Below, in pieces: positions 1 through 64,000 of a stretch of 64,000 nt of DNA (positions are counted from its first letter, which is position 1; the number at the start of each line of letters is the position of its first letter). The notes below the pieces were generated by a model. The model was not told the DNA's origin. It saw only the letters and a program-made list of their open reading frames with translations, and did not search any database. Location of the stretch: NCBI GenBank assembly GCA_963735035.1, contig CAVTJJ010000004.1, positions 480,001-544,000 of the forward strand. Direction: 5' to 3'. The translations under genes were made by a program, and so were the position numbers. Origin of the DNA: an uncultured candidate division Zixibacteria bacterium (lineage in GTDB: Bacteria > Zixibacteria > MSB-5A5 > GN15 > FEB-12).

Positions 1-128
1 GTCGGTTCCACAGCTCCAAGAAGTTGGACGACGGCTGGTTCCAGGCCCGTTGGAAGCTTACTTGCCCCAACGTGGAAGATGACAACAGCTCTTTCGGCTC
101 CTCGGAAGACGCTATTGCGGTGAACTAA
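1..128 (+). CDS. 3' end of a gene entering from the left edge (unknown product)
   Basis: Open frame from position 3 (RFHSSKKLDDGWFQARWKLTCP...AVN) ending TAA 126-128, followed by a terminator-like hairpin. Confidence 0.55.
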   Translation, partial: RFHSSKKLDDGWFQARWKLTCPNVEDDNSSFGSSEDAIAVN

Positions 129-172
129 GCTGCCGGATACTGATAGAATCATAGCCTATGGCTATATCGTTC

Positions 173-208
173 AGGCCGGTCCGCCGTTGCGGGCCGGCCT
201 CTTCTTTT
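173..208 (+). terminator. Intrinsic terminator
   Basis: AGGCCGG...CCGGCCT stem followed by CTTCTTTT. Confidence 0.6.
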
Positions 209-346
209 GGAAACAAACGCTCAGGCGGGAAACAATCTCTGCGCCAGGGGTGTTAAACAGAACGGGAACAGTTCGTATCCCTCCTGTCTCTGTCCTTGTG
301 GACAGTCGCGTACCGGGCGGGGCTTGGCGGAGCCCCTCCCGGATCT

Positions 347-1198
347 TTATTTTAGCTGGTCAGTGACAACTTGAATCAGGGAATCGACCGGATATTGTCC
401 GACAAGCTTAGGTCGAATCTGCTGATAAAGCTTCAACGCTTCTTGCTTCTTAGCCTTTTCCGGCTGGGCGGCGAGAATATTCGCCAGGTTCAGTTGAAGC
501 GACGCATTGGGTGGGTTCTCTTGCTCCACCACGGACCTCATGATTCCTTCGGCCTGTCTGTTTCGCCCCGCATAGGACAGAAGCAGCGCCTTGTTAACAA
601 GAAACGGATTGAGGGGTCCGAACCGGACCACGGCGGAGTCGAGAATCTCAATGGCGGCGTCCAGTGAATCATACTGCGCCGCCCAGGTAGCCGCCTGAAG
701 GTAGATGGCCTGGTTGCTGGTACCGTGCTGGATAGCGCGGCGGGCATGAAAGAACGCTCGTGGTTGGTCGCCGTTCTTGAGCCAGAGGTCGGCCAATTGT
801 TCATGCCATTTGTCATCACTATCGCCCATCTCGATCATGGCCTCGATCGCGTTGATACCGTTCTGCCAGTCACCCAGCGCCACGGCAACTTCAAGGATCT
901 TCTCGTTGAGAGCCCGGTCGCCGGGATGCATCAAATCGGCCCGCTTGAGATAGTAGATGGTCGAATCGAGACGGGAATCCCGCCGATAAGCCTCGGCCAC
1001 CCCGATCAAAGACTCCTTGTCGGAATTGTCCTTTTCGAGCGCCTGGAGATAGTATTCCCGCGCTTTGGCAAATTCCTTCTTGTCGAGCGCTTCTTTGCCG
1101 GACGCGCGAAGGTCTTCGACCGAGCGAGAACACCCGGACAACACGAGCGCGGCTAAGATCAACAAACCTAGTAAGATTCTATTACGCATATTACACAT
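347..1198 (-). CDS. TPR-repeat lipoprotein
   Basis: Signal peptide with lipobox LSGC; helical TPR-like repeats (AREYYLQAL, IYYLKRA). Confidence 0.8.
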   Translation of the reverse strand: MCNMRNRILLGLLILAALVLSGCSRSVEDLRASGKEALDKKEFAKAREYYLQALEKDNSDKESLIGVAEAYRRDSRLDSTIYYLKRADLMHPGDRALNEKILEVAVALGDWQNGINAIEAMIEMGDSDDKWHEQLADLWLKNGDQPRAFFHARRAIQHGTSNQAIYLQAATWAAQYDSLDAAIEILDSAVVRFGPLNPFLVNKALLLSYAGRNRQAEGIMRSVVEQENPPNASLQLNLANILAAQPEKAKKQEALKLYQQIRPKLVGQYPVDSLIQVVTDQLK

Positions 1199-1316
1199 CC
1201 TGATTGACTGGCATTATACGACAATCCGGTCAGTAATTCAATATACCTGCCCGCTTGTCCGTGGTTCCCGGTTCTCCGCCCGGGGAGAATTTGAGATAGC
1301 TTCGTTTCGGTCAGCG

Positions 1317-1476
1317 CGAGGCTCGTCCGCGCCTCGCGGGCGGGACTTGGCGATCTCGAATGTCGCTAAGTGCCCGGCAGATGCCCACATCTGCCAGCTC
1401 GTATTGATGACGGTGAATCGGGATTGCCACGCTACGCTACCCCGCCTCGCGGCGGGTCAGCTCCACTCGCAATGAC
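1317..1476. repeat. REP/RPE-like palindromic element (GCGAG...GGCGATCTC / GATTGCCAC...CTCGCAATGAC family)
   Basis: Related copies at 38453-38500 and 56058-56187. Confidence 0.65.
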
Positions 1477-1547
1477 CGGGGAACAGGCTCCTTTTGTGTA
1501 AGCTCCGGTTCGGGTTGACAGGCCATTTGGTTCGAGTAGATTGCCGT

Positions 1548-2453
1548 ATGGCCGAAACCGAAAGTCAATTGACCACCGCCAGAGTATTGGCGCTGACCCA
1601 GTTCTGCGGCGTAACGCCCCGACTGTTCGACGTGCTCATGCGCCGTTTCCAAACTCTGGATGGGGTTTTTGGCGCCAGTCGTTCCGCTTATGTGGAGATC
1701 GATGGGATCCCGCAAGCCCAGGTAGCCAAGTTAGCCAAGGCATCCAACCGTCTGGCTGACGCGGAAGCTATGATGACGGCACTGACCGCCCGCGGCATCG
1801 AACTGATAACCCGATTCGACGATGCCTACTGTCACCTCCTGTTTGAACTGAATGACCCGCCGGTGCTGTTGTTTGTCCGAGGTAGTGTTATTGATACGTC
1901 CCGACGAACCATCGCGGTGGTAGGGACCAGCAAGGCCACTGCCGAGGGGATAGAATCGACATCGCGTCTGGTCAAGGAATTGGTAAGCCGCGATGTGCAA
2001 ATTGTCTCGTCGCTTCGGGGCGGGATCGATACGGCGGTTCATTTGGCCGCGCGTGCTGTCGGAGGAAAATCGTACGCGGTGATCGACTGCGGCATCGACC
2101 ACATCGATCAGAGCGAAGGTGTCCCGGTGGCGATTGATATCGCGCGGTCGGGTGGTGTTATTTCCGAATACGCACCCGACGTGACCGTTGGGCCGAAGAG
2201 TATGTCAGCATCCAATAGATTGATAATCGGACTGGCTCAGGCGGTGGTGGTCACCGAAGTCTACGCCGCTTCCGCTCGGACGCTGGACTTGTTGGGCGCC
2301 TGTCGCGATATTGGAAAACTTACATTTCTCATGGTCGATCCGCGCCATGGAGCGCTTTCCGACGCCTATAGCCTGGCCGCAGCCCATGATTACGGAGCAA
2401 TCCCGATAGATGGACTGACCAAGGTCAACGATATTGTCAAATCCCTGGTGTGA
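1548..2453 (+). CDS. dprA: DNA-processing protein DprA (divergent)
   Basis: DPPVLLFVRG, IAVVGT, GIDTAVH, ISEY, NRLIIGLAQAVVVTE motifs; ATG at 1548. Confidence 0.85.
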   Translation: MAETESQLTTARVLALTQFCGVTPRLFDVLMRRFQTLDGVFGASRSAYVEIDGIPQAQVAKLAKASNRLADAEAMMTALTARGIELITRFDDAYCHLLFELNDPPVLLFVRGSVIDTSRRTIAVVGTSKATAEGIESTSRLVKELVSRDVQIVSSLRGGIDTAVHLAARAVGGKSYAVIDCGIDHIDQSEGVPVAIDIARSGGVISEYAPDVTVGPKSMSASNRLIIGLAQAVVVTEVYAASARTLDLLGACRDIGKLTFLMVDPRHGALSDAYSLAAAHDYGAIPIDGLTKVNDIVKSLV

Positions 2454-3075
2454 GCCAGAAACTGTGGACGACACCTACCTGACAATCGAGCGAGAAGCCC
2501 GCGCCGAGATCAAAGAAAAGGGATCGCGCTTTATTGCTGAATCGTTTCTTGCGGTCTCGCTCGACGAGGCTCTGGCGAAACTGGAGATGGTGCGAAAGCG
2601 GGAGTTTCAGGCGACGCATCACTGCTATGCCTATCTGATAGGTACAACTGGAGCGCCGCTGTTCAAGTATTCCGACGACGGCGAACCCAGCGGCACGGCG
2701 GGCAAACCGATTTATGATCTGGCCGCCGGCCGGAATCTGACCAACTTGCTCATAGTCGTAACAAGATATTTCGGCGGGACCAAGCTCGGCACAGGGGGAT
2801 TGGCGCACGCTTACGCAGACGCCACACGCGCTGTGCTGGAAAATTCCGGAGTGCGGACTAATTTCCTGACGCATCACTATCAATTCACGCTTGAGTTTCC
2901 ACAATACGATTCCTGGCTGCGGGAACTGCACCGACTCGAAGCGCGGATTGTGGATTCACAATTTACCGAACGGGTAAGCATGTCGGTTGAGATTCGCCGC
3001 AGTCGAGCCACCGAGTTGACCGAGCGATACATTGAGCTGACCGCAGGAAAGGGACGCTTTGAGAAGATCGACTGA
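2434..3075 (+). CDS. yigZ: YigZ/IMPACT family protein
   Basis: EKGSRFIA, ATHHCYAY, SDDGEPSGTAGKP, VTRYFGGTKLGTGGL motifs. Confidence 0.92.
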   Translation: MSNPWCEPETVDDTYLTIEREARAEIKEKGSRFIAESFLAVSLDEALAKLEMVRKREFQATHHCYAYLIGTTGAPLFKYSDDGEPSGTAGKPIYDLAAGRNLTNLLIVVTRYFGGTKLGTGGLAHAYADATRAVLENSGVRTNFLTHHYQFTLEFPQYDSWLRELHRLEARIVDSQFTERVSMSVEIRRSRATELTERYIELTAGKGRFEKID

Positions 3076-3997
3076 CAAATCAGATACCGTCCGGCGAGTC
3101 GACTGCCTCGGGCTGGGGATCATGCCGCTCGATTTTCTCCTGGAGATAAGTGATTACCCACCTCCCGGTGGCAAGAGGGACGCATCAGCCCTGACCATCC
3201 AGTCGGGCGGGCCAGTGCCCAATGTTCTGGTCGGTTTGCAGCGGTTGGGACATACAACAGCGTTGATTACAGCCGTAGCTCCCGATCTGGTCGGTCGACA
3301 AAGTGCAGAGGAGACCGCCCGCGAAGGCGTGGACATGCGCCATCTGGTCTGGAAGAAAGGTTCCTCACTTATGGCGGGGGGGTTCGTGGAGCGTGGCTCA
3401 GGGCGGAGAACGATTGTCCTCAGTCGGTCGATCCATGTCTCGCCGCGCGACGTGATTGTTGAGAAGCTGCCCATACCAAGACTGATTCATCTCGACGGGC
3501 GCGATCTGGGCGCGTGTATCAAATTGGCGCGGTGGGGACGAAAAGTCGGCGCGGTGATTTGTTTCGATATTGGCTCGATGCGCAACGATGTGTCGCCCAT
3601 CTTCCCATTGGTGGATCATCTGGTGGTAGCCGATTCATATGCGCTCCCGTTCACGCGGAGTCGCACCGCACGGCAAGCGGTGAACTGTCTGAAATCACGT
3701 TGTCCTGGCACGGTGGTAGTCACAGAAGGAACCGAAGGATCGCTGGGTCTGGAAAATGGTGTCTGGGTGAAACAGCGGGCGTTCTGCGTAAAGAACGTCG
3801 ATACCACCGGGGCGGGCGATGCGTACCACACAGGATATATGTATGGCTTGCTGCATGGCTATGATCTCGCGGAGCGGATGCATTTCGGGGCGGCCGTGGC
3901 GGCCTTGAAATGTACCAAGCCGGGGGCGCGATCCGGCGCCCCAACGATGCCGCAAGTGCGAGGGTTCCTAAGAGGCAATCCGAGGATGTATGCTTGA
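3059..3997 (+). CDS. PfkB family carbohydrate kinase
   Basis: N-terminal GGPVPN and C-terminal DTTGAGDAY PfkB signatures. Confidence 0.9.
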   Translation: MRRSTDKSDTVRRVDCLGLGIMPLDFLLEISDYPPPGGKRDASALTIQSGGPVPNVLVGLQRLGHTTALITAVAPDLVGRQSAEETAREGVDMRHLVWKKGSSLMAGGFVERGSGRRTIVLSRSIHVSPRDVIVEKLPIPRLIHLDGRDLGACIKLARWGRKVGAVICFDIGSMRNDVSPIFPLVDHLVVADSYALPFTRSRTARQAVNCLKSRCPGTVVVTEGTEGSLGLENGVWVKQRAFCVKNVDTTGAGDAYHTGYMYGLLHGYDLAERMHFGAAVAALKCTKPGARSGAPTMPQVRGFLRGNPRMYA

Positions 3998-4544
3998 TAT
4001 CCTGGCCAATATCGATACACAGGTATTTCTGTTCTTCAACGTGACACTCGCCAATCCGGTCACGAATTTCATCATGCCGATTATCACATCGGACTGGATG
4101 CTTCGTATCCTGTACGCGATTGCGGTTGTGATTATGCTGATATTCGGCAAGGCCCGTCTGCGCTGGGCGGTGCTGTGCTCGGTCATCGTGCTGGTGTTGA
4201 CAGATCAGATTTCGGCCGGGGTCCTGAAACCACTGTTTGGCCGCCTGCGGCCGTGTCAGGTGCTTGAAGGGATCAACCTGCTCGTCACTTGTGGTGGTGG
4301 GAAATCGATGCCGTCGTCACATGCCGCCAACTCGTTCGGCCAGGCGGTGCTGTTTAGTCTTTTGTTTCCGGCGGTGCGATGGCCGTTGATAATCTTCGCG
4401 GCGCTCGTGGCGATGAGTCGGGTGATGGTGGGAGTACATTATCCGTTCGATATTATCGCCGGGGCGATTCTCGGTGCTTTGATAGGCTGGGCCGCCGCGA
4501 AAGCGACCCGCCTGATTCCGGTGTGGAAGACCAAAACCACTTAG
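3990..4544 (+). CDS. PAP2 family membrane phosphatase
   Basis: KPLFGRLRP, SMPSSHA, SRVMVGVHYPFD catalytic motifs. Confidence 0.92.
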   Translation: MLDILANIDTQVFLFFNVTLANPVTNFIMPIITSDWMLRILYAIAVVIMLIFGKARLRWAVLCSVIVLVLTDQISAGVLKPLFGRLRPCQVLEGINLLVTCGGGKSMPSSHAANSFGQAVLFSLLFPAVRWPLIIFAALVAMSRVMVGVHYPFDIIAGAILGALIGWAAAKATRLIPVWKTKTT

Positions 4545-4555
4545 GTATTGATAGT

Positions 4556-5080
4556 ATGCCGGTAACTATGGAAGTGGTGCACGGCGATATCACTGTCGCC
4601 TACACCGACGCGATTGTAAACGCCGCCAACAATCATTTGTGGATGGGGTCAGGTGTCGCCGGGGCAATCAAACAAAGAGGGGGCGATGTAATCGAGCAGG
4701 AAGCGGTTGCAAAGGGTCCCGTAATTCCGGGCGAAGCTGTCTTCACCGGAGCCGGAAGACTGCCATTCAGATATGTCATTCATGGTGCAGTGATGGGACA
4801 GGATTTGCGCACCAACGACCGCTTAATCCGCCAGACAACCATAGCCTGTCTCAACCTCGCCGACAAACTGGGTGTTGAGTCGATTGCCTTTCCGGCTTTC
4901 GGTACGGGGGTAGGTGGCTTTCCAATGCAGGCCTGTGCCAATATCATGATTGACGCCGTCCGCACCTGGAGCGATCTGGCCCGCAAAGTAAAACGCGTGC
5001 AGTTCTGTCTGTTTGATGAAATCGGGTACGGTTTGTTTAAGATGGCGCTCGCCCGGAAGCAGCCGACTGACGAGGGTTAG
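4556..5080 (+). CDS. Macro domain (ADP-ribose binding/hydrolase) protein
   Basis: GDIT, DAIVNAAN, GSGVAGAI, SIAFPAFGTGVGGF motifs; ATG at 4556. Confidence 0.92.
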   Translation: MPVTMEVVHGDITVAYTDAIVNAANNHLWMGSGVAGAIKQRGGDVIEQEAVAKGPVIPGEAVFTGAGRLPFRYVIHGAVMGQDLRTNDRLIRQTTIACLNLADKLGVESIAFPAFGTGVGGFPMQACANIMIDAVRTWSDLARKVKRVQFCLFDEIGYGLFKMALARKQPTDEG

Positions 5081-5095
5081 CGCAGAACCGTCGGG

Positions 5096-5668
5096 CTAAT
5101 TGGCCACTTTGGCTTTGAATTGCCCCTGGAAACTCAGAGTGTCGTGCAGGGCGTTCTCGTAATTTCCGTCAACGGTGCCGAACAGTTTATTCTTAACGAT
5201 CGAGTCGATCACCAAACGGCCGTCGATGGGGAAATACATTCGGCCCTCGTTGCCAACTTCATAGCGACCCAACTGTTGCACGAAAGAATTGCTCTTGAGA
5301 GTTATGGAATCGGGCCCCGGAGTCAAAGGCAACTGAAGAAAGAGGCGGAAACGTTCGTAGCGGTCGAAGCTCACGATGTCTTCCGGCCGTGAACCCATAT
5401 TCGCCCCCCGGGCGCCGGTTATGAGAACCAGGCAATTGGCATCGCCGCGGACCATCTTGTCCGTTGATGACGGATCGCCCAGCACTACCCCCATGAAATA
5501 CTCGGTCTTCTCGATCTTGATCTTAGAGCGGTGCCCCTCGTTGATCGTGAACATCTCCAACCGGTATCGGCTGGTACAGGCAGAGGCTACGGTCAGAATT
5601 ATCGCGACAATCGTCAGCACGGCCGCGTGTCGGTAAATGGACATGTCAATGTGACGAAACGGCCGCAT
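5096..5668 (-). CDS. Hypothetical lipoprotein
   Basis: Hydrophobic signal ending in ASAC; co-oriented directly downstream of the GNAT gene. Confidence 0.7.
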   Translation of the reverse strand: MRPFRHIDMSIYRHAAVLTIVAIILTVASACTSRYRLEMFTINEGHRSKIKIEKTEYFMGVVLGDPSSTDKMVRGDANCLVLITGARGANMGSRPEDIVSFDRYERFRLFLQLPLTPGPDSITLKSNSFVQQLGRYEVGNEGRMYFPIDGRLVIDSIVKNKLFGTVDGNYENALHDTLSFQGQFKAKVAN

Positions 5669-5689
5669 CTTTGTTCAGTCCTGAGACGA

Positions 5690-6817
5690 TTACAGGGGCA
5701 TTTCCATGACCCGGTAGCGTTTGTAAACGAAAGCCTGCATTTGCTCGACGCCATGACGCATGAGATCGTTGGTTTCGAGAATCCAGCTCAATTCACCCCA
5801 TTTGTATCCGTACTCGTGACCACGGCGCAGGGTCTCGGCGTAGAGCATCATATCCACGCCCAGCTTGCGGTACTCGGGGATGACGCCGAAGGTAATTAGG
5901 CGGCACTGGTCGACCTTGTTGCTCACTTTGGTGTGCCAGAGAAGCTTAAGTAGCCCTAGTGGCAACAGCCGTCCATCGAGCCGGATCAATGCCTGATTGA
6001 TATTGGGAATGGCCAGGGAGAAACCAACGGCCCGGCCTTCATGCTCGGCAATGCAGACAATGCGGGGATCAAGAATCTGTTTGAGGTTCTTGGCCAGGTG
6101 ATCGAATTCGGCCTCGTCCATCGGTACGAAGCCCCAGTTCTTGGCCCAGGCCTGATTGTAGACTTCCCGGATCAAGCGAACTTCACGCTCGAAGTTGTGC
6201 AAGTCGATGGAGCGAATCTTGACCCGACTGCGCGCCGCCCGGTAATCGACGACCTTCTTGATCCGATCGGTCAGGCCTAGATCGGTGGGGAGCTTGTACG
6301 CGAGCAGGTCCATCACCTTGCGCAAACCGAACTTCTCCGCCAGTTTGTGCTGGTACGGAAAGTTGTAGGTCATCATGACCATCGGCGGGCTGTCGAAACC
6401 TTCGACCAGAAAGCCGCACTCCTGGTTGGTGGTGAAATTCATGGGCCCGCGCATGCGATCCATGCCGACCTTCTTCAGTTCAATCATCGCCACTTTGAGC
6501 AGTTTGCGGGAGATTTCCTCGTCTTCGAGCGAGTCGAAGAATCCGAAGAATCCCGTGCGCTCGTCGTGATAATCGTTGTGGCGATAGCTTACGCAGGTCG
6601 CGATGCGTCCAACGACTTCTTCGCCACGCATGGCCAGAAAGAGCTGAGTCCGGGCCGTGCGGTAGAACGGATTGTTCTTGAAGTCGAAGAACTCTTTCCG
6701 TTCGACATACAACGGGGTGACATAATTCGGGTCATTGGCATAGAGCCGGTTGGGGAAGAGGATAAACTCTTTCAACTGGCGCGACGATTCGACTTCGACG
6801 ACGTTAATTTCAGACAT
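5690..6817 (-). CDS. GNAT-family N-acyltransferase, bacterial ceramide synthase (bCerS)-like
   Basis: FILFP..LY..DPNYV.PL, VVGRIA, GFFGFF, RGPMNF, YN.PY, NWGFVP, ELSWILE.N motifs; adjacent to SPT-like gene. Confidence 0.75.
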   Translation of the reverse strand: MSEINVVEVESSRQLKEFILFPNRLYANDPNYVTPLYVERKEFFDFKNNPFYRTARTQLFLAMRGEEVVGRIATCVSYRHNDYHDERTGFFGFFDSLEDEEISRKLLKVAMIELKKVGMDRMRGPMNFTTNQECGFLVEGFDSPPMVMMTYNFPYQHKLAEKFGLRKVMDLLAYKLPTDLGLTDRIKKVVDYRAARSRVKIRSIDLHNFEREVRLIREVYNQAWAKNWGFVPMDEAEFDHLAKNLKQILDPRIVCIAEHEGRAVGFSLAIPNINQALIRLDGRLLPLGLLKLLWHTKVSNKVDQCRLITFGVIPEYRKLGVDMMLYAETLRRGHEYGYKWGELSWILETNDLMRHGVEQMQAFVYKRYRVMEMPL

Positions 6818-6825
6818 AGAGGCTA

Positions 6826-8049
6826 TTAAATCAGGCCGTGCTCGCGACCGACTTTAGCCATGACTTCGAGAACGCGGTCAAGCTGATCGTCGGTGTGAGT
6901 CGCGGTGTAAGAGGTGCGAATCATGGCTTGCCCCGGAGGCACCGCCGGCGAAACTACCGGGTTGGTGAACACGCCGTTATCGAAAAGCGCCTTCCAGAAC
7001 GTAAAGCAGGCCATGTCTTCACCTATCTTGAGCGGAATAATCGGAGTGGCAGTGTGACCGATATCGTAGCCGAGTCCCTTAAGTTCGCGCTGCATCTTGA
7101 GAGCGTTCTTCCAGAGTTTTTCGCGACGTTCCGGTTCGGCCTGGATAATATCCAGCGCCGCCAGCACGGCCGCGGCCGAGGAAGGTGTGATGGAAGCGGA
7201 GAAGATCAAGGCCCGGCCAAAGTGTTTGATATAATCGATGACTTCGTGTTTGCCGGCGATAAATCCGCCCTGTGAGGCGAACGACTTGGAAAACGTCCCC
7301 ATCGCCAGGTCGACCCGACCCTGCAGTCCGAAATGCTCGGCCGTGCCGGCTCCGGTCTTGCCGAGTACTCCGATAGAGTGAGCGTCGTCGACCATGGTTC
7401 TCGCCCCGTACTTCTCGGCCAAATTGACCAGGCCGGGGAGATCGATAATATCACCTTCCATGGAAAAGACGCCGTCCACCACGATCATGATTCCGCCCCG
7501 GGTATGAGTATTGCGGACATTGACCAGAACGCGTTCGAGGTCCTCCATGTCATTGTGGGCGAACTTGTAGGTCTTGCCGTACGAGAGACGGCAGGCGTCG
7601 ACAATACAGGCGTGCACCTGGCGGTCGATCACCAGGGCGTCGTTTTTGCCCGCCAGACAGGAAATCGTACCGAGATTGGTTTGAAAGCCGGTCGAAAAGA
7701 CGAGGGCCTCTTCGGCGTGCGCAAACTTCGCCAGTCGCTTCTGCAGTTCGAGATGCAGGTCGAGGGTACCGTTGAGAAAAGGCGAACCGGTACACCCGGC
7801 GCCGTATTTCTTGACAGCGGCCATGGCCGCTTCTTTGACCTTGGGGTGATTGACCAGACCCATGTAGTTATTGGAGCCGATCATGATGCACTTGCGGCCG
7901 TAGATAACCACCTCGTCACCCGCGCCGGACTCAATCGGATGGAAATAGGGATAAACCCCGGCAGCCCGCACTTGATTGGCGGTGGTAAATGAAGTGCACT
8001 TGTCAAAAATGTCGCCGTATGCGACTTGAACCTTGTCTGGCGCTTGCAA
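6826..8049 (-). CDS. spt: Serine palmitoyltransferase-like class II PLP enzyme (alpha-oxoamine synthase)
   Basis: GSNNYMGL, GSPFLNGT, DGVFSMEGD, DDAHSIG, GTFSKS PLP-lysine motif; probable TTG start at 8049 behind AAGGAG. Confidence 0.75.
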   Translation of the reverse strand: MQAPDKVQVAYGDIFDKCTSFTTANQVRAAGVYPYFHPIESGAGDEVVIYGRKCIMIGSNNYMGLVNHPKVKEAAMAAVKKYGAGCTGSPFLNGTLDLHLELQKRLAKFAHAEEALVFSTGFQTNLGTISCLAGKNDALVIDRQVHACIVDACRLSYGKTYKFAHNDMEDLERVLVNVRNTHTRGGIMIVVDGVFSMEGDIIDLPGLVNLAEKYGARTMVDDAHSIGVLGKTGAGTAEHFGLQGRVDLAMGTFSKSFASQGGFIAGKHEVIDYIKHFGRALIFSASITPSSAAAVLAALDIIQAEPERREKLWKNALKMQRELKGLGYDIGHTATPIIPLKIGEDMACFTFWKALFDNGVFTNPVVSPAVPPGQAMIRTSYTATHTDDQLDRVLEVMAKVGREHGLI

Positions 8050-8337
8050 ACGAACTCCTTCAGGCAATCAGGTGGCAGACACTCGGCAGAAAAAACCGAT
8101 TCCGGTCCAAAAAGTCAAGTGATTAGGTACGACTGATTTGGGCAATGTTTCGACTCTAACTGCTTGCACTTCAACAAGGCTGGTGGGAAGAACTGCCATG
8201 TCAGGCATCCGCCGCACAGTCAGGCCCCAGGATTTCTCTCCTAATGTAGGCTGTTTTTCAAGGTGCGGATGCCCCTGACAGGCGAAAGCCGGAGCGTAGG
8301 CACTCCGGCTTCGCACACGGTTCGTGTCTTGACAGTA

Positions 8338-9426
8338 CTAGCCGTTGGCCTTCTTGAAATCCAGCATGAACCCGGCCAGTTTCTCGGCGCCTTCGATAGT
8401 CATCGCATTGTAGAGCGAAACTCTAATGCCGCCCACCGAGCGGTGACCCTTCAGTCCGACAAACCCGGCCTTCTTGGCTTCGCTGACGAACTTCTTTTCG
8501 AGGTCCTCGTTGGGCAACCGCAGGTTGATGTTCATCCAGCTACGGCTGTCTTTGTCCACCGTACCCTTGAAGAACTCAGGATACTTATCGATCAACTCGT
8601 AGATCTTCTCCTGCTTGGTCTGATTGACCTTTTCAACCGCGGCCAGCCCGCCCTGCCCTTTGATCCATTCCAGCACCAGCCGCATCACGTAGACCGTCAG
8701 CGACGGCGGCGTGTTGTAGAGCGACTTCTCTTTGGCGTGGGTGCGGTAATCGAACATGGTCGGGTTGCCGTTCTTGCACTTCTGAAGCAGGTCGTCGTGT
8801 ATGACTACCAGGACCAGTCCGGACGGTCCCAGGTTCTTCTGCGCGCCCGCATAAACCATCGCGTACTTGGTGAATTCCCAGCGCTTCGACATAATGTCGG
8901 ATGACATGTCGGCGATCAACGGCACTCCGGTCACTTTCGGGGTGGACTGCCATTGGGTGCCGAATATCGTGTTGTTCGTGGTGATGTGTAAGTAAGCGGC
9001 ATCGGCCGGTATCTTGATGTCGGCTTCTTTCGGAATATACCGATACTGATCCGCCTTGGAACTGACAACGACATGGGCGCCGCCCAGGATTTTGGCCTCT
9101 TTGATAGCCTTGTCCGCCCAGACCCCGCTATCGACATAGGCCCCGAGCTTGCCGCCGTATGCGAAATTCATCGGTACCAGCGCGAACTGGGTCGATGCAC
9201 CGCCGGTCATGAAGAGCACGTGAAACTTGTCGTTGAGACCCATCAACTCGCGCACCAGAGCGATGGTGGCGTCGTTGATCTCTTCGTACTCCGCCGAGCG
9301 GTGGGACATTTCCATCACGGACATCCCGGTGCCTTTGTAATCCAGTAATTCCTCCTGGACCTTCTTCAGGACTTCCAGGGGAAGGGTGGACGGCCCCGCA
9401 TTGAAATTGAATATTCTGTGTGCCAT
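8338..9426 (-). CDS. serC: Phosphoserine aminotransferase
   Basis: FNFNAGP, EMSHRS, GGASTQF, ADMSS, AGAQKNLGP, YNTPP, GHRSVGG motifs. Confidence 0.97.
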   Translation of the reverse strand: MAHRIFNFNAGPSTLPLEVLKKVQEELLDYKGTGMSVMEMSHRSAEYEEINDATIALVRELMGLNDKFHVLFMTGGASTQFALVPMNFAYGGKLGAYVDSGVWADKAIKEAKILGGAHVVVSSKADQYRYIPKEADIKIPADAAYLHITTNNTIFGTQWQSTPKVTGVPLIADMSSDIMSKRWEFTKYAMVYAGAQKNLGPSGLVLVVIHDDLLQKCKNGNPTMFDYRTHAKEKSLYNTPPSLTVYVMRLVLEWIKGQGGLAAVEKVNQTKQEKIYELIDKYPEFFKGTVDKDSRSWMNINLRLPNEDLEKKFVSEAKKAGFVGLKGHRSVGGIRVSLYNAMTIEGAEKLAGFMLDFKKANG

Positions 9427-9464
9427 TGTTTATCGCCTCATAAAGGTCAGTGTATCGTCGTTAA

Positions 9465-10349
9465 CTACTTCTTTGCAGTCGCATATTGGCCGATCAGTGC
9501 GTCAACTATGACGCCGATCCGGCCCATGTTCTCTTTCGTCTCGGCTCCGATATGGGGTGCAAAGACACAGTTGGGAGCGCTCAGCAATGGGCAAGTCCAT
9601 TCCGGCGGATCGGAATACCAGACGTCGGTGGCGTACCCCGCTACCTTGCCGCTCTTGAGCGCCTCAGCCAGATCGCCTTCAGCGATGCATTTCCCGCGCC
9701 CGGTGTTTACAATGCGGACGCCGTCTTTCATTTTGGCGATGGACGTCTTGTTGATCATTCCTTTGGTCTGGTCGGTCAGCGGCATATGGAGCGAGAGGTA
9801 ATCCGCCTGCGCCAGTACTTCGTCTATTGTGGGAAGAATCTGGGCGGCATCGGAGAAAAACACGTACGGGTCGTACGCGATTACTTTCATGCCAAACGCC
9901 TTTGCTCGTGTAGCCAGAGCAGAGCCGATCTTGCCGATCCCGAGAATGCCGAGCGTCTTCCCGTACAATTCGGTTCTCTTGAGTTCCTTCTTGGCCCAGT
10001 TCTGCTGACGCATCGTGCTGTCGGCGCGAGTGATCTGGTTGGGAAGGGCGATCATCATGGCAAAAGCTAATTCGGCCACCGCCACGGTTGAAGCATCGGC
10101 GGTGTTGAATACCTGGATGCCTTTCCCCTTGGCGTAGGGAATATCGACATTGTCCAGACCGACCCCGCCTCGGATGACGAGCTTCATCTTAGGCGCGGCG
10201 TCAATGTACTCCTTGGTGACTTTGGTCTTACTGCGTATCAGCACTACTTCGGCCTCGGCCACGCGGCTCTGCTCGTCAGTCACTTCGCCGTATTTCTTGA
10301 GTCGCCCCGGCAGGGCGGAATCGAAAGCGTCTGATATTAATATAAGCAT
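9465..10349 (-). CDS. serA: D-3-phosphoglycerate dehydrogenase (short form)
   Basis: GVGLDNVD, VAELA, GIGKIG Rossmann, NTGRG, PHIGA motifs; next to serC. Confidence 0.88.
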   Translation of the reverse strand: MLILISDAFDSALPGRLKKYGEVTDEQSRVAEAEVVLIRSKTKVTKEYIDAAPKMKLVIRGGVGLDNVDIPYAKGKGIQVFNTADASTVAVAELAFAMMIALPNQITRADSTMRQQNWAKKELKRTELYGKTLGILGIGKIGSALATRAKAFGMKVIAYDPYVFFSDAAQILPTIDEVLAQADYLSLHMPLTDQTKGMINKTSIAKMKDGVRIVNTGRGKCIAEGDLAEALKSGKVAGYATDVWYSDPPEWTCPLLSAPNCVFAPHIGAETKENMGRIGVIVDALIGQYATAKK

Positions 10350-10370
10350 GGTTCGTATCCTCTATCTGAA

Positions 10371-11615
10371 TCAGTCTTTGAGTAAGTTCACAGCCAAACC
10401 ATCGCGAAGTTTCGGTTCAAACCAGGTCGATTTCGGAGGCATCACATCACCCGCATCGGCCACCTTCAAGAGCTGCTCAATCGAGGTCGGATAAAGCGAG
10501 AAAGCAATCTTGTAGTCGCCCGAGTCGACCAATTTCATCAGCTCGCCGTTCCCTCGAATACCGCCGACAAAATCAATCCGCTTGTCAGTCTTCGGGTCGG
10601 TAATGCCGAACTGAGGAGCCAGGAGATTGTCGGCGAGGATCGACGCGTCAATCGCCTTGGTCGGATGAGCGGCGTCGAAACTTCCCGGCTTCGCTTCGAG
10701 ACGGTGCCAGCGACCCTCACAATAGACGCCAAACACGTGCACCTTCTCGGGCTCTACAGGCGTGCCGCTCGGAGTGACTTCAAAATGTTGTTTGGCTTTC
10801 TGCCAGACCTGGTCAAGGGTCATGCCGTTAAGGTCCTTGACGACCCGATTGTACGGCAGAATCCGAAGATCCCGGTCGGGGAACAGTACATTCAGGAAGA
10901 AGTTGTAAGTCTCGTTGCCCGTATGATGGGGGTTCTTCTCTTTGAACCTTCGGCACACTTCAGACGCCGATTGGCTCCGGTGATGGCCGTCGGCGATGTA
11001 CATGTATTTCAACTTCCCGAAGGCTGCAACCAAAGCATCGATAGTCGGTTGGTCGTTGACCACCCATAGTTCGTGGCGAACCGTGTCATCCGCCTCAAAG
11101 TCGATAGTCGGCGCCTGTGACGATATCTTCCTGAATAGCTGATCGATGGTGGGATCGAAACGAAAAGCCGTGAAGACCGGCCCCACCTGGGCTTCCAGAA
11201 TGCCTATATGGTCAGCGCGGTCGCGAACTTTCTCGGGTCGGGTGTGCTCGTGCTTCTTGATGATGCCGGCATCGTACTCCGCGACCGAAGTAAGCGCCGT
11301 CAGACCGGTCTGGCTGCGGCCACGCCAGGTGAGGCGATAGAGGTAGAAGCAGGGGTTGGCGTCCCGAATCATAACACCGGAATCGGCCAGACGCTGCAGG
11401 TTCTCTTTGCCGCGCAGATAGACCTCGCGGCTGTACGGATTGACACCGTCGTCGAAATCTATTTCGGACTTGTTGACGTGCAGGAACGAGTTGGGATTGC
11501 CCTTGGCCATAGCCCGTGCCTCCCGCGAATTGAGAACATCGTACGGGGGACACGCAACCTGTTTGGCCAACTCGGGTCTTGGGCGGAGACCACGAAAGGG
11601 GCGGACTGTCGCCAT
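10371..11615 (-). CDS. DUF1015 family protein
   Basis: PPYDV, IKKHEHT, YIADGHHR, MPPKSTWFEPKLR motifs; start MATVRPF at 11615. Confidence 0.9.
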   Translation of the reverse strand: MATVRPFRGLRPRPELAKQVACPPYDVLNSREARAMAKGNPNSFLHVNKSEIDFDDGVNPYSREVYLRGKENLQRLADSGVMIRDANPCFYLYRLTWRGRSQTGLTALTSVAEYDAGIIKKHEHTRPEKVRDRADHIGILEAQVGPVFTAFRFDPTIDQLFRKISSQAPTIDFEADDTVRHELWVVNDQPTIDALVAAFGKLKYMYIADGHHRSQSASEVCRRFKEKNPHHTGNETYNFFLNVLFPDRDLRILPYNRVVKDLNGMTLDQVWQKAKQHFEVTPSGTPVEPEKVHVFGVYCEGRWHRLEAKPGSFDAAHPTKAIDASILADNLLAPQFGITDPKTDKRIDFVGGIRGNGELMKLVDSGDYKIAFSLYPTSIEQLLKVADAGDVMPPKSTWFEPKLRDGLAVNLLKD

Positions 11616-12000
11616 CGAAAAAACCTCACTTCTCGCTGCTATAACAAAATCGCTACACTGCCCGGTAATAATAGCGGTTGGACGATCAATATCAATTGAA
11701 TTCGTGGCGCATGGGTGGTGTCTATGACAGCAAACGAGAAAATCAAGAGGCAGGCGAATTTCGTCACTGTTACATAGTATCTGAACGTAGGCAGCATGAA
11801 CCAGAAGCACACGTCGATAGACTAACGTCGGAGCAAGAATTGCCTACCTACGATGTCTGGTTTCGGCGAGCGCTTCTTAGCCCGAGAGGTGCACGAACGG
11901 TTCATGGTTGATGATCCCGGGCGGCGCGGGATCTGCGCCGCGATGTCTGTCTGGCGGTGATTTCCCCTCGTTCGGATCAGGGTCGAATTAGATCAAATGA

Positions 12001-12025
12001 AAAGGCCGGTGTATGACCGGCCTTC
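12001..12025 (-). terminator. Intrinsic terminator of the SWIB gene
   Basis: AAGGCCGGT-loop-ACCGGCCTT followed by TTT on the minus strand. Confidence 0.55.
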
Positions 12026-12048
12026 TTCGAAACAATCTGGAAGAAAGA

Positions 12049-12531
12049 CTACTTCATGTGCTTGGAGACCAACTTGGTCATCTCAAACATCGAAACTTTC
12101 TTCTTGCCGCCGAAGACGCGGGTCAGCTTGTCGTCGGCGTTGATCATCCGACGGTTGACCTTGTCCTGGAGCCCGTTCTTCTTGATATAGGCCCAGAGCT
12201 TCTTGGTCACTTCGGTCCGCGGTTTCGGATCGCCACCGACTACGGCGCCGAGATCGGCCGACAGGTTCATTGGGCGCATGAAAGCCGGATTCGGTTTCCG
12301 CTTTGCTTTGGCCTTCTTGGCTGCCGGTTTCTTCTTGGCTACCTTTTTCTTGGCAACCTTCTTCTTGGCTACCTTTTTCTTAGCCGGCTTCTTCTTAGCC
12401 ACCTTCTTCTTTGCAGGCTTCTTGCCAACTTTCTTCTTGGCGGCTTTTTTCTTCGCAGTCTTCTTCGCGGTCTTTTTCTTTGCGACTTTCTTCTTAGCGG
12501 TCTTCTTGACGGCTTTCTTCTTTGCTGGCAT
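12049..12531 (-). CDS. SWIB/MDM2-domain protein with histone H1-like Lys/Ala-rich N-terminus
   Basis: KKVAKKK/KKPAKKK repeats, then RTEVTKKLWAYIKKNGLQD...INADDKL...SMFEMTK SWIB core. Confidence 0.9.
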   Translation of the reverse strand: MPAKKKAVKKTAKKKVAKKKTAKKTAKKKAAKKKVGKKPAKKKVAKKKPAKKKVAKKKVAKKKVAKKKPAAKKAKAKRKPNPAFMRPMNLSADLGAVVGGDPKPRTEVTKKLWAYIKKNGLQDKVNRRMINADDKLTRVFGGKKKVSMFEMTKLVSKHMK

Positions 12532-12749
12532 CGTATGCTCCTTTAGCATTGGGTTTGGTTGTTATTCCCTGTTTCTCTATGCGCATCTGAATCAATGTCG
12601 TTCTCTTCATGAACGCATTTCTTCTTCTTATGAAACAAAGAAACAATGCAGTTTAATCTTTTTGCAAGAAAAAATTATTGCATTCGGCAGTATTTTTTTC
12701 ACGACGCCCTGCTTGTCTTCGTTTGCTTACATCTTCGACGCGTCGCATG

Positions 12750-13943
12750 CTAGCCGCATCGCAGTTCCACCAGAGGCGCTTCGGTAGGACATCCCAGACG
12801 GAACGGGAACCAGTGCCCCGCTCCACAGGTGGTGTATAGACGCGATGTGTCTATCGTGTATTCTCCCCATAGGTAGCCGTGCGGGAGGAATTCCTCCAGT
12901 GCGGAACGCCCGTCGAATCCTATCTGTCCGCCATGGGTGTGACCCGCCAGCGTGAGGTCCACCCGACGCTCCGCGGCATAGGGGAAAACGTCGGGTCGAT
13001 GACTCATCAGCACGGTGAATGTACCGGCAGGGGAGCCCTCGAGAGTAGCGCTAAGGCAGCGCGGGAAAAAGTCTTTGTTCACTGACGCGAGCCGTATCGG
13101 GTCGTCCAGTCCACCGAGGAGAAACACGATTCCATCCGATTTGACCACTACGTGCTGGTTCACCAGCAGAGGAACGGGTGACTTGGCATAGGCGGCTTTT
13201 ACCTCGGCGACACCGCGGAAATACTCGTGATTCCCCAGGGTGGCATAGCAGCCCAGCCGTGGGTACAGGGTGTGAATCAGATCGATCGCAGCCGGGAGAA
13301 TGCGGAGATCGTCCGAGACGTCCCCGGTCACCAGCACCAGATCGGGCGAGTGCGTTCTCGCTTCGGCGAGAATCCGCTCCAGATTGTCAAGCGAGGTATA
13401 GTGCCCCAGGTGAAGATCGGATAGCTGCAGGATGCGGAGCCCGTCGAGAGCGGGCGGAAGGTCTTTGAATCGAAAAGTCATAGGGCGGATGCGAGCATCG
13501 GCATAGGCAGCGCTTACCCCGGTGAGCCCGGACGTGATCGTTACCAGCGGCACTGCCGCCGCCGCGCTCTTGAGGAATATGCGACGCTTAGTGTCTGGTA
13601 CGTCATCTGGGTATTTAGCTTCTCGTCTGCGGGTCAGTAATCGCTCGATCTGATGCATCGCCCCTGAGACGGGAAGCGAGAGCATGAGCGCCATTTCGAG
13701 CACCACCGCCACGACGGCCAGCGGCGCCGCGACGGTTGAAAGCAGTCCTATCTGATGGTATGTCCCCACGCCGACCAGGATCATTGATACTACCCCGACA
13801 ATGGGCAGGGACCAGGCCGAGCGGCGAATCCATTTCTTTTCCCACCAGACCCGGTTGAGCTTGCGGAGTAACAATAGCTGTATCACCCCGAAAATCAGGA
13901 TGACAATGGAGACGAAGATGATGAAAAAGAAGATCTTAATCAT
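12750..13943 (-). CDS. Membrane-anchored metallophosphoesterase (YkuE/YaeI-like)
   Basis: Three TM helices; SDLH, TGD, GNHE, SHRP, GHTHGGQ motifs. Confidence 0.9.
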   Translation of the reverse strand: MIKIFFFIIFVSIVILIFGVIQLLLLRKLNRVWWEKKWIRRSAWSLPIVGVVSMILVGVGTYHQIGLLSTVAAPLAVVAVVLEMALMLSLPVSGAMHQIERLLTRRREAKYPDDVPDTKRRIFLKSAAAAVPLVTITSGLTGVSAAYADARIRPMTFRFKDLPPALDGLRILQLSDLHLGHYTSLDNLERILAEARTHSPDLVLVTGDVSDDLRILPAAIDLIHTLYPRLGCYATLGNHEYFRGVAEVKAAYAKSPVPLLVNQHVVVKSDGIVFLLGGLDDPIRLASVNKDFFPRCLSATLEGSPAGTFTVLMSHRPDVFPYAAERRVDLTLAGHTHGGQIGFDGRSALEEFLPHGYLWGEYTIDTSRLYTTCGAGHWFPFRLGCPTEAPLVELRCG

Positions 13944-14068
13944 TGCGAAAAGGGCCGGCACGTTGCCGCACCGGCCGGTTTCCATTTCTTCTGCGCAGTA
14001 TCGAACATCCCTGCCTGACAGCGGTTATACGCACCGACCGCGGCCCGGGTTGCGTAATTTGGTTCGCA

Positions 14069-14460
14069 GGTAGGTCGGGTTCACGAGTCGTTCGCAGAGC
14101 GAACGACGAGCAACCCGACACCATTAAAGTCACACTGAGCTTGTCGAAGTGTGATTCCGCTATCAACCGGTGTCGGGTTGTTCGAATTTCGCTTCGCTCA
14201 ATTCTCATGAACCCGACCTACGATTCCATCCACGGCAGGCACAGAGGCCTGCCGATCACGCGGCGAAGGTTGTGTCAGTTCCTGCTCCGTGCCCGCCGGA
14301 GGCGGGGACGGAGTGTGAACTGACACGTTGTCGGTCCGCAATTTCACGCGTCAGGTCACACCGCCTCCGACTTCGTCGGCGTCGGCAAGACCCGACGCAA
14401 CAGTGAATGCGGCAGATGTGGACATCTGCCGGGCACGTGTAGTGCGTGATCGGCAGGGTT
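14069..14460. repeat. REP mosaic (GTAG-GTCGGGTT...AACCCGAC-CTAC doublet plus GGCAGATGTGGACATCTGCC)
   Basis: Inverted palindrome pairs; related copies at 21358-21410 and 51098-51150. Confidence 0.7.
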
Positions 14461-14481
14461 CCATCCCTGCCGGTCGTTCAC

Positions 14482-15997
<1,516 letters not shown>

Positions 15998-16143
15998 GGG
16001 AGGGTTCTCCTGTTATGTGAGAGCTTGCATATTTTGATCTTATACGCCGGCCGGGGGCTGGGCGATTGTACGCCGTCACACGGGTATTCTCCCGACCGGG
16101 ACGACCAAGATAGGTGACGGGTGCAAAGAAGGCAAGAGGGGGG

Positions 16144-16551
16144 TTAGTCGAGGAATTCAAGAAGGCGCAGAGTCAGGTAGTCTACATCTCTCGTTTGACA
16201 TTCCCAAACCACTAAGTAGTTCCAGCCCATGGCATGAAGTCGGCGGTGGTTACGGTGATCCCTTGCGACGTTGGAGCGGCGCTTGGAAGCCCAATAGACA
16301 GGATTCGTCTGAGGGGTTACCATGCCTCGGCGGCAACAGTGCATGTGCCAGAAGCACCCATTCACAAAAATGACCTTCTTATGTCGCGGAAAGACGATGT
16401 CTGGTTTTCCAGGGAGATTTGTGACGTGAAGGCGATATCGAAATCCAATGCAGTGGGCAAACCGACGCACCACCATTTCTGGCTTTGTGTCAACGGAGCG
16501 TATCGCCTTCATGTTCTTGCGACGCTCCGTTGCTGTCAAATTATCTGCCAT
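16144..16551 (-). CDS. vsr: Very short patch repair endonuclease
   Basis: DTKPE, LPGKPD, FVNGCFWH, VVWEC motifs. Confidence 0.93.
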   Translation of the reverse strand: MADNLTATERRKNMKAIRSVDTKPEMVVRRFAHCIGFRYRLHVTNLPGKPDIVFPRHKKVIFVNGCFWHMHCCRRGMVTPQTNPVYWASKRRSNVARDHRNHRRLHAMGWNYLVVWECQTRDVDYLTLRLLEFLD

Positions 16552-16558
16552 CGACGGA

Positions 16559-17527
16559 TTACACTGCGAAATCCATGTAGTAGGTTTCGTCGTCTATCTT
16601 GTAGAAGACAACATCTGTGCGGCCATATCGCTCAAGATGTTCCCTGAGCAGATACGTTCCTAAAGGGACAGAAAGTCGATTTCTGAAGTACTCACCCAAG
16701 AGACTGTTGTTGTGAGGGGTGTGAATTGCCTTATCATTGTCTTGCGCGCGCGAACAAATGAATACTTTCCCATCATCCGTTAGAACCGTAAACTGAATAG
16801 CCTTCGGAGGGAAGAAGTCTGACTTGTATACTTCGGCACGCAAATTGATATAAGCCTGATTCGGCTCGCGCCCTTCCCGTTGTCCCCAATTGAGACCAGA
16901 GTGCGTGCCAAGTTCACCTGTACGTGTAACAAATGAAACACGCACAGACCGCAACCCGACTACATTTGGTGAGACCGCATCCATTTCCTCTGTCGCTGTC
17001 CTTATCAGTTCTCGGCGGCGTCTGTAAAGGTCCTCATTGAAGACAGTTACAAATGCCTCGGCATCTTGATGCGTGCAGTAAATGGTCTCATTGCACAACT
17101 CTTGGTAATAGCGGCGCGCATCTTCGGCTGGAGCCATCGTCAGGGCTTCTCTTTGGTTTTCTCCGAATGCGGTCTGAGTATAATTAGCCGATCCAACATA
17201 GGCAGACAACGGTCTGTCTTCGCGAAGCCAGATATATACCTTTGAATGCGCGGGTGGACGTTTGACGAGATAACTACACTCAAAGATTCCCGGGAAATCT
17301 TGCTCAACAAGTTTGCATAACCCTCTGTGATTTCCAACAGTCAAGCCGTCGACTGGACACATACCAACGATGAGCCCGACTCTAATGTTATCACGAATGG
17401 TCTTGGCTTCAGAAATGTGCCTAAATGCCATGGCTGCAGTCGCATACCCGGATACAACAAGGAGTTCATCTGCCCCTTGACGCAACGGGTCTATGAGAAC
17501 CCGTTCATAAAGATCTGTCACAATCAT
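16559..17527 (-). CDS. PLD-family (NgoFVII-like) restriction endonuclease
   Basis: VSGYAT, HSKVY, GSANYT PLD motifs; SGLNWG C-terminal region; lies between MTase and vsr. Confidence 0.8.
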   Translation of the reverse strand: MIVTDLYERVLIDPLRQGADELLVVSGYATAAMAFRHISEAKTIRDNIRVGLIVGMCPVDGLTVGNHRGLCKLVEQDFPGIFECSYLVKRPPAHSKVYIWLREDRPLSAYVGSANYTQTAFGENQREALTMAPAEDARRYYQELCNETIYCTHQDAEAFVTVFNEDLYRRRRELIRTATEEMDAVSPNVVGLRSVRVSFVTRTGELGTHSGLNWGQREGREPNQAYINLRAEVYKSDFFPPKAIQFTVLTDDGKVFICSRAQDNDKAIHTPHNNSLLGEYFRNRLSVPLGTYLLREHLERYGRTDVVFYKIDDETYYMDFAV

Positions 17528-18618
17528 ACCAACAATGCCTTGTCTACTGGTACTGACATATTAGCCTCGACGTATTCATATGGCACACCCGCAAGACTCT
17601 TTAGAATAGCTTCAAACACAACCTTGGCACCAAGCGGAGGGACTGCCATTCCGATCTGCTTTCTTACACTCTCCTTGGATCCGCAGAAGATGAAATCATC
17701 TGGAAAGGTTTGTAACCTTGCTCTTTCGCGGTTAGTTAGAGCCCGATTTTCTTTCCAATGGTAGACATGTGTGCCGCCCCCCCCGCTGCCTGTCACCGTG
17801 TAAGAAGGCTTATCTGGATGCAGACGCTTATATATCTGGCTAATACGTGCTCCGGTAATGTTAAGCTGTAGATTTTGTGGCACATTGGCTGTGAAGGCGT
17901 TCTCTCCGGGCTTTATGTATTTCAACCGCTCGATTACCACAGGTGATTGTTTTGTGAAGTCGTGGTTGGGGGCATCTACAGCAATCGGCGGGTCAGTAAG
18001 CGCTTTTCGGCTAGAGATGTCTGCTTCGGTGAAACGACTCGGCGACGGTACTTGATACTTGATATCAATATCGTCTCTGATTCCTACAATAAGAATCCTG
18101 TGGCGCGTTTGCGGGACGCCGTATTGCTCGAACTTATATAGGTTTGGATATAGGCGGTATCCTTTGTGGATAAACGCCAGCATAATTGCCTCAAGCGCAT
18201 TACCATCGTTCGAATTCCTCAGCCCCCCGACATTCTCAGCTAAGAACCACGTAGGTCTAAAATGGGCCAGAGCAAGCGCGCAGTACTTGTATAGCGGCCC
18301 AAATACTCCGTCCGTGCCTTTCTGCTCGCCGACAACGCTGAAATCGTTGCAGGGAAAGCCGAACGCAAGCGCATCGACGGGGGAAATCTTGTCGAGAACC
18401 CTAAAGTCCAGCTTTCTAATGTCCTTGCAGACCACTCTTCGTTTGTCTTCTGTTGATAAATTCTTGCGATAGGTTTCGCACGTGTCTTTGTCGTAGTCTG
18501 TTGCCCAGGCTAATCCGACCGCGTGAGCCTTTGTGGTTCCTGTAGCTCCCGCCAATTTGGCCCCCAGCCCCAACCCGCCGGGCCCGCAAAAGAGTTCACC
18601 TAACTTGTAAATCATCAC
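17524..18618 (-). CDS. dcm: DNA (cytosine-5) methyltransferase
   Basis: Motifs I FCGPGG, IV GFPC, VI ENV, VIII QTRHR, IX RERARLQTFPD, X QIGMAVPP. Confidence 0.95.
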   Translation of the reverse strand: MMIYKLGELFCGPGGLGLGAKLAGATGTTKAHAVGLAWATDYDKDTCETYRKNLSTEDKRRVVCKDIRKLDFRVLDKISPVDALAFGFPCNDFSVVGEQKGTDGVFGPLYKYCALALAHFRPTWFLAENVGGLRNSNDGNALEAIMLAFIHKGYRLYPNLYKFEQYGVPQTRHRILIVGIRDDIDIKYQVPSPSRFTEADISSRKALTDPPIAVDAPNHDFTKQSPVVIERLKYIKPGENAFTANVPQNLQLNITGARISQIYKRLHPDKPSYTVTGSGGGGTHVYHWKENRALTNRERARLQTFPDDFIFCGSKESVRKQIGMAVPPLGAKVVFEAILKSLAGVPYEYVEANMSVPVDKALLV

Positions 18619-18800
18619 AGTATATTACTACTTTCCGGCGGCTTCGGTCTAATTACTGGGCGTGGTATTCCAAGATTGACTAGCCCATCCAACCCTATAC
18701 ATAGTAGCGGGCGTGCGGTAAGAAAGTCAATCACAAACTAATTGTTGTAGGGCCCATCCCCCCCTATATTCCCCGGCACACGCGTATCAGGAAAAAGATT

Positions 18801-19661
18801 ATGACAGACTATAAATCAGAAGAAGCCGACAAGCTCCTCGGCCAGGAATTCAAAGTCCTCGACCACGGGTTCGTCCGACTCGTCGATTTCATGGGCGACG
18901 ACGGCGCCATTGTCCAGGCCGCCCGGGTCAGCTACGGCAAAGGGACCAAGAAAGTCTCCCGCGACCGCGAGCTCATCCGCTACCTGCTCGGCCACCAGCA
19001 CACGTCGCCGTTCGAAATGGTCGAGTTCAAGTTTCATGTCAAGCTCCCCATTTTTGTCGCGCGGCAGTGGATTCGCCACCGGACCGCCAATGTCAACGAA
19101 TACTCCGGCCGCTACTCGGTCATGAAAGAGGAATTCTACCAGCCGGAACCCGACCAGATCAGGCTGCAGTCCGAGGTCAACAAGCAGGGGCGCTCCGATG
19201 ACCCCGCACCGGCCGAACTTCGCGACGACTTCCTCACGCACTCAACCGAAATGCAGAAGCGGGCGTACGAGAAGTACAACGGATACCTTACGGCCGGTCT
19301 CGCCCGCGAACTGGCGCGAGTCAATCTGCCGCTCTCGCTTTACACCGAGTGGTATTGGAAGATCGACCTGCACAATCTGATGCATTTCCTGAAGCTTCGG
19401 ATCGACCCTCACGCCCAGTACGAAATCCGTCAGTACGCCCTCGCCATGGGGGAGATAGTCAAGGTCGTCTGCCCGATCACGTGGGAGGCGTTCGAGGATT
19501 ACATTCTGAAAGCGCAGCGCTTCTCGGCGATCGAGTTACGCATTCTCAAGAAGACGCTCGACGGTTTTGCGTCGAATCAAGAAGCGCTGGTGGAGGCGGG
19601 GCTGTCGACGCTTGAAGCGGCAGAGTTTATCGACAAGCTGGGGAAGATTAAGAAGTTGTAG
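18801..19661 (+). CDS. thyX: FAD-dependent thymidylate synthase
   Basis: AARVSY, HTSPFE, RQWIRHR...NEYSGRY, RELAR..LP, HAQYEIR motifs. Confidence 0.97.
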   Translation: MTDYKSEEADKLLGQEFKVLDHGFVRLVDFMGDDGAIVQAARVSYGKGTKKVSRDRELIRYLLGHQHTSPFEMVEFKFHVKLPIFVARQWIRHRTANVNEYSGRYSVMKEEFYQPEPDQIRLQSEVNKQGRSDDPAPAELRDDFLTHSTEMQKRAYEKYNGYLTAGLARELARVNLPLSLYTEWYWKIDLHNLMHFLKLRIDPHAQYEIRQYALAMGEIVKVVCPITWEAFEDYILKAQRFSAIELRILKKTLDGFASNQEALVEAGLSTLEAAEFIDKLGKIKKL

Positions 19662-19770
19662 TCGATTGGCGGGTTTGAAGCAAACCCGTACTACCTGTCC
19701 TGCCCCGGCTTGACCGGGGCACCCAAGGGTTGTGAGTCGACTCTTACGTGTAATTACATCAATAGAGTAG

Positions 19771-20200
19771 ACGGCCGCCAGGCCGTCACACCGGTGTAAA
19801 CCGGTGCCCAGTTGTGATGGCAGAATCGTTGCCGTAAATGTTGGCAATTACCGTCGCAGGGATTGATCGAACATAAGCGGTAGCTCCTCGTCTAAAACAA
19901 CTGGGTTCTGGCTTCCGCCAGAATGACGGGGCTGTCGCCCTGTTATAACGATGGCGTTGGCTTGTAGGTCAGGCGGACTCGACGCCTGACGGCACGCCAT
20001 CGGCGGCCCTTTTCATGGACGGAGCGCCAGTTCCGTCATGCCCGAGTAGTCGGGCACCCATGACCACTCGCGGTTGCAAAAGAGCTTACGCTTCACAGGA
20101 GGAAGAGAGTTCGATCGGAAATGTTCCTTCCCCAGTGGAGCAATACATATTCTTACAGCATCGGCTACCATGGGCCCCCGACGTCTCGGGGGTGACGGGG
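19771..20200. repeat. Two GTCA-hairpin...hairpin-TGAC palindromic elements plus a REP
   Basis: 19771-19930 and 20033-20200 share end architecture with the 31.2-33.3 kb and 51.2-51.7 kb repeats. Confidence 0.65.
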
Positions 20201-20230
20201 CGGACGCTCCGTTATAGCGATGGCGTTGGT

Positions 20231-20302
20231 TCGTAGGTCAGGCGGACTTGACGCCTGACGTGGCGAGGCGAAAATGTCAGGCCCCGAGTTGGCCTGACCT
20301 AC
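20231..20302. repeat. REP doublet (REPIN-like) GTAGGTCAGGCGG...GGCCTGACCTAC
   Basis: Near-identical copies at 20931-21053 and 38563-38740. Confidence 0.75.
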
Positions 20303-20480
20303 TGGGATAAGCACCCCGTCTTCTTGTGGCAGTTGCAGAATTGAGACGTGAGTATCTGTCACCTGAAATTATTGCGTATGCGAGATACTCAAAGAAGTCC
20401 GGTACGCAAAAAGTCTTTCATAACAACTGTTAATATCGACGGGCGATTCACGAATTGGGGACGGACAAGCTACATATTCC

Positions 20481-20509
20481 TTGACAGGAGGAGCCGTCCG
20501 AATTATCTT
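20481..20509 (+). promoter_or_regulatory. Sigma70-type promoter TTGACA-N17-TATCTT
   Basis: Consensus -35, 17-nt spacer; the same -10 hexamer occurs at three other intergenic sites. Confidence 0.7.
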
Positions 20510-20514
20510 GGCAT

Positions 20515-20868
20515 TAGTCGGGGACCGACTGCCTAATTTTAGGTGTTGGTCGCCGCAGGACGATTGGACGATTGAAAGGTAAACCGCAGAGGGAGTACGT
20601 TGGAAGATTGATAAAGCTCCACCATCTTCAGATTGATCCTTGGTTAAACCACCCACCTATCTAATTAATCAAGGTCATGGTACCCCTTGCGGTTTACCTC
20701 GTCTAAACCGCTGTCCTGAACGCCATACTTAAGAACCTGACTGAGTCAGCGGGTCCAAGTTAGAAATCTTGGCCTGTGGAGACAGGGTCATCGGTACGCA
20801 TGGTTCGGTATGCGACGTTACTAATTCGTGGGACGTCGGATGGCTGGGGTTGTTCGGCACCACCACAT
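20515..20868 (+). ncRNA. Putative large structured non-coding RNA (unassigned family)
   Basis: Bounded by promoter and terminator; no credible ORF; multiple long complementary helices. Confidence 0.6.
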
Positions 20869-20905
20869 AAGATGGTCCTGCTTCGGCAGGGCCATCTTTC
20901 TTTTT
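20869..20905 (+). terminator. Intrinsic terminator
   Basis: AAGATGGTCCTGC-TTCG-GCAGGGCCATCTT followed by TCTTTTT. Confidence 0.85.
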
Positions 20906-20930
20906 GTGCGAGGAAGTGTGGTGCAAGTTC

Positions 20931-21053
20931 GTAGGTCAGGCGGACTTGACGCCTGACGTGGCGAGGCGAAGTTGTTAGGCCCCGAGTCGGCCTGACCTAC
21001 GAAGTGTTCTCGGGCGAGGCGAAGATGTCAGGCCCCGAGTAGGCCTGACCTAC
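20931..21053. repeat. REP doublet cluster
   Basis: GTAGGTCAGGC...GCCTGACCTAC palindromes. Confidence 0.75.
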
Positions 21054-21343
21054 GCAGAGCTGTCCGCTCGCAAGTCCACCACGGTCGCGCCACAGCCGCC
21101 GCCGGAACCGGACTCGTGACGGAACGATGCCACCGCCGGATGATCTTTCAACAAGCTGCGAACAATCTCCCGCTGTACGCCAATACCCTTGCCGTGAATG
21201 ATTCGTAGGGTGTATATGCGACGTTTCAAGCATTCTTCGATGTAGTCATTCACGACATCGCGGGTTTCGCTCGGAGTGAACTGGTGCAGATCGAGGGTGC
21301 CGTCGATCGGGTATTCGATTGGTTCGTCGTGTTCGTTTGTCAT
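21050..21343 (-). CDS. Smr/MutS2 domain protein
   Basis: LDLHQF, IIHGKG.G, GGCGATVV motifs. Confidence 0.9.
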   Translation of the reverse strand: MTNEHDEPIEYPIDGTLDLHQFTPSETRDVVNDYIEECLKRRIYTLRIIHGKGIGVQREIVRSLLKDHPAVASFRHESGSGGGCGATVVDLRADSSA

Positions 21344-21628
21344 ATTCAATCAGATCTGTGTCGGGTTGCTCGACGTGCGCTACACGCACGTCTCGTGAAC
21401 CCGACCTACGTTATTTCACCACATCTATACCGCCGTCAGGCAGAGACGCCTGACGGCACGTTCTGCACAAGTCGAGTGGCGTCAGGTCACACCTCGCCCG
21501 ACTCCGTCGGACTCGGCAGGACCTGACGCAACCTATAAGCCGCCGTCCGCGCTTGATTCGGGGCGGGTTCCGACGTATATATGTCTCTCGGGTACTAAGC
21601 TCGCAACCTGATCTACAGGAGTCAAGTC

Positions 21629-23449
21629 ATGTCATCTGCGCCTAAGATTCCCCCGGCGCCCCGGTGGGACCTCGAATCGATCTTCCCCGGTGGTTCAGCC
21701 TCGCCCCAATATAAAGCTTTCTGCGAGAAGATACGTCAGTCCCTGACCGATGCGGTCCAAAAGCTGGACAAGCTCCCCAAGACATTAACAGCTCAGACTT
21801 CACCGGACTGGCAGGCATTCATACTGCTCCTTCAGGACGTTATCGAGAATATCAAGCTCGCCAAATCGTTTGCCGGGATGCTCGGCGCGCAGAATGTCAA
21901 CGACGCCGGGGCGAATGCGGCCGAGTCGGTCGGCGACGAGCTCCAGTCCGAGTGGAACAAGCTCAAGACCGGGTTCGAGGCGATGGCGCTCAAGCAGACG
22001 GATGACGCCTGGGAGACACTTGTCACAGGCGAGAAGCTGAACCCGGTGCGGTTCTTCCTCGACGAAATACGTCACGAAGCCAAATCGAAAATGCCGGTGG
22101 AGCTCGAATCGCTGGCCCTTGATCTCGGTGTGAGTGGATACCAGGCGTGGAATCGAATCTACGACAAGCTGGCCGGGAACCTTCGCGCCGATTTTCCGGT
22201 CGACGGTCAGACCAAGCAGCTTTCCATGGGGCAATTGGCTACCAAGATGGCCGATCCGGATCGGAGCGTCCGCAAGCTGGCGTTCGAGAAATTGACCGAG
22301 TCGTGGTCATCGGTGGCCGATCTGGCCGCGATGATTCTCAACTCAATGGGCGGGTTCAGACTCTCACTCTACAAAGCGCGCCAATGGGATTCGGTACTGT
22401 TCGAACCGCTCCGTCAGTCGCGGATGTCGCGTGAGGCGCTCGATGCCATGTGGTCGGTCGTGGGGCGCGAGAGTCATCGCCTGCTGCCGTATCTCGAAGC
22501 CAAAATGGAACATCTGGGGATCGACAAGTTCACCTGGTACGATGAATTCGCACCGGTGGGCGCCTCCGAAAAGATGTACACGTTCGACGAGGCGATCCAG
22601 TTCATCGTCGCTAACACCCGCGCGTTTTCGCCCGAGCTGGCTGAGTTTGTTCGTTCGGCGGCGGAAAAGGGGTGGATCGAAGCCGAAGACCGCTCCGGCA
22701 AGCGGGCGGGCGCGTTCTGTTCCGGCACCGGGCCGAAACGCGAGACTCGCATCTTTATGACTTACGGGGGTAGCTATGAGAACCTTCTCACTCTTGCGCA
22801 CGAACTGGGTCACGGCTATCACAACGAAGTGTTGAAGTCGCGGCCGTTTTTCGCCACGATGTACCCCATGCCTCTGGCCGAGACGGCATCGATCTTCAAC
22901 GAACTTCTAGTAACCGACGCCGCCCTGGGGACGACCAACGATCGGGACGAGAAGATGATGTTTCTCGATCAGAAGCTGCAGAACGCATACGTTTTGATGT
23001 GTGACATATACTGTCGCTTCTTGTTCGACAACGCCTTCTACGCCGAGCGACGCAAGGGTGTGGTGAGCCGCACCCGTCTCGATGAACTGATGATCGAGGC
23101 GCAGAAACTGGCCTACGGCAAGCTGCTGGATGAGTCGGGGCATCATCCGTTGTTCTGGGCATCGAAGCTCCACTTCTTCCTCTCAGACAGGCCATACTAC
23201 AACTATCCGTACACGGTCGGATTCCTGTTCGCGACCGGTGTTTATGATCGGGCGCGAAAAGAGGGCGGGTCGTTTGCGAAGAAGTATATCGCTCTGCTCG
23301 AAGATACCGGCAGTATGACCACTGATGATGTCGCGCGCAAGCATCTCGGAGTCGATCTGAAGACTGAAGATTTCTGGCAGGCGGCGGTTGATCGGGCTCT
23401 GGCAGACGTCACCGAGTTCGTGAAGTTGACCGGTTCGTCAGGCCGGTAG
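21629..23449 (+). CDS. pepF: M3B oligoendopeptidase F
   Basis: RWDL, GKRAGAFC, TLAHELGHGYH, AETAS, YNYPY motifs. Confidence 0.92.
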   Translation: MSSAPKIPPAPRWDLESIFPGGSASPQYKAFCEKIRQSLTDAVQKLDKLPKTLTAQTSPDWQAFILLLQDVIENIKLAKSFAGMLGAQNVNDAGANAAESVGDELQSEWNKLKTGFEAMALKQTDDAWETLVTGEKLNPVRFFLDEIRHEAKSKMPVELESLALDLGVSGYQAWNRIYDKLAGNLRADFPVDGQTKQLSMGQLATKMADPDRSVRKLAFEKLTESWSSVADLAAMILNSMGGFRLSLYKARQWDSVLFEPLRQSRMSREALDAMWSVVGRESHRLLPYLEAKMEHLGIDKFTWYDEFAPVGASEKMYTFDEAIQFIVANTRAFSPELAEFVRSAAEKGWIEAEDRSGKRAGAFCSGTGPKRETRIFMTYGGSYENLLTLAHELGHGYHNEVLKSRPFFATMYPMPLAETASIFNELLVTDAALGTTNDRDEKMMFLDQKLQNAYVLMCDIYCRFLFDNAFYAERRKGVVSRTRLDELMIEAQKLAYGKLLDESGHHPLFWASKLHFFLSDRPYYNYPYTVGFLFATGVYDRARKEGGSFAKKYIALLEDTGSMTTDDVARKHLGVDLKTEDFWQAAVDRALADVTEFVKLTGSSGR

Positions 23450-23682
23450 GCGATGCTCCTCTAAGTCACGGCGCAGAATCTACTTCTGTGGGCCGGTGTG
23501 CCCGACGGGCCATTGGCCCAATTCATCTGCAACATCTCCAATCCATCCTCTGTCTATTAACCAGACCGAGGGGCTTCTGGCCCCATGGTCCGAGCCTTTG
23601 AAACCCTTTGGGTTACGACTCGTAAGTGTACTCAAAGGCATCGCGGTTGGACGCTCGAATATCCGTTCAGGAGTAGATTAGC

Positions 23683-24780
23683 ATGTTCAAGAAAATTGCG
23701 ATTGGTGTCGTCGTGCTCGGAGTCACCGCCACGGCGATATTCTTCTTTGTCAGCGACGGCTCCGCCAGCCGCGACCAGGGACCCAAGACGGTCGCCGTTA
23801 TCAAAGGCGAGATCGTCGACAAGGCGCTGGCGGTCGGTATGATCGAGCCGCGCAAACAGGTCTCAGTCAAGTCCAAGATCGCCGGGTTGGTCCGTCGCGC
23901 CTATGTTGACGTCGGCGATGTCGTCAAAGCCGGCGATCCGCTCTTCGACATCGCGCCCGACCCTACGCCGGTCGAGTTCGCCGAGGCCAAGCGCCAGCTC
24001 GAACTGGCAGAAGTTACATTCGCCAATGTCCAGCGCGAGTATGAACGAAGTCGCTCTCTCCTTGATAAGCAGTTGATCTCGACCGAGGAATTCGAGTCGA
24101 AGCAGGCCCAATTCGAGGAATCCGAACTTCGCGCCAAGCTCGCCCGTGAGAAACTAGCGTTGATCGAATCCGGTCGCACCAATGTGGCCGACCGTGAAGT
24201 AGACAACATTATCAAATCACCTATCGCAGGTATGGTACTGACGAGAATGGTCGAAGAAGGTGACCCGATTGTGCCGCTGACCAGTTATCAGTCCGGTACC
24301 GAGCTGATGACCCTCGCGCACATGGAAGACCTGATCTTCAAGGGGAATGTCGACGAGATCGATGTCGGCAAGCTGCATGTCGGTATGGAAGTTGAGCTCG
24401 AAATAGGCGCTTTGCCGGGCACCAAGGTTATGGGCAAGCTCGCGCGGGTTTCACCGAAGGCTCACCGTGAAGAGGGCGCCACCCTGTTCGAAGTCGAAGT
24501 CGAAATCACTCAGTCCGAAGGGACCTTTCTGCGAGCTGGTTATAGCGCCAACGCCAGCGTCATGATTACCAAGAAGACCGGCATTCTGCTCGCCCCCGAA
24601 CGACTGATTACCATGCTGGATTCGTCCGCCTCGTGCGAAGTAATGGACAGTGTCGGTGCTATTGCCAAACGTGATGTGAAAACAGGGCTGTCCGATGGCG
24701 TGAATATCGAAATCCTCAGCGGCGTCAACGAGGGTGAGTTGCTGGTGGAACGCCCGCCTAAGGAAATCACCGGGAAGTAA
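23683..24780 (+). CDS. Efflux periplasmic adaptor (MacA-like)
   Basis: N-terminal TM, lipoyl halves (GDVVKAGD, IKSPIAG), VDEIDVGK, TGLSDG. Confidence 0.9.
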   Translation: MFKKIAIGVVVLGVTATAIFFFVSDGSASRDQGPKTVAVIKGEIVDKALAVGMIEPRKQVSVKSKIAGLVRRAYVDVGDVVKAGDPLFDIAPDPTPVEFAEAKRQLELAEVTFANVQREYERSRSLLDKQLISTEEFESKQAQFEESELRAKLAREKLALIESGRTNVADREVDNIIKSPIAGMVLTRMVEEGDPIVPLTSYQSGTELMTLAHMEDLIFKGNVDEIDVGKLHVGMEVELEIGALPGTKVMGKLARVSPKAHREEGATLFEVEVEITQSEGTFLRAGYSANASVMITKKTGILLAPERLITMLDSSASCEVMDSVGAIAKRDVKTGLSDGVNIEILSGVNEGELLVERPPKEITGK

Positions 24781-24805
24781 CAACCGACACCTGACGTGTG
24801 ACACC

Positions 24806-26041
24806 ATGAATATTCTCCTGTCATTGAAGCAATTCATGTCGGACCTGCGACGGCAGAAGCTTCGCACGGTCATGACCATGTTCGGCATCTTCTGGGGCAC
24901 CTGCTCGATCGTGCTGCTGTTTGCCTTCGGCAAGGGGATTACCGAACAGCAACTGAAGTCACAGAAGGGGCTGGGGGAGAATATTGTCATCATTTGGCCG
25001 GGGATCACATCGAAAGAATTTGCCGGTCTCCCCAAAGGTCGACGCGTTCAGCCGAACGAGGACGATGTCATATACATCAAAGAGAGAGCGAAAACGATCG
25101 AGCGGATATCACCTGAGAACGGCCGTAATATAACAATCAAGTACGGCAAGCAGAACACGCAGCGTCAGGTGGTCGGTGTGTGGCCGGAATTCGGCGAGAT
25201 GCGCAACCTGGTGCCGAACTATGGTTCGCGCTTTATCAACGACCGGGACATTCAGGATCGCCGTCGAGTGATATTTCTTGGCGACGAACTGGCCAAGGAC
25301 TTGTTCGGTGACAGCGCCGCCGCAGTTGGCCAGGAGATTCTCCTGAACGGCATGCCGTTCAAAGTAGTGGGTGTCCTAAAGACCAAGGAGCAGGACAGCT
25401 CGTACCGGGGACGAGATAACCGCATGGCTTACATCCCGCACAGCACCTATCAGGCGATGTTCTCCGAGCGGTACTGCGATGATTTCGTGGCGCAATGCTA
25501 TCCCCAGTTTACCGGGGCCATCGCCCAAAAAGAGATCTACACTCTGCTGGGGCAGAAATACAAATTCGATCCTTCCGATGTCGGTGCCTTGAGTGTCTGG
25601 GACACTACCGAGAGTTTCGCTTTTCTAAAGAATTTCTTCTATGCCTTCTCGGCTTTCCTGGTCGGGATAGGCGTGGCCACGCTCATAACGGGCGGTATCG
25701 GCGTTACCAATATCATGAATGCTGTGCTCGAGGAACGCACGAAGGAAATCGGGATCAAGATGGCTCTCGGTGCGCGCAAGTCGACGATTCTCTCGCAGTT
25801 CATCTTCGAGACACTGGTCATTACGGCGGTAGGCGGGATACTCGGATTCTTGTTCGCTTTCAGCATCGTGAAAATCGTGCCGCTGTTTGGCGGCGAAGTG
25901 TACATCGGCATTCCCCAAATAGACACGCTTGGTAGTGTGTCGGTAATAGCTGTTCTCGGGATGGTCGGCCTGGTGGCGGGAATTTTTCCCGCTCGGCGCG
26001 CCGCGAATCTGCAACCGGTCCAGGCCCTGAAGCTTTTCTGA
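24806..26041 (+). CDS. ABC transporter permease (MacB/FtsX-like)
   Basis: GIFWG, GGIGVTNIM, ERTKEIGIKMALGAR, PARRAA motifs. Confidence 0.92.
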   Translation: MNILLSLKQFMSDLRRQKLRTVMTMFGIFWGTCSIVLLFAFGKGITEQQLKSQKGLGENIVIIWPGITSKEFAGLPKGRRVQPNEDDVIYIKERAKTIERISPENGRNITIKYGKQNTQRQVVGVWPEFGEMRNLVPNYGSRFINDRDIQDRRRVIFLGDELAKDLFGDSAAAVGQEILLNGMPFKVVGVLKTKEQDSSYRGRDNRMAYIPHSTYQAMFSERYCDDFVAQCYPQFTGAIAQKEIYTLLGQKYKFDPSDVGALSVWDTTESFAFLKNFFYAFSAFLVGIGVATLITGGIGVTNIMNAVLEERTKEIGIKMALGARKSTILSQFIFETLVITAVGGILGFLFAFSIVKIVPLFGGEVYIGIPQIDTLGSVSVIAVLGMVGLVAGIFPARRAANLQPVQALKLF

Positions 26042-26048
26042 TACAGAT

Positions 26049-27296
26049 ATGAATATTGGCACTCTTTACAACGTTTTCATCCGCGATTTCCGGAAACAGA
26101 AGAAGCGGATCACCCTCACGCTCATAGCGCTCGGCTGGGGCACCGTGTCGATCATGGTCATGCTCGCGTTTGGCGAGGGTCTGCAGCGCCAACTCGTCAC
26201 CAACAAAAAAGGGATGGGCGATGGGATCTGCGTCCTCTGGGGTGGGCAGACGTCGATTCCTTTCAAGGGTCTTGGCAAGGGACGTCCGATCCGGTTCACG
26301 CCCGAAGACGTTGACTACATCAAGACTCGAATTCCGGCTATCGCGGAGATAAGCGGTGAATTCCACCGCTGGGGCGCCGATGTTCAGGCCGACGGCAACG
26401 TCGTCAGCGCCCATGTGACCGGTGTCGGTCCCGAGTTCGAGGATATGCGGAATCATATCCCCGATTGGGGCGGGCGGATGATCGACGCTATCGATATGAA
26501 TGAGCGGCGGCGGGTCGCCTTCATCGGCGACGGGACCAAGAAGCAGTTGTTTGGCGACAAGGAGGCGGTCGGGCAGCGGATCACGATCGATGGCACGCCA
26601 TTTCTGGTGGTCGGTGTGATGAAGCACAAGATGGAGATGAGCAGCTATAGCGGACAGGACTTTGACAAGATTTCCATCCCGTTGACGACATTTGAAGCCA
26701 TCTACGGCAACCGGTATCTCGGAAACATCGTCTACCGGGCCCGTGACATCACCAGGACTTCTGATGTCGAGAGGCAATTGTTTGAAGTGCTTGGGGCCAA
26801 GTACCGGTTCGATTCGAAGGATGATCGCGCGCTGAGCGTGTGGGATTTCGTCAAGGACACGCAGGAATTGAACAACGTGCTACTAGGTATAAAGATATTC
26901 CTAGGCATTATCGGCGGACTCACGCTCATAATTGCGGGTGTGGGCGTGGCCAATATCATGTATGTATCAATCAAAGAGCGCACGCGGGAGATCGGCATCA
27001 AGATGGCAGTCGGGGCGCGCCGAAGCTACATCCTCGCACAGTTTCTCGTCGAAGCGCTGATCATTACTTTCGGGGGCGGCATCGGCGGTATGCTGGTGAG
27101 TTATGTTCTCACCAAGGGGTTCGAACGGTTGCCGATCGAATCCGATATGCTGTCATTCATGGGACGTCCGACTCTGTCGCCGGAGATAGGTATAGCCGTG
27201 ACTATCATTCTCGGCCTGGTCGGCATTGTGTCCGGTCTTTTTCCTGCCATGCGGGCCGCCTCGCTGAGTCCGGTTGAATCATTGCGATACGAATAG
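26049..27296 (+). CDS. ABC transporter permease (MacB/FtsX-like)
   Basis: GVGVANIM, ERTREIGIKMAVGAR, PVESLRYE motifs. Confidence 0.92.
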   Translation: MNIGTLYNVFIRDFRKQKKRITLTLIALGWGTVSIMVMLAFGEGLQRQLVTNKKGMGDGICVLWGGQTSIPFKGLGKGRPIRFTPEDVDYIKTRIPAIAEISGEFHRWGADVQADGNVVSAHVTGVGPEFEDMRNHIPDWGGRMIDAIDMNERRRVAFIGDGTKKQLFGDKEAVGQRITIDGTPFLVVGVMKHKMEMSSYSGQDFDKISIPLTTFEAIYGNRYLGNIVYRARDITRTSDVERQLFEVLGAKYRFDSKDDRALSVWDFVKDTQELNNVLLGIKIFLGIIGGLTLIIAGVGVANIMYVSIKERTREIGIKMAVGARRSYILAQFLVEALIITFGGGIGGMLVSYVLTKGFERLPIESDMLSFMGRPTLSPEIGIAVTIILGLVGIVSGLFPAMRAASLSPVESLRYE

Positions 27297-27306
27297 GAAG
27301 ACGCGT

Positions 27307-27996
27307 ATGGGGCAGAATATCATATACATGAAGCAGCTCAGGAAGACCTACACTACCGGCGCAGTGACGTTCGACGCTCTCAAGGGCGTGGACGTCCGGG
27401 TGGATCGCGGCGAATTCATCGCTGTGGTGGGGCCGTCCGGTTCGGGCAAATCGACTCTGATGAATGTCATGGGATGTCTCGACGTCCCCTCCAGTGGCGT
27501 CTACAAGCTGGAGGATCGGGTCGTGAATACACTCTCGTCGAACGATCTGGCCGATATTCGCAATAAGAAGATCGGCTTCGTCTTTCAGGCGTTCAATCTG
27601 CTTCCGTATGCGACTGCCGCCGAGAATGTCGAAGTCCCTCTCCTGTTTGCGCACATCAACGGCAAGAACCGGCGCGCGCGGGTGGGTGAACTGCTCTCGC
27701 GGGTGGGACTGGCCGACAAAGCCAACAACCGTCCGACCGAAATGTCCGGCGGCGAGATGCAGCGGGTGGCGATCGCCCGCGCACTCGCCAACGAGCCGGA
27801 TATTATCCTCGCCGATGAACCCACCGGCAACCTCGACACGAAATCCGGCTCAGCGATTGTGGAGATGTTCAAGGAATTGTGGCAGGCCGGCAAGACGATT
27901 GTGATCATCACACACGACATGTCGGTGGCCCACCAGGCCGAGCGAATCATCCGCCTCAAAGACGGTCTGATCGACACGAACGGGGACTCGACTTAG
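27307..27996 (+). CDS. ABC transporter ATP-binding protein
   Basis: GPSGSGKS Walker A, SGGEMQR signature, ILADEPTGNLD. Confidence 0.95.
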   Translation: MGQNIIYMKQLRKTYTTGAVTFDALKGVDVRVDRGEFIAVVGPSGSGKSTLMNVMGCLDVPSSGVYKLEDRVVNTLSSNDLADIRNKKIGFVFQAFNLLPYATAAENVEVPLLFAHINGKNRRARVGELLSRVGLADKANNRPTEMSGGEMQRVAIARALANEPDIILADEPTGNLDTKSGSAIVEMFKELWQAGKTIVIITHDMSVAHQAERIIRLKDGLIDTNGDST

Positions 27997-28051
27997 AAGT
28001 CCGTCCTGCGCCGGATCCCGGTGCGATCTTCATTCCCAATTACCATTCTCA

Positions 28052-28080
28052 TTGACACAGACAATCAGTTCGCCTATCTT
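28052..28080 (+). promoter_or_regulatory. Sigma70-type promoter TTGACA-N17-TATCTT
   Basis: Direct sequence match upstream of the RBS AGGAG and ATG 28125. Confidence 0.55.
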
Positions 28081-28124
28081 GTGGTCATTGCGACTATTTC
28101 ATAGGATAGATACAGGAGAAAAGC

Positions 28125-28869
28125 ATGAGAAACTTTGGCGCCGGCTGCGTTGTAATGTGTCTGCGCCGGATTCCGGTGCGATCTTCATCATTAATTCTCA
28201 TTGACCAGACATCGGATGGTAGCACATTAGGTAGTCAGAGAAGTGAGTTTGCGCTGCTGCGTTGTAATGTTGCTTCGGGTGCGGACCTAAGATCTACACG
28301 AGCCCTGACTTTGAACCAGATTGAACCACAAAACTGTTGCGATCCTTCCGTTTGAAGTCATCATGGATCCGAACAAACTGCCCAAAGACTATACTCTCGA
28401 GATGAAGCGGGACGCCGAAAATGCTGAGGCGTACAATTTCCAGCAGGAGCTCTACTTCCAGTTTCTCAAGAGGCAGGAAAAGGGCGAGTATACGGTTGAA
28501 TTTCAGGATGTAGACAAAACCAAGGCTCTTCTAAGCAAAGCTACGATTACAAACCGTGACTTGAGTAGATATACCAAAGAAGAATTACAGGCCATCCTCG
28601 GTGTGGATGCCCTGGTTTCCGGCACCATTCACCGCTCAAAGCCGATGTCGACCGGAACGGCGGTTGTATTGGGGGTGCTGTTTGGAGCTTGGGGCAATAC
28701 CAACGAAGTGAATGTCAGCATGAATATTCACGATGGGGCCTCAGGAGATCTGCTCTGGAAATACGATCACAAGGCATCAGGAAGCGTAGGCAGCTCGTCC
28801 GAGGGATTGGCGCAATCTCTTATGAAGAACATCTCAAAGAAGTTTCCTTATAAGAAGCCAGAGGCCTGA
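28125..28869 (+). pseudogene. Probable lipoprotein with disrupted/duplicated 5' end; intact C-terminal frame 28321-28869
   Basis: HKTVAILPF...LGVDALVSG...LWKYDH body; out-of-frame GCGPKIYTSPDFE lipoprotein-like segment at about 28277-28315. Confidence 0.55.
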
Positions 28870-28914
28870 GTAAGAAGTTCTCGGCGTCGGAAATCTTGAC
28901 AACTTTGTCCGATT

Positions 28915-29662
28915 ATGGCATTGTTAGTCATGGAGCGGCAAGTAAGGGCTGGATTGACTTCAGAACATCTTTGGCCATGTTTGTGGCTGAGGTGTCTGGC
29001 GGTAGTGGCACTGTCGCTATTTGCCACGTCGGGCGTCCTGGCTGGCGAAGTTACTGGCGACGTGGCCGGTGGCCAAACCGGGATAGTTGCTCAGAGCGAT
29101 CTATCGGATGACAGTGTAGGTTCCGAGGTCGCTTATAAGCCCGGAGCTCAAGACTGGCCGGACGTCGGCATTCGCCTTGGATCAAGCTTTGGTTTCTTAT
29201 CGGGTGGTTGGTTAAGCCCCAATGAAACGAGTTTCAGTCTCGACCTGGGACTCATTATTCCTGATCGGGCACCGCTTTGCAGTGCGTTCTAACGCCCACG
29301 GGACGTCGATGAAGTATCACCCGGCAGATCCTGGTAGCCCTCCGTCAGAGTTGCCGCGAAGCGGATCTGTCGATATGTGGCGATGGATGGTAGGTATCGC
29401 GGGGTACGGCAACTCAGATTGGTATCGAAAAGGATCCTGGACACCTTACGCCTACCTGGGGGCCGGTGTCGCGAAGCGTTCGGTCAGGAAGTTTGCGGCG
29501 GAATTTGGCAGTGGGAGTTTGGTTATGATAGGTGAAGGTATTGGCCTCGACGTAGGCGCCGAACTGACCTGCGTGTTGAACGGTTTCGGAGAGAAGTACA
29601 AGGGTCGCGAACTGGCCAGCATCCTGGATATCAACGTCGCACTTGTGTTTAGAGCTCGATGA
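28915..29662 (+). pseudogene. Secreted/outer-membrane beta-barrel-like protein split by a frameshift near 29258
   Basis: Signal peptide in 28915-29292; alternating beta strands (PYAYLGAGV, LDINVALVF) in 29222-29662. Confidence 0.5.
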
Positions 29663-29715
29663 AGACAACCGCTTGAGGTCGCTCCGGTAGATACCTTCAG
29701 AAAGGCCGACTGCGC

Positions 29716-30222
29716 ATGCTCTGGGTCAACCGCAAATTCGAATTCATCCTCCCGGTCGAGATGTTTCCCAATGTCCTCGAGCGGCTGCGCGGTACTCCGG
29801 CGCGCCTCGAAGAAAAGACTACCGGGCTCACTATCGAGATTCTGATTCGCAGACCCGACGGCAAATGGTCGATCCAGGAACAGGTTGGCCATCTGGGTGA
29901 CGTGGAAGAACTCTGGCACGGCCGGATCGATGACTATGAAGCCGGTCTCAAAGAACTCCGCCCGGCCGATATCACCAATCGCGTTACCAGCCACAAAGAC
30001 CACAACTCCGACCGTCTTGAACATCTGCTCCAGGTTTTTCGAAACGAGCGATTGCGACTGGTAAGCCGGTTCGAGCAGCTTGGAGTTGCCCGGGCCGGAA
30101 ACTCCGCCAACCACCCCCGGCTGAACCAGCCGATGCGTGTGATCGACCTCGCTTTCTTCATTGCCGAGCACGATGACCACCACCTGGTGTCGATCCAAAG
30201 TCTGCTGACTGGCCGGTCTTGA
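29716..30222 (+). CDS. DinB/YfiT family protein
   Basis: WSIQEQVGHL.D.E and HDDHHL metal-binding motifs. Confidence 0.9.
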   Translation: MLWVNRKFEFILPVEMFPNVLERLRGTPARLEEKTTGLTIEILIRRPDGKWSIQEQVGHLGDVEELWHGRIDDYEAGLKELRPADITNRVTSHKDHNSDRLEHLLQVFRNERLRLVSRFEQLGVARAGNSANHPRLNQPMRVIDLAFFIAEHDDHHLVSIQSLLTGRS

Positions 30223-30434
30223 CCGCCGGTGGGTGACTCTGGCTGCGGCAAATTCCTGAAACCAACGTGGAGTTCTTTGGTCTTTCGCCAATTGCTCATA
30301 TATGATAGAGGAACGCAACCCATGTTGTGGCGATTACGCAGGAAGTTGCAGGAGAATGCACAAAGTCTGAACAGGTTAGCAGCGGAACGCCCTTTATGAT
30401 CGTCTAACTCGTTACAGGTCAATGTGCTAGATAT

Positions 30435-30449
30435 TGGCATCGATCTTGC
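30435..30449 (+). promoter_or_regulatory. Sigma54 (-24/-12) promoter
   Basis: TGGCAT-CGATC-TTGC matches TGGCAC-N5-TTGC, about 50 nt upstream of the PEP-CTERM gene. Confidence 0.75.
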
Positions 30450-30499
30450 CTACTAATCCGGCAGGAAAGTATACCCTTAGGCGAAATAGGATACCAAAA

Positions 30500-31105
30500 G
30501 TGACCAGAACCAAACTTCTCCTCCTCGCGGCTTTGATTACGTTGGCTTTCGTGCCCACGACTCAGGCCGTACCGTTGATGACCGAGACGATTCAGCAGAA
30601 TTATCATTTCGGTATTGACGGTCATACTTACATGTATGCCTCGATCGTCGATTTCTACCAGAGACGACCGGACACCTACGACGGTGGAGTCTGGATCGGC
30701 ACAGGCCAGGGCATGGAGTCCGAACTCTCCTGGAGCCATACCCTTCCTCCGGGTCTGCACGTTCCGCCGGATTTGGTTTCCAAGGCCAAGCTCAAAATCG
30801 ACGGTGAATATGTCGACACGCGCGACAACCGGATCGAAATTCAGGGCACTTGGGATTGGGATCCGCTCGAGCACCAGTGGCAGGATAACAGCATCTACAA
30901 CCTGGCCAATGTGGACCAGGCTGGATTCTGGAACGGTGGTTCCCTCGCTGTTAACATCTTTGCCGGTGAAAACGACCTTCGGATCGACGAAGCTGTCCTC
31001 ATGATGGATTACGCTTACGCCGTGCCGGAGCCGGCTGGATTCTTCCTGCTGGGTATCGGACTGGTTGGCGGCCTGGTATACCGCCGCGTCCGCAGTGTCG
31101 CCTAA
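30500..31105 (+). CDS. PEP-CTERM sorting-domain protein
   Basis: Signal peptide; C-terminal VPEP + TM helix + RRVR; GTG start at 30500. Confidence 0.9.
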   Translation: MTRTKLLLLAALITLAFVPTTQAVPLMTETIQQNYHFGIDGHTYMYASIVDFYQRRPDTYDGGVWIGTGQGMESELSWSHTLPPGLHVPPDLVSKAKLKIDGEYVDTRDNRIEIQGTWDWDPLEHQWQDNSIYNLANVDQAGFWNGGSLAVNIFAGENDLRIDEAVLMMDYAYAVPEPAGFFLLGIGLVGGLVYRRVRSVA

Positions 31106-31126
31106 GTACTTTCTCAGAGAAATTTC

Positions 31127-31159
31127 AAGCGGTCGGCCTTCGGGTCGACCGCTTTTTTT
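31127..31159 (+). terminator. Intrinsic terminator
   Basis: AAGCGGTCGGCC-TTCG-GGTCGACCGC followed by a T run. Confidence 0.85.
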
Positions 31160-31207
31160 GTGCCTATCAGACGAGCTTTGTAGCTCAGGGTGCTTGCCAT
31201 CCAGACA

Positions 31208-31622
31208 GCGGCCGTAAGGCCGTCACCCCCGAGAAGTCGGGGGCCCAGTCAAGATCGCTATGTAGAGATGGTAGATATCAGGAAAGATGCTCGAAACAAG
31301 TCTCTTATTGAACACTCGCTCCCGTGAACATCCGTCTTGATTGGGTTCCTGCCTTCGCAGGAATGACAGGACTCGCGTCCTGTTTCAGAGCCGACCGACC
31401 CACAGCAAGCTGTGGGGTACCCAGCCGGCGGCCGTAAGGCCGTCACCCCCGAGGCGTCGGGGGCCCAGTCAAGATCGCTACGTAGAGATGGTAAATATCA
31501 GGAAAGATGCTCGAAACAATTCTCTAATTGAACACTCGCTCCCGTGAACATCCGTCTTGACTGGGTTCCTGCCTTCGCAGGAATGACAGGACTTGTGTCC
31601 TGTTTCAGAGTAGACCAACCCG
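31208..31622. repeat. Tandem pair of ~220-bp palindromic (MITE/NIME-like) units
   Basis: Copies start at 31208 and 31428; near-identical. Confidence 0.85.
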
Positions 31623-31653
31623 CCGCATACCTGCCGCAACAAGATTCAAGTAC

Positions 31654-32757
31654 TTAGGCGTAGTCTGCCGGACGAATGGGTAGTCGACGGCCACCCCAGG
31701 CACCCGGTTTAGGGTCGAAATGGCCCGCGCACAAGGCCTGGCATTTCGGGCAATGTCCGTCCGGACCGATCCCCCAGGCTAATAGATGGTACCAATCGCG
31801 CTCAATCAGATTCGTGCCGCATTGGTGGCAATGCGTGACACCGCCGGAAAGATCGTCGACGTTTCCGGTGTAAGCAAAACGAACCCCATTGCCAATCGCG
31901 ATCTGTCGCGCCCGCGCCAGCGTGGACGGCGGAGTCGGCAGATGATCCATCATCTTCCAGTCGGGGTGAAACGCCGAGAAGTGCATCGGTACGTCCGGCC
32001 CCAGTTCCTTGACCACCCACTTCGTCATGGCATCGAGCTCGTCTTCGGAATCATTCTCACCCGGTATGATCAGGTTGGTGAGTTCGAGCCAGACTCCGGT
32101 CTCACGTCGCAAATAGACGAGCGTATCCAGAACCGGTTGCAGGTGTCCGCCGCAGAGTTTGTGATAGAAGCGTTCGGTGAACGCCTTAAGATCGACATTG
32201 GCGGCGTCCATGACCGCGAAGAATTCGCGCCCGGCCTCGGGCGTTACATACCCGGACGTTACCGCGACCGTTTTGATTCCCGCCTCCCGACAAGCTGCAG
32301 CGACATCAACCGCGTATTCGAGAAAGACCACCGGGTCGTTGTAGGTGAACGCCACCGAGCGACAGCCGAGCGCTTTGGCGGCGTGAGCGATCATCGCGGG
32401 CGTAGCTTCTTCGGCCGCCCGGTCCCAGTCGCGCGAGGTACTGATATCCCAGTTCTGGCAGAACTTGCATTTGAGGTTGCAGCCCGCGGTTCCGAACGAG
32501 AGTACCGCGCTGCCGGGATAGAAATGATAAAGCGGTTTTTTTTCGATCGGGTCGACGCAAAAACCGCTGGACCGTCCGTAGGTCGTCAACACCAGCCGCC
32601 CGCCCTGGTGCATGCGCACGAAGCAGACGCCTCGCTGACCCTCTTTCAATTGACATAGACGGGGACACAGGTCGCAACGGATATGGCCGTCGTCGAGACG
32701 CGACCAATATCTGGCTTCGACCAGATGCCTGTCGACTGTGCCTTCTGTTCCATCCAT
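31654..32757 (-). CDS. amrS: AmmeMemoRadiSam system radical SAM enzyme
   Basis: CDLCPRLC, DPIEKKPLYHF, GCNLKCKFCQN (CxxxCxxC), AFTYNDP, YTGNV. Confidence 0.92.
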   Translation of the reverse strand: MDGTEGTVDRHLVEARYWSRLDDGHIRCDLCPRLCQLKEGQRGVCFVRMHQGGRLVLTTYGRSSGFCVDPIEKKPLYHFYPGSAVLSFGTAGCNLKCKFCQNWDISTSRDWDRAAEEATPAMIAHAAKALGCRSVAFTYNDPVVFLEYAVDVAAACREAGIKTVAVTSGYVTPEAGREFFAVMDAANVDLKAFTERFYHKLCGGHLQPVLDTLVYLRRETGVWLELTNLIIPGENDSEDELDAMTKWVVKELGPDVPMHFSAFHPDWKMMDHLPTPPSTLARARQIAIGNGVRFAYTGNVDDLSGGVTHCHQCGTNLIERDWYHLLAWGIGPDGHCPKCQALCAGHFDPKPGAWGGRRLPIRPADYA

Positions 32758-32905
32758 ACAGATAGACCTCCTGGGCGCAATCGGCGCCGGCCGGACAGGG
32801 TGTAAGTCCGGCCTATCGTACGCCTTATGATATACGATTCTGGGGCTGCGGGTCAACAATTCTGTGTGGGGGTGAAAATGGTGGGGTACCGGATCAGAAA
32901 CAAGA

Positions 32906-33332
32906 CGGCCGAATGGCCGTCACCCCCGAGGCGTCGGGGGTCCAGTCAAGATCGCTGTGAAGAGAGTGTATGTATCACGAAAGATGCTCGAAACAAGACT
33001 CTTATTGAACACTCGCTCCGGTGAACATCCATCTTGACTGGGTTCCTGCCTTCGCAGGAATGACAGGACTTGCGTCCTGTTTCAGAGCGGACCAGCCCAC
33101 CGCAAGCTGCGGGATACACAAGTTCGCTGCAACGCCAGCGGCCGAATGGCCGTCACCCCCGAGGCGTCGGGGGTCCAGTCAAGATCGCTGTGAAGAGAGT
33201 GTATGTATCACGAAAGATGCTCGAAACAAGACTCTTATTGAACACTCGCTCCGGTGAACATCCATCTTGACTGGGTTCCTGCCTTCGCAGGAATGACAGG
33301 ACTTGCGTCCTGTTTCAGAGCGGACCAGCCCA
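32906..33332. repeat. Second tandem pair of the same palindromic unit (233-bp period)
   Basis: Copies start at 32906 and 33139; same orientation as 31208/31428. Confidence 0.85.
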
Positions 33333-33579
33333 TCGCAGCGTCAGAGAACCGGCAGATGTGGACCCGCCGCGGCGGGCCGGGCACGTTGTACGCGGCCGAA
33401 TCTAATCCCACCGCAAGCGGTGAGGCACCAGGCTCTGACACAACGACATGCGGGGAGTTTTGCAACACTCCCCAAGCAGTGGGGTACCTGGAAATTCCTG
33501 CGGAACTTTGCCGCGTCCCGATTTGTTTGATGGACTATATGGAGTCACAAAGTCCAAGATCGTTCTAAAAGGAGCTTAG

Positions 33580-33960
33580 ATGAAAACGTACCTATTCACC
33601 GTCCCAATCGCCCCGGGCAAGACTGAAGCCTGGAAGAAGTACATGGAAGAAATAAGCGGCCCTCGAAACGAAGAATATCGGAATTCTCGGAAGAGAGCCG
33701 GCATCAGGACCGAGCAGGTCTACCTGCAGTCAACTCCGCATGGCGACGTGTGCGTCGTCATGCTGGGAGGAGACAATCCCCAGAAATCTCTTGAGACGTT
33801 TATGACGTCCCATGATCCCTTCGACAAGTGGTTCAGAGAGAAGGTAATGGTCGAAGCCCATGGCCTCGACTTATCCCAGCCGATGCCGCAGAATAAGCAT
33901 TTCGTCGATTACCATGAGACCCCAATCCGGGAATACGCCGACACCAAGAAGAATCATTAG
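33580..33960 (+). CDS. Hypothetical protein (small alpha/beta type)
   Basis: AAGGAG RBS, 126-aa ORF, followed by a terminator. Confidence 0.75.
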   Translation: MKTYLFTVPIAPGKTEAWKKYMEEISGPRNEEYRNSRKRAGIRTEQVYLQSTPHGDVCVVMLGGDNPQKSLETFMTSHDPFDKWFREKVMVEAHGLDLSQPMPQNKHFVDYHETPIREYADTKKNH

Positions 33961-33992
33961 GCTAATCAGCCTGCGCTGAGAGCCGCACGTGC

Positions 33993-34024
33993 AAACCCAG
34001 GCCACTAGTTGGCCTGGGTTTTTT
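33993..34024 (+). terminator. Intrinsic terminator
   Basis: AACCCAGGCCA-CTAGT-TGGCCTGGGTT followed by TTTT. Confidence 0.75.
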
Positions 34025-34402
34025 AATGTGAGCATTTTCCGTTGGGTGGGGTACCGAAGATGGCGTGCCGTACGAGCCGGCAGATGTGGACATCTGCCGG
34101 GCACGTGGACGGGCAGCCGAGTCTAATCCCAACGCAAGCGGTGGGGCACCCGGCTGCCGCTTAGGGCTAACTTTCGAAGATGACATGAGGGATAGGGCTG
34201 GAGAAGATTAGTAGATTTCATTTCTCTTGTGCAGTACTCAGGCATGGCTGTCGCGAGTGGTCATGGGTGCCCGACCAGGTCGGGCATGACGGGGCTAGGC
34301 GCTCTGTTTCAGAGCAGACCAACCCACTGCAAAATCAGCGAACCGGCAGATGTGGACATCTGCCGGGCACTTTGAGCGTCCATCAGCGCAGAGGGTGGGG
34401 CA

Positions 34403-34441
34403 CAAAAAAAACAACCCCCCGGAGTGATCCGGGGGGCTGTC
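34403..34441 (-). terminator. Intrinsic terminator of GEVED-dockerin copy A
   Basis: GACAGCCCCCCGGA-TCAC-TCCGGGGGGTTG followed by a T run on the minus strand. Confidence 0.8.
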
Positions 34442-34503
34442 GAGTCAAAACCTTCCGGTTCTGAATCTGATCCGGCAGTGGTCTGCCGGGAAATCAAAAC
34501 AGC

Positions 34504-37282
34504 TTACATGCAGTTCAAGGTACCGCCGCGATAAGCAGCGTCGGCCAGAGCGATAATGTCAGCAATGGTGATCGCACCGTCGCCGTCAATGTCGCCTCTC
34601 TGCCAGAGGTCAGGAGCCGGGCCTGAACCGAAGTAGTAAGCGCGCAGGAAAGCGATGTCGTCGGCATTCAGGGAGCCGTCGATGTTAAAGTCACCGCATT
34701 CCAGGTTAGCAACGATGAGGGTATAGTCCTCAACTTCGCCCCAGGTCTTGGAACCGCAAGCAGCGTTGCCGCCGTCAGCGGCGTTCGCCAGACGGACACG
34801 CATACGGGTCGCACCAGAGGCGCCTTCACCCGGAAGCGCGGCAGTCATCGGAACGTCCAACGTGCAAACCACGTCCGGCCCAATACGGGTCAGGCGGGTG
34901 CGTTCGCCGGTTTCAGTCTGGTTGGCAGCGAGACCAGAGTTCTGGTTCCAGTCCACCCAAACGTCACAGGAGTCGCCGGTACCAAGAGCACCGCCACCCT
35001 GACGCCCGTAACGAGCGGTGAGGGTGTACGGGAAGCCACGGTAGACCTTAGCAGTCAAGGCGGTGAAGTCCTGGAAGCCATGGCAGCCGGTCGGAGCAGC
35101 CGGGTTGACCAAATCAGAGATGGTAACACGGTCGATCCAGGTTGAGCCGGCAACCGGCGGACAGGAGTTCACGTTGGCGGTCGCACCGCAGTACACGCAA
35201 GCGGCCTGCGTAGCTATGAAGTTGATCTGGAAATCCATCCACACATCCGGGTTGTTGCCGAGGAAATACATGCACTCGGCAAAGTAGTAGTCACCCGGAA
35301 TCAGGGAGAGGAACATCCAGTAGCGTTGAGTGTCGTCAACAGCCGGTGTGGAACCATAAGCCTGGCAACGAGCGGCTGAGTAGCCTCTGCCGTTGGCAGC
35401 GAACTGCACGTAGGCACCCGAGCACGGGCAACCGGTGAAGATCGGAGCGTAGGCATACGGCGGGTTGTAGTTGTAACGCGCACCGTTGGCTGTTCCGCAG
35501 AAGTTGACTTCCAGCGTATCAGCGCAGAACGGCAAGTTTACAGCGTACCACACGTTTTGTTCACCAATGACACCGTTGAGGGTCGGGAGACAATCCCAGC
35601 TTGACCAACGGTTGTTCTGGCCCGGATACTGCAACAATACACGATTCGAAAGAACGGCCGGAACCAGGGGAGCGCAGGCGTCATTGGACGGACGAATCGA
35701 AGTCGGGAAGACTTCGCAATTGATGTAGAATACACCCATACCAAAGGCATTACAATCGCCGTAGGTCGGGTCGCCTTCGATGAACCAGCCGGCAATACGG
35801 ATCAAGAACTTATCGCCAGCCTGGAACGGTATTTCACCGAAGGACGGGCCACCGCCAGTACCGCCGCAGCCATCGTCGCTGCAGCCGCCGGCGAGGGTTT
35901 CTCTCGGGCTCGCGGTCAGACAATCGGTACCAGCATACACCCACAGTTTGTTGTCGGTTTCGCCGGAACACATGTCGAACCGGGCGTATCCAGCCGCGTC
36001 AGCTTCCCAAACGTACCATACGTCGGCGCAGACTTCGGAAGGATTAGCCGGGGAACACAGATCGACACCAGGGCCGTCACGAGTGGCGCCGAGGTTATGT
36101 CCAAAGACATCACCGGTGGCACCGACGCCCAAATTGATAGCATTAGCACAGTCATCGTTGGCAGCGGGAGCGGTTCCCACTTTACGGTCAACGTGCCCTT
36201 GAGCAGTTCACCGATGCGGACGCAGAGCGCCAGGGCGTGAGAAGTGCCGGCAACCTTTACGAAAGTAGCGGAGAGTCGGTCCTTGCGTAGCGCAGAGGGC
36301 GCCGTTCACCGGCGGATAGGGGCCACACGCCGTAGGCACCAAGCCCACAAGCCGGCCAGCCAATCGTGGTAACGACCGCTCGGGTAGCCGGGCTGGGAAC
36401 CAACGGCACAGTACCGTCGTCGCAGAGTGAAAGTGTACTGACCATTCACCGGAGCGGTGAAATTCCAGTACCGGCTCTGGCTTCCGGAACGCTGCCAATC
36501 TAGGTGCCGTTACCATCGGAGCGACGGACAAGTCCACCGGATAGGTGGCACCGATCAAGCTGTCGGCGACCGGGAAGGTGATCTCTTCGACGGAACCGTG
36601 CACAGAGTGCCCGGGAGGACGAGATCAGCAGTCATTTCGTAGTTACCGGCGTCAGCGGGGCTGTAGCCACCGATGACGATGTAATACGTCAAGCCGCCGG
36701 TCACGGGAGCGTTAAGCTCGGAAATGTAACCAGGGCAGGCGTCGTCGTTGCAACCCACCGCAGTGAGACTGACGGACTCTACGACCCAAAGCTTGGTGTC
36801 GTAGTCGGTTCCGGCATTACACAGCGAGAGGGCCAACGTGCCGTACCGGCCGCAGTGTACGAATACACTACGTCCATGGCGCCGTCATAATCACCACAAG
36901 GGGCGATATAGTCGGAATTCGCGGTCATAGTTTCGCCAATGTCCGAGAACGGCATAGCGGCGATAACGGTAGCCGTGGCATAGGTGTCACCGCCACCTTC
37001 GGTGGAAGCAGCAGCCTTAGCAGGAACAGACGTCCGCTCACCCGGCTCGCCGTAACCCGGGAGCATCATTTCCGGGGTATGTGCGGCCTTGAATTCCTTC
37101 TTCGGGGTTATGTCCTTAGAAGGGAGCGGGGCGCTGAGCTGGATGCCACTTTCATCCGTTGTGACGCGCTCAGGTTTCGGATCCACCCTCGCCATCAAGC
37201 CCTGGCTGATAAGCATCGCGCCAAAAGCCAATGCGAGAATGACGAAGACCGAAACAATATAGCTCTTTCTTTGATTGGTCAT
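34504..37282 (-). pseudogene. Secreted GEVED + dockerin protein, copy A, with several indels between about 36180 and 36850
   Basis: Fragments 36779-37282, 36555-36836, 36208-36603 and 34504-36180 are colinear with the intact paralog 38954-41731. Confidence 0.8.
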
Positions 37283-37914
37283 TTCGTTACCTCGTTAAAG
37301 CTTAGACAACTAAATCTGATGTCACTCAGGTCGGACGGGCCGGGGCACCCGCAGGTGCTGTTGTCAGACGGCACTCCATCTGTCTTTACGAGCAGGCCGC
37401 CCTGCAAAGGGGCAGCTTCCAGCACGTAGTTGATGCTGGCGTTTACCGTGGCCATAAGGCCAATACTGACGTAAGAGAAGACATGATGTCCCTCTTGGAT
37501 TACCACTTCCGTCCACCCAGCTGAATCAACCGATGTGGTGGTGCTCCAAGAAATGATGGATTCTGGTGCGTCGGGAGCATGGTTGCTCCTGAAGAGGTTG
37601 GAGTTGTCGACCAATAGAGGGAATGCTCCCAACATCGACAACGAACCATAATCAGGATCAAATTCGTTGCTGTCCACAGGTATTGATCCGATGCTATCCG
37701 ACGAGCCGGAAACCGTCCGGCGAGTCAGCCAATCCGTGTATGAATGACACATTAGTCGTGAAAACATGCATGGTCTCCAACCAGATATCGTACCCGGACC
37801 ATATTCCAAAGCCTCTGACTGGCCGGACCAACCGGTGAAGGCGGTCATGAGGCTAACAGAAGGAGTCTCACCTTGTCTAGGGAATTTTGAGACTGCTGCT
37901 TTGGTCAAGTCCAC
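37279..37914 (-). CDS. Putative leader (upstream) ORF, 211 aa, stop overlaps ATG of copy A
   Basis: Homologous open frame upstream of copy B; ATGA overlap; no recognisable domain. Confidence 0.35.
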   Translation of the reverse strand: MDLTKAAVSKFPRQGETPSVSLMTAFTGWSGQSEALEYGPGTISGWRPCMFSRLMCHSYTDWLTRRTVSGSSDSIGSIPVDSNEFDPDYGSLSMLGAFPLLVDNSNLFRSNHAPDAPESIISWSTTTSVDSAGWTEVVIQEGHHVFSYVSIGLMATVNASINYVLEAAPLQGGLLVKTDGVPSDNSTCGCPGPSDLSDIRFSCLSFNEVTK

Positions 37915-38313
37915 TCGGGCTACTTCCTGGTTTTGGAGTTTCGAGACAGCGCCGAAGCGCCGCTCATATATGTCGTGTTAATTTTCGCTTCCGAACCCAT
38001 AAATAACAGATCGGTCGTTTACGTTTCCTCCAGGTGAGGTCATGTATCTTATCGACACAATCACTCGCTTAAGGTAATGGGCTAGGAAGAAGGAAATTTT
38101 GAAAAGAAGGAACTGCTGAATTCGGCTTCGGACTGCGGGTCTTCTTGTCTGTCTATGAGATCAAACTTCGATCTTACGGACACACAATACTAACACGCCA
38201 ACCATTACCAAGGTTGTGTCGTTAGCAATGAACTCAGATCCTAAAGAGAATTTACGTAGTCGTCGTCAAACCACTTTGGGCTCTCGGGCTCTTCGACAAC
38301 CTGGACACGCTCA
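37283..38313 (-). promoter_or_regulatory. ~1-kb structured 5' leader of copy A
   Basis: Patchy conservation with 41732-42724 and hairpins conserved by position. Confidence 0.6.
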
Positions 38314-38319
38314 GGGGCA

Positions 38320-38347
38320 AAGATAACGTAGTTCCCCGTTTTGTCAA
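38320..38347 (-). promoter_or_regulatory. Promoter TTGACA-N16-TATCTT
   Basis: Hexamers conserved, spacer diverged, relative to 42731-42758. Confidence 0.7.
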
Positions 38348-38427
38348 GGGTAATTCGGTACTTTATTGGAACTTTTTTCCTAATCCAATAGGCAGGCGTC
38401 TTCATCGGCTTCGGCGCCAGGCGAGCG

Positions 38428-38776
38428 GGAGTGTTGAAGAAGCCCCCTTCCTGTCATCGCGAGTCTCGACTGCGCTTCGCGGGCGAGACGTGGCGATCTC
38501 AATTCCGTGGGCGGCAGACCTCCTGGTCTGCCCCGTATGCCGGCCACAACGAGCTTGAGCCTTGTAGGTCAGGCCCACTCGGGGCCTGACATCTTCGCTC
38601 GCCGCGTCAGGCGTCAAGTCCGCCAGACCTACGATTGTTCTGTACCTACTGCTCCGAGTCGGGCAAGCCTTGTAGGTCAGGCCTACTCGGGGCCTGACAT
38701 CTTCGCTCGCCGCGTCAGGCGTCAAGTCCGCCTGACCTACGATTGTTCTATACCTACTTCCCCGAGTCGGGCAAGT
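38428..38776. repeat. REP mosaic including a ~109-bp tandem REP doublet
   Basis: Two copies of GTAGGTCAGGCC...GTCAAGTCCGCC.GACCTAC. Confidence 0.8.
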
Positions 38777-38859
38777 ACTCTCGAAGGGAGGGTCAGCCGG
38801 AGCACCGCCTGCTGAGGGATAATTCCGTGATCCCGTGATCCGGGCGGAGCACCTTTAGG

Positions 38860-38891
38860 AGCAGTCCCCCGGATCTCTCCGGGGGACTGCC
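38860..38891 (-). terminator. Terminator-like hairpin after copy B
   Basis: GCAGTCCCCCGGA-TCTC-TCCGGGGGACTGC, homologous to the copy A terminator but lacking a clear U tract. Confidence 0.55.
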
Positions 38892-38953
38892 GAGTCAGAA
38901 CCTGTTGGTTCCGAATCTGATCCGGCAGAAGTCTGCCGGCAAAACGGAACAGC

Positions 38954-41731
38954 TTACATGCAGTTCAAGGCGCCGCCACGATAGGCCGCGTCGGCCAGAG
39001 CGATAATGTCAGCAATGGTGATATAACCGTCGCCGTCAATGTCACCTCTCTGCCAGTAGTCCGGAGCTGAGCCGGTACCGAAGTAGTAAGCCCGCAGGAA
39101 GGCGATGTCGTCGGCATTCAAGGAGCCGTCGATGTTAAAGTCACCGCATTCCAGGTTGGCAACGATGAGGGTATAGTCCTCAACTTCGCCCCAGGTCTTG
39201 GAACCGCAAGCAGCGTTGGAGCCGTCGGCAGCGTTGGCCAGACGGAGACGCATCAGGGTCGAGCCAGTGGCTCCTTCACCCGGAAGCGCAGCGTCAATCG
39301 GAACGTTCAGGGTGCAGGTCACGTCCGGCCCAATACGGGTCAGGCGGGTCCGCTCGAACGTTTCGGTCTGGTTGGCGCAAAGACCAGAATTCTGGTTCCA
39401 GTCCACCCAAACGTCGCAAGAATCGCCCGGTACCAGAGCTCCGCCACCCTGACGCCCGTAACGAGCGGTGAGGGTGTACTGGAAGCCACGGTAGACCTTG
39501 GCGGTCATCGCGGTGAAGTCCTGCAAGCCATGGCAACCGCTGCCGGGGTTACCGGTAGGCGGGTTGACCAGGTTGGAGATGCTGACCCGGTCAATCCAGG
39601 TCGAGCCGGCAACCGGCGGACAGGAGTTCACGTTGGCGGTCGCAGCGCAGTAAGCGCAGGGGGCCTGGGTGGCTATGAAGTTGATCTGGTAGTCGATGAA
39701 CAACCCAAAGGCAGCGTTGCCTCGGTAGGCCGTACGAGAAACCGGGAAGTAATAATCACCCGGAATCATCTGGAGATACTGCCAGGAGGCGTTGCCGTCA
39801 TGGGTGAGATCGAAGCCGTAGTCCTGACAACGTGCCGTAGACATGATCGATCTGGAGGCGAACAAAGTGACATAAGCACCCGAGCACGGGCACCCGGTCA
39901 TGATCGGTGCGAAGTTATACGGGGCGATAAAGGTGCTTCTGCCACCGTCGATCGTACCGCAGAAGTTCACTTCCAGCGTATCAGCGCAGAACGGCAGCGT
40001 GACCGCATGCCAGGTGTTCTGTTCGTAAATGATGCTGTTGAGGGTCGGGAGACAGTCCCAACCGGCCCAATCGGTGGTCTGATTCGGGATCTGCAGCAAC
40101 ACACGGTTGCTAAGCAGAGTCGGGGTCAGAGCCACGCAATTGTCATTGTACGGGCGGATCGAAGTCGGGAAGACTTCGCAGTTGATGTAGAAAACTCCCA
40201 TACCGTAGGCATTGCAGTCGCCATAGGTCGGGTCGCCTTCAATGTACCATCCGGCAATACGGACTAGGAACCGATCACCAGCGTGGCAAGGCACTTCACC
40301 GAAGGCCGGGCCGCCGCCGACGCCGCAGCCATCATCGCTGCAGCCGCCCTGAAGGGCTTCTCTCGGATTGGCGGTCAGACACTGGTCACCGGCATAAACC
40401 CACAATTTGTTGTCGGTTTCACCGGCGCACATATCGAACCGGGCATAACCATCCGCGTCAGCTTCCCAAACGTACCATACGTCGGCGCAGACTTCGGCAG
40501 GATCAGCCACGGAACACAGATCGATGCCAGGGCCGTCACGGGTGGCGCCGAGGTTATGTCCAAAGACATCACCGGTGGCACCGGCACCGAGATCGACGGC
40601 ATCGGCACAATCATCGTTCGGCAGTGGAAGTGGGCTCCAGGACACAGTCAGGGTTCCGGCAATCGGTTCGCCACCAAAGACTTCAATGGCGATCTCTTTG
40701 CCCGTGCCCGCAACCATGACTGTCTGCAGGACGTTGGGACCCTGGGCAGCGCAATTTGCGCCCCAGTTCGGCGGGTAAGGAGCTACGTCAGACACGCCAA
40801 GTCCACAGACTGGCAAAGTCATGACGATAAAGCTGTTGACCGGGTCAATCGCAACAGCACCGTTATCGCACCAGGAGAACGTATACTGGCCGTTCACCGG
40901 AGCAGTAAAGTTCCAATACCAGGCTCTGGCTCCGTAGCCGGCGAGCCAGGTGCCGTTGTCGATCGGAGAGATAGAAAGATCAGCAGTGTAAGTCGCACCG
41001 TCCAGACTGTCGGCGACCGGGAAGGTGATCTCGAGCGGAACCGTGCACGCAGTGCCCGGGATGACGAGATCGGCAGTCATTTCGTAGTTACCGGCGTCAG
41101 CGGGGCTATAGCCACCGATGACGATGTAATACGTCAAGCCGACGGTCACGGGAGCGTTAAGCTCGGAAATGTATCCGGGGCAAGCGTCGTCGTTGCAGCC
41201 TACCGCGGTGAGCGTGGCGGATTCCACGACCCAGATCTTGGTGTCGTAGTCGGTTCCGGCATTACACAGCGAGAGGGACAACATTCCGGTCGCGGTCGCG
41301 GTATAAGAATACACCACGTCCGGGGCGCCATCGTAGTCACCACAGGGCGCGATATAGTCAGAATTCGCGGTTTCGGTTTCGCCAATGTCGGAATACGGCA
41401 TGGCGGCAATAAGGGTAGCCGTGGCATACGTGTCACCGCCACCTTCGGTGGAAGCGGCCGCCTTAGCAGCGTTAGTCCTCCGCTGGCCAGATGGACTCTG
41501 GAACTCTGGAAGCAGGTCCGGAGTCTTCGGGGCCTTGGTCGCCTTCTTCAGGTTTACACCATCAGAAGGGAGCGGGGCGCTAAGCTGGATGCCATCGTCA
41601 TCCACTACTGCAGCGCGCTCTAGTTTCTGATCCCCTCTCGCCATTACGCCTTGGCTGATAAACATCGCGCCAAAAGCCAATGCGAGAATGACGAAGACCG
41701 AAACAATATAGCTCTTTCTTTGATTGGTCAT
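38954..41731 (-). CDS. Secreted Cys-rich surface protein with GEVED domain and C-terminal dockerin type I repeat (copy B, 925 aa)
   Basis: Signal peptide; NDDC/NDNC modules; MRLRL...WGEVEDY; GDFNIDGSLNADD...GDIDGDGYITIADI. Confidence 0.88.
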   Translation of the reverse strand: MTNQRKSYIVSVFVILALAFGAMFISQGVMARGDQKLERAAVVDDDGIQLSAPLPSDGVNLKKATKAPKTPDLLPEFQSPSGQRRTNAAKAAASTEGGGDTYATATLIAAMPYSDIGETETANSDYIAPCGDYDGAPDVVYSYTATATGMLSLSLCNAGTDYDTKIWVVESATLTAVGCNDDACPGYISELNAPVTVGLTYYIVIGGYSPADAGNYEMTADLVIPGTACTVPLEITFPVADSLDGATYTADLSISPIDNGTWLAGYGARAWYWNFTAPVNGQYTFSWCDNGAVAIDPVNSFIVMTLPVCGLGVSDVAPYPPNWGANCAAQGPNVLQTVMVAGTGKEIAIEVFGGEPIAGTLTVSWSPLPLPNDDCADAVDLGAGATGDVFGHNLGATRDGPGIDLCSVADPAEVCADVWYVWEADADGYARFDMCAGETDNKLWVYAGDQCLTANPREALQGGCSDDGCGVGGGPAFGEVPCHAGDRFLVRIAGWYIEGDPTYGDCNAYGMGVFYINCEVFPTSIRPYNDNCVALTPTLLSNRVLLQIPNQTTDWAGWDCLPTLNSIIYEQNTWHAVTLPFCADTLEVNFCGTIDGGRSTFIAPYNFAPIMTGCPCSGAYVTLFASRSIMSTARCQDYGFDLTHDGNASWQYLQMIPGDYYFPVSRTAYRGNAAFGLFIDYQINFIATQAPCAYCAATANVNSCPPVAGSTWIDRVSISNLVNPPTGNPGSGCHGLQDFTAMTAKVYRGFQYTLTARYGRQGGGALVPGDSCDVWVDWNQNSGLCANQTETFERTRLTRIGPDVTCTLNVPIDAALPGEGATGSTLMRLRLANAADGSNAACGSKTWGEVEDYTLIVANLECGDFNIDGSLNADDIAFLRAYYFGTGSAPDYWQRGDIDGDGYITIADIIALADAAYRGGALNCM

Positions 41732-42339
41732 TTCGTTACCTCGTTAAAGCTTAGACAACTAAATCTGCTGTCATTCACGCCGGACGGGCCGGGGCACCCG
41801 CAGGTGCTGTTGTCGGACAAAATTCTACCCCATTGCCTGAGCCGACCGCCCCGAGGCGGGGTGGTCTCCAACATGTAGTCGATGCTGGTGTTTACCGTGG
41901 CCTTGCGGCCAAAAGAGACGATAGAGAGGCTTCGAAGCCCCTCTTGGATTACCGCTTCCGTCCACCCAGCTGTATCAACCGGGTTGGAAGTGCTCCGGAA
42001 AAGGGCAGATTCTGGTGCGTCGAGAGCCCGGCTGTTCCTGAACCGACCAGTGCTGCCGACCAAACAAGGGAATAATCCCAACATCGACAACAGAGCCGGA
42101 GCAGGCTTGCGGCCAGTGCTCCCCTTCGAACCGGGACTCATCCAACGGTTCGACCAATCCTCAATTGAATGACGCGTTAGTCGCGAAAACGAATGTTGTC
42201 TCCACCCAGAAAGTTGGCCCGGACTATATGCCGGAGCCTCTGATTTGCCGGACCTACTATTAATAGTGGTCATGAGGCAATCAGCCGGAGCCTCGAGTTG
42301 TCTAGGGAATTTTGAGACTGCTACTCTGGTCAAGTCCAT
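41728..42339 (-). CDS. Putative leader (upstream) ORF, 203 aa, stop overlaps ATG of copy B
   Basis: Homolog of 37279-37914. Confidence 0.35.
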   Translation of the reverse strand: MDLTRVAVSKFPRQLEAPADCLMTTINSRSGKSEAPAYSPGQLSGWRQHSFSRLTRHSIEDWSNRWMSPGSKGSTGRKPAPALLSMLGLFPCLVGSTGRFRNSRALDAPESALFRSTSNPVDTAGWTEAVIQEGLRSLSIVSFGRKATVNTSIDYMLETTPPRGGRLRQWGRILSDNSTCGCPGPSGVNDSRFSCLSFNEVTK

Positions 42340-42724
42340 TCGGGCTACTTTCGGGAACTGGAGTCTTGAACGGTGTCTTTACACCATTCATCAAAGTTGT
42401 GTAATTCGGCGCTTCCGAACCCAGAAAACAGATCGATTGCTAACGTTTCCTCTGGGTGAGGTCAGGTATCACATAGATACGTTTGCTCACCATAACATGG
42501 GCTAAGAAGAAGGAATGATGAAAGGGGGGAAACCCATTTTCGGACGGCGTGTAATAGCACAAAGCGACACAATCGGAATTCGATCGTACCGACAATTTTC
42601 TACTTCACGCAACCCTAGCGCAAGACGCTGTCTTGAGCTGTGGGTTCAGGTTCCAAGAGATGCAAATGCGAGTTGTCACTGAACCACTTTGGGCTCTCGG
42701 GTTCGATAACAACAAACCACGCTC
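41732..42724 (-). promoter_or_regulatory. ~1-kb structured 5' leader of copy B
   Basis: Homologous to 37283-38313 with compensatory changes. Confidence 0.6.
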
Positions 42725-42730
42725 AGGGCA

Positions 42731-42758
42731 AAGATACAATCATCCGCGGTTTTGTCAA
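42731..42758 (-). promoter_or_regulatory. Promoter TTGACA-N16-TATCTT
   Basis: Conserved with 38320-38347. Confidence 0.7.
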
Positions 42759-42861
42759 GGGCAATTCGGTACATGTTGGGAATTTTCTTCCAGGTTGTGA
42801 AATCTGCGACGAGCTTTCAGCTTGACACCTGGTCGGGCCGTGCGCCTTCTTGATCCGGGAT

Positions 42862-45270
42862 ATGAAACTCCTCCAACTGACCATCCGCAATTTTCGGGTC
42901 ATCCGGAAAGCCGATTTGTTGTTCCCTGACCAGGTGATAGGGATCACGGGGCCGAATGGCGCCGGAAAGTCGAGTATTGTTGAGGCGGTCGCATGGGCAC
43001 TTTACGGGGCCAGGGCGGCCCGCTCCGGAAAAGAAGAGATTAAATCGACGTATGCGGCTACCGACGATGATTGTGCTGTCGGGCTGGAATTTGAGATCGG
43101 GCAGGAGCACTACCGTCTGGAGCGGCGTCTGGTCGGTCGGACCGAGCGAACCGAAGTGAGCCTGCATCGGAACGGCAGCCGGGAGTCGTCCGGGACCATC
43201 GAGACCGAGAAGCATGTCGCGCAACTACTGGGTCTGGACTGGCGCGGTTTTCAGACTTCGTTTCTGGCTCGTCAGCAGGAATTGAACGCCCTGGCCAGCC
43301 TGACTCCGGTCGATCGCCGGAACCAGTTGGCGGGAATGCTTGGAATCGACCGTTTGGACCGAGCCATTCAATCGGCCAAGGCCGACCGAAGCGCAGCCGA
43401 ACGCGGCGCCTCGGTCCTTCAGCAACAGATGGCCGTGGTGGACGACATTCGGGGGCGGCTGGCCCAGATCGGGGAGCACGTCGTTCTACTTGAAAATCAA
43501 CACGTTACACTTGAGGGAGCATGGCAGGAACTGGCGCGCCGCCTGGCCGAGACAGAAACTGAAAGCAAGGAGCATGAGGCTAAGTTGAAGGCATGCTCCC
43601 AGGCCCGGGTTCGACTCGATGCCGCCCGACTCGCGGAGCAGAACTTATCCCAACAATTGAAAGACCTGGATGCCAGGCAGAACCGACTCGAATTGGCCCG
43701 TAAAGAACTCGACAGCATCGAACCTCAATTGTCGTTGTTGGGCGGGTTCCAGACTGAACTGGAAGAGGTGAAAAAGCGGCGGGAGGCGGCTTCGAAATTC
43801 CAACAGTTGAGCGATCAGGCGACCGCATGGCGAAACGAACTGGAACAGGCCGAGCAGGCCTGGCGGAGCTGTACGGTCGAACGCGAGAAGCTCGAAAAGG
43901 ACAGGGCTGCGATTCCTGCTGACCTATCTGACCGGATCAAACAAACCGAGGCCCGGCTCGAAGAGTCCCGACGGTGCTGGACCGACTTGAAGGGCGAACT
44001 GGCGGCTGAAGAGAAATCGGTCGGGCAACTGAAAGAGCAACTGGAGTCGATCAAGCAGGTCGGGCCGGATGCTGTCTGCGAGCGGTGCCGACGCCCGTTT
44101 GGTGAGGACCTCCCCCGGATTCAAACACATCTGGCCGCCGAACTGACCGACGTAGAAGCAGGATGCGGGAGGATTCGAAACGATCTGGCACGATTACACG
44201 ACGAGGGGAAGTCGATCAAGAGCGACGCCGATCGACTGATAAAGCTGAATCAGGAATGGGTCGAGTTGGAACTGAAGGAACGGAATCTGCAGAGTCGTTT
44301 GGCCGATTTCGAAAGCCGGCGGGCTCGGTTGACCGTCCAAATGCAACAATTGTCGGAGCAGTTGCGATTGCTGGGAGCAGTCGATTTTGATCCGAATCGG
44401 CTGAAAGAACTCACCGATCAGGTGGCTCGCCTGGAGAGGTTGCGCAATCGGTCTCTTGAATTGAACGGAGAGCTGAAGGCGGCGCCGGAGTTGGAAGCGT
44501 CCAAAGCGACGCTGTCAGAACAACGGGAAAGGGCCGCAATAGAGATACAGGCATCAGAACGTGAGGTGCTATCGATCGGTTTCGATCAGGCAGCCCACGA
44601 CGTCGTAACTGCCCGGCTTGTATCCGAACAGGCGGCGGCCAATGAGGCTCGGGTGGCTCTTGGGGAGGCGGCCAAGGAGTTGGAATTTGCCCGACGTGAA
44701 ATTCGATTGAAAGAAGAAGAGCTAAAGCGTCTGGCGGAAATCGGCCGCCAACTCGAAATAGTCCGCACCGACCAGTTCTACGCCGAAAAGCTGGTCAACC
44801 TGTTTGGGGATTTTCGCAAGTTTACGATCAGCCGGATTCGACCGCGTCTATCGGAATTGTCCAGCCAGTTGATGGGGGAAATGAGCGGGGGCCGGTACAG
44901 CCTCGTTGAATTGGATGAAGACTACAATCTGCAGGTGATGGACGGTGGAGCGTATTTCGGGATCGAACGGTTTTCAGGCGGCGAAAAGGACCTGGCCTCG
45001 CTTTGCCTCCGCTTGTCAATTTCTCTGGCGCTGACCGAGTCGGCCGGGCTGGATCGTTCCTTCATTATACTAGACGAAGTTTTCGGGTCGCAGGATACGG
45101 GCCGGAGGGATCTGATTTTCGAGGCGCTGGCCAACCTGAAAAAGCGCTTCCCCCAGATGATCCTGATCACCCATCTGGAAGAACTCAAAAACAAAGTCGA
45201 GACGATTATCGAAGTCGTGCCCCTGGCGGGAGGGTGGTCAGAAGTGAGGGTGAATGGCGGCCTGGTCTAA
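42862..45270 (+). CDS. sbcC: SbcC/Rad50-type SMC ATPase
   Basis: GPNGAGKS Walker A, coiled coil with CERC zinc hook, FSGGE signature, IILDEVFG Walker B. Confidence 0.88.
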   Translation: MKLLQLTIRNFRVIRKADLLFPDQVIGITGPNGAGKSSIVEAVAWALYGARAARSGKEEIKSTYAATDDDCAVGLEFEIGQEHYRLERRLVGRTERTEVSLHRNGSRESSGTIETEKHVAQLLGLDWRGFQTSFLARQQELNALASLTPVDRRNQLAGMLGIDRLDRAIQSAKADRSAAERGASVLQQQMAVVDDIRGRLAQIGEHVVLLENQHVTLEGAWQELARRLAETETESKEHEAKLKACSQARVRLDAARLAEQNLSQQLKDLDARQNRLELARKELDSIEPQLSLLGGFQTELEEVKKRREAASKFQQLSDQATAWRNELEQAEQAWRSCTVEREKLEKDRAAIPADLSDRIKQTEARLEESRRCWTDLKGELAAEEKSVGQLKEQLESIKQVGPDAVCERCRRPFGEDLPRIQTHLAAELTDVEAGCGRIRNDLARLHDEGKSIKSDADRLIKLNQEWVELELKERNLQSRLADFESRRARLTVQMQQLSEQLRLLGAVDFDPNRLKELTDQVARLERLRNRSLELNGELKAAPELEASKATLSEQRERAAIEIQASEREVLSIGFDQAAHDVVTARLVSEQAAANEARVALGEAAKELEFARREIRLKEEELKRLAEIGRQLEIVRTDQFYAEKLVNLFGDFRKFTISRIRPRLSELSSQLMGEMSGGRYSLVELDEDYNLQVMDGGAYFGIERFSGGEKDLASLCLRLSISLALTESAGLDRSFIILDEVFGSQDTGRRDLIFEALANLKKRFPQMILITHLEELKNKVETIIEVVPLAGGWSEVRVNGGLV

Positions 45271-45916
45271 GCGCGCGCGCAGGCGTGTTCTCGCGATCTC
45301 ACTGGTAATCGTGATCGCCCTGCTGATACTGGTTTTTCGGCTGGTCGAGGATATCGGTCCCGAGAAAGGTCCGGACGATCGGTTTGTGGTGGTCCGAGTG
45401 CTTGATGGCGACACGATGGAATTCCGGGGCGGCGACAAAGTGCGGCTGCTCGGAATCGATACACCTGAAAAAGGTGAGCCGCTGCACGACGAGGCCAGGG
45501 CGTTGCTCAGTCGTCTGGCGCTCAACCAGACCACGTCGCTGGAGTATTCCAGGCAGCGGCGGGATCGGTACGGGCGATTGCTGGGATATGTCTTTGTCGA
45601 TTCGGTATTCGTGAACAAGACGATTGTCGATAGTGGGTATGCCTATGTCTACCTGTTCGAAGACAACGAACTGAGCAGTGAACCGGTTCGGAAGCTGCTT
45701 GATGCCCAGCGGTCCGCTATCGAGCGTCACGCCGGGTTATGGTCGCTGCCGCGCACGCCGGAGGATCGATACATAAATTCCCAGGGTTCATTCAGACTAC
45801 ATCGGCCGGGATGTCGGTCGCTGGGCGATTTGAAACCGGGGAAGTATCAGGAATTTGCTACGCGGGAACAAGGGCTGTCGCAGGGATTGTCGCCCTGTCG
45901 CAATTGCAAACCGTGA
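45254..45916 (+). CDS. Thermonuclease (SNase) family protein with C-terminal Ada-like metal-binding motif
   Basis: VLDGDT, VRLLGIDTPE, DRYGRLLGYV; H.PGC...GLSPCRNCKP. Confidence 0.9.
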   Translation: MAAWSKRARRRVLAISLVIVIALLILVFRLVEDIGPEKGPDDRFVVVRVLDGDTMEFRGGDKVRLLGIDTPEKGEPLHDEARALLSRLALNQTTSLEYSRQRRDRYGRLLGYVFVDSVFVNKTIVDSGYAYVYLFEDNELSSEPVRKLLDAQRSAIERHAGLWSLPRTPEDRYINSQGSFRLHRPGCRSLGDLKPGKYQEFATREQGLSQGLSPCRNCKP

Positions 45917-46184
45917 GGGGGGGCAGGTTGAACCCCCTGCGGATTCGACATCTGGTATGTAATCTATCTTGCCCCGCTTTAGGCGGGGCACCCAAGGGTT
46001 GTGCGCGGGTCCGTCTTCGAACCCGCCACGATTGCCTGTAAACCCACCCGCAAGCGGGGTGGGCCACCCAGAGAACACCGTGCGTGGTGGACGTCCTCGT
46101 CCACCACGTTTTGTTGGCGCACGAGGACCCCCGATCAAGTCGGGGGCAGGCTTTGCCGCTAACGGACCTACGAAGAATCAAGCC

Positions 46185-48818
46185 CTACTTCAGCAACATC
46201 ATCTTTCGTGTTTGAATCTCATCGCCTGCCCGCACGCGATAGAAATATATCCCCGACGCCACGGGTCGACCTGATGCGTCGGATCCATTCCACACTGCCG
46301 TATATTCACCGGCCGGCTGGTTCCGGTTCACGAGTGTTGCAACTCTTTGCCCCAGCAGATTGAATACCGAGACGTTGACATCGGCCCGTTTCGGAAGCGC
46401 ATACCTGATGGTAGTCGATGGATTGAACGGGTTGGGGTAGTTTTGAGCGACAAGGAACTCTGTCGGCAGAGTCGCAATGTCCTCGTCGTCCAAGTCGGTC
46501 GGTGTGTTTTCCCAAAGCAAGATGTCGCGAAGAACGGAGATTGAGTTGAGACGGTCGGTCCCTTGTCCTACGGCCATTTTGAATAGAACCTGCTGAGTGT
46601 CACCGGGACGGAATGTGAATGGTCCGAAAGAGGCCATCATGCGCCGGTCAGACGGGGTATTGTCGATCCAGCCGGTAGCAGTTACAGGGTCACCTGAGTT
46701 CACGAATCGTGTGGGTTGCCCCGTAGTAGGGTTGTAGTACGGTGCGCCGTCATTCTTCGCTTCTAAGCCCATCATGTATTGATACGATTGGACATACCAA
46801 TCCGGGTCAGTGCCATTTATGTACTTGTTGAATGAGTACATGCCAAGGTTCTTGTAATTTGGTAGCGGACGGCCATCAACCATGGCGGAGTCGGCGGAGT
46901 AGCCGGTGTACACGACCGGTCCTTCCAGTACCTTGAAACCAATCGCTGGCGGTACGCCCTGATATTGGGCATCATAATCGGTGGCGTTGTAGCAGAAGAA
47001 CAGGTTGTTCAGAGTATCACACCCGACCAGATCGTCGCCTGCCGAGCCGAGATCGGGATCGAGCCAGAGGCTTAGGAAGAAGTCGTTGAGGGTGCGGTTG
47101 CCCTTGTTAATCAACTTGTACCGCAGAAGAAGGGACACATCTTCCGCTGTCGTTGTGGGATCGGCGATCGGGTCCGGGGCTTTGAAGAAGAATGTATCGG
47201 CCGGTGTGAGAGAGTAGCCCTCACCGGGGATTATCAGGAACTCATCACCATCTTCAAAGACACAGTTGCTGCCTCGCCTGGCCCAGGTTGCCCAGTACAT
47301 AATCGGCATTTGGATGTCGTTCAGAGGATTCAGCTCGAACTCAGCGTTTGGCGTCTCGCTGTAGTCGGCCATATAGATCCATAACCATTCACGAGGTCCG
47401 TTGACGGCTGCATTTGTAGTGCCGAGTGCAGTAAGCGAGTCACTGTCCGGGGGCCAGTACTTACCGTCAACCGTACCGAGCTCAACGTTGTTCTCCAGGA
47501 ATCCAACCGTCAGCCGACGGGGTGGATCGACACTCATGTCCCAGGCCGAAAGAGGCACATTCTTCTCAAAAGCCTGGAAATCATACGAAGCGTCGGTGTT
47601 GAAGATGAACGGCGCAAATTCCTGCTTGGCTGGGGGGGTCTGACAACCGCGCATGTAGCGGTAGCCGTAGGACACGTTTGTATCCCCCGGATCAAAATTA
47701 CCCACCGAGTCAACCTTGGCCAGCTTTAGAAGCACTTCCGGTAAATCGAGATAGCTTATCGCCGCGGGCTCACCATTGAAGTACGCATACGGATCGGCCC
47801 AGCCCAGCGCTCCGTTGAATCCTTCAAATCCGTAATCTGCCTGCGCCCAGGTGAAGCGACGCGTGCCGCCGGGTATGGTCCAATCAGTAACTCCTATATG
47901 CCCTGAATCTGCAACAGCTACTTGCAGGCCGTCAACGGACGGTGAAGGAGCACCACCGGACCGATCTGACATGCCTGTCAATTTGGTCTCGCCCGTCGTC
48001 CTGTCAATCAGATCCCAAGTTCCCCCACTTGAAGAATCGGCCGTGAAGATCACCATGTAATCATGACCATTCAAGAGGGACGGCTGGTTAGCAAAGACTC
48101 GCACCGAGCCACCGCCGGACCCGACATGCTGAACTTCAATTGTCGGAGGCAAATCGATGATGGTGCCTTTGCTTGACCAGACGGTTTGCTGAACCTCGAT
48201 CCCCATCGGTGCGGTTGAGCCGGCGTCGCTCGTGTGCTCGGCGGGATCGGCGTCGTTGTAAACGGTCCACGTCATCTGGTCGCCTCTCATTTCGGGGGCG
48301 CCGTAGCCGTCAACCGGCGCGCCCTGGGTGACCGGCCAATCTTGATAGTCCTGATTCGGGTTATCGGCCAGGCTATCACTGTAGAGCTTGTAAACTCGGA
48401 ACTCAGGTCGGTCAGTCTGATAGGTACCGCCAGCCATCGGTCCCGGCACGTACTCGCTGCTATACTCAGCAATAGTAACCAGGGTGTCATTGGTCGCCGC
48501 GTCTACACCGCCCAGCCAGAGTCCTCCGGCATACAGTGGTGAGGTCGTATTTGCGCCGGACTGAATGTCAGCGACAGTAGTAAAGGGGAAGTACGTTCCA
48601 TAATCGTTCCCAAAGACGCCAGCCAGATCACGGCCGAAATTGCCGTGGTTGGTGACAAACATTAGAATCCGATTAGCGTTGATGAAGGTAGTGTTGTCAA
48701 TTGTCTGAGATGTTGGAGCGGAAACCTGACGTTTCTCCGGGGGGAGCGACAAGCTCTGTGATACAAGAGCGAGCGAGAAGAAGGCAGTAAGGAACCAATG
48801 CGTGAATTGGCGGTTCAT
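46185..48818 (-). CDS. Large secreted protein with T9SS-A/FlgD-like C-terminal domain
   Basis: Signal peptide; QNYPNPFNP...WNG...ASGIYFYR...KMMLLK tail. Confidence 0.88.
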   Translation of the reverse strand: MNRQFTHWFLTAFFSLALVSQSLSLPPEKRQVSAPTSQTIDNTTFINANRILMFVTNHGNFGRDLAGVFGNDYGTYFPFTTVADIQSGANTTSPLYAGGLWLGGVDAATNDTLVTIAEYSSEYVPGPMAGGTYQTDRPEFRVYKLYSDSLADNPNQDYQDWPVTQGAPVDGYGAPEMRGDQMTWTVYNDADPAEHTSDAGSTAPMGIEVQQTVWSSKGTIIDLPPTIEVQHVGSGGGSVRVFANQPSLLNGHDYMVIFTADSSSGGTWDLIDRTTGETKLTGMSDRSGGAPSPSVDGLQVAVADSGHIGVTDWTIPGGTRRFTWAQADYGFEGFNGALGWADPYAYFNGEPAAISYLDLPEVLLKLAKVDSVGNFDPGDTNVSYGYRYMRGCQTPPAKQEFAPFIFNTDASYDFQAFEKNVPLSAWDMSVDPPRRLTVGFLENNVELGTVDGKYWPPDSDSLTALGTTNAAVNGPREWLWIYMADYSETPNAEFELNPLNDIQMPIMYWATWARRGSNCVFEDGDEFLIIPGEGYSLTPADTFFFKAPDPIADPTTTAEDVSLLLRYKLINKGNRTLNDFFLSLWLDPDLGSAGDDLVGCDTLNNLFFCYNATDYDAQYQGVPPAIGFKVLEGPVVYTGYSADSAMVDGRPLPNYKNLGMYSFNKYINGTDPDWYVQSYQYMMGLEAKNDGAPYYNPTTGQPTRFVNSGDPVTATGWIDNTPSDRRMMASFGPFTFRPGDTQQVLFKMAVGQGTDRLNSISVLRDILLWENTPTDLDDEDIATLPTEFLVAQNYPNPFNPSTTIRYALPKRADVNVSVFNLLGQRVATLVNRNQPAGEYTAVWNGSDASGRPVASGIYFYRVRAGDEIQTRKMMLLK

Positions 48819-49001
48819 GGGCTTTGTCTCCTGAAAGCTATTAATGATACTTACTAGTAACAGTATAATTTGGAGGGTCCAATTGTACAAGACTGAAATG
48901 CACCCGGCGGTACATGGAATGCGGATATATTTACTCTTGATTTTGCTGAGTCCAATCGGTTCAATTGGCGGTAAGAGAGTTAGTTGCTTATGTTTCGAAC
49001 C

Positions 49002-49466
49002 ATGAAATCACACAGTCGGTTGATTCTCGCATTCAGTCTCATTCTTGCGATTGGCAGTTGCGGGAAGAAAGGGCTGATCGTCCAGGAAAAGCCGGTGATC
49101 GTAGAGAAGGGCCTGTTCGAAACGCTCTGGGTGGAGCCCAGAATCATCATCTCTGACTCACTGATAACGCTCATACGTTCCGACCGGATCGATTCGGCCG
49201 TGGTCAAACCGTCGGAGCGCGGTATTGAGCGTCCGTCGGCGGTCGAACTGAGAATCTACGAGCCGGTCTGCAAGGTTTCGGTCGATCTGGTCGACGCCAA
49301 CCTGAGGTTGATCCGCCCGTTGTTGTTGCAGGACCTCAAGGTCGGTTTCTATCATCTGACCCTCAACGCCGACCGATTTCGGGAACCGTCACTGCCACCG
49401 GGGCGATACTTCCTCCGAGCCGAATACTGCGGCCGTTCTGAGATCACCATGTTTACGCGGCCGTGA
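49002..49466 (+). CDS. Small lipoprotein with FlgD/CTD-like Ig domain
   Basis: IGSC lipobox; LIRPLL...GFYHLTLN...LPPGRYFLR. Confidence 0.7.
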   Translation: MKSHSRLILAFSLILAIGSCGKKGLIVQEKPVIVEKGLFETLWVEPRIIISDSLITLIRSDRIDSAVVKPSERGIERPSAVELRIYEPVCKVSVDLVDANLRLIRPLLLQDLKVGFYHLTLNADRFREPSLPPGRYFLRAEYCGRSEITMFTRP

Positions 49467-49696
49467 TCTTTCACTTTGTCTTCCGGCAGACGAGGATCCG
49501 CCGCGGCGGACCGGGCACGGTAGACAACTGCCTCAGCCTGTCAACCTACCTCAGGATATCGCCTTCCAAGTTGTCCTATAATTGCGCAGGGGGAATCCTC
49601 CAATAGTCGCGCTACGCGCCGATATATGGGAGTGTCCCCATGGCCGACCCGGTCGGACTCTGGGTAGGTGAGAAAATACAAGCTGGGAGCGTAAAC

Positions 49697-51067
49697 ATGC
49701 CTAATATCCTGGTCGTCGAGGACAAGGACTCCATGCGCAATATGCTGCACGAGACCCTGACGGAAGAGGGATACCGGGTCGACTCCGCCATCAACGGCAA
49801 GCAGGCCATCGATCTTGTCAGCAACAAATCATACGATCTCGTGCTTACTGATCTGCGGATGCCCGAAGTCGACGGGTTGGCGCTTCTCAACAAAGTCAAG
49901 GAACTCGATGCCGATACGTCGGTGATAGTCATGACCGCCTACGGCACGATCGAGGATGCAGTCGCGGCCATGAAGCAGGGCGCCTATGATTTTCTTACCA
50001 AGCCGTTTGATACCGAGCATCTCTGCGTATTGGTCGGACGGGCGCTGGAGAACCGCCGACTCGTGGCGGAGAATACGCTCCTGCGGCAGGAACTTCTCTC
50101 CCAGCATGGGATCGAAAATATCATCGGGAAGAACGCCAAGATGATGGAGCTGGGGCAGTTGATCCACAAGGTAGCCAAGAGCGATGCCTCGGTACTACTG
50201 CAGGGAGAGTCTGGTACCGGTAAAGAATTGTTCGCGCGAGCGATTCATAATCTGTCGCTGCGCAAGGACGGACCGTACATCACGATCAACTGCGCCGCTA
50301 TTCCGGATGAACTTCTCGAGAACGAATTGTTCGGCTCCGAGAAGGGTGCATTCACCGGAGCGCATGCCCGCAAGATGGGCAAGTTCGAAATCGCCAACGG
50401 TGGCACGATATTCCTGGATGAAATCGGCGACATGGATATAGCCCTGCAGGCGAAACTCCTCAGAGTGCTGCAGCAGAAGAATTTCGAGCGCCTCGGCGGC
50501 AACAAGACCGTCGACGTTGACGTGCGCGTCATCGCGGCTACCAATATGGACCTGCCGGAACTGATCAGACTAAAGCGGTTCCGTGAAGACCTCTACTACC
50601 GTCTGTCAGTGTTTCCGCTGAGCATCCCGGCTTTGAGAGAACGGCCGGACGATATCCCGCTTCTGGCCGAGGCTTTTGTAGCCCAGTACAGCCGCGAAAT
50701 GCGCAAGCCGGAGAAATCGCTCGCCAAAGAAGCGATGGCGCTTCTGGAGAAATATCACTGGCCGGGCAATGTGCGCGAACTCGAGAACACGATCGAGCGG
50801 GCGGTGATTCTCGCCGAGGGGCGCAAGATCACGCCGGAACATCTGGCCATTCGCTTGCGACGGACCGACGAGATCCAGCTTCGGGACGGGGCCGGATTGA
50901 AAGAAATCGGCTCCAACGCCCAGATGCAGGCCGAGCGGGGGGCGATCATGCGGGTGCTCAAGGAAGTTCGCGGCAACAAACGCAAAGCGGCCCAGGTGCT
51001 TCGGATCGACTACACGACACTGTTCGACAAGATCAAGAAGTACGGCATAGAAAAAGACGGCGAGTAG
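49697..51067 (+). CDS. Sigma54-dependent response regulator (NtrC/AtoC family)
   Basis: Receiver (VVED, DLRMP, KPF), GESGTGKE, GAFTGA, WPGNVRELEN, C-terminal HTH. Confidence 0.95.
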   Translation: MPNILVVEDKDSMRNMLHETLTEEGYRVDSAINGKQAIDLVSNKSYDLVLTDLRMPEVDGLALLNKVKELDADTSVIVMTAYGTIEDAVAAMKQGAYDFLTKPFDTEHLCVLVGRALENRRLVAENTLLRQELLSQHGIENIIGKNAKMMELGQLIHKVAKSDASVLLQGESGTGKELFARAIHNLSLRKDGPYITINCAAIPDELLENELFGSEKGAFTGAHARKMGKFEIANGGTIFLDEIGDMDIALQAKLLRVLQQKNFERLGGNKTVDVDVRVIAATNMDLPELIRLKRFREDLYYRLSVFPLSIPALRERPDDIPLLAEAFVAQYSREMRKPEKSLAKEAMALLEKYHWPGNVRELENTIERAVILAEGRKITPEHLAIRLRRTDEIQLRDGAGLKEIGSNAQMQAERGAIMRVLKEVRGNKRKAAQVLRIDYTTLFDKIKKYGIEKDGE

Positions 51068-51097
51068 GGAACGTCCCCTCTGTCACCCTGAGGCCAA

Positions 51098-51678
51098 GTA
51101 GGTCGGGTTCACGAGAGCCACGCGAAGCGTGACGCGAGCAACCCGACACTGTTCTACACCTCCCAACGGGGGGTTTGTGCGATTTGAACAGACCATAACA
51201 TTCCGTCATGCCCGACTCGGTCGGGCACCCATGACCATTCGCAACCGCAAGAGATGCGCAGTTTCACGAGAGGGACTCTTTCTCGATCCTTGTCTTCGAA
51301 CTCCCCGCCCCCAGTCAATGTCATTGATGTGACCTCCGCGACGGACCATGGATTCCCGGCCAAGCCGGGAATGACGGCGAGTATGATTGATTCTACTCAT
51401 GGATGCCCCGGCTAAACCGGGGCAAGACAGAAATAGGATTCGCGCTTTTTCCCCCACCTGCAAGCAGGTGGGCCAACCGAGCGATTTGAGCTGACTGTAA
51501 CATTCCGTCATGCCCGACTCGGTCGGGCACCCATGACCACTCGCAACCGCATGAGATGCACAGATTCACGGGAGAGACTTCTTCTCGATCCTGTCCTCGA
51601 CCTCTCCGCCCCCAGTCAATGTCAGTGACGTAACCTTCGCGACGCTCCATAGATTCCCGGCCAAGCCGGGAATGACGG
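51098..51678. repeat. REP plus two ~300-bp-period copies of the GTCA-hairpin...hairpin-TGAC element
   Basis: 51203-51377 and 51505-51678 align over their length. Confidence 0.8.
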
Positions 51679-51826
51679 AGAAAGGGCGGGACGTGATATC
51701 GAACTCACCCGGCGAGCACCCTCCCCGCCCACAAATACATTGACAGCGGCAACTCCAGGCCCCTAATATCGTTATATGTACATAAGCGACAACGTAGTCG
51801 ATTAGCCACGGCGCGACGGAATCCGT

Positions 51827-52126
51827 ATGGACGAGCGAATCTACAGCAAGTATTTCAAGGCCTTCGGCGAGCCCACCCGTCTGCGCATTCTTGGGTTTCT
51901 GACCGGCAAGGCCATGACTGTTAACGACATAGCTGATAAAGTCGGGCTGTCGCAATCGACCGTCAGCCGTCACCTGGCGGTGCTTCGCGACGCCGGTATT
52001 CTGACCGACCGTCGCGACGGCCAGCAGGTGTATTACAGCCTGAATAAAGACACGGTGGAGGAATGCTGCTCAGGGTTTTGTGACTGTTTGAAGATAATAA
52101 CGCGCCCGAGGAGCAAGAAAAAGTGA
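51827..52126 (+). CDS. ArsR/SmtB family regulator
   Basis: FKAFGEPTRLRIL, SQSTVSRHL, RDGQQVYYSL; C-terminal CC..FC.C. Confidence 0.92.
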   Translation: MDERIYSKYFKAFGEPTRLRILGFLTGKAMTVNDIADKVGLSQSTVSRHLAVLRDAGILTDRRDGQQVYYSLNKDTVEECCSGFCDCLKIITRPRSKKK

Positions 52127-52602
52127 GCCGGGGGGTATTTTTTTGTGGAACATATATCGATATATGTGCATATATGCATATAGGCAATGGAATGATGCCG
52201 GACGAAAGAACACCGGCTGAATATATATGACCGGACAACCCCGGTGGCCCACTCGCTTGCGGGTGGGATGAAGCAAAGTGAAAGAATAACATCGCGACTG
52301 GCTTAGAAAGGAGCCCCAACTATGCGTTACAGAATTCCGCGCGTGGCTCATTGCTGCAGCGGCAGTATGTGAGCGTCCCGGGCACGACGTTAAACGGCCT
52401 CTTGATGTAACGTTTTTTGCCCCTCTGCCGAACCCGCTATCGGCGGAGGGGTCTTTGTTTGGTGGCGCTTTCTGTTCTTGTAGGTCGGCGTTTCAGAGGT
52501 TCGAGCGTAGCGAGAGACGATGAAACCCGACATCTGTCTGTCTCCAGCGAACCCACAGCAAGCTGTGGGGTACCGGAATAAGATGGCCACCCGCTCTATA
52601 GT

Positions 52603-53076
52603 TTACTTGCGGAGCTTCTTGCCGGTTGCTAGGAAATGGTTCATCGACATCTCCCAGAACGCCATGGACGAGTTGAATGCTTCTTCCGTGTACGAATCCA
52701 AGAAGTCATTTCCCTCCGGACTTAAGCCGGTATATGTGTACGCGATATCCACGTATGAACTGACTTCGTCTTTCGGTTCGACGGTGATGTTCAGAACACT
52801 GGCGCGCGAACCAGGGGTAACCCGTGCGAATTCAACTTCATTCGCGACAGAATCATGCTTGGTGACGATCCAGATCGTATCTGGTTCACCGGCATACGGG
52901 GTACTGAAGACCGCACCTGGCTCCGCTACGCCCGATTTGGAAAAGAGCATCTGGTAGTCCCACTCATCCAGCCACTCGGCTTCGCGCACGGGACAAAGCA
53001 GGGGGAAGATTACGTTTGGCGTAGCCATGATTGTTTGGCGGAATTGCCGCTTGATGCGTTTGGCCTTGAATTGCAT
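52603..53076 (-). CDS. Hypothetical protein (SRPBCC/START-like)
   Basis: FPLLCPVREAEW motif; AAGGAG RBS. Confidence 0.75.
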   Translation of the reverse strand: MQFKAKRIKRQFRQTIMATPNVIFPLLCPVREAEWLDEWDYQMLFSKSGVAEPGAVFSTPYAGEPDTIWIVTKHDSVANEVEFARVTPGSRASVLNITVEPKDEVSSYVDIAYTYTGLSPEGNDFLDSYTEEAFNSSMAFWEMSMNHFLATGKKLRK

Positions 53077-53376
53077 TGTTAGCTCCTTTATCTACAGAGT
53101 ACTTGCGTGTCGGCGCAGCCGAACTGTCTGCGATCCACTGCTCGAAGAATCCCACCCGCTGGACGGGGTACCAGACCGGAATAAGCAATATGAGGACGTC
53201 TGTTCATAGCGGATGAACCCACAGCAAGCTGTGGGCTACCAAGGCTTGAAAGCGGCAGACCAGGAGTCCTGCCGCAACAACGAGGGCGGGTTCCAGTCGT
53301 CCCGCCCTCGCTGCATACGGGGCAGAGCAGGAGGTCTACCGCCCACAACGAACGTGGTTGTTCGTGCTACATAATA

Positions 53377-54009
53377 CTAGCGCACGAGGCAGCCAAGCAA
53401 TTCCGGCGCGTCGGGCAGTTTCTTGCCGGCGACACTCGCTTCGAACGCGACCTGCAAGTAAGTCGTGCCGACATTGTCACCCGCAGTTCCAGGGAACTTG
53501 TCTGCCGGTCCGCACCAGATGAGCTTGCCATTCGGATCAATCAAACATAGCGTCGGAACTTTGGTCACTTGATAGAGGCGGCTGGTTTGTCCACCGTAAT
53601 CAAGCAGGCAGTCTGCGGCGACGGATTTCTCTTTCGCCAGACGCGTGCGCAGTTCTCGCATGGCATCTTTGCTGTACGAGCCGGCTTCCGGAGACAAAAC
53701 CGACAACCATACCGCCCCGTGATCACGGAACCAGGTCTGCATCTTCGGTGTGAGCCCGGATTTGTAACCGGCCTTGACTTCGGCGCAGTCGAAATCGGTC
53801 CATTCGAGTACGACATACTTGCCGGCGAAATCGGCCAGTGTCCGAGGCACACCGCCGACCCCGTTCAGCACAAACGATGGCGCCACAGTTCCGCTTTGCA
53901 CGGTCGAAGAGCTGTTGTCGGTGTTCTGATTCGCAAAAACGTCACCATGAATGAAAAATGTGGCCAACAGGAGGGCCAGCCCGATCAACATAACCTTAGA
54001 TTTCAACAT
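53377..54009 (-). CDS. Exported redoxin/thioredoxin-like protein
   Basis: Signal peptide; APSFVL, GKYVVLEW, IDPNGKL, GC tail. Confidence 0.8.
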   Translation of the reverse strand: MLKSKVMLIGLALLLATFFIHGDVFANQNTDNSSSTVQSGTVAPSFVLNGVGGVPRTLADFAGKYVVLEWTDFDCAEVKAGYKSGLTPKMQTWFRDHGAVWLSVLSPEAGSYSKDAMRELRTRLAKEKSVAADCLLDYGGQTSRLYQVTKVPTLCLIDPNGKLIWCGPADKFPGTAGDNVGTTYLQVAFEASVAGKKLPDAPELLGCLVR

Positions 54010-54256
54010 ATTATCTATCTCCCTGCCCGCCTGGTATTTCCGCGACTGACCGGCGAGCATGCGATCAGCGCGGCTGGATTCAACGTCGATTATGGGTATT
54101 GAACGGCGTTTCAGTACTTGCGTTGCATGAATTGATTTGGTACTATTGATAAGCTGAGCTAATGGTACTGAATTGACCTAGTGACAATGAAACGTCACGT
54201 TCAGCTCGAATTCACATAGTGACAATAGTATTGGACGATCTTATCGAGAGGTTCGA

Positions 54257-55144
54257 ATGGAACTGAGACATTTCCGACTGATCAAGACCGTGGTCGATGA
54301 GGGCAGCATGTCGAAGGCGGCCGGTAAGCTCTTCCTGACCCAACCGGCTTTGAGTCATCAGTTACGAGAGCTCGAAGAGGAACTGGGGGTCACGCTGTTC
54401 CATCGCGTCAGACGGCATCTGGTTCTCACGGAAGCCGGTCAGCGCGTTCTGGAATCGGCGAACTCAATCATCACTGAGATTGACCGCGTCAAGGATGAGA
54501 TGAAACAGGTGGCGTCGGGCAAAGGGGGCAAGCTTCGTTTTGCCAGTTGTTGTTTTACCTGCTATCACTTCCTGCCGTCGTTGATAAAGTCTTTCCGCCG
54601 GGCGTTTCCGGATGTGGACATAGTGTTCAACAGCTCCGCTACGATGGACCCGATGGGTTACCTCAATAGGGGCGAACTCGACGTGGTCCTGACTACCGAG
54701 CGTCACCCGGCGCCGGGCTTGACATACACCAAGGTTCGCGACGACGAACTACTCGCGGTGATTCCGGCCAACCACCCCTGGCGCGCCAAAGACTACGTAG
54801 TCGCCAAAGACTTTGCCGACCAGGACCTGATATCGTTTGACGCCCCCGATGAGACTTCCACGTTCTTTGTGAAGATACTTACCCCGTCAGGTGTGAAGCC
54901 GAGAACGGCCACGAAACTTCCCGCGATTGACAGTATGATTCAAATAGTGTCTTCAGGGCTAGGTGTGGCGGTGATTGGCCAGTGGTCGCTGGAGCAATTT
55001 CGCAGCAACCGAAACATTGCGACCGTCAGTCTGGGGCCCAAAGGTTTATGGCAAACCTGGTATGCGGTGACGCTCCGGACGAAGAGCCAACCGATCTATA
55101 TCAAGCGTTTCGTAGAACTGCTTAGTGCCAAGACGGATGGATAG
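54257..55144 (+). CDS. LysR family transcriptional regulator
   Basis: MELRHFR...SKAAGKLFLTQPALSHQLRELEEELG HTH; divergent from the redoxin gene. Confidence 0.95.
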   Translation: MELRHFRLIKTVVDEGSMSKAAGKLFLTQPALSHQLRELEEELGVTLFHRVRRHLVLTEAGQRVLESANSIITEIDRVKDEMKQVASGKGGKLRFASCCFTCYHFLPSLIKSFRRAFPDVDIVFNSSATMDPMGYLNRGELDVVLTTERHPAPGLTYTKVRDDELLAVIPANHPWRAKDYVVAKDFADQDLISFDAPDETSTFFVKILTPSGVKPRTATKLPAIDSMIQIVSSGLGVAVIGQWSLEQFRSNRNIATVSLGPKGLWQTWYAVTLRTKSQPIYIKRFVELLSAKTDG

Positions 55145-55493
55145 CGCGGGGGAGTGTTGCGTTAACCGGCAGATGTGGACATCTGCCGGGCACGTAATGG
55201 CTCCATCAGGCAGAGGTGGGTCCGCCGAGGCGGGCCCGGCACGTAATTGCTCCATGAGGCAGATGTGGGCTCATTGCGGCGGGTCGGGGTACAGTGCCTA
55301 CGACAAGATGGAAGTCAGATTCGGGGAACTCTGGGTCGAGAAACCTGTTGACCAAACGACTATTTTGGGCTACTTTTCAGGCCAATAACGGGTTTTTGGC
55401 GCCCTGTCAGTTAGATGCGATGTCAGGCGGCCACCTCATGCAGGACTCCCCGGTGCAACCTGACATTTCTTTAACTGTTTAAGGGGTAGCAAC

Positions 55494-56021
55494 ATGAGTG
55501 GCACTAACGGTTCGGTAATCAATCGGAATGTTCTGATGCTCAATCAGAACTATGAGCCGCTGACAGTTTGCTCAGCGCGACGGGCCATTGTGCTTCTTTT
55601 CCAGGGTAAGGCGGAGATGGTGGCGACGGCCGACGGGATTCGGGTCCACACAATTGCCGATTCCTACGCCCTTCCGTCGGTGGTCCGGCTGGCTGAATAC
55701 CGCCGGGTGCCGTTCCGTTATATCATGCTCACCCGCAAGAATATTATTCTTCGCGACGGTCACCGGTGCCAGTATTGCGGGACGACCCGTGGCTCTATGA
55801 CGATTGACCACGTGGTTCCTCGTAAACTTCACGGGGCCGACACCTGGGAAAACATGGTCTCGGCCTGCATTAAGTGCAATAACCACAAGAGTGACCGGAC
55901 CCCTGAGCAGGCCGGAATGAAGCTGGTTAAGAAGCCGACCCGGCCGTCCCATATCACTTTTATCCAGCGCCACTTGGGGGACAACGACGCTCGCTGGCGC
56001 CCCTACCTCTTCATGGATTAA
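55494..56021 (+). CDS. HNH endonuclease (McrA-like)
   Basis: VLMLNQNYEP, PSVVRL, RDGHRCQYCG, TIDHVVP, WENMVSACIKCN. Confidence 0.92.
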   Translation: MSGTNGSVINRNVLMLNQNYEPLTVCSARRAIVLLFQGKAEMVATADGIRVHTIADSYALPSVVRLAEYRRVPFRYIMLTRKNIILRDGHRCQYCGTTRGSMTIDHVVPRKLHGADTWENMVSACIKCNNHKSDRTPEQAGMKLVKKPTRPSHITFIQRHLGDNDARWRPYLFMD

Positions 56022-56033
56022 ACGCCTCCCAAG

Positions 56034-56212
56034 GGAGCGTTGAAAAGTCCCTTCCCCGTCATCGCGAGCCTCGAACGCGCTTCGCGGGCGAGGCGTGGCG
56101 ATCTCAAATTACGCTGCCACAACTAACTTGAGATTGCCGCGCTACGCTGTCCCGCCTGGCGGCGGGCCATCTCCGCTCGCAATGACGATTAGACAGACTT
56201 TTTCAATAGCCC
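56034..56212. mobile_element. MITE-like element with terminal inverted repeats
   Basis: TTGAAAAGTC (56040-56049) / GACTTTTTCAA (56196-56206), flanking CCCAAG direct repeat, internal palindromic repeat. Confidence 0.5.
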
Positions 56213-56358
56213 CCCAAGCAACGGTTTCCGGGAAACTTGATCGCAGTCATCGCGTTTCAATTTGCGTACAACCACCAATGGTCCTATTATGCACGGCTGA
56301 AGAGCGCCTTGGTTTGTACCAAGGCAGCGATGGATTGACGGCTTAAGGAGTATGGAAT

Positions 56359-58734
56359 TTGAGTCCTGAAATAATCGGTCAACTGGCGATACTGCTGGCG
56401 CTTACCGCGAATGTTCTGGCCGGGGCGACTTTCTATTTGGTCGCTCGCGGGCGTGACGATTTGAAATCACTGGCTACGCGAGCTTATTTTGCCTTTTTCG
56501 GCTTCACGACTCTCGCGGTGATCTATCTGTTCTATTTGTTCTTCACCCACAACTACGCTTTCAAATACATTTACGAATATTCCCAGAAGTCACAGCCGTT
56601 CTTCTACATCCTGTCGGCCTTTTGGGGCGGGCAAGAAGGAACTTACCTGCTCTGGTTGTTCCTCTGCGCTATCTGGGGTTTGTTGCTGTTGCGGCTGGCC
56701 GGTAGGTACCAGGCGTACGCCATGGCGATCTATTCGCTCGTTAACCTATTCCTGCTGGTGCTGCTGGTAAAGCTTTCGCCGTTCGCGCTTCTTCCGACCG
56801 CGGCTCCCGACGGCATGGGGCTCAACCCGCTCCTGCAGGACCCGTGGATGGTCATCCATCCGCCGATCATGTTTGTCGGATTTTCTGCGGCGGCGGTTCC
56901 GTTTGCACTGGCGATGGCGGCGATGCTTAAGAACGACTATACCGAATGGGTGCGGCGGGCCTTTCCGTGGGTAGCGACTTCGGCGTTGTTCCTCGGCATG
57001 GGCAACGTCATGGGCGGCTACTGGGCGTACAAGACTCTCGGGTGGGGGGGATACTGGGCGTGGGACCCGGTCGAAAATACCTCGCTGGTACCCTGGCTGA
57101 CTTCGCTTGGGCTGATACACGGCCTGATAATCGAACGACGAAGTGGAGCGCTCCGCAAGAGCAACCTGATGCTGGCCGCGTTCCTGTTCATGCAGGTCGT
57201 TTACGGAACTTTTCTAACGCGTAGCGGCGTACTGGCCGATTTCTCGGTGCACAGCTTCACCGATCTGGGCATCAATGTCAACCTTATCGTCTTCATGACG
57301 TTATTTGCGGTCGTAACCCTTGGGATTTTCATCTGGCGGGCGCGGGGCATCCAGTCAGCGCCGATCGACTATAACTTCTTCGGTAAGGAATTCTCACTGG
57401 TCGCGTCGGTGGCGGTGCTGTTCGTTTTCTCGCTGATCGTCCTGTTCTGGTCATCGCTGCCGATTCTCTCCGGCTGGTTTGCGGATAAACCTCGGGCAGC
57501 CGAGATCGCCACGTACAACAGCTTTGCGATTCCATTGTCGATCGTGATGGCGTTTCTGATCAGTGTGGCGCCGTCGGCGAAATTCTCCGGCTTCAAACTC
57601 GAGAACGGTCTCAAGAAGAGTCTGATCGTGCTGGGCGCCTGCTTTGTGGTCGGACTCGGTCTGTTCTTTCTGCTGCTGGATACCGGACTGGTATTCGCCA
57701 TTCTTTTCAGCCTCGTAGTCGGAGCGGCGATAATGTACCTGTTCAATCCGGAGTTCCGTCGGCCGATGGTCCCCGCGCTAGTGGTCTTCCTGTTGGCGAT
57801 ATTGGTCTCGTTGCTGGCGGGCGTGACGGATTATCTGATCCTGCTTTTCTATGCTACTGCGGCCATGGCAGTGGTGTCCAACGTGATCTCGCTGTCGGCC
57901 TATCTGCCGGATAGGGTCAAGTCATGCGGCGCGCCGCTGACCCATTTCGGTTTCGGAATAATGCTCATCGGCATCATGGCGTCATCGGCATCAGATTCGA
58001 GCGACCGATTGACGATTGAGCAGGGGCAGACAAAGACTTCTTCACTTTTCAATGTCACAGTCGGATACAACGGGATGGCCAATTCTATCGATCAGCCACA
58101 CAATGAGCTCTTGTTGTCGCTCGACGAAGGCTCAGGCGCGCACGAAGTCCGGCCGGAGTTGTATTATTCGCAACGGCTCGACGGCATCATGCGCAAGCCG
58201 TATATCAGCCGCTCCCTTGCCTATGACCTCTATCTGGCGCCGATGCAGGTCGAGGAAGAAAAGGGTGGCGAGGGCCTGACTCTCAAGAAAGGCGAGCCGA
58301 CCCAGCAGGGTGATTTGACGTTTACCCTGGAGGGCTTTGAAACCGGCGGCCACGGTGGTATGGGTGGCGCCGGTATGAGTGTTATGGCGCATATCACGGT
58401 GGCACGCGGCGACGAAGTTCAGACTATCTCTCCGAAACTAGTTGAAGGAATGGCCGAAACCGGGGGCACAATCATAGCCGAGCCGGTCGAACTAACTCTG
58501 GGCGGTCAGAAATATCAGGCGGCCATTCAGCAAATTGTCGCCGACCAGGGGATTGTCGTCCTCGACATTCCGGAGTTGATGCCGGGAATGTCTCCGGCGA
58601 AGCTGATTTTGGATATATCGCGCAAGCCGATGATTACGTTGGTGTGGATCGGCACTACTTTGATAATCCTCGGTTCGTTGATAGTGCTGTACCGTCGCGG
58701 GAAGGAAATGCCGGGGCTGGAAAGCTCCAATTAG
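56359..58734 (+). CDS. ccmF: Cytochrome c biogenesis heme lyase CcmF
   Basis: WGGQEG, LNPLLQ, HPP, WGGYWAWDPVEN (WWD domain), SVHSF. Confidence 0.93.
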   Translation: MSPEIIGQLAILLALTANVLAGATFYLVARGRDDLKSLATRAYFAFFGFTTLAVIYLFYLFFTHNYAFKYIYEYSQKSQPFFYILSAFWGGQEGTYLLWLFLCAIWGLLLLRLAGRYQAYAMAIYSLVNLFLLVLLVKLSPFALLPTAAPDGMGLNPLLQDPWMVIHPPIMFVGFSAAAVPFALAMAAMLKNDYTEWVRRAFPWVATSALFLGMGNVMGGYWAYKTLGWGGYWAWDPVENTSLVPWLTSLGLIHGLIIERRSGALRKSNLMLAAFLFMQVVYGTFLTRSGVLADFSVHSFTDLGINVNLIVFMTLFAVVTLGIFIWRARGIQSAPIDYNFFGKEFSLVASVAVLFVFSLIVLFWSSLPILSGWFADKPRAAEIATYNSFAIPLSIVMAFLISVAPSAKFSGFKLENGLKKSLIVLGACFVVGLGLFFLLLDTGLVFAILFSLVVGAAIMYLFNPEFRRPMVPALVVFLLAILVSLLAGVTDYLILLFYATAAMAVVSNVISLSAYLPDRVKSCGAPLTHFGFGIMLIGIMASSASDSSDRLTIEQGQTKTSSLFNVTVGYNGMANSIDQPHNELLLSLDEGSGAHEVRPELYYSQRLDGIMRKPYISRSLAYDLYLAPMQVEEEKGGEGLTLKKGEPTQQGDLTFTLEGFETGGHGGMGGAGMSVMAHITVARGDEVQTISPKLVEGMAETGGTIIAEPVELTLGGQKYQAAIQQIVADQGIVVLDIPELMPGMSPAKLILDISRKPMITLVWIGTTLIILGSLIVLYRRGKEMPGLESSN

Positions 58735-59020
58735 ATACGTTCGTGGGGCACACGGGGAGCTGAGCCGCCCGCAATGGTTTAGCCGGGGATTCTACGGATG
58801 GTCAACTTGCCGGTGGACAGAGATGTCCACCAGCAACCTGTTGCTGAATAATCTCTTGCCGATGTTCTTGGCTGTCCTCATGATAAGTCTTTGGTGAAGC
58901 TCGAGTGGACGCTCCCCGATTGACGGCTTGTTGTCAACGGTGCCCAAAAATCGACATCGCGACGACCCCGTCTTAACCTATATTGGGATGTCTGTTGATC
59001 GTGGTTAGGACTGTTCTGGA

Positions 59021-60205
59021 ATGACACAAGAAATACTCCACAAACTTCAGGAACGAATAAAGGAGTTGAGTGCACTGCATCAGACTGCAAGAATCATACA
59101 GGCGGTCGATAAGTCTCCTCAGGAAGTAATCCAACAGATTGTAAATGTGGTGCCGTCTGCCTGGCAATATCCCGCAGTTACAGAGGCTCACATACAGTTC
59201 CAGCAATGGACCTCCAGCACCAAAGACTTCAGGGTCACTCCCTGGATTCAAAGTGCTCGAATTGCAGTTCGGGGCGAGCAGCAGGGACTTATCCAGGTCG
59301 CCTACACTGAGGAACGCCCGACATCCGACGAAGGTCCTTTCTTAAGGGAAGAGCGGGACTTGATAGATTCTCTGGCGGAAATGCTTCGCTCCTACTTCCA
59401 GCACCTGATCGCCGACGAGGAACTCCTGAAAGCGCACAGTTCACTCGAACGCCAGGTAAAAGAGCGAACCGAGGAGCTTGCAAACGCAAACGAGCAGCTC
59501 TCGCGAAGAATAGAGGAATACGCAGTCGCGCAGTCTCGAATTGAGCGGTATCAATTGCAGCTCCGGCAGCTAGCCTCGCAGCTTGCAGTGGTGGAGGCGC
59601 GAGAACGTCGTGTAATTGCCACCGACCTTCACGATCACATAGGGCAGGCGCTGGCTTTTATAAAGATGAACATCGCGCAATTGCAGTCTAACGCTACCTT
59701 CTGTGGCTTCGAAGGCGAAATTGCCGAGACACTGGCGCTGCTCAACCAGACGATACGGTACACCCGTGACCTGACTTCTCAAATCAGTCCGCCCGTGCTT
59801 TACGAACTGGGGTTGTCATCGGCGCTACGCTGGCTGGCCGAGAACTATCAGACCAAGCACAAGATAATCGTGAAGGTGGAAGCGCCGACCCCACACCGGC
59901 GACTGGACGACGAGATCTGTGCGACGGTTTTCAAAGCGATCCAGGAGCTTATGACCAACGTGGTCAAACATGCCGCGGCGCAGTCGATTCTTGTTCGGCT
60001 CGAGATTTCTGCGAACGGGCTTTGTGTCGAAGTAAGCGACAATGGTTCCGGTTTCGACGTCAAGAAACTGGACACGGCCGAATCGCTCGGCGACCATTTC
60101 GGGCTGTTCAGTATTCGCGAGCAAATCACTTTCCTGGGTGGAGCAACCGCGATCGTATCGTCGCCCGGCCGGGGAACGACGGTTACGCTGAAACTGCCGT
60201 GTTGA
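59021..60205 (+). CDS. Cytoplasmic sensor histidine kinase (HisKA_3 type)
   Basis: ERRVIATDLHDHIGQ, QELMTNVVKHA, DNGSGF, FGLFSIRE, PGRGT. Confidence 0.93.
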   Translation: MTQEILHKLQERIKELSALHQTARIIQAVDKSPQEVIQQIVNVVPSAWQYPAVTEAHIQFQQWTSSTKDFRVTPWIQSARIAVRGEQQGLIQVAYTEERPTSDEGPFLREERDLIDSLAEMLRSYFQHLIADEELLKAHSSLERQVKERTEELANANEQLSRRIEEYAVAQSRIERYQLQLRQLASQLAVVEARERRVIATDLHDHIGQALAFIKMNIAQLQSNATFCGFEGEIAETLALLNQTIRYTRDLTSQISPPVLYELGLSSALRWLAENYQTKHKIIVKVEAPTPHRRLDDEICATVFKAIQELMTNVVKHAAAQSILVRLEISANGLCVEVSDNGSGFDVKKLDTAESLGDHFGLFSIREQITFLGGATAIVSSPGRGTTVTLKLPC

Positions 60206-60221
60206 GAAAGGTCTCAGTACT

Positions 60222-60872
60222 ATGAAAATTCGCGTGATGCTAGCCGATGACCATCGTCTCTTTCGTGACGGACTTCGCACCCTGCTTGAACAGCAGGCGG
60301 ATGTAGAAGTAGTCGGAGTGGCGGTTGACGGCCAGTCCGCACTTGGCCAGGTTAGTATCTGCCGCCCGAATGTAGTTCTCATGGACGTATCCATGCCGGG
60401 GCTCAACGGCCTTGAGGCCACGCGTCACTTGCGGACCGAGCATCCGGAGGTAGCCGTCCTTATGCTCTCGATGCATGCCGATCACCGGTTTGTCGTTGAG
60501 GCACTCAGGGCGGGGGCGCTGGGTTACGTACTTAAGGACTGCGAAATTGCAGAATTGCGGGAGGCGATCCGCGCCGTGTTCAAACGCCAGATCTTCCTCT
60601 CACATTCGATTGCCGAAGGTGTCGTTCGCGAATACCTGGCGCTAACCGATGATCTCCCTAATTCCGCCTTCTCGGTGCTGAGCGCGCGCGAACGGGAGGT
60701 TCTGCAAATGCTCGCCGAGGGATGCAGCGCCAAGGACATCGCTGGGGCATTGCATATTGGGAACAAGACGGTCGAGACTCATCGCAAAAACATCATGGAC
60801 AAACTCAATATCCACAGTATCGCCGAACTAACCAAGTACGCTATCCGCGAGGGTCTGACCCACCTCGAATGA
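60222..60872 (+). CDS. NarL/LuxR family response regulator
   Basis: ADDH, MDVSMP, LSAREREVL, KTVETHR. Confidence 0.95.
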   Translation: MKIRVMLADDHRLFRDGLRTLLEQQADVEVVGVAVDGQSALGQVSICRPNVVLMDVSMPGLNGLEATRHLRTEHPEVAVLMLSMHADHRFVVEALRAGALGYVLKDCEIAELREAIRAVFKRQIFLSHSIAEGVVREYLALTDDLPNSAFSVLSAREREVLQMLAEGCSAKDIAGALHIGNKTVETHRKNIMDKLNIHSIAELTKYAIREGLTHLE

Positions 60873-61035
60873 GCGGGAGCACAAGCTTCTCTACAGATAT
60901 GTTGTCGGGTGGGCCTAAGGAATTGCGCAGCAATTTCTAAGGGCTGGCCCGATTGTCTATTGTTGCCCGAATGTACTACGTTGGGGGGACGCGATGTGGC
61001 TTGTAGGTGGTTTTTGACGATTTAGGAGGCTGCAA

Positions 61036-62253
61036 ATGTTCGATTCCGGCAACACCGGTTTCATGCTCGTAGCGACCAGTCTGGTCATGCTCATGACACC
61101 GGGATTGGCTTTCTTCTACGGAGGTCTGGTTGGTCGCAAGAACGTGCTCACGATCATGATCCAGAGCTTCGTTTCCATGGGTGTAACTACCATCATATGG
61201 TGGGCATACGGATATTCGCTATGTTTCAGCGGCGGTGAGGGGGGTATAATCGGTAATCTGGATAAGGCGTTCCTGGCAGGGGTGACTCTGACAACCGTGT
61301 CGCCGTTCGGCACCGGGAACATTCCGGAGTTCGTATTTATGGCGTATCAGATGATGTTCGCCATCATCACACCGGCGCTAATAACCGGCGCTTTTGCGAA
61401 TCGAGTGCGGTTTGGCGCCTATCTGATGTTTCTGTTCGGTTGGCTCACCCTGGTCTATTTCCCGTTCGTACATATGATCTGGGGGAACGGTCTCCTGGCC
61501 AAGTGGGGGGTTCTGGATTTTGCCGGCGGGATTGTGGTGCACAACATTGCCGGGATGGCAGCTCTGGCGTCAGTGTTGTATGTGGGTAGGCGGAAAGTTG
61601 GCGACAGTGTTCCGCATAGCATTCCGCTGGTGGCGCTCGGTACCGGCCTTCTCTGGTTTGGTTGGTATGGTTTTAACGCCGGCAGTGAATTGAAAGTTGA
61701 TGCTGTCACCGGTGTGGCCTTTCTCAATACCGACATCGCGGCCTCTTTCGCTGGACCGGTCTGGATGCTTCTAGCCTGGATATTCGAGCGGAAACCGAAA
61801 TTCCTGGGTCTTCTGACTGGCGCAGTAGCTGGCCTGGCCACCATAACTCCCTGCGCCGGGTACGTAACCCCGACCTCGGCGGCGATCATCGGCATAGTCG
61901 CGGGCACCGTGTGCTATTTCGCCGTCAACCTCAAGAATTGGCTGAAATGGGATGACGCCCTGGACGTCTGGGGTGTGCACGGAGTCGGCGGCGCTCTGGG
62001 GATCATCTTGCTGGGCCTTATGGCAAGTACTGCGGTCAATAGCGCCGGCGCCGACGGATTATTCCATGGCAACAGCAGCTTCTTCATGAAGCAACTGCTG
62101 ACCGTGATCGGTTCGTCGATCTATGCTTTCGGATTCACCTTTGCCATGCTTTGGATAATCAATAAGTTCACAAGAGTCAGGACCACCGAGGACGAGGAGG
62201 AGCGTGGACTGGATGACTCTCTACACGGCGAAACGGCATACGATTCGGTTTAG
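61036..62253 (+). CDS. amt: Ammonium transporter
   Basis: PGLAFFYGG, DFAGGIVVH, WFGWYGFN, DDALDVWGVHG twin-His motifs. Confidence 0.96.
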   Translation: MFDSGNTGFMLVATSLVMLMTPGLAFFYGGLVGRKNVLTIMIQSFVSMGVTTIIWWAYGYSLCFSGGEGGIIGNLDKAFLAGVTLTTVSPFGTGNIPEFVFMAYQMMFAIITPALITGAFANRVRFGAYLMFLFGWLTLVYFPFVHMIWGNGLLAKWGVLDFAGGIVVHNIAGMAALASVLYVGRRKVGDSVPHSIPLVALGTGLLWFGWYGFNAGSELKVDAVTGVAFLNTDIAASFAGPVWMLLAWIFERKPKFLGLLTGAVAGLATITPCAGYVTPTSAAIIGIVAGTVCYFAVNLKNWLKWDDALDVWGVHGVGGALGIILLGLMASTAVNSAGADGLFHGNSSFFMKQLLTVIGSSIYAFGFTFAMLWIINKFTRVRTTEDEEERGLDDSLHGETAYDSV

Positions 62254-62287
62254 GCTCATTATTCTTATTCACAGGAGTACGGTAAAT

Positions 62288-63043
62288 ATGAATAGATTCT
62301 CAGTCTTCTCCCTTCTTGTGGCAGCATTGTTGTTGGTCTGTCTGGCTGGTCAGGCCGCTGCCACTGCGACCACCCACATCTGGGCTCCTTCGACTGACGT
62401 CCAACCTTACAGACTCGTGCATATTACCAGCGACATGTACCTTCCGATTGAGCGAGATGCGTCCGGCGCGAGAATCCCAACCGTGACGAACCTTGGCCTG
62501 ACCGTCGGCGTGTTGCCGTACAAGAAGATCAACATGGAATTAGGGTTTGACCACAAGAGCGGATTAGGCGACATGGACAATCATCCTCTCTATGGCAACT
62601 TTAAGGTTGGGGTGCCCGAAGGCGCCCTGGGTAAAGCGAGTCCTGCACTGGCTATCGGTGTTTTCGACATCGGCACGAAAGCTGAGCTCACCGACTTCAA
62701 CGTCATCTACTTCAAAGTGGCCAAGACCGTGAATGCCGGTAGAACCTCACTCGGGCGGCTCTCAATAGGCTACTTTATTGGAAACGACAGGCTGCTTCTT
62801 GACGGTCATGGCGTGAAAGATAACACCGGTGTTCTGGCGGCCTGGGAAAGGACCATGACGGAATGGTCCGACAAGCTCTGGTTGTGTGCCGAGTACATGG
62901 GTTCAGAGAGCGCCTATGGAACGCTTAACGTCGGGCTGGCCTGGAAATTCGCCCCGAACGTCGCGGTAATCGGTGCGGTCGACTTTTTCAACAACAGTGA
63001 TCTGGCCGGCACCGGCACAATTCAAGTGGATATCGACATCTGA
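62288..63043 (+). CDS. Secreted, probable outer-membrane beta-barrel protein
   Basis: Signal peptide, amphipathic strands, terminal QVDIDI; AGGAG RBS. Confidence 0.7.
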   Translation: MNRFSVFSLLVAALLLVCLAGQAAATATTHIWAPSTDVQPYRLVHITSDMYLPIERDASGARIPTVTNLGLTVGVLPYKKINMELGFDHKSGLGDMDNHPLYGNFKVGVPEGALGKASPALAIGVFDIGTKAELTDFNVIYFKVAKTVNAGRTSLGRLSIGYFIGNDRLLLDGHGVKDNTGVLAAWERTMTEWSDKLWLCAEYMGSESAYGTLNVGLAWKFAPNVAVIGAVDFFNNSDLAGTGTIQVDIDI

Positions 63044-63353
63044 AAGTCCCACACACCCGATTTGCTTCGACCCAGCCATCTGACGCGGGGGGGCGGCAAC
63101 GCTCCCCCATTTCGATCTATCTCCTGAGTATTCCCCCCGCTTTCGTCTTCATTGACTTGTTTGTGTGGTGCCAATAGGAGTCTCTTGAGACTGTGGTCGA
63201 CTTCGCGGGGCCCTGGCTTGGGGTTCAGAAGACCCGTCCGGGAAGGAGAAACGCATTTGCGTTGCCGCCGGAACCTCCTTACCTTAGAACAAAATATGGG
63301 GTAAGGTCACCCCGTTCGGACGATGCCATCTAACCCACAAGGAGACGATGCTA

Positions 63354-64000
63354 ATGTCGATGGACCAAGAGAACCGGCGCCCTTCTGAGCGTAGCGATGC
63401 ACAAGTTTCACGCGACGCCTATGCGAATTACGAGCTTCCAGTTGAAGGATTCAAGGGGACTGCGGAGGAGGTCGAGAATCAGTGGTATGAGAAATGCTAT
63501 GTTGGCCGTGGCGACACGGTCAAACAGCTCACCTGGCGAGCCATCATCATGGGATGGGTATTGGGATCGGTACTCTCACTGACCAACATCTACATCGGTC
63601 TCAAAGCCGGCTGGGGATTTGGCGTAGCGATCACGGCGTGCATTCTTTCTTACGCCATCTGGACCACTTTCTACAAGCTGAGATTCGCCAAGTCCCAGAT
63701 GACTATTCTGGAAAACAACTGTATGCAGTCCACGGCCAGCGCCGCGGGCTACTCTACCGGCGGTACTCTGATTTCGGCCTTTGCCGCCTACATAATGATC
63801 TACAATCAGACCCTGTCAGTCGGGGTCATGCTGGGCTGGGTTTTCTTCATCGCCATTCTTGGGGTGACCATGGCTGTACCCATGAAGCGGCAAATGATCA
63901 ATGTCGAGCAGCTACGATTTCCCAGCGGGATAGCGGCCGCCGAGACGCTTCGGGCGCTTCATGCCACCGGAGATAAAGGGATGCGTGCCGCCCGTGCCCT
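63354..64000 (+). CDS. OPT family oligopeptide transporter (5' part, runs off the window)
   Basis: Manual translation: QLTWRAIIMG...NIYIGLKAGW...ILENN...LRFPSG; not in the ORF track because it has no stop in the window. Confidence 0.88.
   Translation, partial: MSMDQENRRPSERSDAQVSRDAYANYELPVEGFKGTAEEVENQWYEKCYVGRGDTVKQLTWRAIIMGWVLGSVLSLTNIYIGLKAGWGFGVAITACILSYAIWTTFYKLRFAKSQMTILENNCMQSTASAAGYSTGGTLISAFAAYIMIYNQTLSVGVMLGWVFFIAILGVTMAVPMKRQMINVEQLRFPSGIAAAETLRALHATGDKGMRAARA

Follow-up and report, generated by a model that had tools for sequence, protein, structure and literature searches.

Structured 5′ leaders control some long genes and operons for surface structures; examples are the EAR RNA in the Bacillus eps operon and the put RNA of phage HK022. 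Further leaders of this kind are acted on by NusG-like proteins such as UpxY or LoaP, and RNA polymerase that resists termination is known from the leaders of long surface-polysaccharide operons. Similarly, c-di-GMP riboswitches of classes I and II stand before adhesin or pilus genes. RNAs derived from leaders or riboswitches can also act on their own, as do those of the Listeria SreA/SreB and EutX/Rli55 type.

Here we describe a locus that resembles each of these systems in part. It lies in an uncultured candidate division Zixibacteria bacterium, in a 64,000-nt stretch of contig CAVTJJ010000004.1 (assembly GCA_963735035.1, positions 480,001 to 544,000; hereafter the window). A transcription unit at 20481-20905 of the window is homologous to both ends of a single locus, found intact in sister genera within this Zixibacteria family, and about 8.7 kb of coding sequence is missing in the window and in at least nine other lineages. 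We read this unit as a leader RNA joined to the remnant of a gene end and a terminator, in which the leader would natively be cis-regulatory and the orphan that remains would probably still be functional; we give this composite reading a probability of roughly 0.7. Like the leaders of the EAR, put, UpxY and LoaP type, the intact version is a conserved structured RNA with its own promoter in front of a very long (about 9 kb) gene for a surface or secreted product; unlike them it has no Rfam match and no antitermination factor gene was seen alongside, and the copy in the window lacks any downstream gene. The likeness to SreA/SreB and EutX/Rli55 lies in a leader element that ends at a terminator and would yield a separate small transcript, as predicted here from sequence. 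Their downstream gene remains, whereas here it is deleted and its last codons now lie in a 3′ hairpin and the terminator. Structured 5′ leaders and gene stumps are known kinds of element; this particular motif, and its association with giant type IX secretion adhesins in Zixibacteria, are absent from Rfam, and neither was found in the literature searched on Zixibacteria and noncoding RNA. The features of the unit and its neighbours are listed below in window coordinates.

18801-19661, + strand: thyX, the upstream neighbour (Pfam Thy1, 200.6 bits)
20481-20509, + strand: sigma-70-type promoter, TTGACA (20481-86), 17-nt spacer, TATCTT (20504-09); 10/12 in a consensus scan
20511-20555, + strand: 5′ hairpins, lineage-specific and poorly conserved (13-22 of 42-45 aligned bases identical to relatives)
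20556-20718, + strand: conserved leader core (fold z = −5.3; 132-137 bits with models R1/R2; pair counts)
20556-61/20713-18, + strand: core helix P0, CAGGAC/GTCCTG
20577-87/20689-99, + strand: core helix P1, within the 12-bp AGGTAAACCGCA/TGCGGTTTACCT at 20577-88/20688-99
20589-98/20680-88, + strand: core helix P2
20603-08/20624-29, + strand: core helix P3
20638-47/20665-74, + strand: core helix P4, with the invariant loop motif ACCTATCT at 20655-62
20719-20827, + strand: variable middle domain D3, a long irregular hairpin holding a conserved GCCTGTGG hairpin (20771-20784 region)
20834-20886, + strand: coding remnant, made up of hairpin D4 and the 5′ arm of the terminator, from alignment with intact gene 3′ ends
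20869-20905, + strand: intrinsic terminator from a scan, stem 20869-20898 with 13 pairs and a TTCG loop, then TCTTTTT
21050-21349, − strand: smr, the convergent downstream neighbour (Pfam Smr, 77.3 bits)

The promoter and the strong terminator that the initial annotation had placed at the two ends of the unit were both recovered by consensus scans, which found two promoter-like sites where 1.2 ± 1.1 were expected and five terminator-like sites where 2.0 ± 1.5 were expected. Both elements are shared with relatives. The pattern TTGACA-17-TAnnnT stands at an equal distance in the aligned rows of all nine long-form relatives, the same promoter was read by eye upstream of intact-gene leaders as well, and 31-34 of the 37 terminator bases are identical across four relatives of the window's own kind (type A). 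The call of a highly structured RNA was likewise borne out. The + strand of 20511-20905 folds at −162.1 kcal/mol (z = −6.3, with 0 of 100 shuffles as good), as compared to z = −3.4 for the opposite strand. Folded alone, the core adopts the structure drawn in the initial annotation, and the listed 5′-domain helices are present (CAGGAC/GTCCTG, GGACGA/TCGTCT, the 12-bp helix that contains P1, GTAC/GTAC, GAAGAT/ATCTTC and CCTTGGTTAA/TTAATCAAGG). Other parts of that drawing did not extend to relatives: the closing stem GGTGTTG/CGGCACC is absent from them and specific to the window genome, they lend no support to the helix GTCATC/GATGGC, and the CGCAT..ATGCG hairpin competes with a long-range helix that they keep. 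Of the two suggested pseudoknots, one would use GTGGG at 20828, which reads GGAGG or GATGG in relatives, and the other the P3 loop CTCCAC, whose sequence changes. The 5′ hairpins of the window are replaced in relatives by another hairpin (AGGG..CCCU). D3 is gap-rich in alignment with type-A relatives and shares only 43-52 of 108-109 aligned bases with them; its basal helix keeps 9, 9 and 8 of 9 pairs in three in-register relatives, including two G-C to A-U double changes, and that of the window forms at the same place from different sequence. ORFs that overlap the unit are all short (≤52 aa on the + strand and ≤95 aa on the − strand), in line with the earlier remark that no credible ORF lies between promoter and terminator, yet the 3′ 55 nt proved to be decayed coding sequence.

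A blastn search gave a copy in a genome of the same genus (G002) and a weak copy in a genome of another genus (G007). A covariance model built on the 5′ core, first as R1 and then as R2, matched 6 of 108 genomes of the family, in 5 of 47 genera; across a phylum-wide sample it matched 5/151 genomes, all of this same family, and none of the 96 genomes that represent 18 other families. Six further copies, all from metagenomes, came from pattern scans over public genome and metagenome contigs, and the distinct core sequences came to 11 in total. A scan for the exact stems was discarded as a finder; its eight matches were close to the estimated chance level and only two were real. In the long form of the element, a promoter of its own and the core are followed by a variable middle, a conserved 3′ block ending in ...GTCGGATGGCTGGGG..TCTGGCACCACCAAAGATGG, and a terminator. 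This arrangement is present in the window genome (G000), in G002 and G007, and on metagenome contigs L110, L111, L112 (cut by the contig end), L114/L115 and L117. In the short form (G029, G014 and G063), a gene for a signal-peptide protein follows the core on the same strand within about 45-120 nt. The window genome (3.6 Mb in 6 contigs, 96.9% complete) has a single copy of the element, in the gene order thyX, RNA, smr (− strand), pepF, and thyX likewise precedes the leader in G029, G063, G007, L111 and L112. On 29 thyX loci, model R2 returned only two weak matches. Read by eye, the intergenic regions downstream of thyX in other genera held diverged copies in five of the eight loci printed, and with filters off five of six loci gave weak matches, scoring 10-20 bits, on the giant gene's strand, four of them coinciding with the element read by eye and the remaining one, on L140, lying elsewhere. 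These diverged copies score weakly or not at all and, with their alignments uncertain, were kept out of any third model.

Two short-form genomes carry a very long ORF behind the core and on its strand, of 2970 aa in G029 and 2966 aa in G014. The encoded giant protein has a signal peptide, a DUF4114 domain near its start and Ig-like repeats, and the intact C-terminus in G029 matches Pfam Por_Secre_tail (PF18962) at 47.8 bits. Downstream of the gene are a terminator and smr on the − strand in both genomes, followed in G014 by a pepF-like start. Orthologues of residues 1-300 of the G029 protein were identified in 18 genomes of the family (E ≤ 1e-69). With filters off, R2 placed a same-strand core directly upstream of 10 of the 18 giant genes at E ≤ 1; the other eight gave no upstream match at that threshold, for which divergence, contig ends or true absence could each account.

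The structure of the leader is supported by comparison. In alignments fitted to the model structure, which inflates pairing, 90.0% of cells were paired across the 11 distinct cores as against 39-49% with partners slid, and four pairs had changed on both sides; in eight further leaders outside model building, 83.2% of cells were paired as against 39-51% slid, and 17 of 31 pairs had changed on both sides as against 1-9 slid, values reached by 0 of 500 shuffles. P2 is the best-supported helix, with compensation in 6 of its 7 pairs. Conserved elements include the unpaired GGACGAU 5′ of P1, the P3 element (A)UGGA(C/A)GAUUG(C/U)U(C/A)A and the P4 loop (AC)CUAUCU. These data show that the leader is a structured RNA motif new to Rfam, whose helices are maintained by compensatory changes and which travels with the giant gene. 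A motif outside Rfam is in this way tied to a clear class of genes, for 9-kb secreted adhesins of an uncultured phylum.

The 3′ part of the unit has its counterpart at the other end of the same gene. A search of the family with a pattern for the 3′ block matched 27/108 genomes, versus one match for a reversed control pattern, and in G103 the match falls at the end of a real gene whose protein closes with a sequence typical of type IX secretion C-terminal sorting domains. A nucleotide alignment matches window positions 20834-20886, base by base, to the closing ~18 codons of the genes in G029 and G103; the ~8.7 kb of coding sequence in between has thus been lost. The window piece reads RRMAGVV from 20834 and, in another frame, APPHKMVLLRQ from 20857. 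It is homologous at the nucleotide level to the end codons of an intact PF18962 gene and differs from them in being frameshifted between 20854 and 20857, in having no stop codon, and in retaining a partial domain, the rest of which is missing, with no ORF upstream. The case for its homology is made by the multiple alignment and by G002, of the same genus, since the remnant of the window is too degraded to be scored by itself: tblastn of the sorting domain recovered only KMVLLR (E 6.5), and blastn of gene 3′ ends gave no match to the window at E ≤ 0.01. It is also too short and broken for Pfam scoring, and the Pfam match above is that of the intact orthologue. Other RNAs are more legible. In blastn of gene 3′ ends against the RNAs, G085 matched at 71% over 108 nt (E 1e-9), G007 at 80% over 50 nt and G002 at 76% over 49 nt. 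In tblastn of a real sorting domain, G085 gave KIEWDAARYTSGV-LLRLVAG, with one frame over SATRKMELRK and then a stop, while weaker pieces were seen in G007 and in type-A RNAs, the latter reading ..RRMAGVSGTTK and PPKMVLLR in two frames. Elsewhere within 20400-21000, tblastn revealed no remnant of the giant protein at E ≤ 1, and the window genome has no orthologue of the N-terminus of the giant gene, its only matches being to Ig repeats in another ORF of 3128 aa.

The collapsed form is no artefact of assembly, since it is found also in G002 and on the separate contigs L110, L111, L114/L115 and L117. The stump left behind differs in extent, from about 18 codons in type A to about 35 in G085/G080, which suggests repeated or continuing decay of the gene. 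A small protein was considered for the most conserved part of the 3′ block and rejected; a 1-nt indel there separates L114 (GGGGTTGTCTGG) from L117/L110 (GGGGTATCTGG), so the block is not coding now. The locus illustrates cleanly how an orphan unit can arise in nature: once a giant gene suffers an internal deletion, its leader, last codons and terminator stay behind, and what remained conserved after the loss of the gene can be read directly from comparison. The initial annotation's offer of an undescribed class of RNA holds in so far as the RNA is real, structured, previously undescribed and without an Rfam match, and is bounded by a promoter and a terminator of its own; it has to be revised as to origin, which is the leader and remnant of a gene. 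For annotation in general, well-folded orphan RNAs are worth checking against both ends of the long neighbouring genes of relatives before a new class is called.

From its position and conservation, we infer that the native job of the leader is cis-regulation of the giant adhesin gene. It could do so in two ways that appear about equally likely, either as a switch that senses a ligand or protein, or as an element that keeps RNA polymerase from stopping across the 9-kb gene. In a switch, formation of P1/P2 would compete with a downstream hairpin or with a ribosome-binding site. For example, the 5′ strand of P2 (GGAGGGAG) is Shine-Dalgarno-like, and its partner (CUCCUCC or a similar sequence), being anti-Shine-Dalgarno-like, could mask the real ribosome-binding site downstream. 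Short hairpins that share the 3′ strand of P1 (ACCUAU/AUAGGU, CCUUAUG/CAUAAGG and ACCU/AGGU), followed by U-rich tracts, were read by eye in G029, G063 and G131; these candidate hairpins are short, weak and AU-rich, and no clear terminator/antiterminator pair was established downstream of the leaders. With c-di-GMP riboswitches the leader shares a three-way junction, conserved unpaired nucleotides, a place in the 5′ UTR of an adhesin-like gene and, in these three genomes, a possible alternative pairing of the P1 3′ strand with a short downstream hairpin, but it matches no GEMM or other riboswitch model and its candidate expression platform is weak. The motif offers a concrete place to seek a new sensor or antitermination mechanism.

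The pattern for the 3′ block also matched a second element of ~70 nt, GGGAGUGGUGGAGGGGGGAUGCCCGACUCUAACGUCAGGUGGCUGG-NNNN-CCAGCRCGCACCACUCCC, which we refer to as class 2. It occurs in 18 genomes of the family, and its 23-nt core pattern was found on 85 contigs; their titles are mostly Zixiibacteriota, Zixibacteria, GN15 or Ignavibacteria-type, several have no title, and Bacteroidetes and Calditrichota are represented by single records. The element folds as a closed three-way junction and has no Rfam match. The window genome carries two copies, both outside the window. One adjoins a gene for a HAMP-PAS histidine kinase; the other lies at the end of a gene-free stretch of ~330 nt, in which the leader core was not found ahead of the class 2 copy. 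The ordered blocks GAGUGG, GAUGCC, CGUC.G..GGCUGG, CAGC and CCAC of class 2 are similar to sorting-domain codons and to the D4 hairpin, and this three-way resemblance may stem from common descent.

To ask what has been retained in the orphan, the window can be compared with L111, which has the same gene order. In MAFFT alignments, and with the four-fold sites of thyX (70/106 identical, 66%) as a single neutral yardstick that is itself affected by codon bias, the core is identical at 132/158 positions (84%), D4 at 31/37 (84%) and the terminator at 34/37 (92%), as against 13/45 (29%) for the 5′ hairpins and 52/108 (48%) for D3. Type-A forms share the collapsed architecture, and the deletion is therefore inferred to be older than their divergence; the core, D4 and terminator would accordingly have been kept since then. 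This pattern points to purifying selection that acts on the core, on the hairpin D4 of the remnant and on the terminator, and because that selection appears to persist, a present function as a free RNA seems somewhat more probable than its absence. Transcription of the remaining unit would start at the former gene's promoter and end at a terminator to which former codons contribute.

What such a function might be is less certain. One specific proposal, plausible to us though at rather less than even odds, is that the leader and remnant were co-opted after the loss of the gene as a free-standing ncRNA of ~390 nt that acts in trans, a role in which the invariant C-rich loop CCACCCACCUAUCU or the class 2-like 3′ hairpin might make the contact. 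It would account for conservation of the core, D4 and terminator in excess of that of thyX synonymous sites in lineages without the gene, for the P0 helix AGGAC/GUCCU and the GCCUGUGG hairpin, which type-A relatives share and intact-gene leaders lack, and for the retention of the D3 basal helix through its two double changes; the similarity of D4 to the strongly conserved class 2 element fits as well. It is weakened by the drift of D3 and the 5′ hairpins at or below the neutral rate, by the fact that internal deletions in a repeat-rich gene leave both ends in place even without selection, and by the chance that the similarity to class 2 reflects nothing beyond shared descent from sorting-domain codons. 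A broader and quite tentative picture would combine a leader that is a new class of riboswitch or of RNA-polymerase-modifying element for giant adhesins with an orphan that is a selected RNA made from leader and coding stump, its 3′ hairpin sharing descent, and perhaps a partner, with the ~70-nt element that the phylum conserves widely.

As to expression, RNA libraries offer a weak hint: in all four runs examined, from four studies, short contigs of 90-291 nt and 80-97% identity match within 20537-20762, and one of them also reaches 20834-20851, these being assembled contigs of relatives and not of this organism, from libraries that can contain DNA. None covers 20300-20536 or 20865-20981, which is uninformative given that these flanks are unconserved in relatives. 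In the public listing of sequencing runs all shares were small (0.07-0.12).

The opposite possibility, that the orphan is purely a relic, appears unlikely. Under it the unit would be the stump of a decaying pseudogene with an inherited leader structure, transcribed only by way of a promoter that has not yet decayed. Its origin as a gene stump is indeed shown, the 5′ hairpins and D3 are poorly conserved, and the extent of the remnant differs by genus (about 35 as compared to about 18 codons). Against it, the unit keeps a perfect −35 box, along with a core, D4 and terminator at 84-92% identity beside neighbouring synonymous sites at 66%, and the collapsed form is common to at least five diverged type-A lineages.

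A reversed polarity, in which other lineages gained the giant gene by insertion into an ancestral ~390-nt RNA, is very improbable; both forms do occur inside one family, but the 3′ block is in frame within a Pfam-recognised domain in intact genes and frameshifted in the RNAs, of which the type-A forms, the window included, also have no stop, and decay from coding to noncoding is the only simple direction.

Known families of RNA are not represented at the unit. An Rfam scan of the whole window at gathering scores gave no match, and a scan of 20300-21100 at E ≤ 10 gave three chance-level matches only (E 5.6-9.7). The expanded 6S-like RNA that the initial annotation had suggested, binding the RNA polymerase holoenzyme, is scarcely credible: the unit has in common with 6S RNA the look of an abundant, strongly promoted and highly paired noncoding transcript, and no other 6S RNA was found in the genome with RF00013 or RF01685 (weak tests of absence, which recover controls in 5/14 and 1/14 known genomes), but neither model matches at the locus in either scan, the closing stem is unconserved, the core was found within one family only in the phylum-wide sample and serves relatives as an mRNA leader, and at 395 nt the RNA is twice as long as 6S (about 180-200 nt). 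The folds of seven full-length relatives are branched, with the core, a long hairpin, a 3′ hairpin and the terminator, and none is a rod with a central bubble. A sponge for CsrA, a protein that the window genome encodes, was also considered and set aside, the ~10 GGA motifs counted by eye in ~390 nt of one relative being about what composition would probably give. Finally, ARAGORN detected no tRNA or tmRNA in the window, and the exclusion of tmRNA, RNase P RNA and SRP RNA in the initial annotation agrees with the presence of all three elsewhere in the genome, at C3:964901-965271 (183.7 bits), C3:153829-154197 (273.8 bits) and C3:180114-180214 (72 bits), respectively.

A very strongly conserved element of about 70 nt, which we term 'class 2', is present in two copies per genome, and in the genome holding the window (G000) these copies are situated outside the window on two contigs:

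Contig C6, 545676-545757, minus strand: 'class 2' copy L201
Contig C2, 96702-96769, plus strand: 'class 2' copy L202

Relatives of these copies were found at loci L171-L199. The stem GGGAGUGGUG/CACCACUCCC closes the element, and inside it GCUGG and CCAGC pair to form a hairpin whose 4-nt loop varies. It had no match in Rfam, and its 23-nt core pattern matched 85 public contigs, the titles of which were mostly Zixiibacteriota, Zixibacteria, GN15 or Ignavibacteria-type. Blocks of its sequence are similar to the sorting-domain codons and 3′ hairpin of the RNA unit at 20481-20905.

One 'class 2' copy is adjoined by a divergently oriented HAMP-PAS-HisKA kinase gene. The second is positioned at the end of a gene-free stretch of approximately 330 nt (about 1180-1500 of L202) and is followed by a GGTCCGG..CCGGACC hairpin. 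Some blocks of this stretch are conserved between genera (L202 and L198/L199), and the leader core of the RNA unit is absent from it. This region may represent a further case of either a long non-coding unit or a gene stump.

The RNA unit itself is flanked on both sides by REP-like palindromic repeats with the ends GTAGGTCAGGC...GCCTGACCTAC, which recur elsewhere (11 matches, as compared to 0.6 expected):

19964, 20233/20292, 20931/20990, 21043, 38564-38740 and 42247: REP-like repeats

Two further loci encode sorting-domain or adhesin-like proteins:

46188-46469, minus strand: C-terminal end of another type IX secretion sorting domain protein (Por_Secre_tail, 35.9 bits; FlgD_ig, 44.8 bits)
Contig C4 of G000, 1241598-1247681, plus strand, outside the window: 3128-aa open frame with Ig-like repeats

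The former is matched by giant proteins of relatives. The latter is the sole place in G000 that resembles the relatives' giant adhesin; it is not an orthologue of that adhesin, its hits being to Ig-like repeats.

Other genes precede the RNA unit:

16144-18618, minus strand: restriction-modification cluster immediately upstream of thyX, comprising a Vsr mismatch endonuclease, an NgoFVII-type restriction enzyme and a C-5 cytosine methyltransferase
14482-15997, minus strand: two overlapping ORFs of 495 and 246 aa

Judged from their translations, these two ORFs read like a single peptidase, with a frameshift near 15200 separating its two parts, and the tail of the 495-aa product looks out of frame.
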